Shown: positions 1 to 64,000 of the stretch, piece by piece
Layout: the number at the start of each line of letters is the position of its first letter
Numbering within the stretch: the stretch's first letter is position 1
Origin: Sulfolobales archaeon HS-7
Lineage (GTDB): Archaea; Thermoproteota; Thermoprotei_A; Sulfolobales; Sulfolobaceae
Length of the DNA: 64,000 nucleotides
Direction of reading: 5' to 3'
Assembly (NCBI GenBank): GCA_019704295.1
Contig: AP024596.1
Coordinates: 2,016,001 to 2,080,000, forward strand
Program-made: the position numbers and the translations under genes
Notes under the pieces: generated by a model
The model's input: only the letters and a program-made list of their open reading frames with translations
Database searches by the model: none
What the model was told of the DNA's origin: nothing

Positions 1-523
1 TATTCATAAATTTTGATTTTTCAGATAAGATTAGGAAAAAGCTATATCAGGATTTTTGATATACTATCTTAATTGGAGTTAAGGAGGGCCCGCAAGGGTA
101 TGGACGGATAACTTTCTGATGTTTAAATAAGAGTTTGGATGTGATATATCGGTAACAATTAGCTAGCAGGATTCAGGTTTCCATTGCAAATTGTAATTAT
201 TGTAAATAGTGATTAAATAAAGTAAATTGTTAAGAGCAAATCTATACCTAGTCCACTCGATAGGACTCAATTAAATTCACTCCATTTTTCTAAACAAACA
301 GGATTCACAATGAACGTGTGCACGGTCCATCAGCTACGGAGTCACCGAGAAGTCTAAGCAGGGACTATGTGGTAGACCTCTGCACCATTTAGTAGTTCAA
401 TATGGGGGTGCCATATGTTTACATTAGTGCTTGGTGTTGGAACAGTCCTTAATGCCTGTAGAGTCCTCTACCCCTTGGACAAGTAGATAATTAAGGACAC
501 AAGTTCGTGGGTGATAGAGTAGT

Positions 524-1393
524 TTACTTGAAGACTAGCTTTGAAAGATCTTCTGGTAAAATGGTTCTAGGAAATATTCTCTTAGCCTCGGTTAAGAGAG
601 GGGTAGTATCGTGATACCTCGAACTGATATGGATTAAGGCTAACATTCCCACTGATGCATTTAACGCAGCCTTGGCTGCGTCTCTACTCGTCGAGTGACC
701 AAACTCAGCGGCTGTTTCCTCGTCTAAGAACGTCGAGTCGTGAATAAGTAGATTTACCCCCTTAACGTTTTGTAACACTTCGCTACAGTATCTAGTATCC
801 CCTGTATAGGCTATTGATATACCCTTAATTTTGTACGTTATGTATTCGACAGTAGAGGGACTAATATCCGCATGATAGCCAGTTTTAATTTTTCGGAATA
901 AATTCCAGTCCGATATTCCAAGTTCCTTTGCCTTATTTATATCTATTTTTATTTTATCCCTTGTTCTAATTATATATCCTTGTGATTCTATAGTATGACA
1001 AGTGGGAAAGGGCGTTATTGAGAATTCCTTTGTCTCGAGAGAAGATTGAAATCTTATGTCAAATTGAGGCTTAAAAAAAGTCCCTGAGGATGAAGACTCG
1101 ATAAAATCCTGTATAGTACGAGGACCAATTATTACTAATTCCTTTTTCCTACCTAATAGTCCCATGGTTTCTAAAAGACCTGTAACGCCCAATACGTGAT
1201 CTCCATGCATGTGTGATATAGCCAATACATCTATATCCATTGGGCTTATTGATGCCTCTGAAAGCCTCTCTTGAACACCTTCACCTGCATCCAAAAGGAT
1301 CCCCACTCCTTCAACCCTTACGAATACTGCTGGCAACTTTCTATATTTAGAGGGTGCACCTCCTCCCGTTCCTAGAAAGATGATCGAAATCAA
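524..1393 (-). CDS. rnz: Ribonuclease Z
   Basis: FLGTGG, DAGEG, HMHGDH, YTGDT and GHST motifs of RNase Z metallo-beta-lactamases. Confidence 0.93.
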   Translation of the reverse strand: MISIIFLGTGGGAPSKYRKLPAVFVRVEGVGILLDAGEGVQERLSEASISPMDIDVLAISHMHGDHVLGVTGLLETMGLLGRKKELVIIGPRTIQDFIESSSSGTFFKPQFDIRFQSSLETKEFSITPFPTCHTIESQGYIIRTRDKIKIDINKAKELGISDWNLFRKIKTGYHADISPSTVEYITYKIKGISIAYTGDTRYCSEVLQNVKGVNLLIHDSTFLDEETAAEFGHSTSRDAAKAALNASVGMLALIHISSRYHDTTPLLTEAKRIFPRTILPEDLSKLVFK

Positions 1394-2310
1394 GGTTTTT
1401 TCACCACATATAGGACACGTGTCATACTCTTATGCGTATAAAGATAGTGAGTTCTTAATAAAGTAAGACCGTATTCCCTTATGTCGTCTCCCCAAAAATA
1501 TTTGGAGTCGCTAAGGAAAACCAAATATCCATTTGGAGGTAATACTTCTGCAGAATAACTAAAGAGCGAGTGGAATACGTCCCTTAACAAACCTTCAATT
1601 TTTGTCGACCTAGCATAGGGCGGATCTGTTCCAATACCGTCTATTCTGAAAACGTTAGAAGTTTGTATAGTACCGAGAAATACATCACAATTACATTTAA
1701 AATGTCTTAAGTTTTCTACGGATTTCGTTAATATCTCTCGGTTAAAGTCGCTTCCAATGCACCATATTCCTTTCCAGGAAGCCTCAATCAGCGTGGAACC
1801 TAAACCTGAAAAAGGATCGTAAAATGTTTTTTTGGCACGTGATACATTCACTAAAATTCTTGCTAAGAATGAATTTAATGAGCCAGACTGAGAAAATGGT
1901 TTCTTACTATGACTTAACAAACTTCTCGTATCTCTAGAATCTCTTCTCTTTCCTACTATAGTTAAACCATCTGTAAAGAAAATATCATATGAGGGGCATG
2001 ATGTATTTTGAGATACTGTTGTAAATAAATCTATATACTTCTTTTTAGCATCTTCTTTCTTATCGTTAATGTTATGAACCGAGATATTAGCACATAGCCC
2101 TTTAATGGCTTCTATTGCATCTTTTTCATCGTTGGTTAGCAAAATAACATCACCACTGTACTTTATTGATGCGGATTTATGTGCGATATACTCGTTACCC
2201 TCGTAAAGTATTACACTGGAAAGAAGAGTGAATTCTTGCACTTCTGAGAGCGCCATAAATTCCTCTACGCTTACTGAGGGGTAGTCCATCTTTACATGAG
2301 CATATTTCAT
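1390..2310 (-). CDS. Trm11/THUMP-type tRNA methyltransferase
   Basis: YDPFSGLGS SAM motif and TDPPY motif; same strand and overlapping rnz and prs. Confidence 0.75.
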   Translation of the reverse strand: MKYAHVKMDYPSVSVEEFMALSEVQEFTLLSSVILYEGNEYIAHKSASIKYSGDVILLTNDEKDAIEAIKGLCANISVHNINDKKEDAKKKYIDLFTTVSQNTSCPSYDIFFTDGLTIVGKRRDSRDTRSLLSHSKKPFSQSGSLNSFLARILVNVSRAKKTFYDPFSGLGSTLIEASWKGIWCIGSDFNREILTKSVENLRHFKCNCDVFLGTIQTSNVFRIDGIGTDPPYARSTKIEGLLRDVFHSLFSYSAEVLPPNGYLVFLSDSKYFWGDDIREYGLTLLRTHYLYTHKSMTRVLYVVKKP

Positions 2311-3164
2311 AGCTGTTGTACTATTAATGGGGAGATATCTATTACTTTGCCATATACAGTTGGGATTGTGTTAGTTACTATAACCTCTGATATACCGCTT
2401 TGCAAAAGTTTATTATAGTTTACTTCATTTAACAGAGAATGAACAGCTACCGCTATTACTTTCTTTGCTCCCATCATATTTTTCGCAACATTCGCTATTG
2501 TGGTCCCGGTACTTATTATATCGTCTACTATAATTACTTCTCTTTCCTTAAAGTCGAACTGAGGTATGTTAGTGATTTTAACCTCTCCTGTCACTCTATC
2601 CCGTTCTTTTTGTACTTCGATAACTTCTGCACCAATCTTACTTGCAAACCTTAGAGCCCGGCTTTTAGCTCCCCTATCTGGTGCCACAACTAATGGATCA
2701 TTAAGGGATAACTGTTCTGCCAAATACGGAAAGGGATCAATTATTTTAACAGTACCACCGAAAAAAGTCATCTCGTCATAAGAATGAGGTTCAACTACTA
2801 CAATCGATTTAGCCCCTAGAGCATACATTAACTTTAAAACTGTTTTTATGCTTATGGCTTCACCCTCTCTAAATCGTTTATTTTGTCTAGAATACGCCAA
2901 ATAGGGAATAACCGCAGTAATGTTTTGGATACCCAACTCCACTAAAGTGTCTAGTAATAATTCTAATTCTACGAGATGTTTATTCTGGGGCGGATAAAGG
3001 GATTGAATTATAAGAACGTCTTTATCATAAATAAATTCGGGTACTCGAATATAGGACTCCCCGTCTGGAAATACCCTATGTTCAACCTTAACTAGTTTAA
3101 GTTGTATTGCCTTCGCTATATTCTCGTCTATTCCATTTGTAGCAGTTCCTCCTACTATAATCAC
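2307..3164 (-). CDS. prs: Ribose-phosphate pyrophosphokinase
   Basis: FPDGE, PYLAYSRQ, VDDIISTGTT motifs. Confidence 0.95.
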   Translation of the reverse strand: MIIVGGTATNGIDENIAKAIQLKLVKVEHRVFPDGESYIRVPEFIYDKDVLIIQSLYPPQNKHLVELELLLDTLVELGIQNITAVIPYLAYSRQNKRFREGEAISIKTVLKLMYALGAKSIVVVEPHSYDEMTFFGGTVKIIDPFPYLAEQLSLNDPLVVAPDRGAKSRALRFASKIGAEVIEVQKERDRVTGEVKITNIPQFDFKEREVIIVDDIISTGTTIANVAKNMMGAKKVIAVAVHSLLNEVNYNKLLQSGISEVIVTNTIPTVYGKVIDISPLIVQQL

Positions 3165-3200
3165 GCTTCATTTAAACTCACTTAAAAATAAAAACGTTAA

Positions 3201-3965
3201 GTGAGATACTGTTATGTGTACTACGTAGCGGTTACTGGGACTGCTGGTGCTGGAAAAACTACTTTCGTTGACGCTTTCTCACGATTTTTAGAAGGAAGTA
3301 ACCTGTCATCATACATAATGAACTTAGATCCCGCGGTTGAGAACCTTCCATATGTACCGGATTTCGATATAAGACAGATAGTTGATGCCAGATCCCTTTC
3401 CACCAAATATTTACTAGGTCCTAACGCTAGTCTTATCGCTTCTTACGATATGTTAGTTATTAAGGCAAAGGAGATCAAGGAGAATTTAGAATACGTAGAT
3501 GAAGATATAGTTCTTATAGACACGCCGGGGCAAATCGAACTTTTCGCATTTAGAAATAGTGGTCGCGGACTGCTTAATCTAATTGCTGAGAACACTCCTA
3601 TTATCAACTTATTTCTGATCGACGCTTCTCTAGCTGTACAGCCTTCCTCATTCATTTCCCTCTTTCTATTAGCTAACTCAATTAAATTTAAGTTACAATT
3701 ACCACAGATAAACGTGATCTCCAAGTCCGATTTATTAACTTTAGATGAAATTAGAAAAATTGAAGCGTGGATAAAGGGTGAGGAAATTTTAACTGAGTTA
3801 GGAACTCTTGATGAATATTCGTTAGAATTAGCAGAGACTGTAGTTCAAAATTTGGAGGGACGAGTTATCTTTATATCATCCACGAAAGAGTCAGGTTTTG
3901 CTGAACTTTATGGAGCATTAGAGAACTCCCTCGCAAGAGACATGTGGGATAAAGATGATGAATGA
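3201..3965 (+). CDS. GPN-loop GTPase
   Basis: GTAGAGKT, NLDPA, LGPN, DTPGQIE motifs. Confidence 0.93.
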   Translation: MRYCYVYYVAVTGTAGAGKTTFVDAFSRFLEGSNLSSYIMNLDPAVENLPYVPDFDIRQIVDARSLSTKYLLGPNASLIASYDMLVIKAKEIKENLEYVDEDIVLIDTPGQIELFAFRNSGRGLLNLIAENTPIINLFLIDASLAVQPSSFISLFLLANSIKFKLQLPQINVISKSDLLTLDEIRKIEAWIKGEEILTELGTLDEYSLELAETVVQNLEGRVIFISSTKESGFAELYGALENSLARDMWDKDDE

Positions 3966-3974
3966 ACTAATGCG

Positions 3975-4270
3975 CCACCCTTACGATCAGAGCCTCCCCT
4001 TTATGATGGAGATTTTCGTTTCTCAGAGAGACCTGGTTACCCCTTCATCCACAGCGGAGGTTCCATCAAACTGAACCGTTCAGTAATGCCCCGCGCGGAA
4101 GAAGGGTTTCGAAGGATTTTTCTCTGCAGAAGTGCTAGTTCCCCAGCCTCAAGGGTACTGACTAGGCTCTTACAGCCTAGGTATAAGGGATATTATGGGA
4201 TTCGGGCTTCATTAGTTTTTCATTGAATTTAATATTCAATGCTCAGCCCTCGGACTTAGCCGAAATCACG
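3975..4270 (-). mobile_element. Degenerate tnpB (IS200/IS605-type) 3'-end remnants
   Basis: Reverse of 4200-4270 (CGTGATTTCGG...GGGCTGAGCATTGA...ATGAAGCCCGAATCCC) resembles the tnpB tail at 53700-53785; the 3975-4190 part is a weaker match. Confidence 0.55.
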
Positions 4271-4426
4271 AAACAGTGCCCAATGCATAATAAATATAAT
4301 CTACTTTATTAACTAGATTTCTACAGAAAAAATAAGTTCGAAGAATCCAACTAATGTGATAATACTTAACGAGAATTACGCCTACGTTATACCATTGTCA
4401 CAATTTACCGAGACGTAATCCCCCCA
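4271..4426 (+). mobile_element. Fragment of the IS5-like element end (transposase-start side)
   Basis: ACAGTGCCCAAT terminus; ACGCCTACGTTATACC...GACGTAATCCCCC matches the reverse complement of 46140-46185. Confidence 0.6.
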
Positions 4427-4790
4427 GACACAGTGTCAAATGTGTAATACACGTCATTTACTTAAAAATTTCAGGATACAGGAATAACTTACCCTACACT
4501 GCTCGATCAGGGCGATAATACAGGGAATTCCTGAATGATTAAACTCCTTTGCTAACTTCCTAAGGTTGAAATATCCCGCAATATCCTCAGTAAACTTTGA
4601 ACTTATTATGTTGAAAACTTCATTTTTAGTTCTGTTCATTAAAAGATATATAGTTACTTGTGGTTAGTTACAATTAACTAATTTTATATTATTTCTTTTT
4701 ATATAATTAAATAAATTTAATTCCATAGAGACATATTTTATAACTTTTTAGTTTATTTAGTAATTTTATTAATTATATATTGGACATTAT
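4427..4790 (-). mobile_element. ~360-bp MITE (family A)
   Basis: CACAGTGTCAAAT / ATTGGACATTAT termini; colinear with the copy at 40508-40868. Confidence 0.75.
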
Positions 4791-4891
4791 GGCGTGGCGA
4801 TGTTAATTGACACTATGCTTAAAGTTTACCGTAATATTTATTACTGAACGCCCCCATTAAGTTAAAAATAGGATTAAGCTAGATTTAAGAT

Positions 4892-5629
4892 ATGGAGTTT
4901 AAAGTGTCCGATGCACAATCGTTAAACGCCATAATTAAGACTCTTGGGAATTTTATCCCCGAGGCAAATTTTATTGCTGAAAAAGATGGGATTAAATTCT
5001 ACGGCATAGATCCAGCAAAGGTTTGTTATCTCAGGCTCTTACTTTCATCATCATTTTTCGATGAATATAGAATAGATTCGGATAGGGAAGAATTCGGATT
5101 TAAGTTAGAGGACCTCTCTAAAATTCTCTCAAGGACAGAAAAGGAAGATAAAGTTAGTCTGAAAGTTCAGTCTGGGATAGCTACAGTAACGTTTGATGGC
5201 TTCGCTGAAAGGACGTTTAATTTAAATAGTATAGCCCTTTCATCCTCTGAGAATAAGCTTAATATTAGCTACCAGTTTTCAGCTAGACTTCGGAGTGGAC
5301 TTTTCGGAGATATCATAAGTGAAGTCAGTAATGTAGGCGAGGTAATAACTTTTACCGGCTCTGAAAACGAACTTGTAATTTCTGCTAAAGGTGATTTAGG
5401 AGAGACGGAGATTACTCTTGATAATCGAGTAAATGGATTTTTAGGTATTGAACAAGGAGGTTTAGGGAAATCCTCACATTCTGTAGAGTATCTAGAAAAG
5501 CTAAGTGGTTTAGAAAAGGCATCTGACGTATTGATAATAAGTCTTAGTGATAATATGCCTCTTCGACTCAAATACGAATTACCACAAAGTGGATATTATG
5601 AGATATACATCGCCCCAAGAATGGATTAA
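4892..5629 (+). CDS. pcn: PCNA sliding clamp subunit
   Basis: IDPAKV...YIAPR PCNA signature; precedes priS-gins. Confidence 0.92.
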   Translation: MEFKVSDAQSLNAIIKTLGNFIPEANFIAEKDGIKFYGIDPAKVCYLRLLLSSSFFDEYRIDSDREEFGFKLEDLSKILSRTEKEDKVSLKVQSGIATVTFDGFAERTFNLNSIALSSSENKLNISYQFSARLRSGLFGDIISEVSNVGEVITFTGSENELVISAKGDLGETEITLDNRVNGFLGIEQGGLGKSSHSVEYLEKLSGLEKASDVLIISLSDNMPLRLKYELPQSGYYEIYIAPRMD

Positions 5630-6467
5630 CATAACTAGGCAAATATTTAGAGAATATTATTCGAGTGCGAATTTTCAACTTCCTGACGATATGAGTCTTA
5701 GAGAGTTTGCCTTTCAACTTATGGATAGAGAGGGATATGTACGAAATCTTCAGTTCTTAACTCAAGAACAATTCAAGAACTTCGTTAGAGAGAACATTCC
5801 TTTTCACATGTTTTACTCCGTCGGTAAATATAGAAATCCAGCCTCTAAGGAATTCGAAGATATGAACTGGCTAGGTTCTGACCTACTTTTCGATTTAGAT
5901 GCAGACGAAATTTGTGAAGGTAATCAAATTTCTTTAAATAACGCTCAAATGAGTTTACAATACGTCGATTTGACGGTAGAATGCCTTAACAAGGTTTACG
6001 CTCAGGCAAAACAGTTGAGGGATATAATAGAGAACGATTTTGGGTTGAATTATACAATACATTTTTCTGGAAATAGAGGATTTCACGTCGTAGTTTACTG
6101 TGATCTCTATTGTTCTCAATTAACGAATAAGGAAAGAAAGGAGATAGCATATTATGTCAAAACTAAGGGAATAGCTATCGATGAACAAGTTACCATTGAT
6201 ATCAGGAGGCTTATAAGAATACCAGGTTCACTTAATGGGAAAGCAGGTCTTTTAGTAACAATTGTTGAAGATAATTTCATCCCCTCGTTTAATACCCTAA
6301 GTCCGTTTACAGAATTTATCGCAACTTTCCTTCCATATTTCCCTTTAAAAATCTCTCCATTAGGATTTAAAGTAGAAATGATAGCGAACCAAAGGATTAA
6401 AATTCCTCTTTCTGTGGCATTATATCTACATCTTAAAGGACTTGGTGAGATCATTGCCTACACTTGA
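5598..6467 (+). CDS. priS: DNA primase catalytic subunit
   Basis: DLLFDLDAD, FSGNRGFHV, IDEQVTIDIRRLIRIPGSLN; probable ATG start at 5598. Confidence 0.93.
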   Translation: MRYTSPQEWINITRQIFREYYSSANFQLPDDMSLREFAFQLMDREGYVRNLQFLTQEQFKNFVRENIPFHMFYSVGKYRNPASKEFEDMNWLGSDLLFDLDADEICEGNQISLNNAQMSLQYVDLTVECLNKVYAQAKQLRDIIENDFGLNYTIHFSGNRGFHVVVYCDLYCSQLTNKERKEIAYYVKTKGIAIDEQVTIDIRRLIRIPGSLNGKAGLLVTIVEDNFIPSFNTLSPFTEFIATFLPYFPLKISPLGFKVEMIANQRIKIPLSVALYLHLKGLGEIIAYT

Positions 6468-6930
6468 TGAACTACTCCAAAAGGAAATAGCAACTAAAAC
6501 GCTTGTAACCCTTAATGAGGAATCTTTTTTGAAAACAATAATGGAAAGTAAAAACTACATAAACGCACTCAGCGAATTACACTCTTCCGTAGAAAATACC
6601 CTTGAAGAGTTTGCACTATCGCTTTTTGAGTTGAGGTTGTCAAAGTTCCTTGAGAATGCTACAATGGAGAGCTTTGACAACATATTCTTCAATATAATAA
6701 GGAATGTGGAGAGTTTTTATATAAAATTGATCTCTGGTAATATGATTACGGTACAAGGTAAAGTACTTTCGAAAGTAGTATCTAATATTATGATTGGTAA
6801 AATCGTGCTTAATAAGGATGAACTTGTCGTATTACCAATAGGTGATGCGGTTAGGCTCACAATAGCAGGATATATAAAGCCGTGTACATTAAATGATAAT
6901 GATTCCAATGAAAGTTCCAAAGAGTGTTAA
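6442..6930 (+). CDS. GINS subunit (Gins15-like)
   Basis: Conserved position between priS and rpl44e; FELRLSK helix. Confidence 0.65.
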   Translation: MVRSLPTLDELLQKEIATKTLVTLNEESFLKTIMESKNYINALSELHSSVENTLEEFALSLFELRLSKFLENATMESFDNIFFNIIRNVESFYIKLISGNMITVQGKVLSKVVSNIMIGKIVLNKDELVVLPIGDAVRLTIAGYIKPCTLNDNDSNESSKEC

Positions 6931-7195
6931 TACATACTGCCCTAAGTGTAGGGAGTATACAGAACATGAGATAAGGCTCTATAGAGGAGGCAAGAGGAGA
7001 AATTTAGCAGAGGGGCAAAGGAGATATGATAGGAAGAATGAAGGGTATGGAAGTACGCGGAAGCCGATACCAAAGAGGTTCGCTAAAGTCACTAAAAAAC
7101 AGTTGCTTTTATATAGGTGCAAAAAATGCGGATATACTATAACTAAAAGAAGAGGAATGCGATTAAAGAAGCTTGAAATAAGCGAGGTAGGATAA
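6908..7195 (+). CDS. rpl44e: 50S ribosomal protein L44e
   Basis: MKVPK..TYCPKC..GQRRYDRK..GYG. Confidence 0.95.
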   Translation: MKVPKSVNTYCPKCREYTEHEIRLYRGGKRRNLAEGQRRYDRKNEGYGSTRKPIPKRFAKVTKKQLLLYRCKKCGYTITKRRGMRLKKLEISEVG

Positions 7196-7392
7196 TGAAA
7201 AAGAGTCGAATTCCCATTCCAGAACCAAAAAGTAAATTCCTAAGAATAAAGTGTCCTAACTGTTCGAATGAACAGGTAGTTTTCAGTCACTCCTCTTTTC
7301 AAGCAAGGTGTACTGCATGCGGGACTATTTTAATCGAATCTCGTGGTGGACAGGCAAAAATTTTAGGTGAAATAGTGAAAGTGATGGCATGA
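7195..7392 (+). CDS. rps27e: 30S ribosomal protein S27e
   Basis: PKSKFLRIKCPNC..C..CG. Confidence 0.95.
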   Translation: MKKSRIPIPEPKSKFLRIKCPNCSNEQVVFSHSSFQARCTACGTILIESRGGQAKILGEIVKVMA

Positions 7393-8180
7393 TACTAAGA
7401 AGAGCTTCTTTACCGACGGAAGGGGAATTAGTAGTTGGTACTGTAACTAAGGTGTTTGACTACGGTAGTTACTTAGTTTTAGATGAGTATAATAACTTAC
7501 AAGCTTACCTACCTTGGAGTGAAGTAGCAAGTAAATGGGTTACTAACATAAAGTCGGTGATAAAGGAAAAGCAAAAAATTATAGTTAAAGTAATTAGAGT
7601 AGACCAAAGGAAAAATAGTGTTGACGTCTCCCTAAAGAAGGTCAACGACGACGAGAGGAAAAAGAAACTGTTAGCATGGAAAAAGGCTCAAAAGGCTGAT
7701 AAGATCCTTGAAATAGTTGCAAAGAAGCTGGGAAAAACTGAAAAGCAAGCATATGAGGAGGTCGGTTGGAAACTAGAGGATAAATTTGGTGATATAATGA
7801 AAGGTCTAGAAAACGCAATTAAAGACAATGGGAAAACATTGGAGGAGCTTCAGGTTCCTGAAGTGTGGGTAAAACCTTTGCTAGAAGAGGTATCTAAACA
7901 CATAGAGGAAAAGAAGTTTAAGGTCACTAAGACTGTTGTCTTTAGGGCTTTTGGTGAGAAAGGAATAGATGATATAAAGAATGCCTTTATTAAATCGATT
8001 GAGGAAGTCCCCAAGGAATATCAAGTTAAGATATATACAATTGGAGCACCTAGATATAGAATAGATGTTTTAGGAGAGGATGTTAAAAAGGCAGAAGTTG
8101 AAGCTGAAAGGATAATAAAAAATTTAAAAACGATTACCTATAATAATGAACATTTTGAATTTAAAGTATTAATCAAATAG
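7389..8180 (+). CDS. eif2a: Translation initiation factor aIF2 alpha
   Basis: S1 domain (GELVVGTV..), IGAPRYRI. Confidence 0.95.
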   Translation: MILRRASLPTEGELVVGTVTKVFDYGSYLVLDEYNNLQAYLPWSEVASKWVTNIKSVIKEKQKIIVKVIRVDQRKNSVDVSLKKVNDDERKKKLLAWKKAQKADKILEIVAKKLGKTEKQAYEEVGWKLEDKFGDIMKGLENAIKDNGKTLEELQVPEVWVKPLLEEVSKHIEEKKFKVTKTVVFRAFGEKGIDDIKNAFIKSIEEVPKEYQVKIYTIGAPRYRIDVLGEDVKKAEVEAERIIKNLKTITYNNEHFEFKVLIK

Positions 8181-8190
8181 TGGTTAACTA

Positions 8191-8361
8191 ATGAAATGGA
8201 AAATAAGATTTTGTAAGAAGGATAGGATATATACTTTAGAAGAGACGTGTACAAAGTGCGGTGGAAGAACAGCTATACCGCATCCTACTCGTTTTTCTCC
8301 TATAGATAAGTATGTAAGATATAGAATAGAAAATAAGTTAGGGAAAAAAATAGATTGTTAG
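8191..8361 (+). CDS. nop10: H/ACA RNP protein Nop10 (absent from ORF track)
   Basis: Hand translation: [36 protein letters not shown]. Confidence 0.92.
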
Positions 8362-10598
8362 CTAGCTAAAAGAACTCCTGGTTGAACGAACTGGTATATA
8401 ACTACTACTATATATGTGGTATAATCAGGTCCTGGTATCCACGGATATTCAGAAATATGAACCGGCTGGAAGTACTCTAGGTTAACTGGAGGGAAAAAGG
8501 CTGGAGAACCGCCTGTAGTGGAGAAGTAGCCGTAGGTAAATGGTTCAACAACCTGATAACCCTGTGATTGGACAGCTTGCACAAATAGATTAATAATAAG
8601 GGAGTTATATGCTCTTGATGTCCAAGCAAATGTATACGAAGAGCTAAGTAGGTTCGCTAACTGAACAGCTTCAGTAGGACTCTGATTGTAAATCGCGTCT
8701 ATCTCCGAACTTGTTTCGTTTACTATAGAAGTATTTATAAACTCATTCTGAGGATAGCCAGCAATTATTGACATAGCACCTATAGCCTTGTTTATGTCGC
8801 CGAAAGAGGTAGTTAGGCCTATAAAGGTTCCTCCTATATCAGTAGGGTATCCTAAAAACGCCACCGTCAAGCCCGAACGGTTATACACTGTTATCGCATC
8901 ATATGCCACGAAGTAAACAGGCCTTGTATAGTTAGGATTTCCATAGGGATAAAGGTGATAGTAGTTCTCGAGAACATGTGCTGCAAAACTCTCGTTATTA
9001 AGAAACATCTCAGCCATTAGCTTTATCTGCGTACCATTCAACGTATTATTTTCGTCTATTACAGTCCTATTTCCTATCACTTCTATCCAATATCCATAAT
9101 CCCACCATGAAAAGATAACTGAATTAGTAGGAGTTTCGTGATTAATCCAGTTTAAGGCGTCTACCCATGCGTAGTTCGGAATACTATACGGAGATGCCGC
9201 CGTAATAATCGCGTTAGGAGTGTTAGATTCAGCAATTGCTATTGCCCCGTCTGAAGCTATGGACGCTAAAATTAGTGCCATAAATATTGCTATTCCTGTT
9301 ATCTTTAACTTATTCTCAATACCAGTTATGGAAGACAGTTTTGATATTATAAATCCAGCTCCAATTCCAGCAACAGCAGCAACCATGTATGCAGTGTAAT
9401 TAAAGAGATATGGCTGAGCGCTCGTTCCATAAAGCGCTATTACGCCTAATGCCGCTAACCAGAGCTGCGCCAGTTTCCCCTTCTGAATAAGTACGTATAT
9501 TCCAGGAATGAATAGTAACAACGCGCTACCGAATTCTCCTAATAGTGAAGTAACTGGTTGAGGTATGTATTCTGCCACAGTCTTATCTATAGGTACAGTC
9601 ACTTGATAGAAGGGATTTATTATCGCAAAATATCGACTAGGAATAAAATTAGTCTTTCCTATAGAAAATAGTCCTGCGATTCCCAATCCTAAAATTGCCA
9701 CTGCGATAGCTGTTATGAGAATCGGTCTCGCCTCTTGAATATCTGCTGGTAGCATTTTCCTTGTATATATATCAATATAGAGAATTGCGCTTATTAGTAT
9801 AAGACTTAAACCATGCGCCAACCCTGACATGAAACCTATGGAGTTCGGTGCAAAGGAAGTAATTAATGCAGAAGTAATAGCAGTTATAGCAAAAGTCTTA
9901 GCAGTGATCTCATCATTTCTATTTAAGAAAACTAATAGCAATGCTGCAGCCCCGAGGGTAAGATCTATGTAAATATTTCCTCCCCACGTTATATCAGCGA
10001 GAAATATCAAGAAACCGGTGGGTATACCTAAAATTGGTTTTTTATCTTCTATAGCCTTATAAAGTAGGAATATAGATAAAAGTATAAACATGCCCCCCCA
10101 CGAAGTCTTCGGTAGTCCTCCGATTATGTTTTTACCAGTTAATGCAGGTGATACAGCAATTAATATAGCTGCGATATAGCCTCCAAACCTATTAATGAGT
10201 TTAGATACTACGAGATATGCTGCGAGTACGCTAAATCCCGCTAACGCTATATCAAGGAATATAGTAACTGTGTAGTTGGCGTTAGCACCAAATGTAGAAT
10301 AGAAAGGTAGTGACAATAGGGATACTAAAAAAGGTAAACCTATAGTGTCGCCTAACTCGATAAAGTATCCGTAAGGATACCATCCGTGTACGTCTGGTGG
10401 AACTGCATACCAATTCCCTCCGGCATGGGATATCAAAACGCTATTATAAAAGAGATACCACGAGTCAAATCCGTTAATTGTAAGAGTGTATTGGGCACTT
10501 AACGTTCTTATTAGCATAGCTATTATTGCTATACTTGTAACGATTAATGCATCAGTGTAATTTAATCCTGTTAAAATTCCTTTTTTTACCTCTTGCAT
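8358..10598 (-). CDS. aglB: Oligosaccharyltransferase
   Basis: Polytopic N-terminus, TVAE and WWDYG motifs. Confidence 0.95.
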
Positions 10599-11022
10599 TA
10601 AAGCTTTTTCCTCAGGATTTGAATAAAAGCTTATTCCAATATCATCGGGCAGTATCCCCCTTTTATGTCTTTAAATGGCTGGGAAAGTCCTTGCTTTAAC
10701 ACTGTATAACATCCTCTATACTAAATTATACTAAATAAATCGAAACTATCTATAACTAGAATTGGGTCGTTAGCCTCAATCAGCACCTTCCTAAGTTTTA
10801 GGAGATTTCTACATATTTTCCATAAAGTAGTCTAAATAGATTAATTCTAATAATTATTCTAATAAGCGTTGACGTTAGTTAAAGGAAAGCGTCACCAGAG
10901 AATTAAATACCTAGAATTAAATAGTTATATTACTTTTATTTATATACTATTACAATATTTAAGATTAGTATTATTTTCCTCTTTAAAGTGATCGAGAACT
11001 AGTGTTATACAGGTGAGTAATT

Positions 11023-11197
11023 CAGGGTTCTTTGCGAATCGTAATTTATAACAAATATGCATAAAGCGCAGTAAATTGTTTAGCGTAAATCGCCTACTAC
11101 TCATTGCGGTTATATTGAATTAAATTTGTTACAGTTATTAAAATGAACTAAATTCGCAAAAGGAAAGTAAATCGTCCATACAGTTCACATATCCCTG
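11023..11197 (+). mobile_element. ~175-bp MITE-like repeat (family B)
   Basis: TTCAGGG...CCCTGAA termini; similar to 14993-15142 and weakly to 172-255. Confidence 0.65.
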
Positions 11198-11275
11198 AAT
11201 GAGAGATTACGTCTAATAATTTCCACATATATCAAATATGTTGAATTCTAACTGAGATATGAAAATTAGGAAAAG

Positions 11276-11827
11276 TCATTTTAATTCGTAAGTAGTAGCT
11301 CTAAACGCTATTCTATATGCGGCCCTTGCATCCCTATCCTTTATATTTACCTCTTTTGTATTAGAACTCGTTCTATCCTCTTTCACTGGGGTAATAGGAA
11401 AGTGTTTAGATATTATTTTATAAACCTCATATGCTTGTGAATTTCCTATACCGATTCCTATACTTTGAAGTTTGTGGGGATATGTTGTCAAGAATTTCTT
11501 CAACTCCTCTACTACTAAATCACTAGTTACTACCTTAGATACTAGTAATTCTCCATCTCCGATCACTGCTATGGTACTATTGTAGCCATTAACATCAATA
11601 CCTATAAGTAGTTCATTAAAATACTTTTTATTACGATAATAACATAGAATTTTACCCAATTCGTAGTCAATCTCCTGTTCATTACTGATAATAATATCGC
11701 CGGACAAGTCAGACACTAACAAGCCGCTACCCTCACATATCTTTATATTTGATGCTCTTAACCTATCTAACACCCTCTTAAGCAGTTTACCATTGTGAAA
11801 TTTTAGCGTAATGCAATTGCCTTCCAA
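11276..11827 (-). CDS. Hypothetical protein, RNase H-like fold
   Basis: LIGID, IGIG, ED and D.AA pattern as in YqgF/RuvC-like folds. Confidence 0.55.
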   Translation of the reverse strand: MEGNCITLKFHNGKLLKRVLDRLRASNIKICEGSGLLVSDLSGDIIISNEQEIDYELGKILCYYRNKKYFNELLIGIDVNGYNSTIAVIGDGELLVSKVVTSDLVVEELKKFLTTYPHKLQSIGIGIGNSQAYEVYKIISKHFPITPVKEDRTSSNTKEVNIKDRDARAAYRIAFRATTYELK

Positions 11828-11868
11828 TGTTTATAAACATTCATTCCTACTTAATAACTATTATACAA

Positions 11869-12402
11869 ATGATTAGTTTTGATTATAGAGGGGAAATCAT
11901 TTCAATATATGGCGAATCAGGTAGTGGAAAGACTATACTTATGCTCGACTCGGCAACTAAGTATAAGAATAGTTTGTATATTTCTACCGAAGGGAAGGAA
12001 TATCAGGCTAGGGTAGTTTCAATACCTAAGATAAATTCTACTTTTTCCGAAAGTAGTTCCTATTCAGAACTTGCAAAAGAGATTGTTACGGCAAGTTTAG
12101 TAGGATACGAGTTGATAATAATAGATACAATAAATCATCTTTATCGAATTAATAGAAATTATAGAGAATTTTCCCATATTTTACAAATAATTAAGTCGTT
12201 CTCCATATCATACGGTATTAATTTCTTACTTGGCTGGCAAGTATCGATGAATTATAAAGTGTCGGGAGGAAAAATCATGTTATTTTATTCTGATAAAATC
12301 TTTAAAATAGAAAAAAAGTTTAAAAATAGAAGATATATCGTTACAGAAGATGGGAATAAATATTGCTTTGAAATAAAAGTATCCACGATAACGGGTTGCT
12401 GA
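11869..12402 (+). CDS. RecA-superfamily RadB/aRadC-like ATPase
   Basis: IYGESGSGKT, YISTEG, IIIDTI. Confidence 0.75.
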   Translation: MISFDYRGEIISIYGESGSGKTILMLDSATKYKNSLYISTEGKEYQARVVSIPKINSTFSESSSYSELAKEIVTASLVGYELIIIDTINHLYRINRNYREFSHILQIIKSFSISYGINFLLGWQVSMNYKVSGGKIMLFYSDKIFKIEKKFKNRRYIVTEDGNKYCFEIKVSTITGC

Positions 12403-12890
12403 ACGAATTAGCGGTAGGTATATTATACTATTTGCCGGCCTTTATTGCGAACGGTGGGGCTACATTCGTCAGAAAGGGTAAACCTATTGATTTCGGAAAA
12501 TTCTTTATCGACTCAAACCGAATTCTAGGTGACGGGAAAACGCTTGAGGGAACCCTTGTTGGAACAACGTTTGGAATTTTCTTCAGTATAGGCGAAGTGC
12601 GTATTTTTGGGCTTTACTGGATCGCAATCGGTGCTGGAGTGTCCATGTTTGCCCTCTTAGGAGATATAGCAGGGGCATTCATTAAGAGAAGACTCAAAAT
12701 TGAGAGGGGAGGAAGAGCCCCCATCCTTGACCAGCTCGACTTTGTCTTAGGGGCAACAGTGTTCCTCTTACTTTCACGCGTAAATCTTACGATATATCAA
12801 ATTGGGTTAGTATGTGTTCTAGCGCTTATTCTACATGTATTAACTAACAGAGTAGCTTATAGGTTAAAAATAAAATCCGTCCCGTGGTAA
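12396..12890 (+). CDS. carS: CDP-archaeol synthase
   Basis: PAFIANG, GDGKT, FIKRRL, LDQLDF, C-terminal VPW. Confidence 0.93.
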   Translation: MLNELAVGILYYLPAFIANGGATFVRKGKPIDFGKFFIDSNRILGDGKTLEGTLVGTTFGIFFSIGEVRIFGLYWIAIGAGVSMFALLGDIAGAFIKRRLKIERGGRAPILDQLDFVLGATVFLLLSRVNLTIYQIGLVCVLALILHVLTNRVAYRLKIKSVPW

Positions 12891-12900
12891 AGTAGTTCTT

Positions 12901-13230
12901 ATGAGTAAGAAACAGCAAAAGGACTTCTATCAGATCGTTTCGTCCTATCCTGTCGTTATTGTTATGCTTATACTTGCAATAGGTTTCATAGCTATTCTTG
13001 CTATTCCGTATTACGTGTCGCCGCTTACTTATGAAAACGGAGGACATCCCTCAGGTATAAACTACTTAGTGCTATTAGCAATGATCTTTGTGTTAATTGT
13101 TTCTGGAATTTATCTAATGGACCACGGGAACGCTACATGGGGATTTTCAATGATAATAGTAGGGTTACTATTTGGGGTTATGCTGATCTGGTTGATATAT
13201 GGTGCAAGCGCTCTTCATGCACTAGGATGA
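12901..13230 (+). CDS. Small membrane protein
   Basis: Three hydrophobic segments. Confidence 0.6.
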   Translation: MSKKQQKDFYQIVSSYPVVIVMLILAIGFIAILAIPYYVSPLTYENGGHPSGINYLVLLAMIFVLIVSGIYLMDHGNATWGFSMIIVGLLFGVMLIWLIYGASALHALG

Positions 13231-13281
13231 GGTAACGAATTTAACAGCAATTTTTAAGCGTAAAATAAGGAGAGTAAATTT

Positions 13282-13683
13282 ATGTCGAAGCTGACTATAT
13301 TGTTAGCAAATAGCTCGATGGAAAATTTCTATCATGCCTTAGTATTAGCAACTGATGCTCGAGCTATGAGATGGGAGGTGTTTGTATTCGTAACTTCAGA
13401 GGCGGTTATTCTCTTTACAAAGAAAAGAAACGGTAAAACTAAGTCTTCTCTAGGTTATCTTGCAGGGTTTTTCGTAAAATTTCGATTAAGAAAATTAGGT
13501 GTAAGTAAAACTGAAGAAATGTTAAGGAAAGCTGTTGAAATGGGGGTGAAGTTTTTTGTAGATGAAATAGGACTTAAGCTTGCAGGATACACTCCTGATG
13601 ACATAATCGACAAAGTAGAGCTAAGCGGGGGTGTGTCATTTTTACAAGAAGCAAGAGAGTCGGATGTGGTGGTAAGTCTATGA
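13282..13683 (+). CDS. DsrE/DsrF-like protein
   Basis: VFVFVT.EAV, AVEMGVKFF, G..SFL.EA..SDVV. Confidence 0.75.
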   Translation: MSKLTILLANSSMENFYHALVLATDARAMRWEVFVFVTSEAVILFTKKRNGKTKSSLGYLAGFFVKFRLRKLGVSKTEEMLRKAVEMGVKFFVDEIGLKLAGYTPDDIIDKVELSGGVSFLQEARESDVVVSL

Positions 13684-13922
13684 GTAATGCGAAAACCTTT
13701 ATAATTGATTCTAACGACGTCTGTTCAGTTACGTTATCTAATATAGTAAAAATATGGTCTAATGCCTCAATAAATGACGTAATAGTCGTCAAAACCTCTT
13801 GGAAGGCCTCAGTTAAGGAACTTGAGAGGTGGTGTCAAGAAACCAATAATGTTATGGAAAACGTTTCTACTGAAAACGGAAAATATGTGATCAGAATAAG
13901 ATTAACTACGCCTTTCGGATAG
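13680..13922 (+). CDS. TusA-like sulfur carrier
   Basis: N-terminal D...C, ELERWCQETNN; coupled to the DsrE-like gene. Confidence 0.65.
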   Translation: MSNAKTFIIDSNDVCSVTLSNIVKIWSNASINDVIVVKTSWKASVKELERWCQETNNVMENVSTENGKYVIRIRLTTPFG

Positions 13923-13933
13923 GTTTTACTTCA

Positions 13934-14845
13934 TCACTTACCAAAGTTTCTCTTTCTTTTTTGATACGACCTTATTGCCCTCCATAAGTCTATATCCCTG
14001 AAATCGGGCCAATTTACATCACAAAAGTAAAGTTCTGAGTAAGCTATATGCCACAACAAAAAGTTACTTATCCTAATTTCCCCCGCCGTTCTTATAACCA
14101 AATCTATATCGTCGACTTCATTCAAATATAGATGTTTTCTAATAATCTCTTCATTTATCTGATCTAAGGTAATTTTACCTTCCTTATACTCTACGGCTAA
14201 ATGCTTAACAACGTCTATTATTTCTTGTCTGCCCCCATAACATATTGCTAATGTAAGAAGTCGCTCTTTATAATGTTCTGTCTTATTCGTTATATCGTTA
14301 ATGGTAGAAACTAAGTTTTCTGGTAAGACGGTTATATCCCCAATAACTTTTACTTTAATATTATTTTTATATATTATTTGATCATTAATGAGGTCCTCGA
14401 GACCTCTCTTAACATACCCAAGAATAATACGTAATTCCTCAGCGCTCCTCTTAGTGCAGTTTTCTGAGGAGAGAGTAAATATCGTAACATTCCTTATGCC
14501 TAAGTCGAGCAACCAATACATAACTTGTTTCACCTTGAGATATCCTATTTCATACGCTTCATCTAAACTCGCATCATTATTTCTAGCCCATCGTCTATTT
14601 CCGTCAGGTATAATTCCCACGTGCTTAGGCATAGGTCCGTTGGAAATCTCGTCCCACAACCTCTTTTTATATACCTTGTACGCAATACCATTCATAGCAT
14701 CTAATATGGAACCTCTTTGCATGCCCCTGCCTACGTTAGTACTAATTATTGAGTTTAAATATATCATCCTAATTTGTTCAGGAGATTTCCCCGAATTTCG
14801 GTATACGACCCTCTTGTAAATGTAATCACAGGACAAGTCGTACAT
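13934..14845 (-). CDS. uppS: cis-prenyltransferase UppS
   Basis: [35 protein letters not shown]; true start probably downstream of 14845. Confidence 0.93.
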
Positions 14846-14992
14846 TACTGATTTACAGCACTTTCATGAGTTTCAGGAGGTTCAGACATATTATACATGC
14901 AGCAATTAACGGTTTTCTATTCCAATAAGACAATTCTAATAAGTATTGACGCTAATTACGTATAATTCAAAAGTATTATAACTAGAGAGATT

Positions 14993-15142
14993 CAGGGTTC
15001 TTTACAAATTGTAATTTATAACAAAGTATGGACAAAATGCAGTAAATTGTTTAGCGTAAATCTTCTACTAGTCGTTGCAATATTAAATTTGTTACAGCCA
15101 TCGAAATAAACTAAATTCACGAAAGGGACGTAAATTACCCTG
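14993..15142 (+). mobile_element. MITE-like repeat (family B)
   Basis: Aligns with 11023-11180 (CAGGGTTCTTT...GCAGTAAATTGTTTAGCGTAAATC). Confidence 0.65.
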
Positions 15143-15285
15143 CACCTATCTTATAAGTATATTGTCCTTTTTCACTCATTATTGAACCCCTTATTGAGTT
15201 CTAAAATTTCTGTTTTTTACTTTTAGCCGAAAAAAATACGCTTTATGAAATACGTTTTTTAGCCTTCAAAGCATACTGTTTATTT

Positions 15286-16149
15286 ATGAGTGATAATCCT
15301 TTCAGAATTCAAAGACAGCCAAGGGATCTGAGAAAGCAGCCAGCTGCTATTCAGGCCGTTGATACAAAGATTCAAGTAAATATGAGTAAAATTAGACATA
15401 AAATTGCCGTATTAAGTGGAAAAGGAGGCGTAGGAAAATCTTTTGTCTCATCTAATATCGCTTTAGCCATAGCAAGCACGGGTAAAAGAGTAGGCGTAGT
15501 AGATGTTGATTTTCATGGGCCTTCAATACCTAAAATGATGGGTATAAGGGGTAAGTCGTTATACGCAGATGAACAAGGAATTATCCCAGTTGACGGACCT
15601 TTCGGAGTAAAAGTAGTCTCTATGGATTTCCTTTTACCTAAGGACGATACTCCTGTAGTTTGGAGGGGAGCAATAAAGCATACAGCGATAAAGCAGTTTC
15701 TAGGAGATGTAAAGTGGGGGGAGTTAGATTACCTTTTCGTAGATATGCCTCCCGGTACAGGCGACGAGGCTCTTTCAATAATGCAATTACTGTCAAATCC
15801 AACGGGTTTCATAATCGTCACCATACCAAGCGAGGTATCCACATTAGCAGTGAAAAAATCGATATCATTCGCGAAAACTACTAATACGAAAATATTAGGA
15901 ATTATCGAAAACATGAGCTATTATGAGTGCGGTAATGAGAGACATTATATTTTTGGGAAAGAAAAAGGAAGGAAAATGGCTGAGGAAATGGGAGTCCCGT
16001 TATTAGGTGAAGTTCCAATTGACGAAAGGATAGCCGAGTCCAACGATCTTGGGGAACCATTTTTCCTAAGATATCCCGACTCAGAAACTGCTAAAGCTTT
16101 TCTCAAAATTGCTGAAAGCGTATTAAATATAGTAGAAAAGGGAGGATGA
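15286..16149 (+). CDS. Mrp/Nbp35 Fe-S carrier ATPase
   Basis: SGKGGVGKS, DMPPGTGD, ENMS. Confidence 0.93.
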   Translation: MSDNPFRIQRQPRDLRKQPAAIQAVDTKIQVNMSKIRHKIAVLSGKGGVGKSFVSSNIALAIASTGKRVGVVDVDFHGPSIPKMMGIRGKSLYADEQGIIPVDGPFGVKVVSMDFLLPKDDTPVVWRGAIKHTAIKQFLGDVKWGELDYLFVDMPPGTGDEALSIMQLLSNPTGFIIVTIPSEVSTLAVKKSISFAKTTNTKILGIIENMSYYECGNERHYIFGKEKGRKMAEEMGVPLLGEVPIDERIAESNDLGEPFFLRYPDSETAKAFLKIAESVLNIVEKGG

Positions 16150-17444
16150 TGGATACTTTAACCCCTTTAACGTTATTATTCTTGATCTTATCAGCATTAG
16201 TATCACCAATAGCCCTTTCCTCTTACTATCAAATTGGTTCAAATTATCCGATGGGGATAACTGCCTATTCGCTTTTTAGCGATATATATACGAATTTCGT
16301 AGAAGGCGAGATCAACATCTCTCGCCTATTCATAGGGAATGACATCTTACCAGGTTATGGATACTTTGGAACGGGCAACGCATCATTACAACTAAATGCC
16401 ATGATCGATGGACTATTTTGGTCGCAAAACGTATTCCTAGTTCAGCAAATTTCAAACCACTCCTATAAGATAACGCCAATTGTAAATTTCTGGAACTTGA
16501 GCGGACCTATCTACTTAAATGGAAATAAAACTGTATATGACGGACTTGGTGTCTTGTGTTATCAAGGTAAATCTTTCTATGTGAGTATGCCTGCCTCCTT
16601 AAGTCTCTTTATGAATATTTCTACGACGCTTCAGTTCGGATATAGATATAATAATATTACGAGAATCTATTATAGTATTCCGATTAGAGGAACTTTTCAA
16701 ATAGGTGGAATATCATTAGCTGGAATTCCTAATGACTTAGAATTTGTCTGGGGAGGTCCAGGAGGAGGAAGTTGTGCTCAACTCTCGTTAAATGCAACAA
16801 GTAATCTTTATTACAATAACCACGGTAAAACATCTCTATTTCCAGAAACGTTATCGATTGGTTTTGATACCGCAGAGACCGTTTCCGGTGTACATGTAAG
16901 TGCAAATCTAAAGAACTTGTTATCTCCTTATGCCTTGGAAAACAATGGAAAGGATAATCCAGAGGTACTATGGCCAGTCCCCCCGAACATTACCCTTATC
17001 ACTAACGCGACAAGGCTTAAGGTTATGATGAAATTCGACGGAATGCCCTTAAACTTTCAACAGGTTTACCTAGAGAGAATAGGGTTGGGCGTTGAGAGAG
17101 TTGGATCAAACTATACAGTTAATGGTACTACCTATTTTAACCTATCAGTATCATCGAGTTATTTCGTATACTACCCAGGCAACTTTACCCTATCTTCTGA
17201 ATACCAGTTCGCATCCCCAATTTTAGATTCCCTCTATTCTAATATCGAAAGTACTTTTCATGATGCATATACCGGATTAACCCATTTCCTATCGAGTTAT
17301 AACCATAATAAAGCGCTCAAGTCGGACTTCCATGTGAAATATAAAGGAAGGCTGACTATATCTGACGCAGTTATTTATTTAGTAGCGTTTGTTTTTGGCA
17401 TTTTAATAGCTGTTGTCGCTTCAAAATATAAAAAAGATTTATGA
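16146..17444 (+). CDS. Thermopsin-like peptidase
   Basis: Signal peptide, PMGI, ASLQLNA, WSQNV, DLEFVWGGPGGG, DTAET, C-terminal TM. Confidence 0.88.
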   Translation: MMDTLTPLTLLFLILSALVSPIALSSYYQIGSNYPMGITAYSLFSDIYTNFVEGEINISRLFIGNDILPGYGYFGTGNASLQLNAMIDGLFWSQNVFLVQQISNHSYKITPIVNFWNLSGPIYLNGNKTVYDGLGVLCYQGKSFYVSMPASLSLFMNISTTLQFGYRYNNITRIYYSIPIRGTFQIGGISLAGIPNDLEFVWGGPGGGSCAQLSLNATSNLYYNNHGKTSLFPETLSIGFDTAETVSGVHVSANLKNLLSPYALENNGKDNPEVLWPVPPNITLITNATRLKVMMKFDGMPLNFQQVYLERIGLGVERVGSNYTVNGTTYFNLSVSSSYFVYYPGNFTLSSEYQFASPILDSLYSNIESTFHDAYTGLTHFLSSYNHNKALKSDFHVKYKGRLTISDAVIYLVAFVFGILIAVVASKYKKDL

Positions 17445-17488
17445 ATTAGAATGGATCAAAAATAGAGATTAGTGAAGTAGGAATAAAT

Positions 17489-18082
17489 ATGGAACTACGA
17501 AATAAATGTATAGAGTCTACTTACGCAAAGTTAGACGTAAAAGACTACTTACCTAAGTCTTCTCACAAGTATATAAACCAGCCCGAGTTTTTTGAGAAAC
17601 CTATACCGATTACGAACGAGATTAATATGACGGCCCTTTCACTTGGCCTATATATGTTGGATCAACTCGAAATAACTAATGATTCAAAGGTCCTCGAAAT
17701 AGGAACTGGTGCAGGATTCTATACAGATATAATAGCGGGATGTACAAACTCCCAAGTTTTCTCTATGGAAATAGACAAAGATGTTTACAGCAAAGCTAAG
17801 AACGTTATAAAAAGCAAAAATGTTAGTCTCATACATGGTGACGGAGGTCAAGGATTTCAGGAAGGTAGCCCATTTGATAGAATAATTGCCTGGGCATTAT
17901 TTCCCGCAATTCCTTGCATTCCATTCACTCAATTAAAACGCGGAGGAATAATAATAGCTCCAATACAGGTAAGGGAAAAACAGATATTATTTAAGATTAT
18001 AAAGGGCGAAACCGTCGGAATGATCAAGTTAGGAGAAGTTATCTTTACTAAAGCTAAGGGGATTTGTGGTTTTCTAGAATAA
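17489..18082 (+). CDS. pcm: Protein-L-isoaspartate O-methyltransferase-like
   Basis: VLEIGTGAG, GDG..G...PFDRI, QLKRGG. Confidence 0.8.
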   Translation: MELRNKCIESTYAKLDVKDYLPKSSHKYINQPEFFEKPIPITNEINMTALSLGLYMLDQLEITNDSKVLEIGTGAGFYTDIIAGCTNSQVFSMEIDKDVYSKAKNVIKSKNVSLIHGDGGQGFQEGSPFDRIIAWALFPAIPCIPFTQLKRGGIIIAPIQVREKQILFKIIKGETVGMIKLGEVIFTKAKGICGFLE

Positions 18083-18254
18083 TGTTTACACTTCTTGAAT
18101 GTTAAGTATCTAGTGTTAATACCTTTCATAAGGATTTTATAGGAATTGAAAGACTTCATTACTTTCTCGTAATACGAAGCGAACGAGCAATGAGCGAGTA
18201 ATGAGGATAATCCTTCTCACTAAAAATCATTTTACAGATAATACATTAATCATA

Positions 18255-18445
18255 GTATTAACAGTCTAAGCGTTACCACTACACCTAAGCAGGGTCCATG
18301 TGGTACCCCTCTATTCCAAATCATCAGCCCTATATGGATTCCCCTGATATAAAGCTCAATGCTGGGGCTCTTAATGTTTGTGGAACTCTTTACCGCTGGC
18401 GGGGAACAGGAAGCCTCGCCCCTAACATCAGGGTAATTTACATTT
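18255..18445 (+). mobile_element. Degenerate IS605/tnpB right-end remnant
   Basis: GTGGAACT...GAACAGGAAGCCTCGCCCCT...GGGTAATTTAC end pattern. Confidence 0.5.
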
Positions 18446-18542
18446 TTAGTTAGCATTTTTTCTTCTAGGTGTCTCAGGACGTCGAGATAAAGCGTTCTCG
18501 ACCTTCATGTCCCTTAGCGTTAGAGATCTGAAGGAGTAAAAA

Positions 18543-20264
18543 TCAATTATCATTTAACAATCTCTGTTTCACTATATCTATGTTATTCTCAGCATTGAAG
18601 AAAACTGGAACGTCATGTGGCAGAGCAGCCTTAAAGCTTACAAGAAGCCACTGACCAACATCTAAGTCTAAAGTCATATCTAGAAGCATGTCACTAATTG
18701 CAAACGTTTCAGCTACAAGCTGCCTGTCGTACGGTCTAGGCATAATACTGATGAAATAACTATGTAGTTGTTGGATTACATTAGTGTTTAAGTATGCCAA
18801 CCTTTGCGTACTTATAAGTCCGTGTAGTCTATACTTTCTTCCTTGTCTTAACAACTTTTCAATGGCTTCACTTGACTGGTAGGTGTTATCCTTACTTCTC
18901 GTATCGTAAGGTATGAACTCCTGGGCTTCGTCAATGACGAAGGCTATTGGGGGTTTCGTAGTATATGATCTTCTCCTTTTATCTATGATCGAGTTAATCA
19001 CTTGAGAGGCTATAGTACGGATATCGGATGAATTAGGACTCTCTATTACGAATAATTTCTCCTTTCCATCCAAGATATCAAGGACAAGCGACTCTACGTC
19101 GTATACCTTATTGTCTTCTTCATGTTCTATGTTAATATATCCCCTTATCCCGGAAATAAAGGTAAATAGGGACGAGTTTTCCCTAAGTTTACTTTCTTGT
19201 GCGATCTCCTCCACCTCATCGAGCAGGCTCCTCAGTTCACTATCAATTAAATCCTCCTTAGAGAGATTCCTATCCCTCATGTACCTATCAAGCTTACTTA
19301 ACATAAGCTTGAATAAAGGCTTCTGAGCTATTGCTGTGTACTTATCCTCTAACTGTTCATTAACTAGTCTAATCAATTCACCATACGTTAAATAACCGAT
19401 CCCCTCAGGTTTGATATATATATGCTTTATCTTCTCTTTAGTATATAATATCCTGAACTTATTTTCAATTTTCTCTGTAATATCCTCCAACTCCTCTGGA
19501 ATCACGTGACTCCTCACCAATCTTTTAGAAGAATTTGAAGCTTCTGGTGGAAGTCGTTCGGTAGTTACAATTTTAGAGGGATAATTTGACAGTACGTCAA
19601 GTAATAATATTGCATATTCCATAGATAAATCAAAAATTACTATTTTGTAGTCGGAACTCTCGATAACTTTTCTAATTAATGTAGCTATAAGATTCGATTT
19701 TCCAGTACCAGTAAATGCAAAAATTCCAGTATGGTATTTAATTAATCGGTCTAGATCTATTCGAAGTTCGCTTCCAGTTGTTAATAGGTTACCAATTTTG
19801 ACCCCCTTACTACTAGAAACGAAACTGTCATACGATTCTTTTGTGAATATTCTAACTTCAGAGCCTATGAGGGGAGGAGAATATCCCCTTTTTATCACGC
19901 TTAGCTTTTCATCAATTAGATAGCCTGCAGGCGACGCATATATTTCTAGCCAAACATTTCTCGGAATAGGAGAATCCCAACTCTCACTAACCCTTTTCAT
20001 TATTTCTTGTCGTAACTCAACCGGTAGCGAATTGTCAACACCTATCATAGAGTAATGCATGGGTATGTAGTCAACTATTTCCATCACTAAGTAAAGTCCC
20101 GATACCGACTTAACCCCCAGTAATTGACCTATAGCTATTTTATCCCTTAAGGAAAAGGGCATTTCTATTACGAAGTTGCGGAAAGTAATTGTACTCCTGT
20201 TATCAGACGTAGGCCTTGTATAGACCCTTACCTCCCTAAGCCTCCCAGTTTCGCGCTCGAACAA
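18543..20264 (-). CDS. HerA-family ATPase
   Basis: HAS-barrel-like N-terminus, AFTGTGKS, IDEAQEF, RQGRKY, STQR. Confidence 0.85.
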   Translation of the reverse strand: MFERETGRLREVRVYTRPTSDNRSTITFRNFVIEMPFSLRDKIAIGQLLGVKSVSGLYLVMEIVDYIPMHYSMIGVDNSLPVELRQEIMKRVSESWDSPIPRNVWLEIYASPAGYLIDEKLSVIKRGYSPPLIGSEVRIFTKESYDSFVSSSKGVKIGNLLTTGSELRIDLDRLIKYHTGIFAFTGTGKSNLIATLIRKVIESSDYKIVIFDLSMEYAILLLDVLSNYPSKIVTTERLPPEASNSSKRLVRSHVIPEELEDITEKIENKFRILYTKEKIKHIYIKPEGIGYLTYGELIRLVNEQLEDKYTAIAQKPLFKLMLSKLDRYMRDRNLSKEDLIDSELRSLLDEVEEIAQESKLRENSSLFTFISGIRGYINIEHEEDNKVYDVESLVLDILDGKEKLFVIESPNSSDIRTIASQVINSIIDKRRRSYTTKPPIAFVIDEAQEFIPYDTRSKDNTYQSSEAIEKLLRQGRKYRLHGLISTQRLAYLNTNVIQQLHSYFISIMPRPYDRQLVAETFAISDMLLDMTLDLDVGQWLLVSFKAALPHDVPVFFNAENNIDIVKQRLLNDN

Positions 20265-20982
20265 GGCGTTGTACCTCCACTGCGCTTCTGAAATCCCTAT
20301 ATCTAATCTTATCGTTTTCTCTTTTTAATATAGCCTTTCCCTCCTTTAGATAGTATTTAGCTATTTTATCAGCGAGAAAAAGAGGGTAGTTATATCCCAA
20401 CGCTTCAGGAACAGGTTCATTCCCTAACACTGATAAGAGGTACAGTAGTTGAGAGGGCTCTAAGTCTGTCATATTTTGATACATAAATACCCATGTAATA
20501 TCGGTTAAACGGAAAAACCCAGTTTTAATCCCTTCATAAGTTGTTTGTGAAGTTATCCAAGGGGCGTTGGCTATATTCGATAAGTAAATTCTATCATTTT
20601 GAAAAAAAACGCTTGTCCTAAAGTCCTTGACTATACCTACGACTTTATTGCTAGGTACTATTCCCCTTTTTATATCAAAGGATAACTTCCTGTCCATGAA
20701 TATAATATCTGACGTTTCATTCGTCATTTGCTTATATTCCATCTTTGTCATTTCCTCATCTTCAGAGGAACACTCCATCACGTTTACGTCATATGCCACT
20801 TTATTTATTTCAAATGTATTCTCAACTACTCTTCCTCTAACTATACCTACTGTTATGTAACAGATTCTACTGTCAATGTACTCTTCAGTTAGAAAAGAAC
20901 CATCAATCGCACTAAAGGAGAGAGAATTAATGGTTTTCCTGTCCCTTATAAACTTTATTACGTCAGTGTTCTTTTCTGACAT
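20236..20982 (-). CDS. NurA-like nuclease
   Basis: AIDGS, VGIVKD, GYNYPLFLAD..AK. Confidence 0.75.
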   Translation of the reverse strand: MSEKNTDVIKFIRDRKTINSLSFSAIDGSFLTEEYIDSRICYITVGIVRGRVVENTFEINKVAYDVNVMECSSEDEEMTKMEYKQMTNETSDIIFMDRKLSFDIKRGIVPSNKVVGIVKDFRTSVFFQNDRIYLSNIANAPWITSQTTYEGIKTGFFRLTDITWVFMYQNMTDLEPSQLLYLLSVLGNEPVPEALGYNYPLFLADKIAKYYLKEGKAILKRENDKIRYRDFRSAVEVQRLVRARNWEA

Positions 20983-20984
20983 AA

Positions 20985-21902
20985 ATGACAGATACTCCTT
21001 TAATGCTTATATCTGACTATGTTATCCCTGAATTAAGGATACTAGAGGCTAACGAGCTAAGAAAGAGAGGGATCAGTCAGACAAAAATAGCGTATGTGTT
21101 AGGAGTATCTCAACCCGCAGTAAAAAAGTATCTTGAAAGCGATATTATTAAAGCTGAGAAGAATTTAGTTAAGGTTGGAATTGATGAGCCAAGTATTCAC
21201 GAGTTCCTTGACAGTGTTATACCGATATTACTAGAAGGTGAAAAGGAGAAGGCGATGCTTTTTACTACACTTTGGTCTCTAAAAAATTTGTCCTTGCTAA
21301 AATTATGTGACTTTCACAAAACGATCCAAAGAATTTCTCCGTCGTGCAATATATGCAAAGGAATATACGTTGAAAATGAGGAGAAGGAATTAGAGGTTGC
21401 CCTCTCCTTAATAAAGTATAAGGGCGTGGCTTGTCTTATCCCAGAGGTTATGAGTAATTTAGCTTACGCGAAGCATAATCCAAAATCAATAAGCGATATA
21501 ATGGCTATACCTGGAAGAATTATTAAGGTTAAGGACACCATTATAGTCCCCAATGGTCCAGAATGGGGGGGCAGTAAACATTTAGCTACAATCTTGCTTT
21601 CCTTAGCGCGTAAAAAGGAAGGAGATAGAAGTATAAGAGCTGTGATGAACATTAAGTACTCTAAAGATCTAGATGATGTATTAGACAAACTTAACTTTAA
21701 ATACGCCAAGGTCTCAGGGGGAAGTACAGACGAAGAGATTGCAGAAATAGTAAGCGAAAGTTGTAATAACTGTGACGTTGTAATTCACACAGGAGGAATA
21801 GGAATCGAACCTATAACCTACGTATTTGGCCAGGATCCAATAACTACAGTAACAAAAGTCATTAAAATAGCGGATTTATACTGCGGTAAGAAAAGTAATT
21901 GA
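20985..21902 (+). CDS. HTH-ThiN domain regulator (ThiR-like)
   Basis: SQTKIA..LGVSQPAV HTH; LIPEVMSN, GGSKHLA, GIEP. Confidence 0.8.
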   Translation: MTDTPLMLISDYVIPELRILEANELRKRGISQTKIAYVLGVSQPAVKKYLESDIIKAEKNLVKVGIDEPSIHEFLDSVIPILLEGEKEKAMLFTTLWSLKNLSLLKLCDFHKTIQRISPSCNICKGIYVENEEKELEVALSLIKYKGVACLIPEVMSNLAYAKHNPKSISDIMAIPGRIIKVKDTIIVPNGPEWGGSKHLATILLSLARKKEGDRSIRAVMNIKYSKDLDDVLDKLNFKYAKVSGGSTDEEIAEIVSESCNNCDVVIHTGGIGIEPITYVFGQDPITTVTKVIKIADLYCGKKSN

Positions 21903-22024
21903 AAGTTGAACTAAGAAGGCTCAGTCCTCAAGACCTAATTCATTATATCGCCTTAGTCCCGATTCATCATAGCAAGTACTATGTGTCCAAAAGTGATTTT
22001 AAACTAAGTTGAATAAGTTGATTA

Positions 22025-23122
22025 ATGAAGATAGCCGTAATTGGGGGAGGAATCGTTGGCACGTTAGCGGCATTTCTCCTTAAGCGAAATGGATTTGATG
22101 TAAAAGTGTTTGAGAGAAAGGAACTCGGTTACGGTTCGATTCACGCTGCAGGTCTTATCGAACCATATAGATTTGACAAGATCAATTCCACATCGATGGT
22201 AATCAGAATGGCTTCATATATGATAAGAGGTTCTACAGCCATTTCAAAGTTCGATAATGAATGGGTACTTAGTTTAATGAAAATTATTAATGAAAACCCA
22301 CCTGCCTATGTATGGGACGAATTAAAGGAAATGGGTAGGTATTCATTAAACTTCTATAGGGAGCTAGCGCAGGAAAAAAATGATTTTAGTTTCTCGGATA
22401 AAGGGGTTGCAGAAGTGTATATCTCAGAAGAAAGTTTCGAAAATGCTATTGAAGAGGAAAAGCTAAATCCCCTTAATCCTAAATACGAAGTTATAGACCA
22501 TTATAGATTTTCGGGTGGAATTCTATATCCTGAACTAGAAAGTTTATCAACTGAGAAATTTATAGAACATATTGGGCAGGAGTTGAATCAGAACTTAGTG
22601 ATAAGAGATGTTCATAGTTTTTCTCCAACAGAGATAGATAATGAGAAATTTGACATGGTTATAATTTCAACTGGTTTTGAAACTAGAAAATTAGGTATTC
22701 CAGTTACTGGGTTCAGTGGTTACGGTTTTTTAGTTAAGGGGGAGAAGGTTAACTGCCCCATAGTAATAGCAGATCTCGGGGTAGCCTATAATTCCTACGA
22801 AGAAGTTTCTAAGCTAACTGCCGGTTTTGACATGGGATGGCAGATAAACGAAAAAAGACGAGAGAGGCTATTAGTCTTAGCTGGAAAGTATCTAGATATA
22901 AAGGATACGATCTCATCGAAATTCGGCATTAGACCATGTACTCCCGATGGATTCCCTGTCGTCTGCTGGAAAGATGGATATCTGTTTCTAACAGGAAATT
23001 GTAGACTGGGATGGAGCTATGCCCCCGCAATGGCAAAACTTGCTATAGAGGCGGCAAAGGGCAGAAAAGACTTTGGCTTTTTTTCCAGATTTTGCAGTCA
23101 TTCTGGAGGAATTTCCTTGTAG
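22025..23122 (+). CDS. FAD-dependent D-amino-acid dehydrogenase-like oxidoreductase
   Basis: GGGIVG, GIRPCTPDG. Confidence 0.85.
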   Translation: MKIAVIGGGIVGTLAAFLLKRNGFDVKVFERKELGYGSIHAAGLIEPYRFDKINSTSMVIRMASYMIRGSTAISKFDNEWVLSLMKIINENPPAYVWDELKEMGRYSLNFYRELAQEKNDFSFSDKGVAEVYISEESFENAIEEEKLNPLNPKYEVIDHYRFSGGILYPELESLSTEKFIEHIGQELNQNLVIRDVHSFSPTEIDNEKFDMVIISTGFETRKLGIPVTGFSGYGFLVKGEKVNCPIVIADLGVAYNSYEEVSKLTAGFDMGWQINEKRRERLLVLAGKYLDIKDTISSKFGIRPCTPDGFPVVCWKDGYLFLTGNCRLGWSYAPAMAKLAIEAAKGRKDFGFFSRFCSHSGGISL

Positions 23123-24603
23123 ACTACGTTAAGATCTAAGCCTACTCTCTTATGCTTAATGTAAGATGCTAAATACACTAATCCTGATATTAGTATTGTT
23201 CCAATTACGAAAATCAAGGTAATGGTATTTGGCGCACCTGAGGAAGTGGCGAATCCGAAATCAGGATTAACTGCAGATTCATATGTTAAGTAACTAAATA
23301 CAGAGACTGAGAGTATTGAAGCTAGCAGCAGCTTCATACTGTTCTGCCTTATGCTAAATACTATTCCTGCTATGCTTACAACCGCAAAGTAAAGCATTCC
23401 TAGGATTGTTGCGCCATACAGTGCAGTTGCGGAACTGGAAATTACCGGCAACGCTAGAAACCCTAACGTTATTACTAAATCAAGTAAGTGTGTATAAACG
23501 GGAGAACCTGCTTTATTAAGCCTAGAGAAGATCTCTGGTAACACTCTATCAAACGACATTGCAAATATATACCTAGAGAAAACTATTACACCGTAGGCCA
23601 GAATATAGATTTGCCATACAAATATGCCGATACCAATTATCCATTCAAGAATGGGATTTCCAGCCATTGCTATAGCAGCTGTCCAGAAATTATATGCTCC
23701 TCCGTTTGCCGATAGCAAGTAATTAGCTGTACCAAAACCGGTTCCTACATACATTAAGAAAAAGCCTATTGTAACTAATCCCCCAGTGAGAAATAACGCT
23801 ACCGGAAGATTATATTTAGCTACCTTATTTCCCCTGAATTCAGACGCTACAGAAGGTCCAGCTTGCATCCATGGATACGTGAAAAGGGCGAAGAAGGGAA
23901 ACATAAACAAAGTGTCACCCCAGCTAAACTTTGATACTATCGTTGAAGGAAGCGTAATTCCCTCCCCAGATAAAAACTTAGATAAACCTGAATTAGTTAA
24001 GAAGTGACCATAGTTTGCTGCTAATACACCTATTGCAATCATTATAGCCAGCAAACTGAATATACCGAGGACACTCACTAGGCCATATCCGTATCGCGGT
24101 TTCAGTATATTAAATGCTATTATGATTCCAAATATTAAAGCAGCTACTCCATAATCAATTAGCGGATTATTAAATATCGTTGCTGCTGATACTAAATAAC
24201 TGTTACTATTCACAATACCTACAGTTTGCATAACAGTCTGAATTGCTGAAGCCGAAAAGAATGCAGTCAGGGCGAAAAATGCAAGAGATTCAATCATGAG
24301 AGTGAGAGCAAAAGTTACGCCGACAGCACCTCCTAATGTTCTGCTTACCCATACGTAGTCACCTCCCGTTCGGGGGATTCTGTTGGTAAGGTATGTATAC
24401 ATGTATAGTTGGGGCAGGACCAGTATCAAGCCCAAAAGAGATGCTACCCAAAGCGAACTGCCAGGAAGAACATAGGGACTAATTCCTATGAACAGAGCGG
24501 CTCCCGCAGCCATATTGCCTATATTGAGCATAGCTGCGTCAATTAATCCGACTTCTTTCCTAAGTCCAGAAGACTCCCTTACAAAAACTTGTTTACTCGT
24601 CAT
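23098..24603 (-). CDS. APC-family amino acid permease
   Basis: FVRESSGL, PRTGGDY, SFDRVLP, EIPPE; ~12 TMs. Confidence 0.9.
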   Translation of the reverse strand: MTSKQVFVRESSGLRKEVGLIDAAMLNIGNMAAGAALFIGISPYVLPGSSLWVASLLGLILVLPQLYMYTYLTNRIPRTGGDYVWVSRTLGGAVGVTFALTLMIESLAFFALTAFFSASAIQTVMQTVGIVNSNSYLVSAATIFNNPLIDYGVAALIFGIIIAFNILKPRYGYGLVSVLGIFSLLAIMIAIGVLAANYGHFLTNSGLSKFLSGEGITLPSTIVSKFSWGDTLFMFPFFALFTYPWMQAGPSVASEFRGNKVAKYNLPVALFLTGGLVTIGFFLMYVGTGFGTANYLLSANGGAYNFWTAAIAMAGNPILEWIIGIGIFVWQIYILAYGVIVFSRYIFAMSFDRVLPEIFSRLNKAGSPVYTHLLDLVITLGFLALPVISSSATALYGATILGMLYFAVVSIAGIVFSIRQNSMKLLLASILSVSVFSYLTYESAVNPDFGFATSSGAPNTITLIFVIGTILISGLVYLASYIKHKRVGLDLNVVYKEIPPE

Positions 24604-24668
24604 AAAAAATTCTTCTCGTAACTCTTTTTAAATCTATATTTTATAATTACGAATCTACGTAATATGTC

Positions 24669-24684
24669 TTACATAATTATGTAA
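24669..24684. promoter_or_regulatory. Candidate operator palindrome
   Basis: Perfect TTACATAATTATGTAA about 65 bp upstream of the permease start. Confidence 0.45.
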
Positions 24685-24837
24685 ATTATCTGTAGTAGCT
24701 ATTTAGTCATCAATGAACTGATTTTACTTGGATATGTAATTTTTCCTTCAACAATAGCTTAGAGTGTATATTAAGCGTAAGCATTCTAACGGGTAAAAAG
24801 AAAATGTTTAAAGCTTATTTGTGGAAGAAATAATGAT

Positions 24838-24910
24838 AGCCGGGTAGTCTAGCGGTCAAGGATCCAGGGCTTTGGCCCCTGGGACCAGGGTTCGAATCCC
24901 TGCCCGGCTA
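24838..24910 (+). tRNA. tRNA-Gln(TTG)
   Basis: Acceptor AGCCGGG/CCCGGCT, anticodon arm CAGGG-CTTTGGC-CCCTG, GTTCGAATC; TTTAAA box upstream. Confidence 0.95.
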
Positions 24911-25304
24911 CTGCCTGATGCTTATGAACCGCTTTACGATATTAAACTCTACAAATTTACCTATACGGCTACTACTACTGCTAAGGGTATAGTTCAGTTA
25001 AAGGCAAGGAGTTATTCCTCCTAATTAGTTCTGATTTTTCTTCCTGAAACTCTTCTGCAGCAGTTTTTGCCCTTTCTATTACACCATAATAGCAGTCTTA
25101 AGCTCATTGAAATTGCTCTTGACGCTATTTACGTAAAATTCGGGGAAATAGACAAAGGTATTATTTGTCTTTCCAGCATTATTAAGAAAAGTTTTTGTTT
25201 GTTTTCTTAATATATTATGCTTATTAACTAATAAGATCTGTAAAACCAGCATTACTAACATATTAATATATAGAACTTATTTTTAAAATCTAGAGAAGTA
25301 TAAA

Positions 25305-26516
25305 TTAGAAGAGAGATGTCTTGTCCTCAAGTATGAGTTCAGTTATTTTTCTGAAATCGGAAATTACCTCATCGGCAATTCCCCTAGCTTCGTTCTTCAT
25401 TTCGTCAGTGATACGGCCATTGGACGATTTCATTTCGATGTTGAGAACTAAGGGATCATCGATAGGTCTGCCGATCTGACCTAAAACCTCTACTTGTACA
25501 TTTGATATATCCTTTACAGTAGTTGCGACTTTATTAGCAATAATCCCCGCAATTACGTTGTACAATTTCCCTACATGATTAACTGGATTTTTGCCTGCAG
25601 TGGCCTCAAGCGACATAGGTCTCATAGGAGTGATTAAACCAGTAGCTCTATTACCCCTCCCTGTCATACCATCATCACCATGCTCTGCTGACGTGCCTGT
25701 TACTGTAAGATAGAAAATTCCCTTGTCCGGTTTGTCACCAGTGTTTATATGTATCCTTATCTCGTTTTCACCTATCTTCTTCTCAGTCATCCTTAATATC
25801 TCTTCCTTGACCTCAGACTTAACTTCAACATAATGGGAGGCGTCCTCAATAAGTGGAGATATAGTAGCCATCGCGATAGTTAGATCTATTTCCTTTCCTT
25901 TCCTAAGTCCCATTACTTTTACATCTTCACCAACTTCAGGGTGCTTTCTTTTAAATTCTGGTGAATTCAAGAGCCTCTCTGTACTCAAAACCAGTTCTTC
26001 CAGTCTGGAGAGAGGGGCAAAACCTACACCGAAGCTAGTATCATTGGAGAGCGGAACCTTCTTTCCCTCGTCGAAAATCCCTATTAGATCTGTTGAACCC
26101 TTACCTATTTTATAATCAATAACTAGATGTTTTTCCGGATCTAGGTATCTGAAATTATCCTTAATCCATTCCTTTACAGTTTCAATAATTATAGTCCCCA
26201 CAGGTATTGATTCAGAACCTTTATCGCGTACTTCAGTAGTAGCTCTTCCAGACACTATTATATATATGGGATGTATTACCTCTCCTCCTTTAAACATAGG
26301 CGTGGCTTGTCCGCCCACAACTAGCGTCTTATCTAGGTTATGATGAAGTATTACTCCATACCTTTTTAGATAGTACTTTGATAAACCTCTGCTTGCGACT
26401 TCTGAAGCACTGTCCGCAATATAGTCTGGATGTCCTGTACCTTTTCTCTCGACAAGCTCGACTTCAAGTTGGTTAACGTCCTTCCAATTAGCCTCTTGTA
26501 CTACTATATTTTTCAT
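25305..26516 (-). CDS. mat: Archaeal S-adenosylmethionine synthetase
   Basis: [25 protein letters not shown]. Confidence 0.95.
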
Positions 26517-26549
26517 TACAGATCACTACCCTACCTACTATGGTATATT

Positions 26550-26825
26550 TTATATTTTCTTACCCTCACTATTCATAATATTTTCGTAATCTAGACTAAC
26601 AAATAGTATATTGCTCCCTCTTATCAATACCTCACCATATTTTGTTACAGGTTCATCAGTACCTTCTCTTAATTCAGCACAATCTTTTAGTACAAGATTC
26701 ATAGTCCCGTCACTCTGTTCTAATCTTCCTATTAAGGCCGTTCCGTCCTTTAATCTTACCATTACTATTTTGTTCACTGCCATTCTTATGTTTTTCAGGG
26801 GATTATCAGCTCTAGCTTGCAACAC
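26550..26825 (-). CDS. Sm-like protein (SmAP2-type)
   Basis: Sm1 D.TMNLVL and Sm2 IRGSNI; adjacent to mat. Confidence 0.9.
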
Positions 26826-26884
26826 AAAACCCTCCTTATTACGGAATTATAAATGAATACATATATTAAGCTAATGTTGTTACC

Positions 26885-27700
26885 TCAGCCCTGTTAACTA
26901 TCTCCTCACGGTTGAGGCTTTCCGCTTTCGATACGCCTTAAAGGGCTCCACAGGCACTGCTAGCCGTCCCAATTTGATCTCCTCAAATTAAGGAAAGCGT
27001 TGTAGTTCCTGTCTCTCGTACGCCTAAGTCTGGGCACTTACTTTCCTTTAGCGAGAGGAGGAGTATCTCTGTATCGATGTCTATGACAACAACTTCCCCT
27101 GCTACGGGCATTGAGGGAACCGCGATTTTCCACAGGGGCGATGCACATAGGTAAGGTATCAACTTGACGATTACCCTCTTCACTTTATCTAGTGGAAAAT
27201 CACTAACCATGATAACGCTGGAAATCACTAGCTTCGATAGTTCAAGCGTTCCGCTCTCTTCTCACTCCCTTTTGTCCAACTTCCCCCACTATTTTCCAAT
27301 CTAACTAAGACGAGGGTACCACTTGAGTACCTTTCCTTGGGGAAAGTGATAACCATTTTGGGAACCTCTGCCTAGCTTGCGAAGAGGTCTCCATCTGTCG
27401 CAGAGTTTAGGAATAAAGTTATCAATATTCCCTATCCCCCTTCCCAGTTCTATGGGAGTTGCCTTAATTAAGTCTTGTTTTTCCTCATTGCTTTCGTGAA
27501 GGCAAATTTCCCCAGTGTAAGGTGTTACATAACTTGCACCATAACTTCAACTTTGCTTTTAACCACACAACCTCAGTTAGTTAATGTAGGGCCGAAAGTG
27601 GAATCTTACGTAAGGCATTACCAGTAAACCTGGGAATAGAAGTGTTTAAACGAGGGGCTATCCATTCTTAGAGGTTTCCCGTCCCCTTTACCCAGTTAAG
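26885..27700 (-). pseudogene. Decayed IS200/IS605-like element
   Basis: GC-richer stop-riddled region; GCCTGTGGAG...GAAAGCCTC tnpB-type end on the minus strand. Confidence 0.45.
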
Positions 27701-27767
27701 ATAAAGAGCCGTAGTAGCAGTTACTTAAAATCTAAGTAATTTTAAATCAAGTTATGATGAAAAGCTT

Positions 27768-28202
27768 CTACAACCAATTATTATCAGTTATACCCCTAAA
27801 TATTGAGGAAACATCGATCACAACGAAAGTTAGTGACGGATATTCCCTAATTAGATAACTAACCTGAGATTCGTTTAATATGTCTGAGTATTGGTGAAAA
27901 ATAGCATTTATAACCTCATTGACATACAAAAATTTTCTAATAGTATATTGACCCGGCTCAGCGGTCTTAATTACGATCAACGGAAGCTCCACTATGCTAT
28001 GCAGATATCTAGGTACGACTTCAGCCAGTTTCTTAACATCATCCTCCTTGAGCTCTTGAGTTTCGCCATTGTTCAGTGTAACTCTCCTAGCTCCCCTTAA
28101 TGCGTCAGTTAGTGTTACAAAGGAAATAGGCATAGTATTTATAACATCTTTCATACCTAAATCGAGTATACCCCTATATAGAACGTTGTCTTTCTCCGAC
28201 AT
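27768..28202 (-). CDS. DUF61-family protein
   Basis: INTMP..FVTL, VP..LH..V.LPL; position after fibrillarin. Confidence 0.6.
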   Translation of the reverse strand: MSEKDNVLYRGILDLGMKDVINTMPISFVTLTDALRGARRVTLNNGETQELKEDDVKKLAEVVPRYLHSIVELPLIVIKTAEPGQYTIRKFLYVNEVINAIFHQYSDILNESQVSYLIREYPSLTFVVIDVSSIFRGITDNNWL

Positions 28203-28204
28203 AT

Positions 28205-28897
28205 CTACTCATACTTACTGACAATCATTGCGTGATCTTTATCGTATGGATCAAGGTCGATCACACGCCTCACATTTAGTCCTCCTTCCTTTAATTTATT
28301 TGATTCCTCCTCGAAAACCCTTTGCGGATCTTTAGTAACATCTATACTCCTTGATTTAACGGCTAACAATAACTCTCCTCCTTTCTCAAGGAAATACTTC
28401 GCATTGTTTAAGGCTATTTCGGCCTGATTTGGCTGAGCCACATCAATATATATAACGTCCACTTCTTCAACCATAGTTCTATATCTATTTGGAAACCTAG
28501 CGTCCTCTAGTATGGGTATCAAATTTTGTCTGTGTTGCGAAACAAGTAAAAACTCCCTCATAACCCTAGGAGAGAATTCGACACTGTAAATTCGACCCTC
28601 CTTTCCCACTATATCTGAAAGGTGACTAGCAGTTGTTCCCGACGCAACACCAAGATAGAGAACCACACTGCCCCTTCTAAATGGGGAATAATCAAGTCCG
28701 TTCATTATCGCCCCGGCGAATTTGCTTCTAAAGGCATTCCACTCCCTATATTCTACGCCATCGTAGTTTATGAGGCGTTCTCCATAGACTCTATGCCCTG
28801 GGGCAAAATTCTTAGTACATAATTTGTAAGTTCCGTCATTATAAGAGCACTTAAAGATTCCTTCCATAACTTGTTGTACGTTTACGACTTCTGACAC
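28205..28897 (-). CDS. flpA: Fibrillarin
   Basis: VYGE, WNAFRSK, YLGVASGTT, DVAQPNQA. Confidence 0.96.
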   Translation of the reverse strand: MSEVVNVQQVMEGIFKCSYNDGTYKLCTKNFAPGHRVYGERLINYDGVEYREWNAFRSKFAGAIMNGLDYSPFRRGSVVLYLGVASGTTASHLSDIVGKEGRIYSVEFSPRVMREFLLVSQHRQNLIPILEDARFPNRYRTMVEEVDVIYIDVAQPNQAEIALNNAKYFLEKGGELLLAVKSRSIDVTKDPQRVFEEESNKLKEGGLNVRRVIDLDPYDKDHAMIVSKYE

Positions 28898-28899
28898 TG

Positions 28900-30114
28900 T
28901 TATCTACCTCTTCCCCTTTTCCTCCTTTTCTCCTTACGTTCTTTTCTTTCCTCCTTAATCTCTTTTTTGGGAGGTGGATTCGGATATTTGTCTCTGATTT
29001 CTTGTATTCTTTTCTCCAACTGCTGACGTAATATACCTCCCACATATTTTCCAGAATATGCGTCTATTTTAGCAGCAGTTGCTAGTTTGGTTGCTAGCGC
29101 ACGCGCCATTTTACCTCTTTGCCAACGCGGCGCATTATGAATTGCAGGATATTGGAATATTATGCCATGTTTCGGAGGGCGCGTACCTGACCTTAGTGAA
29201 CGAAATAAAGCCTTCTCAGCACCTAATACTTGTATAGTACTTGCAGGCATTTTTGCAAGTTCCTTAAGACTTCCGGCAAGACTTAAAAGCCTTGCAGCAA
29301 GGGAGGAACCCACGAGGGACGTAACGTTGGGAGCTATTTCTTTCATTATAGATTCCGCATATTCTGTAAGTTCGTCTCTTAAGGAGAACAGCGAGAGTAT
29401 ATTTTCCGCCATAACCTTTAATGAACTCAAATCGTCTTCCGATAAATTAGCTCCGAGGCTTCGTTTAGCGGCTTCTGCTATCTTCTTCGCTTTTGCGTCG
29501 GGAATACCTAGCTTAGCAATTTTTTCTTCGCTTATGTTATCCCTCTCTCCAAAATCTCGTATTATTTGACTATATAGCTTATGATCCTCTATGAGCTTAT
29601 CGAGTTCTGGGAAATGAATACTGTACCATTCCCTCAACCTCTCTGAGAAGAGGTTTATGGTCTTATCTATGTCGTCTATGGCCCTGATTGCCTGTACTGC
29701 TAGTTGGTCCCTATTCTCGGCCGCCTGTCTAAGTTTCCTCCTTGTAAGCTCTGTTGCTACGTTATTTATAAATTCAAAGAGCTTTTCTTCAGATTCCGCA
29801 AAGCCAGTTTTCAGGGCAATTTGTACTAATTCTCCTCTAAACGTCTGAGCACCTATGCTGTTCGGTTCATATAATATTTTAACGCCTAACTTACTTAGCC
29901 CTGATGAAACTTCCTCGTTTTCTAAGACGTATTCATCTACCTTAATTTTACTTATGAGTTCGACTGTTGAAGGTAACGGTTCGCCTTTTAATTCATTGAG
30001 GAGTGCTTCAACTACTTTTCCAACATCTTCTGTATTTTTTACATAATCTATTAGCTCTCCTTGTTCATTAAAGGCGAATGACCCTATTGCGTGTTCGGCA
30101 ATGTAAACTCGCAT
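28900..30114 (-). CDS. nop5: Nop5 (Nop56/58)
   Basis: [30 protein letters not shown]. Confidence 0.96.
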
Positions 30115-30174
30115 TATTTTACATCCTCTGAAAACGTTTATTAATCAAAACTATAACATTATCTATGTAATAAC

Positions 30175-30321
30175 ATGCCGTCTCATGGATCCTTAACAAA
30201 GGCAGGAAAGGTAAGAAGTCAGACACCAAAGATTCAACCTAAAGAGAAGAAAAAAGAAAATCCTCGATTAAGAAATAGAATAGAATATAAGAAAAGGATG
30301 GAGGAAAAAAAGGCTAGGTAA
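30175..30321 (+). CDS. rps30e: 30S ribosomal protein S30e (absent from ORF track)
   Basis: Hand translation: [20 protein letters not shown]. Confidence 0.93.
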
Positions 30322-30351
30322 ATATATTTTTTTATATTGTGTTTCTACCCT

Positions 30352-31680
30352 ATGCAATTAACCTCTTATCAAGGAAGAGCGCTCTCTATTTTAGATAACA
30401 TAGGTGCAAGCATTGGAGACCTGATTGAGATTAAGAAAGGCAAGTACTCATTTACTGGCATACTTATGCCTACCTATTCAGCTGATGATTCAATTGTAGT
30501 TTTAAAATTAGAAAATGGATATAATATAGGCATATCAGTAGAAAACAGTGATAGTATAAGGATTTTAAAGAAAAGTCAAAGCGAGCTGGCTACTAAAGAG
30601 CTTGTTAGAGAAGAAGGGATGAGTGAGATAAAGATCATTAGTACAGGAGGCACTATTGTTAGTAAGATAGAATATGAGACGGGTGCAGTAAGGCCTGCCC
30701 TGTCAACAAAGGAGATACTTAACTTCATACCAGAAATTAAGAACGTTGCTAAGATATCATCAGAAGTAGTATTTTCAATACTCAGTGAAGACATGAAACC
30801 CGAATATTGGATAAAAATAGCTGATGCCGTAAAAAGAGGATTTGATCAAGGGAATAAAGGAATTGTAGTAGCACATGGAACTGATACTATGACCTATACA
30901 GCAGCCGCTTTAGCATTTTCACTTAAAAAAATTCAAGGACCGGTAGTTCTGGTTGGTTCTCAGAGAAGTAGTGATAGACCAAGTAGCGACGCTACGATAA
31001 ATCTCTACTCTGCTGTTTACGTTGCAAAGAATTTTCAAATAGGGGAGGTTGTAATTAATATGCATTCAACATCATCTGACACCTATACATACATTCACAG
31101 AGGGGTAAAGACAAGAAAAATGCACACGAGTAGAAGAGATGCCTTTCAATCGATTAACGACATTCCAATAGCTAAATTTGACTGGGCCAAAAAAGAAATA
31201 GTTATAATTAATAAAAATTATAAAATTCCGGACGACGAAACGTTAGTTGATGCTAAGTTCTCAAGTAAGGCTTTCCTACTTAAGGCGTTTCCAGGTCTTA
31301 ATGGAGAGGTAATTGATGCGATTGTTGGCTCCGGAATAAAAGGAATGATCATTGAGGGCACAGGTCTCGGGCATATATCATCTGAATTGATAGACGTTCT
31401 AAAGAAGGCCATAAAGGATGGCGTATTTATCGGTATGACCTCGCAATGTCTTTTCGGAAGAGTTAACATGAATGTTTACACCACGGGCAGAACTCTTCAA
31501 AAGGTAGGAGTAACGCCTTTAGACGACATGTTACCAGAGGTTGCCCTTGTAAAACTTATGTGGACGTTAGCACATTATGAAGAGCTGGAAGATATAAAGA
31601 AAGTGATGAGAAGCAATTTAGCTGGAGAGTTATCTCCAAGGCACGTAATAAATGAGTTTCCGAGATGGGAATATGAGTGA
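30352..31680 (+). CDS. gatD: Glu-tRNA(Gln) amidotransferase subunit D
   Basis: TGGTI, HGTDT, SQRSSDRPSSD, KMHTSRRDAF. Confidence 0.96.
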   Translation: MQLTSYQGRALSILDNIGASIGDLIEIKKGKYSFTGILMPTYSADDSIVVLKLENGYNIGISVENSDSIRILKKSQSELATKELVREEGMSEIKIISTGGTIVSKIEYETGAVRPALSTKEILNFIPEIKNVAKISSEVVFSILSEDMKPEYWIKIADAVKRGFDQGNKGIVVAHGTDTMTYTAAALAFSLKKIQGPVVLVGSQRSSDRPSSDATINLYSAVYVAKNFQIGEVVINMHSTSSDTYTYIHRGVKTRKMHTSRRDAFQSINDIPIAKFDWAKKEIVIINKNYKIPDDETLVDAKFSSKAFLLKAFPGLNGEVIDAIVGSGIKGMIIEGTGLGHISSELIDVLKKAIKDGVFIGMTSQCLFGRVNMNVYTTGRTLQKVGVTPLDDMLPEVALVKLMWTLAHYEELEDIKKVMRSNLAGELSPRHVINEFPRWEYE

Positions 31681-33565
31681 ATGCGATAAGCTGAGACTTA
31701 AAGTTGGTCTAGAGGTTCACCAACAACTAAATACTAAAAGTAAACTTTTCTGTAATTGTCCTACTTTACTTTCTGAAGATAGCCGAACAGCCATTATAAG
31801 GGAATTACGTCCCTCACTAAGTGAGCTGGGGGAGGTAGATCCAGCAGCCCTATTTGAATGGGAGAAAGGCAAGAGGTATAAATATTTTCTTAATGACAAA
31901 TCAACTTGTTTAGTTGAATGCGACGAGGAACCTCCTCATCCAATGAACCTTGATGCAATATTAATTGGGCTGGGTGTAACTAACGCATTGAATGGTATTC
32001 CAGTTGATGAGATATACGTTATGAGAAAAATGGTAATCGATGGCTCTAATACATCTGGTTTTCAACGAACAGCTATTATAGGAATTGGTGGAAAAATTGA
32101 TGATATCGAGGGACCAGTGGGAATTCAAACTATCGCAATAGAGGAAGACGCTGCAAGGAAAATTGAAACAAGGGAAAACGTAGTGGAATATAACCTAGAT
32201 AGACTCGGATTTCCCCTAATTGAGATATCAACGTCACCAGATATAAGGACTCCAAAACAGGCAGAAAGAGTTGCCCTAAAAATTGGTACTATGTTACGAC
32301 TAACAAAAATGGCTAAACGCGGAATAGGTACCATTAGACAAGATCTCAATGTTTCAATAATGGGAGGCGTTAAGATTGAAATTAAGGGCGTTCAGAAGCT
32401 AGAGGCTATCCCTGATATAATAGAGAGCGAATGCCTAAGACAGAGTGAACTCCTCAACATAAGGCGTGAGTTGGAGAGAAGACTAAGTAAGAATGAGTTG
32501 GAGAGAAGAATAGAAATAATGAATTTAACAAACATCTTCCAAAATACCGCAAGTTCCAAGATAAGAACCTCTATACAAAAAGGGGGCTTAGTTCTAGGAA
32601 TTAAACTATCCAAACTGAGGGGAATCTTAGGATGGAAACTTGGAAAGAACAGAAGGTTTGGCACTGAGATTGCGGATTATGTAAGAGCGCTTGCAGGTCT
32701 GGGGGGAATATTCCATTCTGACGAACTTCCCGCTTATGGAATTAACTTAGATGAAGTAAATAGAGTGAGGCAGGAGTTAAAGTGTGAAGAGGACGATGCG
32801 TTTATATTAATTGTTGGCGAAGAATCTAACGTAAATAAAGCTATAGAAGTCATTAAGCAAAGAATCACGCAAGCCTTTTACGGTATTCCTAAGGAAACCC
32901 GAATGGCTACGGAGGATAATGATACCAAATTTTTGAGACCGCAACCGGGTTCTGCAAGAATGTATCCTGAAACAGATATCCCTCCTATAAGGGTTACGGA
33001 AGATATAATTCATCAATCAGAGAAATTCATCCCACCAACTCCCGAGGTTAAAATTAACGAGTTACTTAAGCTCGGAGTGAACAAGGAACTAGCAGAGTCG
33101 CTCCTCTATAGCACACACCTCGAACTTTTTGAGGAGTTATCAAAGGAGCTGAGAAACATTAGTCCAAACGTTGTAGCAATAACTCTTGTTAACACTTTAA
33201 AATACGTTAAAAGTAAAGTCGAATCTATCGATAAAATTGACGATATTGTAATAACAAAAGTTCTTAACGCGGTAGATAAGGGGATAGTAAATAAGGACTC
33301 AATACCACAAATATTTATAGACTATTGTACTAGAGATGAAGAAATAGAGCATATAATTAGCAACTACTCGACTCTTAGTGATCAAGAACTTAATAAGATA
33401 ATTAGGGAAGTTGTAAACGAAAGTGTTGATGAAATAAAATCTAAAGGAGATAAGGCATTTAATATCATAATGGGCAAAGTGATGCAAAAAGTAAGGGGAA
33501 AAGCAGAAGGAAGGAAAGTGGCAGAACTCATAAAGGAAAACATTAATGAAATACATAGGCAATGA
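31673..33565 (+). CDS. gatE: Glu-tRNA(Gln) amidotransferase subunit E
   Basis: GLEVHQQL, DGSNTSGFQRT, RMYPETD. Confidence 0.96.
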   Translation: MSECDKLRLKVGLEVHQQLNTKSKLFCNCPTLLSEDSRTAIIRELRPSLSELGEVDPAALFEWEKGKRYKYFLNDKSTCLVECDEEPPHPMNLDAILIGLGVTNALNGIPVDEIYVMRKMVIDGSNTSGFQRTAIIGIGGKIDDIEGPVGIQTIAIEEDAARKIETRENVVEYNLDRLGFPLIEISTSPDIRTPKQAERVALKIGTMLRLTKMAKRGIGTIRQDLNVSIMGGVKIEIKGVQKLEAIPDIIESECLRQSELLNIRRELERRLSKNELERRIEIMNLTNIFQNTASSKIRTSIQKGGLVLGIKLSKLRGILGWKLGKNRRFGTEIADYVRALAGLGGIFHSDELPAYGINLDEVNRVRQELKCEEDDAFILIVGEESNVNKAIEVIKQRITQAFYGIPKETRMATEDNDTKFLRPQPGSARMYPETDIPPIRVTEDIIHQSEKFIPPTPEVKINELLKLGVNKELAESLLYSTHLELFEELSKELRNISPNVVAITLVNTLKYVKSKVESIDKIDDIVITKVLNAVDKGIVNKDSIPQIFIDYCTRDEEIEHIISNYSTLSDQELNKIIREVVNESVDEIKSKGDKAFNIIMGKVMQKVRGKAEGRKVAELIKENINEIHRQ

Positions 33566-33622
33566 GGAGTTACCCCCGAAACGGATAAGGTGAAATAAAG
33601 GCATTTGCCTGAGCCTAGGTGA

Positions 33623-34660
33623 ATGATGTCATTGATCGCTATTGAGGATATGATAGAGGCAGTAGCCACTGACACCCCAATAACTAATTTAGAGGAAATT
33701 AAGTTAGAAGATTTTGACTTAAATGTAGATCAGTTACCGCTTATATTACTTGAAAATGGCATTAATGAGATATTTTGGGAGAGAAATGCCATTATAATTG
33801 GGCCAGACGGTTCGCGAATAAGAAGTTTAGGGCAAGGAGACTTGATAAAAGTACGGACACCAGTCTCTCCAAGTAGTATTCCGTGGAAAATACCTAAACT
33901 AGACAAAACTGCACTGACGGAACTAGTCGAGTATCTACTTCCAGTTAGAGAGGGACAGTCGTATTTAAATCCAGCTCCATGGGACACTGACTTTGCGAGG
34001 TTAGACCGATCCCTCTATGCATTTAGAGCTGGTGAGATTTCGACGAATTTAAGGGAATCTGAAGAAAAACTGGAGGCAGACGAAATATCCATTACTACTC
34101 CGTTTTACAATCCAGAAATTAGATTCCAAAACCCATTGTTTATACAAACTAATCGAATATATAACGGAAGAACGTCTTGGTTGGAGATAAAATTAGATAA
34201 CGAGGGGATTTTTGCTGCAAGTGAAAGTCTCATGGAATATGAGTTCGTAAGGGGGACGCTCCATTTATCGGGTAAGGACTTAGTGGTCAAGAAATATGAC
34301 AAATATCCCCAAGATAGTCCATTAAGAACTGCATGGTCTCTCAGTAATGAAATTATTGAACTTGATTTTGAACCAAAGGCAAGCTATCAACTATTTTCCC
34401 TAATTCCTTCCTCGGTTATACCAATTCACCTTAGTTTTGTCGGGGGCAATGTTAAACTAAAACTACTTAACTTAAGCGGAAGTCCCGTTATAGCTGAACT
34501 AAGAATTGCAGCGCGGATTCTGAAAGCCTCAGTTAATAATGAAGAAATTATACCCGAATTCGATACAATAAAAGTTCCTATTAGGCGTTGGGGGATAGCT
34601 AAAGTTGAGATGAAAGTTGTACGTATAGTTGAATCTCTTTTAAAAAAATTCAGGCTCTAG
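33623..34660 (+). CDS. Hypothetical protein
   Basis: 345-aa ORF; beta-rich C-terminus. Confidence 0.7.
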   Translation: MMSLIAIEDMIEAVATDTPITNLEEIKLEDFDLNVDQLPLILLENGINEIFWERNAIIIGPDGSRIRSLGQGDLIKVRTPVSPSSIPWKIPKLDKTALTELVEYLLPVREGQSYLNPAPWDTDFARLDRSLYAFRAGEISTNLRESEEKLEADEISITTPFYNPEIRFQNPLFIQTNRIYNGRTSWLEIKLDNEGIFAASESLMEYEFVRGTLHLSGKDLVVKKYDKYPQDSPLRTAWSLSNEIIELDFEPKASYQLFSLIPSSVIPIHLSFVGGNVKLKLLNLSGSPVIAELRIAARILKASVNNEEIIPEFDTIKVPIRRWGIAKVEMKVVRIVESLLKKFRL

Positions 34661-35036
34661 ACGTTCTTTCATATATACAGTAGCTGGATTTATACCCATA
34701 CTCATTTAATGCCCTTCTCCCCTCATAACACAATATGCAATAATATTCTCCTATTGACGAACCTTTACTATTTAGTTTATCAAGAACTTCATTTATAACT
34801 CCAGACATCCTCGGATCGCTCTCTAAGAGTGTTCTTATTTTGTTACCTCTCTTATTCTTAACGTAGTTGGAAATAGCGGCTGGGGTTAATCCTAATAGTT
34901 TTGATGCGGTGTATAGAGGAAGATGCCTGTCATTAACAAGTCTCTCAGCCATAATCGCTCTTATAGCTGGAAGCAAGCTCTTTGCAGCTAACTCACAAGA
35001 CAGATAATATCGCTCCTTCCTTGCCTCTTTTCCCAT
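34650..35036 (-). CDS. HTH transcriptional regulator
   Basis: CE...LPAIRA, LGLTPAAISNY..KRG. Confidence 0.8.
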   Translation of the reverse strand: MGKEARKERYYLSCELAAKSLLPAIRAIMAERLVNDRHLPLYTASKLLGLTPAAISNYVKNKRGNKIRTLLESDPRMSGVINEVLDKLNSKGSSIGEYYCILCYEGRRALNEYGYKSSYCIYERTSRA

Positions 35037-35137
35037 AGATAGTTATTATCTTGTGGAATTAATAAATAAGAGTATAAAAACGATTACGCTCATATCTTAG
35101 AAGTAGAGTTCTTCAGAAACAAGTGAAGATAAATGGT

Positions 35138-37546
35138 CTATAATTCGCACGTAGCGCAGCCACCGGCGAAGTTTTCATCCACTTCAACTTTAGCTATTCT
35201 AAGAGACTTAGCGGCTTTTTTCTCTTCTTCTATTTTTTCCTTTTCTTGCTTTAACCCGAAATATATGACTTGCTTAGATTTGGATCTGTCCCTATATACC
35301 GTAATTCCCTTTATTCCTAATTTCCACGCCTCAGTGTAAACTCTCCAAACGGTCTCTACACTTTCCTCTTCTCTTAGGTTGATCGTCTTGGAGACTCCAG
35401 AGTCGTTCCACTGTTGCCACGCCGCTTGATGAAGGAGATGATACTCGGGCGAAATTTCATGGGCCGTTCTAAATAGTTTCTTTACGCTCTTTGGCATTGG
35501 CATATCTTTTATCATCCCGGTCTCGGCTACTTTCTCTATGACCTCAGGATAGTCCATCTCATATTTTCTTAGATAATCTAAGAATAATGGGTCGATCTCA
35601 ATAAACTTACCAACCGCAACATTCCTTATAAATGCTAAGGCAAACAACGGCTCTATACCTGATGAGGTTCCTGCTATTATCGAGATAGTCCCTGTCGGTG
35701 CAATAGAGGTTACTGTTGAATTTCTGAGTCCATATAACACCCTCAATCTTTTTAGTTCAGCGAAATCTAACGAGTCGACTAACTTAACCACGTCTCTTAC
35801 TCTTTCCGAAATAGGTCCATTTATTCCTGTTGTTTCCAATAAGTATTCAAACGACCTAGCAGTATCAAAAATATCTCTATATAATGATGGATTGTAATCC
35901 GGGAATGCACCTTTCTCTTTTGCTAACTCTATTGACGTGAGAAAAGCGTAATAATAGATGAACTTCGATAGTTGGTATGAGAAGTATATAGCGTCTACTG
36001 AATCGTAGGGAATTCCAAGCTTTATTAACATCCTTGCAAGTCCCATAACTCCCAATCCAACTTTTCTAGTTCTTTTAGTTGCATTTTCAATTTGTTTAAG
36101 AGGGTATCTGTTTTTATCGATGACTCTATCCAGAAGTCTTATTCCATACTTTATAGTCGAAATGAGACCCTCCCAATCGATCTTCCCATCGTTTACGAAC
36201 TTCTCTAGATTTATTGACCCCAGGTTGCATGATTCCCACTGGAGAAGAGGTTCTTCTGCACACGGATTGGTGGCTTGGATTTTTCCTAAATACCACACTG
36301 GATGCCTTCTATTTATTTCATCGATAAATATTAGACCTGGATCTCCAGATTCCCACGCACCCTTAACTATTTGAGCGAATATTTCCCTAGGATTCACTAC
36401 CTTAGAGACTGCTTGTTCTTTCTCCGCGATGATAGTTGCCTCTTCTAAAGTCACTATAACGCTTTCATCAAGATAAACGGATCCCTTTTCCTCAAGTTCT
36501 TGTAATATGGCCTCCTGTACCCACTCCTCAGTTATTGAATTCCTTGCCTTGTTTATAAGATACCCAGTCTTTCGAGGATTAATTAGGCGCCAAGGAATAT
36601 CAGAGTTCATGCTCTCCATAAAGGCATCATGAATTGCAACAGAGATATTGAAATTCTGAAGATGTACATCCCTAGATTCCCCTGTTTTTGATTTAATAAA
36701 TTCCTCAACGTCGGGATGCCAGGACGCCAAAATTCCCATATTAGCGCCCCTCCTTTTTCCTCCCTGTTTAACGACATCAGTTGATACGTCAAAGATTTTC
36801 ATAAATGATACAGGTCCTGACGCTACACCTGCTGTTGACGCCACCACGTCGCCTTTGGGTCTAAGCTCAGAGAAATCAAACCCAGTTCCTCCCCCTTGCT
36901 GATGCACTATTGCCATGGCCCTTAATGTGTCATATATTCCGTCTCCTTCAGGAGTTATCATAGAGTCCTTAACGGGAAGGACGAAACACGCTGAGAGTAT
37001 ACCTAATCGTGTACCGCTATTCATTAAAGTCGGGGTGTTTGGTAAAAACTTTAAAGAGGACATTATCTCATAAAACTTCTCTTCTTCTTCTTTTGTCTCC
37101 GCCAAGAAATGAGCAACTCGGCGGAACATCGCTTGGGGAGTTTCTATATACCGTAAAGTAGCTGGATTCTTTAGTAGATATCTTGCTTCTAGGACTTTTA
37201 ATGCGTTATATGAGAGGAGAAGATCTTTCTCGTCAAACTTATCCCACTTTTTATTATATACATGATTATATATCCTCGCAAGGACATATCTCTTTGCAAT
37301 TACTTCATAAGAAGCATTATTTACAACGTGCTGTATAATATGTTTTTCAACTATATCCGCTATGGTCTTAGTTTCAATAGCGTTATCCTTTGCGGAGCTA
37401 GAGATATCCGATAAAATTTCCTCGATCAATTCAGATGGGACATGTTTGCGTAGTTTATCAATGCTGAAGTCCTCAATTCTTCCGTCTCTCTTTAGGACCT
37501 TCAGATGAACTTGGCTGTTAGTAACTAACGATGCATTGGATTGCAT
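35138..37546 (-). CDS. nrdJ: Class II (B12) ribonucleotide reductase with ATP cone
   Basis: [32 protein letters not shown]-terminal CATC. Confidence 0.93.
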
Positions 37547-37729
37547 TACTCCAATTCTACGTAATTCCCATTTATTTCTCTTTCCTCATTTGGAAGCAGT
37601 ATGACCCCCAGAAATTCCACTTATTGCTATTATCCTTGGAGTTTTTGCCTTATTTTTAAACTAGATAATCCTTGAGGGTATTTAATGTATAATAAATATT
37701 AATTAGTTTAACAACTAAATCTTTATATT

Positions 37730-38015
37730 CATTGGGGGTTCAGAGGGGGCGGAGGATCCGCGAGGACGAATAGGCTCCTTTGTATGAGTTTGAGTATCGG
37801 TTCGCAGCCAAATACACTAATGATGGTGATCAACGGAGTAAGCGTTACAGAGACACCTAAGCGAGAGTGAATGCGGTAAGGCTCTACTCCAATTTGAAAT
37901 CCTACGTGGGACAGTAACGTCAACTTTATGGTGCGACCCTTAGCGCCTGCGGAGCCCTCTGGGCAGGGTGGAGCTGAGAGCAGGAAGCCCCTTCTGCTGA
38001 GAAAGGCGAGTTCGC
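37730..38015 (+). mobile_element. Degenerate tnpB 3'-end remnant
   Basis: GCCTGCGGAGCCC...GCAGGAAGCCCC end pattern. Confidence 0.5.
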
Positions 38016-38099
38016 AGAGATAATACGTTAATTTAATTAGGGGTATAAACGTGGAATTACGAGAGATTGAACGCTTTTGCAACCCACTATAAAAGCTCT

Positions 38100-38254
38100 T
38101 TCTTACTCTTGATTATCGAAAATTACGAGATTTCTTCCGACTATGTTTAGTAAACTAATTTTATATTACCTATATCCTCATAATTAAGCGAATTTAATTC
38201 TAGAGATGTGTTCTATAACTTTCTAGTTATTCACATTACGCATTGGACACTGTG
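38100..38254 (-). mobile_element. Partial MITE (family A)
   Basis: ATTGGACACTGTG terminus plus TAATTAAGCGAATTTAATTCTAG shared with 45023 and 47960. Confidence 0.7.
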
Positions 38255-38307
38255 ACCTAGGGAAACTTTTATTACTTATAGCGACCGCATTAACCGTAGG
38301 AGTTACA

Positions 38308-38589
38308 ATGGACAATATTGACATTCTCAATAAGTACGTAGGGGATATCATAGAGAATATTTTAACAAACGATTACCGGAATTTGGACGTAGATACCTAC
38401 TATATAGATTTACTTATGTATATATACAACAAATTAGTTAAGAATTGGTTTAACGGTAATGAACCGGATACCGAAGAATTTGCAATGCGACTACGTAAGT
38501 TAAGGAGTAGAAATAAAACAATGTTAACGATATTAACTAAATACTTGATAAGCAAATACTTGAAAAAATATTACGCTTATAGCAGATGA
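38308..38589 (+). CDS. Hypothetical protein
   Basis: ATG ORF with GGAG SD and upstream TATA-like box. Confidence 0.6.
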   Translation: MDNIDILNKYVGDIIENILTNDYRNLDVDTYYIDLLMYIYNKLVKNWFNGNEPDTEEFAMRLRKLRSRNKTMLTILTKYLISKYLKKYYAYSR

Positions 38590-38592
38590 CAC

Positions 38593-39336
38593 GTGCCTCG
38601 TAAACGAAATTCCTCAAAACAGGAGGCAAAACGTACCAGGAAGAAGAAAGAAATAGATATAGACGATTTATTAAATGAATATCTTGAAGAGATAATAAAG
38701 GAGTTATCCCTGGAGAATCTAAATCTCTCCCATGATGAATACATAGAGATTCTTAAGGAACCCTTTGCTTCGGCAGTAGGTGATGTTTCGACTAAACCTA
38801 AGGTTAAGACAATTATTAACAGATTTACCAATAGGCTTGACGATTTGTTAGACTTAGTTTCCATCAGAATACTCGAACTAAGAGAAAAACTTGACGAAAA
38901 GCAACTGGAGTTCGTAATTTTTCACCTCAAGAATGGAATTAAAATGTACGCACCTTTCCTATATTCAGAAGCAATAAAGGTAGGACGTAACGATTTAATT
39001 GATTACCTAAGGAACTCTTGGTCAAAATATGGTATCAGAACTCCCGTAAAATGTCCTAAATGCGGATTCGAGGCAATAATGCCTGATCTCATATGCAAGA
39101 TATGCGGATACACTGTATCGGAAAAGTACGTGAAAGAACAACTTAAAGTAATTGATAACCTATACGAGCTAAAGCGAACTGATCCAGAAAAATTTTCTGA
39201 GATAATAAAAAGTAGACATATATATATTGTAAACAATTTAATAATCACAGAAGCTGAAATTAGGCAGAGTAGAGAACAAATATTTTACGAAATAGATCTC
39301 ACTGAAAGCGATATAAAGAGCGTCTTAAAAGGGTAG
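38593..39336 (+). CDS. Hypothetical Zn-ribbon protein
   Basis: CPKC..CKIC. Confidence 0.7.
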   Translation: MPRKRNSSKQEAKRTRKKKEIDIDDLLNEYLEEIIKELSLENLNLSHDEYIEILKEPFASAVGDVSTKPKVKTIINRFTNRLDDLLDLVSIRILELREKLDEKQLEFVIFHLKNGIKMYAPFLYSEAIKVGRNDLIDYLRNSWSKYGIRTPVKCPKCGFEAIMPDLICKICGYTVSEKYVKEQLKVIDNLYELKRTDPEKFSEIIKSRHIYIVNNLIITEAEIRQSREQIFYEIDLTESDIKSVLKG

Positions 39337-39707
39337 GTACCTTATTACTAACAAAATCGCTGCTTCGACGACTTGTTTGTTAAACAGTAAGAATAGAGTA
39401 TTACCCAAGCTGAATAAGGCCACGGGTAAATTTGATTAATTATCTCTCCACAATGTTCCAGCTTTGCCTCAAATGCAATGGAGTTTTCCTCATGAAAAGG
39501 AATATAGATCAAAACTTTCCTGACCTTTATCTAACTAATAGTATCGTAAAAAAGTAATACGGGAATTAGGGGTTTTAATAATCCTGTTTAGGGAACCCGC
39601 GGAAATCCATGAAATTCAGGAAAGCGCTATAGATATAAAATCAAATATCACGCCGCTATTATAACAACTTTATTAATCATAATAATATTTAATATTGTCT
39701 AATGTTC

Positions 39708-40463
39708 TTACTGTCGATTGACGTCCCTACAACGTTTACATATATCGGATTCAGAGAAGGCACCACATCTTGTGCATTTTCTCTGAGTAGCGAAAAGTTC
39801 AATGGATTTGTGGAAAGAATGTAAAATCTCCTGATTTCCCTCTAAAGACTCCTTTACCCAAATTAGAAAGTGAGTAAACGATGCAACGGGAAATTTAGAT
39901 TCTACTCCATAAACTATCTCCATGTTTAGTAATGAGATATTATGTAGTGGAAAACAAAAATTACATGAACCGATTTTCGTGTAGTGGGTATATAATGAAA
40001 GGTAACCCGCATCTCTCGACACGGCAGACGATATTAATAAGTACATGAAGATCTCCGCAGGAAAAGGCATGACCACGCCGTTAGGTTTTTCTTTGCTACA
40101 AATTTCCAAAGAACGAATTATCGCGTCATGAATATAGCTATCCACTGATTGAGAACTTAATTCCAGCGAAAACGTCTGGTAATAGATAGTAGTTTTTTTC
40201 GCTATTTTCGTTAAGGTCTCCTCTATTATTTTTGATAATCCTTCAAGCCCATTTAATTCTAGAATAATGAACCTGCTTTCGTAATCAACTAGGCCAGATT
40301 TGAGAAAATTCTTTCTAATAGCGTTGTTAATTTCATTTCTTGCACAGATTGGACAGAGTTTTCTCCCGTTTAGGTTTACTATACTTTCCCTTACTTCACA
40401 CCTATAACATTTGATACTTTGTTCCCCAGACATATGGAATATAAGATTCCTGTTCGTTGCCAT
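39708..40463 (-). CDS. TtuA/Ncs6-like protein with degenerate PP-loop
   Basis: Terminal Zn fingers (CYRC/CPIC, CTRC/CKRC); no SGGKDS. Confidence 0.5.
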   Translation of the reverse strand: MATNRNLIFHMSGEQSIKCYRCEVRESIVNLNGRKLCPICARNEINNAIRKNFLKSGLVDYESRFIILELNGLEGLSKIIEETLTKIAKKTTIYYQTFSLELSSQSVDSYIHDAIIRSLEICSKEKPNGVVMPFPAEIFMYLLISSAVSRDAGYLSLYTHYTKIGSCNFCFPLHNISLLNMEIVYGVESKFPVASFTHFLIWVKESLEGNQEILHSFHKSIELFATQRKCTRCGAFSESDICKRCRDVNRQ

Positions 40464-40507
40464 TAAATTAGATTTGCGGTCACTCTTGTTCCGCCAAAAA
40501 ATTTCGA

Positions 40508-40868
40508 GACAGTGTCCAATGTGTAATTAATGTGAATAATTAGATAAACTAAAAAGTTATAAATACCTCTTTGGAATTAAATCCGCTTAATTATGAGGAG
40601 AGAGTTAATATAAAATTAGTTTATTAGGTCTAGTCGCAAACAATCACATATTTTTAATCCGGAAGGTCAAAAACTAGGTTTCCGGCATTATGTGTTAAAC
40701 GTTTACTAAGGATATAGCTGGATATTTTAAGCTTAGGAGGTTAGCAGAGGAGTTTAATCACTTGGAATCTCTCTGTATTACCGTCCTAATTGAATAGTAT
40801 GCCTTATCCCCGTATTCTAAAATCTGGTTTTTAAAGTAAATAGCATTCATTACACATTGGACACTATC
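40508..40868 (+). mobile_element. Complete ~360-bp MITE (family A) with TCGA target duplication
   Basis: TCGA|GACAGTGTCCAATGTGTAAT ... ATTACACATTGGACACTATC|TCGA. Confidence 0.88.
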
Positions 40869-40930
40869 TCGAGGAGTGTACTCATAATTTTTTATCTCCC
40901 TCTCTAGTTTATTATTCAGTGTTAAATATT

Positions 40931-41380
40931 ATGGCCAGAGCAGACAGAGTTTATCAACTGATTAAGCTTCTCCTTTACGTTGCCAAAGAGGAGGGAGTTG
41001 AGGTTACTGCAACGAAGCTACAGAAGATATTCTTCTTACTTGAGAAGGAGGGGGGAGTTGATTTAGGCCTTGAATTTACGCCTTGGTTCTTCGGCCCCTA
41101 CTCAAGTCTGCTTCAAGACTATATTGATAAGCTAATCGAAAAGGGAGACGTGAGCGTCGAGGAGGAAGAGGTAATAGACGTCTTGAGCGGTCAGGTAGTC
41201 GGTTATAAGAGGGTTTACGTCCTCAGTTCAGACGCTAGTCAGGACGATAAAAGCATCGAGAAGTTCTTTAGAAAGTGGGTTAAGATGAGTAGAAGTGAGA
41301 TTTTAAATTACGTTTACAGAAAGTATCCGGAATACGCTAAGTATTCCCTGATTAGGGATAAGATTTTTGGGAGTCCTTAA
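40931..41380 (+). CDS. Panacea/SocA (DUF4065)-like antitoxin
   Basis: TKLQKIFFL ... F.PWFFGPYS ... YVYRKYPEY. Confidence 0.7.
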   Translation: MARADRVYQLIKLLLYVAKEEGVEVTATKLQKIFFLLEKEGGVDLGLEFTPWFFGPYSSLLQDYIDKLIEKGDVSVEEEEVIDVLSGQVVGYKRVYVLSSDASQDDKSIEKFFRKWVKMSRSEILNYVYRKYPEYAKYSLIRDKIFGSP

Positions 41381-42336
41381 TGAGTAAAAAGAGGAAATCG
41401 TTTTTCGCGAAATTTATAAGTGACTCTTTAACATTTTTTGATGCTGCGCTCAGCATATACGAAAAACTACAAAGCGGCAAGAAGCCGTTCTTTTCTGACA
41501 TAAGGTCCTTAGAGTATCAAAAGATTTTCAACCTTGCAAGATCTTTCGAGACTTTGAGCAAAGCCTGTCTCTCCGCGTACGGTGGATTAATTGCATATCC
41601 AGCACTCTTAGTAGCCAAAGCCAGAAAAGGAAGCCAGATAGCTCTCAGGCACGAGCAGAAGGTTATAAATTACCTAAGAGAATTAGTAAAATAATCTTTA
41701 GACCTGAAAAATATTAAGAAAAAACTAAGTCACGACCCCGTAGGTAAGTCCCAAATTCCAGTCCTTTTGATAGCTACAGCAAAGTTCTTAAGACAATTAG
41801 GGGAAAAGGAAATTGCGGAATTATATGAGCAAGTTGCAGATTATTTGAAACAGAGCAACAAGACTTACATGGAGTTGCTGGAGATAAGAAAGAGAGTGGT
41901 GTCTTCAATTCAGCTAAAGGAAGTTCATAAGCAGCTTCTCGATATCATCGAAAAGTGTTTACAATCAGGGTCTGAGGATGAGATTTGCAAAAACTTGCCC
42001 AACGACGCCGAGAAAATATTCGGCGTCTACAAGGAGAAGCCTTACCTAGTTGATCAGATACTAACGATACTGGACTTAGGAATTCAAGAGATGCTTGGCG
42101 CCATGGTTTATACGGCCTATCTAGCTAAGGCCGCTGCAATTGCGGACTATAGCGCAGGTAGGGATGAAAACGATGAAAAATACTTAGGGGAGGTGAGAGA
42201 TCATCAGAAGGAAATTATTGAATTTATGATGAAATACGCACAAATAAACAAGGAGTTTGTGAAGAGCGACGAGGTGGACGAATTTATGAGGGAAGTTGAG
42301 GATAATGCCAGACAACACTTGTCCGGGGAGAGCTGA
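41380..42336 (+). pseudogene. HEPN-like protein split by one in-frame TAA (41692)
   Basis: 41380-41694 and 41767-42336 share a frame; ARSFETLSKA...KLSHD pattern. Confidence 0.55.
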
Positions 42337-42593
42337 ACTACATTACTTATTCGTTCAGGATTAGCAGATGTCCTAATGCAATCCCGAAATAGTTCCCTGG
42401 ATTAAAAAGTGTAGCACCATCTTATGATCACACATTCCTTCAATTTCATCTAGGTAAACTGCGGGTGTTAATATAATTTCTCTCGCGCATTAAGATAACG
42501 ACTAGCGCTTATCCAGTTTTCCTTAACAGTTTTTCAAAGTTCGATGAGAATAATCAGTATACCCTTTTTAATGTCCTTAACAAGTATATTATT

Positions 42594-42743
42594 ATGAAGA
42601 TTGTTGACGATAAGGATGGTGAAAGGTTCTTAGAGTTAGAGAACGAACAAGATATAGACGAATTTTTTGATGCCATAACAAGGAGGGCTAAAGAAAAAGC
42701 TAATGACCGTAAACCTTCTTATGAGACCCAACCTCCTAAATAA
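42594..42743 (+). CDS. 49-aa acidic protein, putative antitoxin
   Basis: Hand translation: MKIVDDKDGERFLELENEQDIDEFF...KPSYETQPPK; homolog at 52693. Confidence 0.55.
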   Translation: MKIVDDKDGERFLELENEQDIDEFFDAITRRAKEKANDRKPSYETQPPK

Positions 42744-43008
42744 ATACGATACAGTTTATTGAGTCGACACTGTAAAGCATTCTTATATCACCCGTAACTT
42801 CTATGGAAAACATAGAATTCCCATACTTATCCTTTCCCAGTTTCTCCCTGGCGTATTTAAAAGGGTCACTTTTGAGTAATTTAATATTCTCTTTAATCAT
42901 ATTTAATATCTTGACGTTAAGGAACTCATAAAAAACATACTCCGCTAGCTCATCCAAACTCCTAACCTTCTTCCTGCTAACTCTTATCTTCTACTCCTTA
43001 CGAACCAT
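42700..43008 (-). pseudogene. RelE/ParE-like toxin pseudogene
   Basis: Homolog of 52802-53107 with TAG at two Trp positions. Confidence 0.75.
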
Positions 43009-43082
43009 AATAAAAGAAATATAATGCTTATTTAAAAATATTTTTCTATTAGTTTAATATCTCATTATGAATAATAGTTCTG

Positions 43083-43385
43083 CTACCATTTATTTCTTCT
43101 AGATCTTTTTGTCTTAGTTTTAACTGGGTGTGCTGAATTCTTTAACGCTTCATAGTCCTTTATCCTTAATAAAGCCTCTTCAGGTTCAGTTACTCCTTTC
43201 AGCATCTCTGCAAGACCGTTTTCACCTATGTAATTCAGCCAAGAGAGGATATGACCTTCTTTCAAGTGGTATCGAGGTGCTGCAGGACCCTCTTTGGACA
43301 GTCTTTCCACTTCCTTTTCCAACTCTTTCACGTTATACGCAACTCCTGTTACCTTATTATATGAAATAGAACGGCCCCAGATCAC
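43083..43385 (-). CDS. Hypothetical plasmid protein
   Basis: GVAYNVKEL..YHLKEGHI..WL; decayed paralog at about 53230-53510. Confidence 0.6.
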   Translation of the reverse strand: MIWGRSISYNKVTGVAYNVKELEKEVERLSKEGPAAPRYHLKEGHILSWLNYIGENGLAEMLKGVTEPEEALLRIKDYEALKNSAHPVKTKTKRSRRNKW

Positions 43386-43720
43386 TCACTTCCGTTATTC
43401 TGCTTTTTAAAAACCCTTAGACTGTGGAAAAGAAATGGGGGATAATGTATTCGGAATCGATATAAGACGATTCAGCTTTCTCTTCATAGCGAATAATAAT
43501 AATCTTAGCGTTTGTAGCAAGTTTCGCAAATATAAAAATACCTGAGCAGAACACTTCCGTTCAAGTTGGGACATTGACGCAAAATGAAAATTACACACAA
43601 CCTCAGCTGTTCAAGTATGCATATAACAAAACGATAACATTAGCTCCAGTTCTTTTAGATCTACAGGTGAGGGCAGGATAGTTCGCATATCTTTTTAACT
43701 AAACATCTCAATAGGGAGAG

Positions 43721-43849
43721 AACGTCATTTTTCCCTAACCTAGTGATGAAGGGGGCAAAAAAGCCACGGGCTAAGTTTTTTCCCATTTCCCCCTGACACG
43801 TGATGAAAGACCTCTACGCTGAGGGGAAACGAACATGCCCCCTGATGTT
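43721..43849 (+). ncRNA. Box C/D-like sRNA 1
   Basis: C GTGATGA 43743, D' CTGA 43793, C' GTGATGA 43800, 12-nt guide, D CTGA 43819; TTTCCC/GGGAAA stem; TATA-like box and T-rich tail. Confidence 0.6.
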
Positions 43850-43863
43850 TATTTTCTTCTTAG

Positions 43864-44043
43864 TCATTTATACTTTTCTAAGTCTATGTTGTTCTTCTTA
43901 GCGTATTCCTTCAAACCCAGGTCAAGGATCTCGTCCGCTACATCTGCATACCTCTTCCCCACATCTACAGCTATCCTCTTTATGATCTTAGCGTATTGAG
44001 GGCTTACCCAGAGCTGTTCCTTGTTTGTAGGGTGAGATACCAT
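43864..44043 (-). CDS. Ribbon-helix-helix (CopG-like) protein (absent from ORF track)
   Basis: Hand translation: MVSHPTNKEQLWVSPQYAKIIKRIAVDVGKRYADVADEILDLGLKEYAKK... Confidence 0.65.
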   Translation of the reverse strand: MVSHPTNKEQLWVSPQYAKIIKRIAVDVGKRYADVADEILDLGLKEYAKKNNIDLEKYK

Positions 44044-44207
44044 TTATATCGTTATTCAAAAATACCTATTTAGATGTTTAAAAGCTTTACTGTTTAGATA
44101 AAGTGTAGAGGTTACTATAAGAACTTTCCATATACTATTTGTAGAGTGATATTAACCAAACTGAAAGAAAATCAGAAATACTTAATATCCCTAAATAGAG
44201 AACTATA

Positions 44208-44283
44208 ATGGGGACGGGTCAAAAGATGAATGGAACGACGGTTGACACATGATAAGCCAGTTACGAGCTAACCCGTCCCTCAT
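44208..44283 (+). ncRNA. Box C/D-like sRNA 2
   Basis: Stem GGGACGGG/CCCGTCCC enclosing AAGATGA-N12-TTGA-CAC-ATGATAA-N12-CTAA; TTAATAT upstream, T-tract downstream. Confidence 0.5.
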
Positions 44284-44439
44284 TTTTATCTTTCTTCTCG
44301 GAGGTAAAAAGCGTTACGTAAACTGGGGAGTTTGGGTCGTTCACCCGTTAATTGCAAATTCACTTTATTTTATTAGTTTGAAATTAACTATTTCATTGTG
44401 GATTGGTAATACTAAATAAGGGAAGAGCCGGAAATAATA

Positions 44440-45022
44440 CCATGGAACAACCTGAATTGTCAAATTTCAGCGAATACGGTATTATCTTCCAGCTCGTCCC
44501 GCCTTCTACAGAACGCGTTATTAAACAAATTGGTCGAGGAGATCGAGGGGAAAGCCCCTGAGGAAGCGGAGGATATAATTCCAAAGTACGCTAGGGAAAA
44601 GAAGGTAAAGAGGAAATGGTACTCTAGTTTCCGCTTCCTCAAGGGTTTCGTGCTCTTGATGAAGGGTAGGAGAAAGATCTTCAACATTTTACGTCAGCGC
44701 GAAATTACCTGTCTTTTGCAGGAGGGAAGAGGGTCAAGGCGCGTGAGGAGGAGGAACTGGAGCATGAGAGTGAGGCAGTCCTCACGTTCCTCCTCATACT
44801 CATGCATCGGTGGGAAATTAAACGCTAAGCTTCTAATGCTAACCCTAGACGTTAAGGGTGACTTCAAGTACGTGCATCGTTGACGGGAAATACGTTAAGT
44901 TAACTCATGGGGAGAAGGGAGTGTTCCTCGTCGCGGTAGGGGTAACATCCGAGAGGAGGATAATACTTGACGTAGTGCTAGCTAGGGAAGAGGACAAGAA
45001 GAGGTACTGGGACTTCCTCGTG
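44440..45022 (+). pseudogene. IS256-family transposase remnant
   Basis: IVDGKYVKL..KGVFLVAVGVT..RIILDV..EED..YWDFL; frameshifted and cut by the next IS. Confidence 0.65.
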
Positions 45023-46290
45023 ACAGTGTCCAATATATAATTAAAGTGAATAACTAGATAAAGTAAAAAGTTATAAAACACGTAAGTCTAGAATTAAATT
45101 CGCTTAATTACTAGTAAAAAAACAATATAAAATCAGTTTGTCAAGTGCACTCACGACTAATCTCGATTTTTCGAGAATCAAGGCTAGGGACGAGCTTCTC
45201 TAGCCGGGTTTTAAGTGGAGATTTTAACGTTTGTTAATGGATCTGAACAGGTGAATATTGTAGGCTAGGCCCAAGAGGTTGGCAAAGACGTTCAATCCCT
45301 TATGCTACTCGCGTAAGGCCTCATGTTCTGAGGAAAGTGTCAAAGAACTCTACACCACCTCTCAGTACACCAAAGCCCCTCTTGACTCTGATCACCTTGC
45401 CCCTCTCCGTAAACCCTCTGTCTACAAGCGTGATCACGTTGCAGACGGGAGACTTAAAGTTGAAACTTTGGCCGGAACTATCTTAACCTTGCAAACCATG
45501 AGGGTCTTAAGGAGAACCCGGCGAAGCACTTCCCTCCGAACCAGGTTCTGCCTCACTTCTTTCCCCAGCTTCCCTTATGTCCCCAAGGGTGTAATTTCTC
45601 GGAAATGAGAGAAAAGAGTTGATCCCTTTTCCTCTCATCGAGCGTCGCAAGTACTTCATGAGGTTTCCTCCTTGGATCAATTTCCCTGAGATCCAGTACA
45701 AGTTTCTGTGCGTTTCCACGCTCTTTTCCCCGTGAGGAGGCTCCACGGGAAAGCTATCAACCTTTGCCTTCCGAACTTCTCCTTCGCTGGGAAGTGGTGG
45801 AAGTTGCTCCTCGTTAACTCGCGACTCTAATCGCCTGAAGACCTTGAGGAGCAGATCCCTTATTCTATCTTCGTATTCGTACGCAAACCAGTTCAAGAGG
45901 ACCTCGAGGGAACCTCTTTAACGCCGAGGAAAACCTTGACCACTTCATTGGTAACCGCTAGCACAATTACTCCCCTATACGACTCTTTGAAAAGCACTCT
46001 CACGATCATCATCTTCAAGTAGACCACGTTAGTACTTGGAGAACTCGTGATCCTTGAACTCCCTTTCAATTACGTCCTCTAACTCACTCAGGATTTCCTC
46101 GCACTCCAAAAGATATTTACTCTTCCAACCCAACTCTTGGGGGATTACGTCGGAATAAATCTGAACCACGGTATAACCTAGGCGTAATCCCCTTAACTAT
46201 TATCCTCCTAGATGAGTTCTTGAGGTTTTATTTTTCCCCAAAAATTTACTTAATAAACTAGATTACATTTATTAGACATTGGACACTATC
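45023..46290 (-). mobile_element. Decayed ~1.27-kb IS (IS5-like), probable parent of MITE family A
   Basis: TIRs GACAGTGTCCAAT/ATTGGACACTATC, flanks TCGT/ACGT; frameshifted transposase-like frame from GTG 46169. Confidence 0.7.
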
Positions 46291-46353
46291 ACGTAAAGAA
46301 GGCCAAACGTTAGCTTCCCCACCGAACGAAAGACCACCGATATATATCTAAAA

Positions 46354-46959
46354 CTAGAACTTTAAATTAAATCTATTTTTTACGTAATTCAGTTTATTTA
46401 TCGGATCATCAACATTTGGTATTGTTATATCTCTGCCGTCTACCGTAAGTATATGCCAGTCCCCAATTTCCTTGTAGACCGGCGAAATTATATTTGCCGT
46501 TATACTAGGTCTATTTGCGACGTTTTCCTGTCTAACATTCATTACAGTTATAGTTTTTACCTGATCCCATGTAACCACTTGTTCTCCTTCTAAATTATTA
46601 GCGATTTTACCAAACTTTTTCCCTACTCCTACTAGCTTAACTATACCGAATGCACTACCTGCAACCAAGCCAATACCGATTGAAGTAGGTATCCAGTCTA
46701 CGGGATAACTAAAACTAGTAGGTAAAGCTAAAGAGACGAGAAATATTCCAAACACAGCAATAAAAGCTAAAACTATTATTCCTATTGCTATTCCCAATGT
46801 AGCAGCAAAACCTCCTACTCTCTTTAATCTGTTCATTCTGTAAATTCCGTCATATGCCGCAGCATAGAGTGGAACGAAAACCCTAGATGACATCATTTGA
46901 TACCTAGTCTGCATCGGGTTGAGGGTGACTATTTCATTGTAATTGAACTTCCTCATCAT
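46354..46959 (-). CDS. Hypothetical membrane protein
   Basis: Two TM helices plus a soluble C-terminal domain. Confidence 0.65.
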   Translation of the reverse strand: MMRKFNYNEIVTLNPMQTRYQMMSSRVFVPLYAAAYDGIYRMNRLKRVGGFAATLGIAIGIIVLAFIAVFGIFLVSLALPTSFSYPVDWIPTSIGIGLVAGSAFGIVKLVGVGKKFGKIANNLEGEQVVTWDQVKTITVMNVRQENVANRPSITANIISPVYKEIGDWHILTVDGRDITIPNVDDPINKLNYVKNRFNLKF

Positions 46960-47399
46960 TATCTCTTTATAGTTGAAAACATATAAATGTTGCAGTCGTA
47001 GAAATTAACTAATGCTTCTGTTCTGTATAACGTCATGCAAAGCGGGTGGATACGTAAAAATTAATGAATGCAAAAATACTAGTTTGTATTCACGAGATCT
47101 ATAATAATAATATATATAATACAAGCTGAGAATAGAGAGTCAGAAGTTCTAATGAAAGCTGCAAGGAAAAAAATAACCATTTAAGATTAGCTAAGGCTAT
47201 ATTCGTTACTGACAATGGAAAATTAGTTGCTGTATCAGTCTTGTTTTACCAAAAAATCTCACGGTTGTAAGATATTATTAGGATAACTTGTGTATAAAAA
47301 TATAGGATTAAGTCAACTTAGAAAGCATTACAATATGATACGTTTAGTCAAAATCTACTATATTTTACAAGTTAATGATAATAAATACAAGAAGTTCTG

Positions 47400-47680
47400 A
47401 ATTTATCTCACGAGGTTAAAGCAAGGTCCATAGTCGACTCCCTAGTCTGAAAATGCCTAGAGGAGATTGATGAACTGGTAAAACGCTAGGGGCTTCTCTC
47501 CTGATGCCTTGAAGTTAAACAAGAGGAAGAGGTAAAAGTTCCAGGAAGGGTCAAGTAGCGCGTAGATCAAGTAGAGGTAGAACTTGTCGCAATACTTCCC
47601 CATGAGTTCTATCCTAGCTTTCCTCGTCTTGAACTCTTCCTCTATTTGCCACCTCAACCTGTAGGTCTCGGCCAACTCGT
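47400..47680 (-). pseudogene. ISH3/IS4-type transposase C-terminal remnant
   Basis: Y.LRWQIEEEFK (YREK) motif. Confidence 0.6.
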
Positions 47681-48048
47681 GATAGTGCCCAATGTGCAAC
47701 AAATGTTATTTACTATATTAACTAATTATAAGATATAAAAATAATTAAATCTACGTTGTATAATCAGGATGATAGTACGGGGGAATTACGGGAAATTAAA
47801 CCCCATTGCCGACTTCCTAGGCTTAAAAATATTCGGCTATACCCTCTGCTAACTTTTAACTCGTAGAACTGAAAACCTCTTTTTAGCTTTTATTGCTAAG
47901 AAATATATGGTTACTTTTGCTTACTATTAATAAACTTATTTTATATTACTGTCATACTTGTAATTAAGCGAATTTAATTCTAAAGAGACGTGTTTATAAC
48001 TTTTTACTTTATTTAGTTATTCCCTTTAATTACACATTGGACACTGTC
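47681..48048 (-). mobile_element. MITE (family A) truncating the integrase
   Basis: GATAGTGCCCAATGTG ... ATTACACATTGGACACTGTC. Confidence 0.78.
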
Positions 48049-48532
48049 AAGTGAGAGTGAGAAGCCGAAATCCCTCATTGCATATTTTATGTGTCTGAGC
48101 CTTTCTTCTCTAGTCGCTTTGCTCTTTTGTTCCAGAATTTTATCAAACAGCTTTAGATCCTCCTCAGTAACCACGTAACTATTCGTATTCTGTCTTACAT
48201 AATCTCTTAAGAATCTGTTCAGCATCATAAAAAGCAAAGAACGAAACTGAGGATCCTCAACTGCAGTATTCACTACTTTTAACAAATCGTTTATGTCAGC
48301 CTTCTCTATCTTCTTACCGTATACTATTCTCGCAATTTCGTCAGGGGCTAGAAACTGCAGCACTTTCTCTAGGAACTCTTTCGGGGTCTCCCTCAACCCT
48401 TTCTTATATCGCCACCCTGTAGCTTTTGAAATCCCCCATTTGCTCATAAGTTATCCCTTTCTCTTCAGTAACATATGTAAATAGCTGAATTTTTTGCTCA
48501 TTTGTGAGCTTATCTATATCTATTATTGCCAT
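48049..48532 (-). pseudogene. pNOB8-type tyrosine integrase, N-terminal part
   Basis: MAIIDIDKLTNEQKIQLF..GISKATGWRYKKG..FLAPDEIARI; +1 frameshift in a G run near 48435; C-terminal catalytic part missing. Confidence 0.8.
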
Positions 48533-48626
48533 AATATTAATTTCTACCTCTGGTTTAAGATGGTTTCCATTTTTCCTAGATGGTTTCCGACCTAACCCAC
48601 CTCTTTTTCAATTTAATTAAAAATTA

Positions 48627-48670
48627 GTGCCGCGGCCGGGATTTGAACCCGGGCCACAGGCTTGAGAGGC
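48627..48670 (-). repeat. att site: 3' half of tRNA-Glu(CTC)
   Basis: GCCTCTCAAGCCTGTGGCCCGGGTTCAAATCCCGGCCGCGGCAC; no 5' half; upstream of the integrase. Confidence 0.88.
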
Positions 48671-48822
48671 TATAAGCTGTTTTAATTAAACCATGAACAG
48701 AAACGTTTTGTGTTGCACGTTGAAGCAGAAGTAGAATCACGCTATGAGAGAAAAGTAGAATAAAATGATAGCAGGAAATCGGTCACCGTTTCAAAGTGTT
48801 AACCCCCCAGGTAACATGAATA

Positions 48823-49155
48823 TTATATAAATACAATTGCTTGGCCTAGTGTGTATATGCTAATGTAAGCTACAAATAGCAATATTTTAAGCTTAGAATT
48901 AACATCTCTATAAATTTCAGTCAGGGCGTAGGCAGAGATGAATATGGGGATTGCTATATCAAATACCCCATATGCAAACTGTAACGTAGAAGAGAAATTA
49001 TAAAAAATATTATTTATTATTGATAGAGAATTATATATTGTATAATTTATAAAAATATGGCCAATTATTGACATCAAATAGCCAATTATAAAATCAATAA
49101 TCATAAGAAAGATCCCTGATAATATATTGTCTTCATCGTTCATTTTTATCCCCAA
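48823..49155 (-). CDS. Small membrane protein
   Basis: Three hydrophobic segments; very AT-rich. Confidence 0.5.
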   Translation of the reverse strand: MGIKMNDEDNILSGIFLMIIDFIIGYLMSIIGHIFINYTIYNSLSIINNIFYNFSSTLQFAYGVFDIAIPIFISAYALTEIYRDVNSKLKILLFVAYISIYTLGQAIVFI

Positions 49156-49611
49156 CTCATTAAGTATCGTCAGGTAAGAAAAATAATTCGGTTATGAGTA
49201 GGTATGATTAAAAACTTTACTACTATGATTTCTCTGTTAACCCCCAAGTTAACGTCAGTTTCTTTATTATTACTTAGCTAAAGTATAATAATAAAATGTA
49301 TAAATAGTTTATACATTCTAGTGTTCAGACAGTACAGTAGCTAGAATACGTTTCACTACATCATCTAATTTTAAATCCGAAGTATTCAATACTATTTCCT
49401 CTAATCCGCAGTTTTTATGGAAATCTATAAAACATTTTTTATTCTCGTACCAATCATAAATTTCTGGAGTTTTTGCACGGTTATTCATTGTGAAAATATT
49501 CCTTAATAAACCTTGAGTAGGGTTAACAAAGTGTAATACTTAGGTTCTTATCGCAAGAGCTTACGGATGGTAGCAAAGAGGTAAGCCTTGATAATACTAT
49601 GGAAACCTTAT

Positions 49612-49635
49612 ACTATTATAGTATACTATAATAGT
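49612..49635. repeat. 24-bp perfect palindrome
   Basis: ACTATTATAGTATACTATAATAGT. Confidence 0.85.
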
Positions 49636-49698
49636 GACCATCTGATTACTTCGTCTGCTATACATAAGACGTTAAACCCATTCACTCCCCAGTTTACG

Positions 49699-49941
49699 CT
49701 AACTTACTAACTCTTCTCCTGCCCTAAGCCTATAAATTCTGAATTTTTTGCCTCCATATTTCATCCACGACCTTGTAATAATCCCTTCCTGTGCCATCTT
49801 CGTAAGTGTTACAAGAATCAAGTTCTTATTATATCTCGTCTTTTCTTCTAAGTAATCTAAAGTAGCCGAACCCTTTGCCGCAAGTATTGCTATTATAGCT
49901 TCCCTCACGCTTAATTTTCCCCTCATTCTCTTCTTTCTCAT
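49699..49941 (-). CDS. plrA: Plasmid regulatory protein PlrA (pRN1 ORF80-like)
   Basis: TL..LE..T..N.N..LVTLT....GII.R.W...GG.K.R.Y...EELV. Confidence 0.85.
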   Translation of the reverse strand: MRKKRMRGKLSVREAIIAILAAKGSATLDYLEEKTRYNKNLILVTLTKMAQEGIITRSWMKYGGKKFRIYRLRAGEELVS

Positions 49942-49960
49942 ACGATAAAATTCGCTAAAT

Positions 49961-50044
49961 AGGATTAAAAATAATTAATATCCGTAGGACGTTTCAAAAG
50001 TTAAGTTTCGGTTACTCCTCTTTCAGGATTAATTATAATTAATC
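49961..50044. promoter_or_regulatory. Putative PlrA binding sites
   Basis: Two AGGA-TTAA-N6-TTAA sites 64 bp apart upstream of plrA. Confidence 0.6.
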
Positions 50045-50180
50045 TTCTTTTCATTATCGCGAGATATAGCCCAAACAAGCAAAATTTTGGGGATCCGGGC
50101 AGGATTAACTATAGAATTGACACAAGCTACCAATATTGAAGGTTTAAATATGTATACAAATGACATACATTCGATAAAAA

Positions 50181-50465
50181 ATGGAGACAAGAAAAAATAC
50201 TAATCAGGATGAACTTTCCTTCGAAGAGAAGGGAGCTATTGATTTGGTTCTTAATGGATATGGCATTAATAGATATCGTATTAAGTCAACGTTAGAAGCC
50301 TATTATAAATTCGCCGAGGACATAAAGAAAATTATCAACAGGGATAGGAATAATCCTAACCTAGATAGAGAGATAAGCGAAATAGCGGAAGAGTACGCGA
50401 TAAAAGATGGATTGAATAAAGACGCTCTGATCAAGATTGCGATGAAGTTTAAAAACAAACATTAG
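50181..50465 (+). CDS. Hypothetical protein
   Basis: ATG ORF with TTTAAATA box upstream. Confidence 0.6.
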   Translation: METRKNTNQDELSFEEKGAIDLVLNGYGINRYRIKSTLEAYYKFAEDIKKIINRDRNNPNLDREISEIAEEYAIKDGLNKDALIKIAMKFKNKH

Positions 50466-50538
50466 TTATATAGTTTTTCTCAGTAAATCGGAAGGTATTT
50501 CAAAAATTACTCTACTGATATTAGGGCACTGCACATAG

Positions 50539-51849
50539 TCAGATAATTCGAGTCTGTAGTCTAATCTTATCGTTATCCTCATAATTAATTTCACTATTCT
50601 TTAGAACATCTAGAATTATTTCGATTAAGTCATTTATGTCTTTTTGTAGACTTTGCGACTTGCCATCAGGATCTAATACTCTCTTTATAGAGGGCTCTAA
50701 TGTGTAATATAACTTGTTTTTGAGTTCATCTCTACCTATTTCACCGTTATTCTGGCCTATTATTTCTCTCACTAGATCCACAAAGCCACCTTTTCTACTT
50801 CCTATTACACCTCTCGCTGAAGGTAATATGGGAAGCCCGTAATTTTGCCTTAAAATTCTCAATAACTCTCGAACTATTTCCACTTTATTAGTCCTTTTTA
50901 CTACAAGCTTTCCGTTTTTAACTTCTAAGATATCTGATAATCTGTTCCCTTCTCTGAGTGTATTAACCAGAATATCGGGAGTTTTACTATATCTCAACCA
51001 TACTATCGTGTCCAGATCGAAAATATGAACCCTTATGTAAGAATTTTCTGCCATCTGTTCAACTTCATTTTTATCTATTACTATCGGGTTACCGTTATCA
51101 TCTGTAAGTCTACTGAATACTCCATTACTCCATTCTCGTGAGCTTATTTTATTTTCTATTATATCTCTAGCTCTTTTTATTTGATTAGGCGCTAAATTCA
51201 GATCCTCCTCGAATTTTTGCTCAAGGCTACTTTTCAATTCGCTTTCTATTTTTTTAACATAGAACTTTTTCACTTCTTCTCCGCATTTCTCATAAAGTAT
51301 GAGAAAGTCTCCTATCTCTGGGATTATAATTGCCTTCTCCAGTCGTGTTATATCTTCTATTCTATCAAAGTTACCCGTTATTTTTGCTATGGACGATTTC
51401 GCTAGTATACGTGTAGATTTCAAGTTGACTCCTATAAACAAGTGACATGAACATTCTATATCGTTAATACTGCATCCCCACTGCGTATATAAAAGTAAAG
51501 TTAACTTGTGTTTTAATTCTCTCTTTAGATCAGATATATTTTTATTATATATAATATCGTCTGTATAAATATTATCGTCTATGCGTTTAACGTTTAGCTC
51601 ACCGGCTGGATACTCCTCGGAATTTTCGTCATCATGTTGTTGATTAATGTCACAAAAGCAGTTGATATTTGTTCTAAATAATTGGAGCAACACCGTGTTT
51701 ACATCTTTAGCAGGAAGTCCTACTCTATATACTGTATACCTATAACTGTTCTTTTTGTTGCCCTTTTGTACTATATATACATTCGCCGAATCTCCACGAA
51801 AATTATTTAATACTTGACATAGATAGTTACTACTAAGCTCTTCATCCAT
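50539..51849 (-). CDS. KwaB (DUF4868)-like protein with C-terminal extension
   Basis: EVKNGKLVV...ELLRILRQNY..PI pattern; adjacent KwaA-like gene. Confidence 0.5.
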   Translation of the reverse strand: MDEELSSNYLCQVLNNFRGDSANVYIVQKGNKKNSYRYTVYRVGLPAKDVNTVLLQLFRTNINCFCDINQQHDDENSEEYPAGELNVKRIDDNIYTDDIIYNKNISDLKRELKHKLTLLLYTQWGCSINDIECSCHLFIGVNLKSTRILAKSSIAKITGNFDRIEDITRLEKAIIIPEIGDFLILYEKCGEEVKKFYVKKIESELKSSLEQKFEEDLNLAPNQIKRARDIIENKISSREWSNGVFSRLTDDNGNPIVIDKNEVEQMAENSYIRVHIFDLDTIVWLRYSKTPDILVNTLREGNRLSDILEVKNGKLVVKRTNKVEIVRELLRILRQNYGLPILPSARGVIGSRKGGFVDLVREIIGQNNGEIGRDELKNKLYYTLEPSIKRVLDPDGKSQSLQKDINDLIEIILDVLKNSEINYEDNDKIRLQTRII

Positions 51850-51902
51850 AATTTTTCACACCCCTTCAATACTTTTTTATTTTAAGAAAATCTAATATTT
51901 AT

Positions 51903-52502
51903 ATGTTAGATAAGTTAGGAAAATTATTGCTTATACTGAATGAGTATGGAATCGCCTTGTTCTATCTGACGTACGTTACATTTAATCATTTGTTGTCCTT
52001 CTATTTGTCATTAATAGTAGCAATTCTGGTATTTCTCGGTCTTTTTATATTCGTCGTAATTTTCGTGTCCAGTATTCTCCCTGCAAGGACTGCTAGCCGA
52101 CTGATATCGGGAAAGATAATAGAAGCTAGAAGGATTCACTATCAGATCATCTCATTTCAAACTAGTAACGTAATCCCTTTTGTATTAGCCTCCTACGATA
52201 ACGTTATAACCTTAATCATTAGCTGGATCATGTTATTTCTCTTTATAGTACTATCATACAACGATGTTTCGATATTAGCATTGAACCCGTATCTTTTGTT
52301 AAGGGAGTATAGCCTTTACCTCATAAAGGTAGAGATACCCCACTCAAATTACAAAGATTATTACGTATTTTCAAGAGATGATCTTGAAACTAGATCGGGT
52401 CTCGAACTGAATACTGCCCATCTTTATGAGATTGATAACAATTTGTATATTGTGATAAATGTAGAAGGTGAAGAAAACAAAAACACTAGTATGAATCCCT
52501 AA
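51903..52502 (+). CDS. KwaA-like 4-TM protein
   Basis: ISFQTSNVIPF...LALNPYLLLREYSLY motif. Confidence 0.6.
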   Translation: MLDKLGKLLLILNEYGIALFYLTYVTFNHLLSFYLSLIVAILVFLGLFIFVVIFVSSILPARTASRLISGKIIEARRIHYQIISFQTSNVIPFVLASYDNVITLIISWIMLFLFIVLSYNDVSILALNPYLLLREYSLYLIKVEIPHSNYKDYYVFSRDDLETRSGLELNTAHLYEIDNNLYIVINVEGEENKNTSMNP

Positions 52503-52692
52503 AAGGGATTATAGTATTACTTGAGACTACAATTTTGCTCAGTAAACTGGGGAGTTAACACAATTTTTTCTCACGCATATTTTCTTCATTAGATCCCACA
52601 TATGCGCTTTTACTGTTTAGTTAACAGTTTTTCAAAATTCAATGAGAATAATCAGCATACCCTTTTTAATGCTGCTTAATAAACATATGCTT

Positions 52693-52845
52693 ATGAGAAT
52701 TGAAGATAAGGACGAGAAAGGCGAGGGTTACTTAGTTATTGAAAGTAAGGAAGATTTTAAGAAGTTTAAGGAGGACCTACTCAGACTGGCAAGGGAAAAA
52801 GCTAAGGCCCGTAAGCCATCTTATGAGACCCAACCTCCCAAATAA
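52693..52845 (+). CDS. Small protein, putative antitoxin
   Basis: Homolog of 42594-42743. Confidence 0.55.
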   Translation: MRIEDKDEKGEGYLVIESKEDFKKFKEDLLRLAREKAKARKPSYETQPPK

Positions 52846-53107
52846 ACACGATACAGTTTTTTGGATCAGCACTATAAAGTATCCTTATATCACCCGTAAC
52901 CTCTATGGAAAACATGGGATTTCCATACTTATCCTTTCCCAGTTTCTCTCTGGAGTATTTGAAAGGGTTTTCCTGTAATAGTTCTAGTTTCTCTGAAATA
53001 AGCATTATCAGCTTATCATTATACGTATCCGTAGCATACTCTAAAAACTCTCTGTAACTCTTTACCTTCCTCATCATGAACTTCAATTCCCAATCCTTAC
53101 AAACCAC
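52802..53107 (-). CDS. RelE/ParE-like toxin
   Basis: L.ENPF..., SIEVTGDIRILY, FIWEVGSH...Y. Confidence 0.75.
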   Translation of the reverse strand: MVCKDWELKFMMRKVKSYREFLEYATDTYNDKLIMLISEKLELLQENPFKYSREKLGKDKYGNPMFSIEVTGDIRILYSADPKNCIVFIWEVGSHKMAYGP

Positions 53108-53229
53108 AATAAATGAAATAGAAAAATGATTTAAAAACTTTTCTCTTTTCGTTTAATATCTCATCAGGAATAATAGTTGTGAAAAGTGAAGTGGCGTTCG
53201 TGATTCTGTCCTTCCTGATATTTTACTCC

Positions 53230-53510
53230 CCGATAAAATCCAGGGCTCCTTTTCACTTCTTCCTCCCGCCCCTCCTTCTCTTCTGTGCAGTGCCCATGCT
53301 CTTTAGCATTCTGTACTCCTCTATTCTGGTGATCGTTTCTCTCACATCAGTGACTCCTTTCAACTTCTCCACTAACCCTTTCTCGCCCACGTAACTCAAC
53401 CACGTCACTATATAGGCTTACCTCAGGTGGTACTCGACGCAAGCGAGGTCCTCCTTAATATAGCCTCGTCATCTCGTCCTTGAGCTCTTCCACGTTGTGG
53501 GCTACGCCGC
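53230..53510 (-). pseudogene. Decayed paralog of 43083-43385
   Basis: GVAHNVEEL...WLSYVGEKGLVEKLKGVT with frameshifts. Confidence 0.6.
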
Positions 53511-53582
53511 TGTCAACAGTTTCAGATAAACCGTGAAGTTTGTGTAATTTATACATAAAACATATTTTATAAATCTTGTCAC

Positions 53583-53788
53583 CAGATGTGGATGAGTTTT
53601 CCCGAAAGGTGACAGGGCACAAGATGGCGGGTTTCCCCGCATCGATGAGCAGGTGTGGGTTGGGGTTATCCCGTTAATGAGACGAAGAAGGATGAATGAG
53701 GCAATGCCCCGTAACTTCGGTGAAGTCCAAGGGCTAAGGATTGAGATGAAATGTCATGAAATCTTATGAAGCCCAAACCCCTACTACC
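53583..53788 (+). mobile_element. tnpB 3'-end / reRNA-region remnant
   Basis: Reads VWVGVIPLMRRRRMNEAMPRNFGEVQGLRIEMKCHEIL*, a Sulfolobales TnpB-type C-terminus. Confidence 0.7.
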
Positions 53789-53823
53789 CTCTCATAAGAC
53801 TTGAAGTAGAAAGGCTCCATTTT

Positions 53824-54354
53824 TCAACCTCGTCTTAATTGGCTTTTTAAAGGGGAAGAGAACGATAGCAGTTGATAATGATAATAATATCCGTGAAATG
53901 AAAGGACCAGCATAACGAACCCCAGGAAGATAGCCGCGCCATTGATAAAAGAGTTATCATACCTATAGTGGGCTAATGCGAACCTCGTCCACTTCCCCTC
54001 TTTCTTTACGTATATCCCTGCCTCAGTGAAAGCGTCAAGAATCATGTGAGAGGGGCCTATCACTATGGATAGGAGCAGAAACCAGGGAATGTCGCCATAA
54101 AGAAAACCCAGAACAAAGAAGGGTATTGACGGGAGCATACCCCACACTGCAGATCTTGGGACCGTGTGGGTCAGCGGAGTCCGGGTAGGTATTGTACCGT
54201 GTCTTGTGTGTATCTCTTTATGTCCCAACCTGTCTATGATGAGGTTTCCAGCCACTGATAGGATCCCTGCTAGGACTAGGTAGTATGAGGTGAAACTACT
54301 GAGAAGCAAGGCGAGGATACCAGCTGTAAACACGTAATGGGTAACGAGTCTCAT
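53824..54354 (-). CDS. DUF1286-family membrane protein
   Basis: M.L.THY.F, D.LGH, RTPLTH, SHM.LD.FTE. Confidence 0.75.
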   Translation of the reverse strand: MRLVTHYVFTAGILALLLSSFTSYYLVLAGILSVAGNLIIDRLGHKEIHTRHGTIPTRTPLTHTVPRSAVWGMLPSIPFFVLGFLYGDIPWFLLLSIVIGPSHMILDAFTEAGIYVKKEGKWTRFALAHYRYDNSFINGAAIFLGFVMLVLSFHGYYYHYQLLSFSSPLKSQLRRG

Positions 54355-54392
54355 TTCTCATCGATAATTTGCTTTTTTAAAAACCGTTAGTA

Positions 54393-56294
54393 GTGATGAG
54401 TTCAAAAGTAGCTAAGAAAAAGAGGGAACTAAGCCCAGCTGTCTGGTATGAAGTGATAGGAACTCCTTTCTTTCTTGAAGAAGAGAAGCAGAGAGACCAG
54501 CTTCTTAACGACTTCGCTACCGAAATTAAATCGCATAAATACACGGTAGCGTGGGCAATCGGCAAAAAAACACAGATAGAGATAGAGGAGGGATACTTAA
54601 GAAACTCAACCGAAAGTAAATTCTATTTAGGATTTCTAGAGCAAGATGAAAAGCCGATATTATTCAAATATATTAATAGGCATAATACACTCCCAGAGCC
54701 ACGTAAAGAAATAGATTATGTTACAGATACATATATAAAATTTAAGGACGGAACTTATGGACAAGTAGTATGGCTTGCTGGATTTGAAAAACTAGTACTC
54801 GAGGGAATCCTCAGCGTCATCTATCCGCTCGATATTTCGCCATCACAGACAGAAGTGTTTTTAGAAGTAACTACGGATGATGGGAGCGGAAAATTCGAGC
54901 AACGCTTCAGGAGCTATTTAGGTAGTATACTCAGCAGATCAGCTAGGTACATAGCGCATACGAATATCAGCAGTAACTTGCTAGAGCTTAAGAACAACGC
55001 GGATGACTTACAGTCTAGGATAAACGAAGGGAAACAACCAATAGCGATAAGGGGATTTGTTACTGTTATTGATAATGACATTAGCAGTTTAGAAGCTGCA
55101 ACTGAAAAAGTGCAGTTTCAGTTGAATCGATTCGGTGTGAAAACTAAACTACTGAAGAAAATACATTTCATCTTCTATCAGCTAAAGCACGATAGGTTTC
55201 ATGCTTACTGGAAGTATACTACTAACAACTATGCGGCATTACTGTATCCTTTCGGCGTCTTCAGGATTGAAGAACAAGATAGTATCTTTTTGGGATATGA
55301 CAGGATTTCTGGAAACCCGATCTATATCAACCCATGGCTTACTGGAATTTGGAAAACTAACCCTCACGGTCTTATCACTGGTTTATCAGGCAGCGGAAAG
55401 ACTACCACCGCTGGAGTTTTGATTTATCGCGCAGTTAAGAAATATGATCCTTATATATATGTAATCGACCCGATGAATAACTTTTCTAAGTTTTTCCAAA
55501 AATTTGAAATTCCAGCAAAGATAATCACTCTTGAAAAAGAGAAGCCTATGGGACTGGATCCTGTCAAAATCGCAATGAACTCTGGAGGTGTGTTATCAAT
55601 TAACGATTTTGTAGGGATTTTACTAAGCAGTTATAATATTCCACCTCAAGGTAGAGGATTTGTTAAGAAGGAATTAGAAAGTAGTGAAAACACGGAAGAA
55701 GCCGTAGATAGAATCTGTCAGAAAGACGCTGAGATATGTAAGTATGCACAGGATATGGTTACCGGATATGACAGAAATATTTGGGCAGGGGAAGGAATAG
55801 ATTTCGTTTCAAAGAGAATAGTGATCAACCTCGGTGATATGCCAGATTATATGAGGAAAATAGTAATGACACTTCTAACGGCTTCTACTAGAGCAACGCT
55901 TAACAGAATTGATAGAAAAAGTTACAAACCCGTTTTGATGGATGAGGCACACAGGATCTTTGATGATGAATCTTCAGCTTACTTTGTAGAGAAACTGTAC
56001 AGGGAAGGTAGAGCTTTACACGCCTCGACGTGGACCATTACACAGTCAATCCGTGACTATTACTATAATCAAAGAACTGAGACGATACTAACACAAGCAG
56101 AAACCCAAATCTTGATGAACCATGACGGGAGTGAGAAAGATGCCCTGCAGAAGGCTGGCTTAAATGATGAAGAGATAGAATTTCTGACGAACAATCCAGG
56201 GCGGGGCCAGGGAATATTACGGTTAGGAAGTATCAAGACTTTCGTAAATGTGACATTGACGGAAAAAGAACTCGAGGTGTTGAGAACTGAGTAG
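54393..56294 (+). CDS. VirB4/TraC-like conjugative ATPase
   Basis: NPHGLITGLSGSGKT, VIDP, MDEAH, REGR, ITQS. Confidence 0.85.
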   Translation: MMSSKVAKKKRELSPAVWYEVIGTPFFLEEEKQRDQLLNDFATEIKSHKYTVAWAIGKKTQIEIEEGYLRNSTESKFYLGFLEQDEKPILFKYINRHNTLPEPRKEIDYVTDTYIKFKDGTYGQVVWLAGFEKLVLEGILSVIYPLDISPSQTEVFLEVTTDDGSGKFEQRFRSYLGSILSRSARYIAHTNISSNLLELKNNADDLQSRINEGKQPIAIRGFVTVIDNDISSLEAATEKVQFQLNRFGVKTKLLKKIHFIFYQLKHDRFHAYWKYTTNNYAALLYPFGVFRIEEQDSIFLGYDRISGNPIYINPWLTGIWKTNPHGLITGLSGSGKTTTAGVLIYRAVKKYDPYIYVIDPMNNFSKFFQKFEIPAKIITLEKEKPMGLDPVKIAMNSGGVLSINDFVGILLSSYNIPPQGRGFVKKELESSENTEEAVDRICQKDAEICKYAQDMVTGYDRNIWAGEGIDFVSKRIVINLGDMPDYMRKIVMTLLTASTRATLNRIDRKSYKPVLMDEAHRIFDDESSAYFVEKLYREGRALHASTWTITQSIRDYYYNQRTETILTQAETQILMNHDGSEKDALQKAGLNDEEIEFLTNNPGRGQGILRLGSIKTFVNVTLTEKELEVLRTE

Positions 56295-56295
56295 A

Positions 56296-56544
56296 ATGCT
56301 AACTATCAAGCAGGTTCTAGATAGGATCATTAGAGTAGCAGAGATGAGGGGATATAACGTGGAGGCCTACGATAATCATCTGATCATTTATGGTGACGAG
56401 TTTAAGACAGACGTTACGGTTATAGATGATAACGTGATAATGATACAATCTCGAGGGTACCCTAAGGATAGGATAGACATCGTAAAAGCCTTTGAGATTG
56501 TAAATAAGAATGATAAAGAGCTAATCGACCTACTAAATTTGTAA
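56296..56544 (+). CDS. Hypothetical protein
   Basis: Starts immediately after the VirB4-like gene. Confidence 0.6.
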   Translation: MLTIKQVLDRIIRVAEMRGYNVEAYDNHLIIYGDEFKTDVTVIDDNVIMIQSRGYPKDRIDIVKAFEIVNKNDKELIDLLNL

Positions 56545-56635
56545 TTTTCTCAAGGAAACTCCCCAGTTTACTGGTAATACCTTTTTTGCATAGAGAAGCC
56601 TGATATAGTGCTATTTTAAATATCACTTATTCTTG

Positions 56636-57469
56636 ATGAGCAATTATATAGTGAATAACGAAGGTTTCCTAGTCGATCCAAATACGGGTGAAATTGTAGA
56701 CGAGTTTAGTTATCGTATTGACTATACTAATTTTTATAATACAACTCTATATGAAACTTTAGCTATAAAGAGAATTGAAAGAACTGTTACACAAATACCA
56801 AAAATTAATGTTAAGAGGTACTTAGTATCCTTACTCCCATCGAGACTTAAGGAAGAATTTTTGAGTGGAGCGAGCAAAATCAGTGATAAAGCAGAAGTCT
56901 TTGCACATTTTATTGGCCTTTGTAGAGAATATGGAATAATATTCGACTTCGATAAACTCAGAGAGAGTCTTGATATTAGCAAAATAAGTCTAAGGCGGGC
57001 GAGGAAGGAAATTATGATGAAGAACAAACAGAGGCCGTGGGAAAGGGTTGATAAAATCTTCTTTGAGATAAGTGATGAAATTGAAAGAAAGTATTGGCTT
57101 GCTTCGGTACTTGTTGTAATCGAATATCAGAGACGCGGGATAGAAATAAATATTGATGAAATTAAGAGGCATTTGGAAGTTGAAGTAAAAACAAAAAGTA
57201 GTTATTTGACTTATTTACTTAGAAATGGGAAAAATTCAATACTGGAACCATATCCTTGTTTTAAGTATATGTTATGCCCTCACGCAGCTCTTTCGAAAAT
57301 AAAGTTTAGTAAGAAAAAATTCGTTGTAATGCACTTAGGTAAGGAAGAAAATTGTTGTTTTGTTGTATCCGCGAAGAAAGTCGAGAGAATACTTTCTAAA
57401 ATGGAAGTACATTATGAGGCGATGAAAAATAAGGAAAATACAGTTCAGTTACCTCAAGTCAATCAGTAG
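56636..57469 (+). CDS. TFB/TFIIB-like protein
   Basis: EGFLVDPNTGEIVD ribbon-like motif; cyclin-like F.GLCREYG...L...LDISK..LRRARKEI. Confidence 0.5.
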   Translation: MSNYIVNNEGFLVDPNTGEIVDEFSYRIDYTNFYNTTLYETLAIKRIERTVTQIPKINVKRYLVSLLPSRLKEEFLSGASKISDKAEVFAHFIGLCREYGIIFDFDKLRESLDISKISLRRARKEIMMKNKQRPWERVDKIFFEISDEIERKYWLASVLVVIEYQRRGIEINIDEIKRHLEVEVKTKSSYLTYLLRNGKNSILEPYPCFKYMLCPHAALSKIKFSKKKFVVMHLGKEENCCFVVSAKKVERILSKMEVHYEAMKNKENTVQLPQVNQ

Positions 57470-57539
57470 CTCAGATGAAGCACTGTTCTCTGGTCTCAGT
57501 AAGGAAATCAAGACAAAACAGATTCTAGTCTTTGCAGGA

Positions 57540-57944
57540 TTGGCAATAATCGCGTTAATAGTCGTCCATAGAAGCGTTATCCTAGCAATCCCGTTCTTTC
57601 TTGCCGGCATAGTCTATGTGAATTATTCAGATGATATAATGCCCCTCTCAAATTACTTAGCTACGCTCCAGGAATATAGAAAACTTAAACAACCAAAAAT
57701 TCAAAAACAAAAAGTAGAACGGGAGAAAGAAAGGAATATTAAACTACCAAAAATTCCTACCGAAGTTCAACTTGTTATGGTATCAGTAGTTTCAATAGCA
57801 TCGGGATTTTACGGCATATATCAGTCGTTTTCTATAAACATAATAGGTATAATAGTGGGAAGTGTTCTAGTAGGATTAGGGCTTGTGATTCTATTGGCCA
57901 TCGTTTCACCCCTTTTAAATGGGATATTAAATGAAGGAAGATGA
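57540..57944 (+). CDS. Membrane protein, PrgI/VirB3-like candidate
   Basis: Four TMs; frame open upstream to 57426 (DEALFSGLSKEIKTKQIL). Confidence 0.45.
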   Translation: MAIIALIVVHRSVILAIPFFLAGIVYVNYSDDIMPLSNYLATLQEYRKLKQPKIQKQKVEREKERNIKLPKIPTEVQLVMVSVVSIASGFYGIYQSFSINIIGIIVGSVLVGLGLVILLAIVSPLLNGILNEGR

Positions 57945-58189
57945 AGTGGTTTAGGAGATATCATAGCGAGGGATTCGGTCTTAAGACAATGATATCAGGG
58001 GCCGCAGCAGGTTTGATGTTCGCTTTCGCAGCAAGCCCAACGACAATAGCAACTTTGTTCGGCGGTACATGGCCTAACTACGTCCCACAAGCTCCGTTCC
58101 AGATCTTCAGTGCGATAGCAGGGATCGGATTAGGGTATGAAACCTTCCATCTCTATAGAGAATATCAAAAATTAATTAGAAAAAAGTGA
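57941..58189 (+). CDS. Small 2-TM protein (pilin-like candidate)
   Basis: Gly/Ala-rich hydrophobic helices within the transfer cluster. Confidence 0.5.
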   Translation: MKWFRRYHSEGFGLKTMISGAAAGLMFAFAASPTTIATLFGGTWPNYVPQAPFQIFSAIAGIGLGYETFHLYREYQKLIRKK

Positions 58190-58756
58190 CTTAAGAAACA
58201 GTCTGAATAAAGATACACCTTTTTTATAATATTCTTCATTTATTCTTACTTTTTCTGGCGGATGACTCCAAAATATCCAGTGTAATAGTAGTCCAAGTTT
58301 ATTCTTCTCTAGTTTAATCGGAGTATACTTTCGTCCTGTGATTTCATAAGCGAAAATATCAGCTCTTCTCTCTTCATTTTTCTTACGCCACTTTACTATG
58401 ATGAACATAACAAAAGCCGTCAGCCAGTTCCATGGTAAGCTTAGCAAAAATAGGGGAAAGATTACTACTGATGTCAGTAAAGGATCAAGTAAGAAATTAT
58501 CATGGATTAAATGTCCCAGTTCATGATAATATGCCGCCTTATCTTCTTCAATTCCTCTATAGAGAATTTTCTTTCCATTTAACATCTTATAGGAAAAATA
58601 ACCGCGTGCGGGACACTCATAAAACTCGATATTAAAGAGGGATCGCTTAACGCAGATAGACTGTTTAGCGTCTCTATATGCCCTAATCTCACTTTGTAGC
58701 ATTAGAAATAGAAATGCTCCCGTATAAGTTATTACTACAAGTATGGTTTCCATCAT
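58172..58756 (-). CDS. M48-like Zn metalloprotease
   Basis: HELGH, EERRAD.FA, SHPP. Confidence 0.75.
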   Translation of the reverse strand: MMETILVVITYTGAFLFLMLQSEIRAYRDAKQSICVKRSLFNIEFYECPARGYFSYKMLNGKKILYRGIEEDKAAYYHELGHLIHDNFLLDPLLTSVVIFPLFLLSLPWNWLTAFVMFIIVKWRKKNEERRADIFAYEITGRKYTPIKLEKNKLGLLLHWIFWSHPPEKVRINEEYYKKGVSLFRLFLKSLFSN

Positions 58757-58786
58757 TTTTAACAGTTTTAAAAAATAGAGGAAGAA

Positions 58787-60699
58787 TGAGCTATCCTAAC
58801 CACCATACTATACAGAGAATGAGTGTGTTAATCGTAGGAATAATATTAGTGCTAGGAATAGTAGCAATGCTTGCAAATTATAAGCCCTCTCAGACTGGAC
58901 CTATCGCTATCCAAAATCCTTCACCGACGATAACAACACCTCCCCTGAACGTCACTCCTCCTAAACTGAACATAACTAATTTCACTGCGACTTACAGTTT
59001 TACTAATGCAGTAGAATCGCTTAATGCTACAGACATCTATACTTTCAATTCTACTAAGTTGCTTGAGTTTGAATACGCATATAACCCGCTTGCGTCGACT
59101 GTAGCTGATATACTTTCACTTTCAGCTAGCCAGGTAACGCCGTGGACTTATTCTGAATTATATAACATTTTAGACTCTAAATACACTCATTGGACTTCTA
59201 CTAGAACAGTGTCAATGTACTATTATCCGATGAACATGAGCATGAACACGATATATCTGAATTTTGCATTTCAAACTAATCCTCAGTTTGTTAATGCTTA
59301 TGAACAATTAAATAGAAATTATCCGTTTCCACCTTCAGACAATATCACGGTAAACTCCCCAGTTTACCGCATAATTAACAAAACTTCTGTAACAACTAGC
59401 GTAAATGTTCAATTTAGCAATTATACATATTTAATATATAATTATACTTACAAGAGCGGCAATACGGTATATGAATATTTATATTATGACTCGTCCGTAG
59501 AGGGATACGCTTATCTTTATGCTAATAATCAACTGATAAATTCTCAATATTTCTATTATAACTTCTACTGGTGGGGTGGGAGTTACACTAACACGCTCTA
59601 CGGTGAAGTAACAGTTCCACCTGGCATGATGAAACAAGTTTACGCAGATTACACTATCTTAATGTCACCTGGTTATGGTTTTCAAGAAAAACAGCAGGGG
59701 AATGTAACTTACTACATTTACAAGTATTATCCAGCAGGGCCATACGTATCAATGTTAGGTTATATGTTTAATTGGTACGAATATAATGTATTGTTACAGA
59801 TAAAAATTCTAGTTTATAATGGTAGTAATCCAGTAACTTACGTTAATAACCAGACCTATAACTCTAGAACTATTAACGTAATAGTTTCATATAATGTATG
59901 GAGTTCAGACCCTAAAACTTATACAAATACTATAAAAACACTAGACCATATAATGTTTTTAAAGTATAATTTAACTAGAATATGGCACGCAGGGAGTATA
60001 ACAATTAACCCGACCTGTTATATACAACAAATCGGAAATGCCGTTAATTATTATCTTAATTTTAACATACAAAATGATATTATCGAACCGCCTTCATACA
60101 TTTTCCATCCAGTTCATCAACTGAACGAAACGACAGTGCTGCAGTGGAGCTACTTCCTCAATAACTATATTGTTGTCAAGGGGCTGTATAACGCAGTGCA
60201 CGAAAACATAGACGAATTCAATTATATCCTTCCACAGTTTGTAACATCTGTCTATAAAGAGAATCTAACATTGCGTACGATAACTATAGCTAGCTTTATT
60301 GAGCCATGGAATGTTTCCCAGGTGACCCTAAACGTATCTGGCGTCTTAGCAAAAAGTAATATGATCTTTATTCCAGTCAATATAACACCTAATACTTCAT
60401 ATAGTATAATCTATTCCGCGCTGGGATCTATTTATACAATACCCAACGTGACTTTACTAAGCTATGAATGGAATAATATGACGGGATCTGGGTACTTTCC
60501 ACCTTTAGTCGAGAACGAACTGTACAACGGAACTATTCCACCTCCAATCTATGCTCCATTCATGAAAAATATAGTGTTGAACTACGGATACTATTGGCCA
60601 TATCGACTACCTTATGTAGAATTTTCGATTCAACAATTACAGAAAAATTACGAATATTGGTACAACCCCGCATGGCCTGGCTGGTTCCCAATAAGCTAA
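58787..60699 (+). CDS. Membrane-anchored extracellular protein
   Basis: N-terminal TM; Y/N/T-rich with many NxS/T sequons. Confidence 0.7.
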
Positions 60700-60858
60700 G
60701 TCAATTTAATTTTTTATCAGTAAACTGGGGAGTTATTTCAAATTTTCTTACGTTCTTCTTCTAACGTTAGGATCCTTCCTCATATACTTAACAATTTTTT
60801 AACATTCAATGAGAATAATCAATATATCATTTTTAAATACTATTATCTCTGAGGCAAA

Positions 60859-62823
60859 GTGAAGCTAGATAAGAAAAAGAAACTAATCAAACAAATCTGG
60901 TTAGCTTTCTTCATTATTCTAATAATGAATAATGTAATATCTGATACATTGCTAGTATTTGGCCAAGCACCCCCAGGGCCTAACCCCTTCTATGGATATC
61001 TTCCAGAACTAGTTCCGCTTGGATATCTGCTTGCAGGTGTATTATTCATATTAGGACTAATAGCATACAGAAAAGACTTCAGCTACGCAATCGTACTGAT
61101 TAGTGCGGCGGCCCTAGTAGCAGGATTATTGAATTATGCAGTAGCGTCAACGGGAGGAGTGAATGGCAATATTTTACACGTAGTTCCGGTTCAAGTCCAA
61201 ATAACAGTCAAATACAACGGTCAAATAGTGGCAATTTATCCGGAATCCAATATAGGGAGTTTTGAAGCACCGTTAAACCAAAAATACACCGTCACAGTGA
61301 CTACTAATCCTCCCACTCCTATCTCTGAATTTCTATTTTATGAAGGACAAACCATATTTTTCAACGATTCCGGGCAAACTTCGTATAGTTATACATATGT
61401 AACTTCACCGGCTTTCGCAGGAACTAATACGTTAATTGTTGAAGTTAGTCATGTTAAAGGTAATACTCTCTACTACGGTTACGGATACGTCGATTTCCGG
61501 TATTTGCCAAAAGCGGGAGGTATATATGAAGACGTATTAGCGGCCTTGATGGTGGTATCCGGAATAAGCGCATTTACTGGGGGTTCCGGTACACAATTAC
61601 TAAGCGGGGCAATAGGTGGTGCAATAAATAACTTTGTGGTCACGCCAACAATAGGTGGAAACGGAGCGAGTGGCCAAGCAGGGAACTTCTTCTTCTATTT
61701 CCAAGAGTTAGCGGAAGCAATAGGGTTTGTATTCATAGCCCTGGGAATAGGAATTAATGCCATCAGAGGTGGATACAGCGATATGGTAGATTTAGGCATG
61801 GATTTCTTCTATAGAACAGGAATTTTTCTGTTATTTACCTACGGAGGGATACAGATATTTAACGCAATAGCAAATTCGCTAAATCAGATATCAGAGTATA
61901 TAGTTTCGTCACAGATAGGACCAATCTCAAATGTACTAGCACTATGGACAGAACTGGGAATAGGTCTTCTCACAGGCGCTAATTTCATCGGATTTGGTCT
62001 GGGAAGAACGCTCGCTAGTTTAGCTATGTTCATCTTCGAAGTTGATATCGCTATCTTCTCGATAAGCTATCTGAGAGTAGTGTTGATCTACGCTTTGGCT
62101 AGCATGATCCCTCTAATAGCAGCTCTCTGGACGTTTGAATGGACTAGAGGGATTTCATTGGCTCTAACGGAAATTCTCGCAGGATTAGTGTTTGGAGGTC
62201 TATTAGACGCGTTGATCCTTTATTTCCTAGTACAGGTTGGAGGATTAGCCTTCTTTGCCTTTGCCCCAGCCGCTCTAATCGCATTCTTCATGACGGGGTG
62301 GGGAGCCCATCAAATGGTAAAATCTGTCGGGCTTTCATCGTCGTCCAGAATAAACCCTGGTTATACTCCATCTGGAGGGTCAGGATCTGGAGGATCAGGG
62401 AGTCAGCAAGGGAGGCAACAAACCCAAAACGTTCCGGTCACGCAGATAGTTACGCCACAACAAGTTCCTCAACAACAAGTTACGCCACAACAAGTTCCTC
62501 AACAACAAACAGTTTCCACGCAAGATGCTATACAGCAGTTAGGAGAAGCCACTACACTGAGGCTAGACAATGGAAGTAGATACGCGACTATAACAGCAGT
62601 AAGAGGAGGTTATCAAATCACCAAGGGTATGAGGACAAGTTCCGGGGAAGTTGAGAAGACTTATGTCATCCCCGCTAAAGCTAGCATTACAGAGGTAGCC
62701 CAGGGTGTACAAAAGAACTTTGTAAATAAGACGCCCCCAGAAATAAATCCAGAACTTATGGGGCAATTACTTAGATCGGTCGAAAGTAACAATATAAATA
62801 ATGAAAGCGTTAAATTAGGATAG
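60859..62823 (+). CDS. VirB6/TrbL-like polytopic membrane protein
   Basis: Multiple TMs, LRVVLIY..A.M.PL..ALW pattern, low-complexity G/S/Q tail. Confidence 0.6.
   Translation: MKLDKKKKLIKQIWLAFFIILIMNNVISDTLLVFGQAPPGPNPFYGYLPELVPLGYLLAGVLFILGLIAYRKDFSYAIVLISAAALVAGLLNYAVASTGGVNGNILHVVPVQVQITVKYNGQIVAIYPESNIGSFEAPLNQKYTVTVTTNPPTPISEFLFYEGQTIFFNDSGQTSYSYTYVTSPAFAGTNTLIVEVSHVKGNTLYYGYGYVDFRYLPKAGGIYEDVLAALMVVSGISAFTGGSGTQLLSGAIGGAINNFVVTPTIGGNGASGQAGNFFFYFQELAEAIGFVFIALGIGINAIRGGYSDMVDLGMDFFYRTGIFLLFTYGGIQIFNAIANSLNQISEYIVSSQIGPISNVLALWTELGIGLLTGANFIGFGLGRTLASLAMFIFEVDIAIFSISYLRVVLIYALASMIPLIAALWTFEWTRGISLALTEILAGLVFGGLLDALILYFLVQVGGLAFFAFAPAALIAFFMTGWGAHQMVKSVGLSSSSRINPGYTPSGGSGSGGSGSQQGRQQTQNVPVTQIVTPQQVPQQQVTPQQVPQQQTVSTQDAIQQLGEATTLRLDNGSRYATITAVRGGYQITKGMRTSSGEVEKTYVIPAKASITEVAQGVQKNFVNKTPPEINPELMGQLLRSVESNNINNESVKLG
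62449..62508 (+). repeat. 30-bp tandem repeat x2 (VTPQQVPQQQ)
   Basis: GTTACGCCACAACAAGTTCCTCAACAACAA twice. Confidence 0.9.
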
Positions 62824-62833
62824 GTGATGAATA

Positions 62834-63316
62834 ATGGACAAGAAGATAATAATCGGAATAGTTGTTGTAGTAGTTATAGTAATAGGAGTACTAGCATTAA
62901 TGGTAGGACATAAAAATATGACCAGTACTACGCAGCATCCTACAAGCACTCCTACGACAAATACGACATCAACTTATACTTCAACTACTACAATTTCTTC
63001 AACAACTAACATATCAACGACAAGTACTGTTACAGGATTAAAGCCTTTCACAGTATACTTTCTAAATGACACAAACGGCACATATTATTACGTTGCAACA
63101 TTTAACACAACTCTTCCAGCGCAGATTATCATGCTAGCATGGAATAACCACGATGTCCAGGCGTACCAACATGTATTTGACGGTTATATTATCGCAGTTT
63201 TCGGTTTACCTGAATATATAAATAGTTCGATACCGTTGGTATTCGTCCTTAATAACGGCGGAGACATAGGCTATAATTTTGCGTACGGCGGACAATGGAC
63301 CTTCGGTTCTATTTAA
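62834..63316 (+). CDS. Membrane-anchored Ser/Thr-rich protein
   Basis: N-terminal TM, T-rich linker. Confidence 0.7.
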   Translation: MDKKIIIGIVVVVVIVIGVLALMVGHKNMTSTTQHPTSTPTTNTTSTYTSTTTISSTTNISTTSTVTGLKPFTVYFLNDTNGTYYYVATFNTTLPAQIIMLAWNNHDVQAYQHVFDGYIIAVFGLPEYINSSIPLVFVLNNGGDIGYNFAYGGQWTFGSI

Positions 63317-63399
63317 CTCTTATAAGGGGCTGAGCCCTTTTTCATATTGATAGAAATCTTTTTATATTCATTTATATTGGATTAATTGATAATTATGAT

Positions 63400-63595
63400 C
63401 CCTCACGCCAATGTGGACTATGCCAAAAAGGGTGAGGGCGAAAATAACAGAGATGTGAGTTCTGTGCCGTTGAGCTCGAAGGAGTCCAGTGACCCACATA
63501 CCGTAAAACTAGGTAGGTGGTTGAGGGCTAAGTCCTATACCGGATCATGATTGAAAATAAAATGAGCGAAATGAAGGTGTAGGGACAAACGGAGA
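63400..63595 (+). mobile_element. tnpB 3'-end remnant
   Basis: Reads ...RWLRAKSYTG/...IMIENKMSEMKV* then GGACAAACGG, a Sulfolobales TnpB-type tail with a frameshift. Confidence 0.55.
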
Positions 63596-63629
63596 AACAT
63601 TGCCGATTTTTTAAATATCTAATTTAGTG

Positions 63630-64000
63630 ATGAGTATTCCCAATCAACCCAAAAATTCTCCAATAAAGAGAAAGAGAATAGATACTAGAGTTTTGTTCAT
63701 ACTGGTTTCAGTAATAGCGGCGATAGGCTACATTATTTACATCCATCATAGCGACACCAAACCTACAAGCACACCAAATACTATTAACACTGAAACTAAC
63801 GCAAATACAACTAAGATCAGTACAAATTATCAGCTACAGTTCATAGCGTATAATTTCAGTCTGTCTAATTCCATGCAGAAGGGTATCACAACCGAAGAAA
63901 ACGGAACGGTGTATTTGCAGATAAGCGGATACTTTAACCAATTCCCTGGTAACTACCCTCAATACCTTACGGGAAAAATCTACATAATCTATATGCAAAT
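63630..64000 (+). CDS. Membrane-anchored protein, truncated by window end
   Basis: Hand translation: MSIPNQPK...VLFILVSVIAAIGYII.. open to the end. Confidence 0.65.
   Translation, partial: MSIPNQPKNSPIKRKRIDTRVLFILVSVIAAIGYIIYIHHSDTKPTSTPNTINTETNANTTKISTNYQLQFIAYNFSLSNSMQKGITTEENGTVYLQISGYFNQFPGNYPQYLTGKIYIIYMQ

Follow-up and report, generated by a model that had tools for sequence, protein, structure and literature searches.

Organization of the locus

The window analysed here is a 64,000-nt stretch of the genome of Sulfolobales archaeon HS-7 (AP024596.1, positions 2,016,001–2,080,000). Two box C/D-type RNA genes, designated RNA1 and RNA2, lie on its forward strand on either side of a gene for a 59-aa RHH-like protein on the other strand, and the features of the locus are listed in Table 1. 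Both RNAs sit in the decayed remnant of a pNOB8-type conjugative plasmid within this Sulfolobaceae chromosome. The neighbouring genes match proteins of Sulfolobales conjugative plasmids, and the cassette is bounded by what we take to be the recombination motif of such plasmids. Since the RNAs lie outside the att site, which adjoins a truncated integrase, they belong to an older, broken remnant outside the neighbouring integrated element. A gene pair at the edge of the remnant (40919–42336) has an in-frame stop near 41692, and its first gene resembles an ORF of pYN01. A RelE-like gene and an adjoining gene of ~100 codons are present twice, in the remnant (42703–43385) and in the adjacent element (52802–53456).

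Table 1 Features of the RNA1–RNA2 locus, host machinery genes and related plasmid loci (window coordinates unless a contig is given; E. coli numbering in brackets).
Feature	Position	Strand	Remarks
Host fibrillarin	28205–28867	-	Adjoins Nop5
Host Nop5	28900–30114	-	Machinery that the guides would borrow
Broken 5' fragment of a conserved plasmid gene	43392–43686	+	Joined to the RNA1 leader; intact homolog at 58714–60699
Damaged RNA1 promoter	43676–43701	+	Conserved BRE-TATA replaced at a junction near 43687; weaker T-rich box at 43692–43701
RNA1, long box C/D-type RNA	43711–43860	+	In the slot 3' of, and convergent with, the RHH-like gene; ends inferred from homologs
RNA1 boxes	C 43743–49, D' 43793–96, C' 43800–06, D 43819–22	+	Exact matches
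RNA1 D' region, 43 nt	43750–43792	+	43750–57 pairs with 43836–43; 43786–92 pairs with 43823–29
RNA1 D guide, 12 nt	43807–43818	+	
59-aa RHH-like protein gene	43864–44043	-	Fold suggested
RNA2 TATA-like box	44180–44188	+	1 mismatch to consensus; ~29 nt 5' of the predicted start
RNA2, double-guide box C/D RNA of plasmid family A	44209–44281	+	Inside a covarying terminal stem
RNA2 8-bp terminal stem	44211–44218/44272–44279	+	Fold z -2.2
RNA2 boxes	C 44223–29, D' 44242–45, C' 44249–55, D 44268–71	+	Box D degenerate (CUAA)
RNA2 D' guide, 12 nt	44230–44241	+	Pairs with host 16S 1361–1371 (1403–1413); +5 = C1407
RNA2 D guide, 12 nt	44256–44267	+	Pairs with host 16S 1445–1451 (1495–1501); +5 = U1498
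Presumed recombination motif of Sulfolobales conjugative plasmids	44319–44334	+	3' of RNA2; bounds the cassette
Integrase of the remnant, truncated, with the left att of the adjacent integrated plasmid	48028–48660	-	tRNA-derived repeat from 48627
Loci of a further plasmid C/D family (D guide to U470)	L007:1526–1573, L333:1517–1564, L335 near 1519, L318 near 1125		

The 59-aa protein is ~90% identical in plasmid-type loci of five genera. Its assignment as RHH in the sequence-only reading is suggested by ESM Atlas neighbours (at 0.92–0.93), which include RHH_3 and CopB clusters, and is supported neither by profiles, with no match in Pfam, NCBIfam or PHROG, nor by an AlphaFold monomer, which is one long helix rather than RHH (pTM 0.44); a PDB sequence search showed no RHH fold either. 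A CRISPR spacer of a Saccharolobus genome (L009:1501–1545) matches the gene at window positions 43982–44027 with 89% identity, and the plasmid lineage is thus a CRISPR target. Most of the ~50 RHH loci examined have a C/D RNA in the slot 40 nt downstream of this gene on the opposite strand, the slot of RNA1, while one lineage has lost it. RNA1 and RNA2 had been regarded as one related pair bracketing the RHH gene. They are, however, members of separate plasmid families, and only some loci have RNAs on both flanks of the gene.

Box architecture of RNA1 and RNA2

The four boxes, the D' region and the D guide previously described for RNA1 proved exact, and the layout of RNA2 within its stem was likewise confirmed. 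Four-box patterns with 0–1 mismatches occur 9 times in the real genome, compared to 0 in three Markov-4 copies, and RNA1 is one of 3 perfect patterns in the 2.15-Mb genome. The boxes of RNA2 contain four mismatches, and its validation comes from near-perfect homologs with that same stem, which encloses perfect boxes in plasmid pB12E5. The changes in boxes C' and D' of RNA2 form a compensatory A-U pair. In the order C, D', C', D and with K-turn-compatible sequence, the boxes are perfect in RNA1 and in most homologs. The two guides of RNA2 and the D guide of RNA1, at 12 nt each, are in the 10–13 nt range of archaeal box C/D sRNAs. Covariation of the terminal stem (both-sided changes in 13 cells; 0 of 500 shuffles) was better than that of slid controls, with the caution that relatedness can inflate such a signal. 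Conservation of the boxes at homologous loci, which the sequence-only reading had named among its tests, was observed. The CAC junction between boxes D' and C' is common to the two RNAs, as had been noted, and is not kept in homologs (CCC, CGC, GGC, TAG and others). Rfam gave no match at gathering score for the window locus and 13 homologous loci, with weak sR-family matches only. The boxes of RNA1 and RNA2 are not a product of chance, and it is highly probable that both are real C/D-type RNA genes.

A TATA-like box had been noted before both RNAs. That of RNA2 was recovered, and its spacing to the predicted start agrees with the contig start of a Saccharolobus homolog (see below). The conserved TATA of RNA1 is gone, and the T-rich box noted in its place is a weaker downstream site. 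As the BRE-TATA was replaced by the junction with the broken plasmid gene fragment, RNA1 may be silent or may use the weaker box. A sigma-70 promoter scan was set aside as not applicable to archaea.

The D' region of RNA1 is rich in G and C and pairs within the molecule, so that only the D guide is free; it is probably structural rather than a guide. Similar self-pairing was found in the pBEU9E1 homolog. For the RNA1 D guide the host offers no credible target (best 8.5 of 10), and no homologs of it were found in 46 family genomes. A 9-bp match to G43 of tRNA-Val(UAC) of a Metallosphaera was rejected as being at chance level.

Complementarity of the RNA2 family to 16S helix 44

RNA2 belongs to family A, of which ~31 distinct variants were found in Sulfolobaceae genomes and metagenomes by pattern and covariance-model searches. 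Almost all of them lie beside plasmid genes. The family A pattern is present in 9 of 46 family genomes and in none from other families of the order, and its distribution is patchy across genera. The metagenome pattern matches listed (80) are mostly chance, and 17 have all four boxes.

The sequence-only reading recognised no rRNA target for the guides. This was wrong for RNA2, whose two guides pair with the two strands of 16S helix 44. The search pattern included the D-guide core, with positions +9, +10 and +11 free, and did not include the D' guide. In 29 of the 33 family A matches, two of which are chance matches, the D' guide pairs over 8 nt or more with the 5' strand of helix 44 (host 16S 1353–1371, E. 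coli 1395–1413). The commonest D' guide is a perfect 11-mer with +5 at U1406. The D' registers slide among variants (1399, 1402, 1403, 1406 and 1407), a behaviour not easily accounted for unless pairing is under selection. With its +5 at U1498, the D guide is complementary to the partner strand at 1495–1502 or beyond (to 1504), over 8–10 nt in relatives. Its free positions fit the 16S sequence as well: +9 is U in 24 of 33 and +11 is C in 32 of 33, and +10 is the pairing U in five variants. The E. coli numbering of the target sites agrees with PMC4644070.

Known double guides target nearby rRNA sites (PMC6009581, PMC4644070), like the D' and D target sites here, which are 84 nt apart. For archaeal C/D guides the usual rule is a minimum of 9 contiguous Watson-Crick pairs with rRNA or tRNA across +5, and a relaxed rule exists for double guides (PMC6009581). 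The commonest form of family A falls within the relaxed rule (11 bp and 8 bp), and the window RNA2 does so as a minority member only (6+4 and 7 bp). Its D' guide forms 10 Watson-Crick pairs with one A·C mismatch, at the best site in 16S and 23S, and its D guide forms 7 contiguous pairs, short of the usual 9. Equally good matches come from 1.8% of shuffled RNA2 guide pairs. Most guides carry mismatches. Judging from these complementarities, the RNA2 family has very probably been selected to pair with helix 44.

In the suggested genome search for exact 12-nt guide complements, D guides matched only themselves and one-mismatch matches were scattered. Two other targets for the RNA2 D guide, tRNA-Thr(CGU), whose loop has a 7-nt match to the guide core, and 23S 2316–2326, were rejected, as each leaves G+8, U+9, the +10 U variants and the partner guide unexplained.

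The host itself has a chromosomal guide to G1408 on the same strand of helix 44, which is identical to the Sac-sR129 guide, and the RNA2 D' site overlaps the site of this guide. For the U1498 guide, neither this genome nor seven archaeal sRNA sets yielded a chromosomal counterpart. The RNA carrying the chromosomal G1408 guide (G000:C1:1933360–1933406, outside the window) has a D' guide that, by eye, seems able to pair with the anti-Shine-Dalgarno 3' end of 16S.

The window copies may be decaying and are probably past their best, with a CUAA box D in RNA2, the loss of the conserved TATA in RNA1 and a broken remnant around both. The finding concerns the family.

Box C/D RNAs on conjugative plasmids

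A box scan of 10 complete plasmids detected 10 four-box RNAs, carried by 7 of them (pKEF9, pB12E5 with two, pBEU9E1 with two, pYN01, pARN3, pTC with two, and pAH1), compared to 0 in three simulations of the same 305 kb. They are unannotated in the plasmid records, whose tables omit RNA genes. The copy of pKEF9 (26463–26510) is the perfect-match version; this laboratory plasmid slows host growth and reaches ~150 copies per cell (PMC4872121). Another plasmid C/D family has a D guide to host 16S U470 (~E. coli 518, in the 530 loop) and, in some members, a D' guide to G1274. Its pB12E5 copy is enclosed in the same stem as the window RNA2, which suggests guide swapping within one scaffold. Most family A RNAs are divergent from a small protein gene other than that of the 59-aa protein, and its Arc-like match raises the possibility of repressor control of the RNA promoter.

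The plasmid RNAs share with archaeal box C/D sRNAs, such as S. acidocaldarius sR129 and sR122 and the double-guide chaperone sRNAs (PMC4644070, PMC6009581), the C/D'/C'/D order, guides of 11–12 nt and an unpaired +1. The two guides on nearby rRNA strands are likewise found in archaeal double-guide sRNAs, and the tRNA targeting by single guides in RNA1-type relatives also has parallels there. Unlike these sRNAs, the plasmid RNAs are borne on conjugative plasmids, have a promoter of their own and a long GC stem, fall in no Rfam family, often pair imperfectly in sliding registers, and include a U1498 target not found in the seven sRNA sets. The mobile features of archaeal C/D RNA genes have been called undiscovered (PMC7994747). 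The pKEF9 and pTC papers make no mention of "box", and a literature search, whose scope excluded two early plasmid genome papers, gave no report of plasmid-encoded archaeal C/D guides. What is new is the carriage by conjugative plasmids and the targets; the C/D guide mode itself is known, and the RNAs are probably such guides.

The sole Nop-domain gene found in the genome is the chromosomal Nop5, and neither the element nor the ten plasmids yielded a Nop5-like gene. C/D-type RNAs of this kind must therefore borrow the host RNP, as the sequence-only reading had proposed for element-encoded guides, in so far as gene content can tell. The host Nop5 and fibrillarin genes are located ~14 kb from the plasmid guides, probably by coincidence.

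Expression and methylation data

The Saccharolobus homolog of RNA2 (L054) appeared in one of four RNA-seq runs as a separate contig (1461–1529), which begins 29 nt past the TATA box and stops where the stem ends. Its depth in that run was 371, compared to 15 upstream, contig depth being a poor measure of level. Another run gave flank depth. X4 and X21 were without cover, which does not argue for absence, and no circular junction was observed. We regard the contig as a hint of expression.

A cryo-EM map of S. solfataricus 16S has Cm at C1402 and none listed at U1406, C1407 or U1498 (PMC11698992 Suppl. Table 3; positions mapped in this analysis), so that a plasmid guide would add marks that the host lacks. 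Um is present at the U1406 position in P. abyssi and T. kodakarensis, both Thermococcales (PMC11698992). Should the mapped S. solfataricus strain carry the expressed homolog, as seems likely, methylation of U1498 is low or absent. Efficient methylation of this residue is doubtful. Methyl transfer as such is a tentative proposition, to which we give slightly less than an even chance.

Possible roles of the plasmid guides

As an overall explanation, the analysis tilts slightly towards modulation of host translation by plasmid guides. Sulfolobales conjugative plasmids would encode stand-alone C/D guides, each with a promoter of its own, a terminal stem and a T-rich end, and these guides would load into the host L7Ae-Nop5-fibrillarin particle. 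The RNA2 family, complementary to both strands at the top of helix 44, would bind pre-16S there before the helix closes and so may delay or alter maturation of the decoding centre. It may also introduce, at U1406 or C1407 and at U1498, partial ribose methylation not made by the host. RNA1-type RNAs would use the D guide only, often against tRNA anticodon loops. Given a family complementary to both strands of the decoding helix, the plasmid is likely to enlist the host's methylation machinery and thereby act on host translation. The most likely effect would be host translation tuned in favour of the plasmid, in the manner of EBV v-snoRNA1. The closest analogue is EBV v-snoRNA1, a C/D guide of a mobile element that uses the borrowed host particle, methylates conserved A-site rRNA residues and impairs 18S maturation (PMC13597479). 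It differs in belonging to a eukaryotic virus and in having proven methylation (18S C621 and 28S U1760) and a phenotype, whereas the present case is an archaeal plasmid with several guide families known from sequence.

That the purpose is modulation, rather than protection or nothing, is a view held at a little below even odds. Equally tentative is a wider proposal, in which the plasmids carry a changeable, protein-free guide repertoire that reprograms host 2'-O-methylation against the decoding apparatus (16S helices 44 and 18 and anticodon positions 35–36), selected to throttle translation or to shield from anti-plasmid nucleases. If modulation is true, it would represent a conflict of plasmid and host waged by RNA modification, the archaeal counterpart of EBV v-snoRNA1, and a route by which guide RNAs could pass between genera.

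An unlikely alternative, although the most probable of the rivals, is protective methylation: 2'-O-methyls on the decoding helix and at tRNA positions 35–36 would shield these RNAs from ribonuclease toxins, either anti-plasmid nucleases of the host or the plasmid's own, and the guides would be counter-defence or antitoxin RNAs. The D guides of RNA1-slot relatives are highly variable and often complement tRNA anticodon loops (+5 at 36 or 35) or the T arm. The anticodon-loop complements among D guides of other plasmid RNAs comprise 11 bp to Gly(UCC), 11 bp to Ala(CGC), 8 bp to Arg(UCU) and 9 bp to Gly(GCC). Guide clusters matching tRNA 35/36 or helix 44 number 7 of 19 against 1.4 expected, for classes defined post hoc and with two weak ties. 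A model for these relatives is SNORD97/SCARNA97, a C/D guide to an anticodon loop whose Cm34 guards tRNA-Met from cleavage by angiogenin (PMC6601510); it is host-encoded and acts at position 34, whereas the plasmid guides point at 35–36. RelE-like genes are frequent neighbours of the plasmid RNAs, but there is no fixed toxin partner and none is annotated beside the pKEF9 copy. RelE-type toxins cut mRNA and are not known to cut helix 44 or the anticodon sites, and ribose methyls at anticodon positions 35 and 36 are expected to hinder decoding, both of which count against protection. The sliding registers also argue that pairing matters more than one protected bond.

It is less probable still that the RNAs are cargo that is neutral or almost so, C/D RNAs of host origin that are carried along in recombination-motif cassettes and drift, with any methylation incidental. 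The many mismatched or orphan guides, RNA1 included, would fit such drift, as would the G1408 guide that the host already has on this strand. The long inverted repeats and the isolation from genes resemble the MITE-like sRNAs of Pyrobaculum calidifontis, C/D RNAs with flanking inverted repeats in unstable regions far from genes (PMC6009581). Those number ~15 in the chromosome, their internal boxes are degenerate, and they are orphans or have tRNA targets that are not conserved (PMC6009581). The RNA2 family, by contrast, has 1–2 copies per plasmid, intact internal boxes and a conserved rRNA target, and dispersed copies were not seen, with one covariance-model match to the family in this genome. 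Against drift, the boxes, the stem and the complementarity to helix 44 are kept across genera as registers shift, 7 of 10 compact plasmids retain such genes, and the U1498 guide has no chromosomal counterpart in the genome and sRNA sets searched.

A decoy function is very unlikely. Here the RNAs would titrate L7Ae or Nop5, or compete with the host G1408 and C1402 guides, and thereby lower normal modification. The copy number of pKEF9, the overlap of the RNA2 D' site with that of the host G1408 guide, and the perfect boxes and sequestered D' region of RNA1 would all suit a decoy, but titration would not require the guide sequence to be conserved, and at U1498 no competing host guide was found. 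DNA targeting of the TIGR or IS110 type by an element-encoded Nop-domain protein, although it too would involve dual-spacer box C/D-like RNAs on mobile elements (PMC12045711), is extremely improbable and largely refuted: TIGR-Tas needs its own Nop-domain Tas protein, arrays and DNA targets on opposite strands, none of which was found here, where the genes are single, the only Nop-domain gene is the host Nop5, the boxes are of K-turn type, both guides match the same (RNA-sense) strand 84 nt apart, and self-targets in the plasmids or the element reach 7–10 nt at most, a length judged to be at chance level.

Further C/D RNA loci

A phage collection gave no match, and no family A or RNA1-type RNA was found in viral contigs. 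Clusters of 2–3 different C/D RNA genes within ~500 bp were observed in pTC-like plasmids (L011/L056, L318 and L044:19018–19229). Two IMG/VR contigs of ~277–279 kb have a perfect four-box pattern with a terminal stem (L046:1778–1828 and L047:12567–12617).

What the first reader, a model, noticed from the sequence alone, without database searches (positions are those of the whole stretch)
50484..52558. Head-to-head archaeal Kiwa-like defence pair in a motif-bounded cassette
Seen: a 199-aa 4-TM protein (VIPF...LNPYLLLREYSLY) and a 436-aa soluble protein (NGKLVV...ELLRILRQNY) diverge from a 53-bp spacer. Both sides carry directly oriented TTTT.CTCAGTAAA motif copies (50484, degenerate; 52543). 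Known: bacterial Kiwa is a membrane KwaA with an NP.L..GY.Y motif plus KwaB (DUF4868), normally co-oriented, with KwaB near 300-320 aa. Inference: this is a thermoacidophile Kiwa variant with divergent organisation and an extra ~85-aa C-terminal, possibly winged-helix, domain on KwaB, carried as exchangeable cargo.
Basis: partly seen in the sequence, partly recalled or inferred. Interest (0 to 1): 0.85.

Follow-up and report, generated by a model that had tools for sequence, protein, structure and literature searches.

The report
KwaA-like sensor with orphan partner
A 2-kb mobile cassette on an integrated archaeal conjugative plasmid encodes a true but very distant relative of the Kiwa antiviral membrane sensor KwaA, facing a 436-aa orphan protein that cannot be shown to be KwaB, so it is at most a half-confirmed, re-partnered variant of a known defence system.

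Summary
A 436-aa gene (50539-51849, -) and a 199-aa gene (51903-52502, +) diverge from a 53-bp spacer, and two direct TTTTNCTCAGTAAA copies bracket them.

The 436-aa protein is a near-orphan with three known members. It has no Pfam, PADLOC, PDB or profile similarity to KwaB/DUF4868, and it would not fold (pLDDT 34). The KwaB reading and the "extra winged-helix domain on KwaB" are therefore unsupported, though not excluded.

The cassette idea is supported. DNA homology to an Acidianus sp. HS-5 element runs only from 50474 to 52483, and that copy is bracketed by the same motif.

New here: a lipothrixvirus (SBFV2 gp11) carries a 47%-identical KwaA-like gene alone, so the membrane protein may work without the partner. 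The same genome also has a second, co-oriented KwaA pair.

This scan has already reported archaeal Kiwa on other DNA.

Best reading (about 0.45): a Kiwa-like sensor with a different, probably DNA-binding, partner.

The parts
50474..50499 (+). Left boundary motif: an exact TTTTTCTCAGTAAA followed by a degenerate copy of the conjugative-plasmid 16-mer (TAAATCGGAAGGTATT).
   Evidence: DNA homology to the Acidianus sp. HS-5 element starts exactly at 50474.
50539..51849 (-). Gene for the 436-aa soluble orphan protein (P0001). Residues 281-360 are the most conserved block, including the loop GVIGSRKGGF. The C-terminal half possibly holds winged-helix domains (low confidence).
51850..51902 (.). 53-bp divergent spacer. 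It holds an A/T-rich TATA-like box (TTTTTTATTTTAAG, 51873-51886) that is conserved in all three loci. A GGGGTG Shine-Dalgarno-like element sits 9 nt upstream of the 436-aa gene's ATG. The kwaA-like gene is probably leaderless.
   Evidence: The promoter roles are inferred from reading the sequence.
51903..52502 (+). Gene for the 199-aa KwaA-family membrane protein (P0004). It has four TM helices plus a cytosolic beta-barrel built from the TM2-TM3 loop and the C-terminus. The motif is NPYLLLREYSLY.
52533..52558 (+). Right boundary motif: TTTTGCTCAGTAAA running into TAAACTGGGGAGTTAA (one mismatch to the 16-mer).
   Evidence: The equivalent copy lies 41 bp past the kwaA-like stop in Acidianus sp. 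HS-5.

Best explanation
The stretch is a roughly 2-kb accessory cassette on an integrated pNOB8-type conjugative element. Copies of the element's recombination motif bound it.

It encodes a distant but genuine KwaA-family membrane protein. A conserved 53-bp bidirectional promoter region separates that gene from a lineage-restricted 436-aa soluble protein, which is not recognisably KwaB.

Most likely the two work together as a Kiwa-like exclusion module. The KwaA-like tetramer would sit in the membrane and register envelope disturbance when a virus enters or a rival plasmid is transferred. Its cytosolic beta-barrel would hold or release the soluble partner. The partner would act on the incoming DNA, probably by binding it through its conserved C-terminal half.

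Shown here:
- KwaA homology and fold.
- Tight linkage of the two genes, and purifying selection on both.
- Cassette boundaries.
- The mobile-element context.

Inferred:
- That the two proteins interact.
- That the partner binds DNA.
- That the outcome is defence.
For: **KwaA homology of the 199-aa protein**
- It and its three relatives hit only KwaA models. PADLOC E-values reach 9e-8 and cover nearly the full length. NCBIfam NF041622 gives 1.3e-6.
- hhalign against eight archaeal KwaA gives 95.9% probability, E 5e-9, over the NP-motif and C-terminal region.
- An AF2 model (pLDDT 68.7) has 4 TM helices plus a beta-barrel.
- The top seven Foldseek PDB hits are all KwaA (E 2e-5); the next hit has E > 0.5.

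**Linkage and cassette**
- All three known copies of the 436-aa gene have the KwaA-like gene head-to-head beside it.
- Both genes occur in the same 2 of 47 Sulfolobaceae species genomes.
- The spacer is conserved.
- Both genes have dN/dS of 0.06-0.32.
- DNA homology to the Acidianus sp. HS-5 element is confined to 50474-52483, and that copy is bracketed by the same motif.

**Context**
- Neighbours are a ParE/RelE toxin, a PlrA-type regulator and a transfer ATPase.
- A pNOB8 integrase fragment lies nearby.
- The cassette is absent from 72,556 plasmids, so it is cargo and not core.

**Literature**
- Bacterial Kiwa blocks both phages and conjugation, and KwaB binds DNA (doi 10.1101/2023.02.26.530102).
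Against: - The 436-aa protein has no detectable similarity to KwaB or to anything else.
- It could not be folded: AF2 pLDDT was 34, and the ESM Atlas model has pLDDT 0.37. Its DNA-binding role is therefore a guess from secondary-structure order and non-significant winged-helix rows.
- The three loci are one lineage (75-82% DNA identity), so conserved adjacency is shared ancestry and not independent co-occurrence.
- Sulfolobales Beppu filamentous virus 2 carries a 47%-identical KwaA-like gene with no 436-aa homologue.
- The divergent orientation differs from the other archaeal loci examined: seven of those eight showed a co-oriented candidate partner, and no partner ORF was found on L009's short contig.
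Confidence: 0.45

Rival explanations
1. A true but extremely diverged Kiwa. The first roughly 320-350 residues of the 436-aa protein would be a KwaB (Rossmann-like domain plus DUF4868) that sequence methods can no longer see, with an added C-terminal DNA-binding domain.
For: - The partner of a KwaA is KwaB in every characterised system.
- Sequence methods also fail on a control. The 357-aa protein encoded directly downstream of, and co-oriented with, the genome's other KwaA gets no KwaB hit either. Sulfolobaceae KwaB-position proteins may therefore be too diverged in general.
- Five archaeal KwaB recognised by Pfam, aligned with three unrecognised neighbours, do not reach E. coli KwaB in a PDB sequence search.
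Against: - No hit in Pfam PF16162, 0 PADLOC KwaB models, and hhalign probability under 1%.
- HMM scores are no better than shuffled sequences.
- An exhaustive HMMER search of 1.8 billion representatives found no bridge sequences.
- The size (436 aa against about 300-357) and the orientation both differ.
Confidence: 0.15
2. The KwaA-like protein works on its own as a mobile-element membrane factor. It could give superinfection or entry exclusion, or act as a decoy that poisons the host's own Kiwa-like complex. The 436-aa protein would then be an independent cargo gene, for example a divergently transcribed DNA-binding regulator of the kwaA-like promoter.
For: - SBFV2 gp11 is a full-length, 47%-identical homologue (E 7e-56). 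It sits in a viral operon with no 436-aa relative anywhere in the phage collection. It still matches only KwaA models.
- The host chromosome carries its own KwaA pair that incoming elements would need to evade.
- A divergent pair sharing a short conserved promoter, with a possible winged-helix protein on one side, is the classic regulator-target layout.
Against: - In bacteria KwaA alone gives no defence.
- The cassette KwaA-like protein is only about 18% identical to the chromosomal KwaA, so mixed oligomers are doubtful.
- 436 aa with a strongly conserved 80-residue core is large for a simple autoregulator.
- The two genes move together within motif boundaries.
Confidence: 0.3
3. Not defence at all: an accessory membrane protein and DNA-binding protein used in the element's own transfer, partition or maintenance.
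For: The pair lies about 2 kb from the transfer ATPase cluster in both elements. Many conjugation proteins of these plasmids are small membrane proteins (PMC4390865).
Against: - The pair is absent from all Sulfolobus conjugative plasmids in PLSDB and from 45 of 47 Sulfolobaceae genomes. It is therefore not part of the conserved transfer or replication set.
- KwaA homology points to a defence family.
Confidence: 0.1

Closest known systems
Kiwa (KwaA/KwaB) of Escherichia coli O55:H7 and ECOR strains; PDB 9mrg, 9mrr, 9mrx; doi 10.1101/2023.02.26.530102
   Same: - A small four-TM protein whose cytosolic beta-barrel is built from the TM2-TM3 loop and the C-terminus, with an NP motif after TM4.
- A two-gene module carried on mobile DNA.
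- The KwaA-like model superposes on KwaA over residues 1-188.
   Different: - Sequence identity is about 14-22%, and the NCBIfam score (28 bits) is far below the curated 100-bit cut-off.
- The partner is 436 aa with no DUF4868 signal.
- The genes are head-to-head and do not form an operon.
- The host is a thermoacidophilic archaeon.
Archaeal Kiwa pairs with a Pfam-recognised KwaB (for example Nitrososphaeraceae MAG JAJPHM010000059; loci L005, L006, L011, L012)
   Same: The KwaA proteins align collinearly with the window's protein, including LxLxLSSY, VIPF and NPxLLLxGYxxY.
   Different: Their neighbours of 299-330 aa hit PF16162 at E 1e-9 to 1e-15, are co-oriented, and lie immediately downstream.
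Chromosomal KwaA plus 357-aa pair of the same genome (G000:C1, about 1484651-1486319; homologue of Sulfurisphaera tokodaii STK_13050)
   Same: - A Sulfolobaceae KwaA (PADLOC E 4e-11) whose soluble partner is also invisible to KwaB models.
- Few known relatives.
   Different: - The genes are co-oriented and adjacent.
- The partner is 357 aa and shows no similarity to the 436-aa protein.
- The two KwaA proteins are about 18% identical.
Sulfolobales Beppu filamentous virus 2 gp11 (ORF11-186, MK064563 4592-5152)
   Same: The closest relative of the window's KwaA-like protein outside the three cassettes: 47% identity over 184 residues.
   Different: It is encoded by a lipothrixvirus inside a co-directional operon with a putative nuclease and small ORFs, and no 436-aa homologue is present.

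Membership tests
Kiwa: KwaA component | [quoted passage not shown] | tested here: met
   The AF2 model has helices at 2-30, 33-57, 80-95 and 101-119. Hydropathy shows blocks at 24-65 and 93-128.
Kiwa: KwaA component | Cytosolic beta-barrel formed by the intracellular loop and the C-terminus | tested here: met
Kiwa: KwaA component | Match to KwaA sequence models | tested here: met
   Six PADLOC KwaA models match at E down to 9e-8. hhalign gives 95.9% probability. NCBIfam NF041622 gives E 1.3e-6 but only 28.4 bits against a 100-bit curated cut-off, so this is a distant relative and not an equivalog.
Kiwa: KwaB component | DUF4868 / PF16162 domain in the soluble partner | tested here: not met
   No hit at E up to 10 in Pfam or PADLOC, whether searched whole or in parts. 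PF16162 was not found anywhere in the genome. hhalign probability is under 1%. HMM scores are within the range of shuffled sequences. Caveat: a co-oriented control partner fails the same tests.
Kiwa: KwaB component | KwaB fold (Rossmann-like N-domain plus DUF4868 C-domain) | tested here: inconclusive
   The AF2 model has pLDDT 34 and the ESM Atlas model pLDDT 0.37. Fold comparison is therefore not meaningful.
Kiwa: system level | kwaA and kwaB co-transcribed as an operon | tested here: not met
   The genes are head-to-head across 53 bp in all three loci.
Kiwa: system level | KwaA-KwaB physical supercomplex, with both genes needed for defence | not testable with these tools
   This needs biochemistry and genetics.
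pNOB8-type crenarchaeal conjugative element (context) | Transfer ATPase, PlrA-type regulator, SSV/pNOB8-type integrase and repeated 16-mer motif | tested here: met
   - AAA_10/TraG P-loop protein at 54393-56294, Sulfolobus_pRN protein at 49699-49941 and DUF1286 at 53824-54354.
- 80-86% DNA match to pNOB8 and S. shibatae plasmid integrase genes at 48048-48674.
- Seven 16-mer copies against 1.14 expected.
- That the 16-mer is a described recombination motif is from my own recall (Greve et al. 2004). The paper was not available here.

The most novel reading that the evidence does not exclude
KwaA is a portable membrane sensor that can be re-paired. On Sulfolobales conjugative elements it has been coupled, head-to-head, to an unrelated orphan DNA-binding effector, giving a second type of Kiwa. 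A filamentous virus has captured the same sensor alone, perhaps as a decoy against host Kiwa or for superinfection exclusion.
Probability: 0.3. Interest if true: 0.75.

Novelty: new variant of a known kind. Interest (0 to 1): 0.55.

Why it matters
Kiwa is one of the most common bacterial defence systems, and every described example pairs KwaA with a DUF4868 protein.

A KwaA clade that travels on archaeal conjugative plasmids with a different or unrecognisable partner, and alone in a virus, would show that the membrane-sensing half is modular. It would also give a handle on how hyperthermophilic archaea and their plasmids exclude viruses and rival plasmids. Very few non-CRISPR mechanisms of that kind have been tested in these organisms.

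If instead the partner proves to be a hidden KwaB, this is an ordinary, if extreme, new member of the family.

Tried and rejected
**Searches for relatives of the 436-aa protein**
- The word-indexed search of 5.8 billion proteins found 3 members.
- The exhaustive HMMER search of 1.8 billion representatives added only a 50-aa fragment.
- Two metagenome scans and one viral scan found none.
- tblastn against PLSDB plasmids and the phage collection found none.
- Among 201 Sulfolobales genomes, only G000 and Acidianus sp. HS-5 had a match. Weak hits in G163, G331 and G349 proved to be a YchF-type GTPase and a glycogen-phosphorylase-like gene, so they are spurious.

**Other attempts on the 436-aa protein**
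- The ESM Atlas gave no usable feature hit, whole or for residues 1-305.
- PDB sequence searches found nothing at E up to 10, with the single sequence or with the profile.
- Foldseek on the low-confidence model gave no row below E 0.03. The rows were mostly winged-helix proteins (MukE, STN1, ORC, DpnI C-domain) and KwaB was absent. This is not usable either way.
- By eye, GNFDRIED in the 436-aa protein resembles GKFNKIED in one archaeal KwaB. I rejected it as evidence because no profile method aligns that region.

**Complex prediction**
- The two-protein job returned no verdict (score 0.00, partner fold uncertain).

**Building a deeper KwaB profile**
- The single-protein scan of genome contigs returned only the query itself.

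**Literature on the 16-mer**
- Full-text searches found nothing, and the two key papers are not held.

Full report
**1. Observation**

The window holds the two ORFs exactly as described. A 436-aa ORF lies at 50539-51849 on the minus strand and a 199-aa ORF at 51903-52502 on the plus strand. They are separated by 53 bp.

The 14-mer TTTTNCTCAGTAAA occurs exactly at 50474 and 52533, both on the plus strand. A one-mismatch copy lies at 60711. That is 3 matches against 0.31 expected, and no shuffle out of 100 reached 3.

The right copy runs into TAAACTGGGGAGTTAA. This is a one-mismatch copy of a 16-mer that occurs seven times in the window against 1.14 expected, six of them in the last 20 kb. The left copy's 16-mer is degenerate.

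**2. Context**

The last 20 kb of the window is an integrated pNOB8-type conjugative element.
- It has an AAA_10/TraG-P-loop ATPase, a DUF1286 protein and a Sulfolobus_pRN (PlrA-type) regulator.
- A ParE/RelE toxin lies next to the pair.
- An integrase fragment matches pNOB8 and related plasmids at 80-86% DNA identity.

The genome is a 2.15-Mb single-contig member of the Sulfolobaceae. Its same-family relatives include Sulfurisphaera tokodaii and Acidianus sp. HS-5.

**3. The small protein is a KwaA**

Sequence evidence:
- It matches six PADLOC KwaA models and nothing else, with a best E of 9e-8 over residues 9-184.
- It matches NCBIfam KwaA at E 1.3e-6, far below the curated cut-off.
- Its Acidianus homologue carries a faint precomputed Pfam KwaA hit.
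- Its two cassette homologues and a viral homologue each independently hit only KwaA models.
- A profile of the three cassette proteins aligns to a profile of eight archaeal KwaA proteins at 95.9% probability, E 5e-9. The aligned region covers the NP motif and the C-terminal strands, which are not transmembrane.
- The 11-sequence alignment is collinear throughout. N128 is invariant and Y136 nearly so.

Fold evidence:
- An AlphaFold2 model from that alignment has pLDDT 68.7. It shows four long helices, a hairpin in the TM2-TM3 loop and four C-terminal strands. This is the KwaA architecture described by Zhang et al..
- The seven best Foldseek matches in the PDB are all KwaA chains (E 2e-5 to 2e-3, about 190 columns). 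The next match has E 0.5.
- Caveat: the alignment used for folding contained archaeal KwaA sequences.

**4. The large protein is an orphan**

Known relatives:
- Only three full-length members exist in 5.8 billion clusters: this genome, Acidianus sp. HS-5 and one metagenome contig.
- Exhaustive HMMER with their profile over 1.8 billion representatives added only a 50-aa fragment.
- Further scans of metagenomes, viral contigs, plasmids, phages and 201 Sulfolobales genomes added nothing real.

Similarity to KwaB or anything else:
- There is no Pfam, PADLOC, NCBIfam, PHROG or PDB match, whether searched whole or in parts.
- Pfam KwaB (PF16162) is not found anywhere in the genome.
- Profile-profile comparison gives under 1% probability against five Pfam-positive archaeal KwaB proteins, and against the KwaB-position protein of the genome's second KwaA locus.
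- HMM scores are indistinguishable from shuffled sequences.
- The positive control fails in the same way. That control is the 357-aa protein co-oriented directly downstream of the other KwaA. These negatives therefore show that homology cannot be demonstrated, not that it is absent.

Fold:
- AF2 gave pLDDT 34 and the ESM Atlas model pLDDT 0.37.
- The only structural hints are weak. The secondary-structure order of residues 356-431 is helix-strand-helix-helix-strand-strand, as in a winged helix. A similar unit may lie at 260-317. The non-significant Foldseek rows are dominated by winged-helix proteins.

Conservation:
- It peaks at residues 281-360, where 78-92% of columns are invariant. This block includes the glycine-rich basic loop GVIGSRKGGF.

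**5. The pair as a unit**

- In all three loci the two genes are head-to-head.
- The spacer, with its TTTTTATTTTAAG box, is conserved.
- Both genes evolve under purifying selection, with dN/dS of 0.06-0.32.
- BLASTN of the 20-kb region against the Acidianus element finds homology only from 50474 to 52483, at 75% identity, plus the isolated motif copies.
- In Acidianus the pair is likewise bracketed by two same-strand motif copies, 41 and 45 bp past the two stop codons.
- The module is absent from all plasmids in PLSDB. It is present in 2 of 47 Sulfolobaceae species genomes.

The three copies are one lineage, however, so their shared layout is not independent evidence for functional coupling.

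**6. Two findings that change the picture**

First, the same genome has a second and better-scoring KwaA (PADLOC E 4e-11). It has a co-oriented 357-aa partner about 530 kb upstream. The host therefore already has a Kiwa-like pair.

Second, gp11 of Sulfolobales Beppu filamentous virus 2 is 47% identical to the cassette KwaA-like protein over its full length (E 7e-56). It sits in a viral operon with no relative of the 436-aa protein. This clade of KwaA-like proteins is therefore shared by plasmids and a virus, and it can occur without the partner.

**7. Interpretation**

The most likely reading (0.45) is a Kiwa-like module in which a KwaA-family sensor works with a different, probably DNA-binding, soluble protein. 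It would exclude viruses or rival plasmids. This is consistent with bacterial Kiwa acting on both phage infection and conjugation.

The rivals are:
- A KwaA-like protein that acts alone, with the large gene as a divergent regulator or unrelated cargo (0.3).
- A hidden KwaB (0.15).
- A non-defence plasmid function (0.1).

**8. Comparison and novelty**

The KwaA half meets the family's structural and sequence criteria as a distant member. The KwaB half fails the only defining test that could be run, and the operon layout differs. I therefore do not file the pair as Kiwa. I file it as a variant built around a KwaA homologue.

Earlier reports of this scan already describe archaeal Kiwa pairs with recognisable KwaB in Methanococcus, Methanoperedens and Cuniculiplasma. 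Archaeal Kiwa as such is therefore not new. What is new here is the unrecognisable partner, the head-to-head layout on a conjugative-plasmid cassette, and the solo viral homologue.

Noticed in passing
L032:4592-5152 (MK064563, Sulfolobales Beppu filamentous virus 2 gp11): A lipothrixvirus encodes a full-length, 47%-identical homologue of the cassette's KwaA-like protein. It sits in an operon with a putative nuclease (gp08) and small ORFs, and the virus has no homologue of the 436-aa protein.
   Followed up: partly
L008:399-2067 (G000:C1, about 1484651-1486319, outside the window): A second KwaA homologue in the same genome scores better (PADLOC E 4e-11). It has a co-oriented 357-aa partner (STK_13050 family, only 4 known members) that is also invisible to KwaB models.
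   Followed up: partly
L030 (G532:C1:292657-292785, Acidianus sp. HS-5): A 60-aa open frame with an internal TGA matches residues 391-433 of the 436-aa protein (E 4e-9). It is probably a remnant of a second, decayed copy of the cassette.
   Followed up: no
window 50782-50811 (-), residues 347-356 of the 436-aa protein: The glycine-rich basic loop GVIGSRKGGF lies between two predicted helices and is the centre of the most conserved block. It loosely resembles a KH-type GxxG nucleic-acid-binding loop, but no KH model matches.
   Followed up: no
window 60711-60736 (+): A third copy of the extended motif (TTTTTATCAGTAAACTGGGGAGTTAT) lies in the same orientation, between the 661-aa and 654-aa genes of the transfer region.
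   Followed up: no
L003:2043-3275 (ENA contig NODE_498): In the metagenome copy the position of the long-form start codon reads ATA, not ATG. The called protein therefore starts 21 residues later (410 aa).
   Followed up: no
window 52802-53107 (-): A ParE/RelE-family toxin gene (Pfam E 5e-5) lies immediately beyond the right boundary motif. Several accessory modules are therefore stacked between motif copies.
   Followed up: no
window 48013-48447 (-) and 48048-48674: A 144-aa ORF lies in a stretch whose DNA matches the integrase genes of pNOB8 and an S. shibatae plasmid (80-86%). This is a split or truncated SSV/pNOB8-type integrase marking an element border.
   Followed up: no
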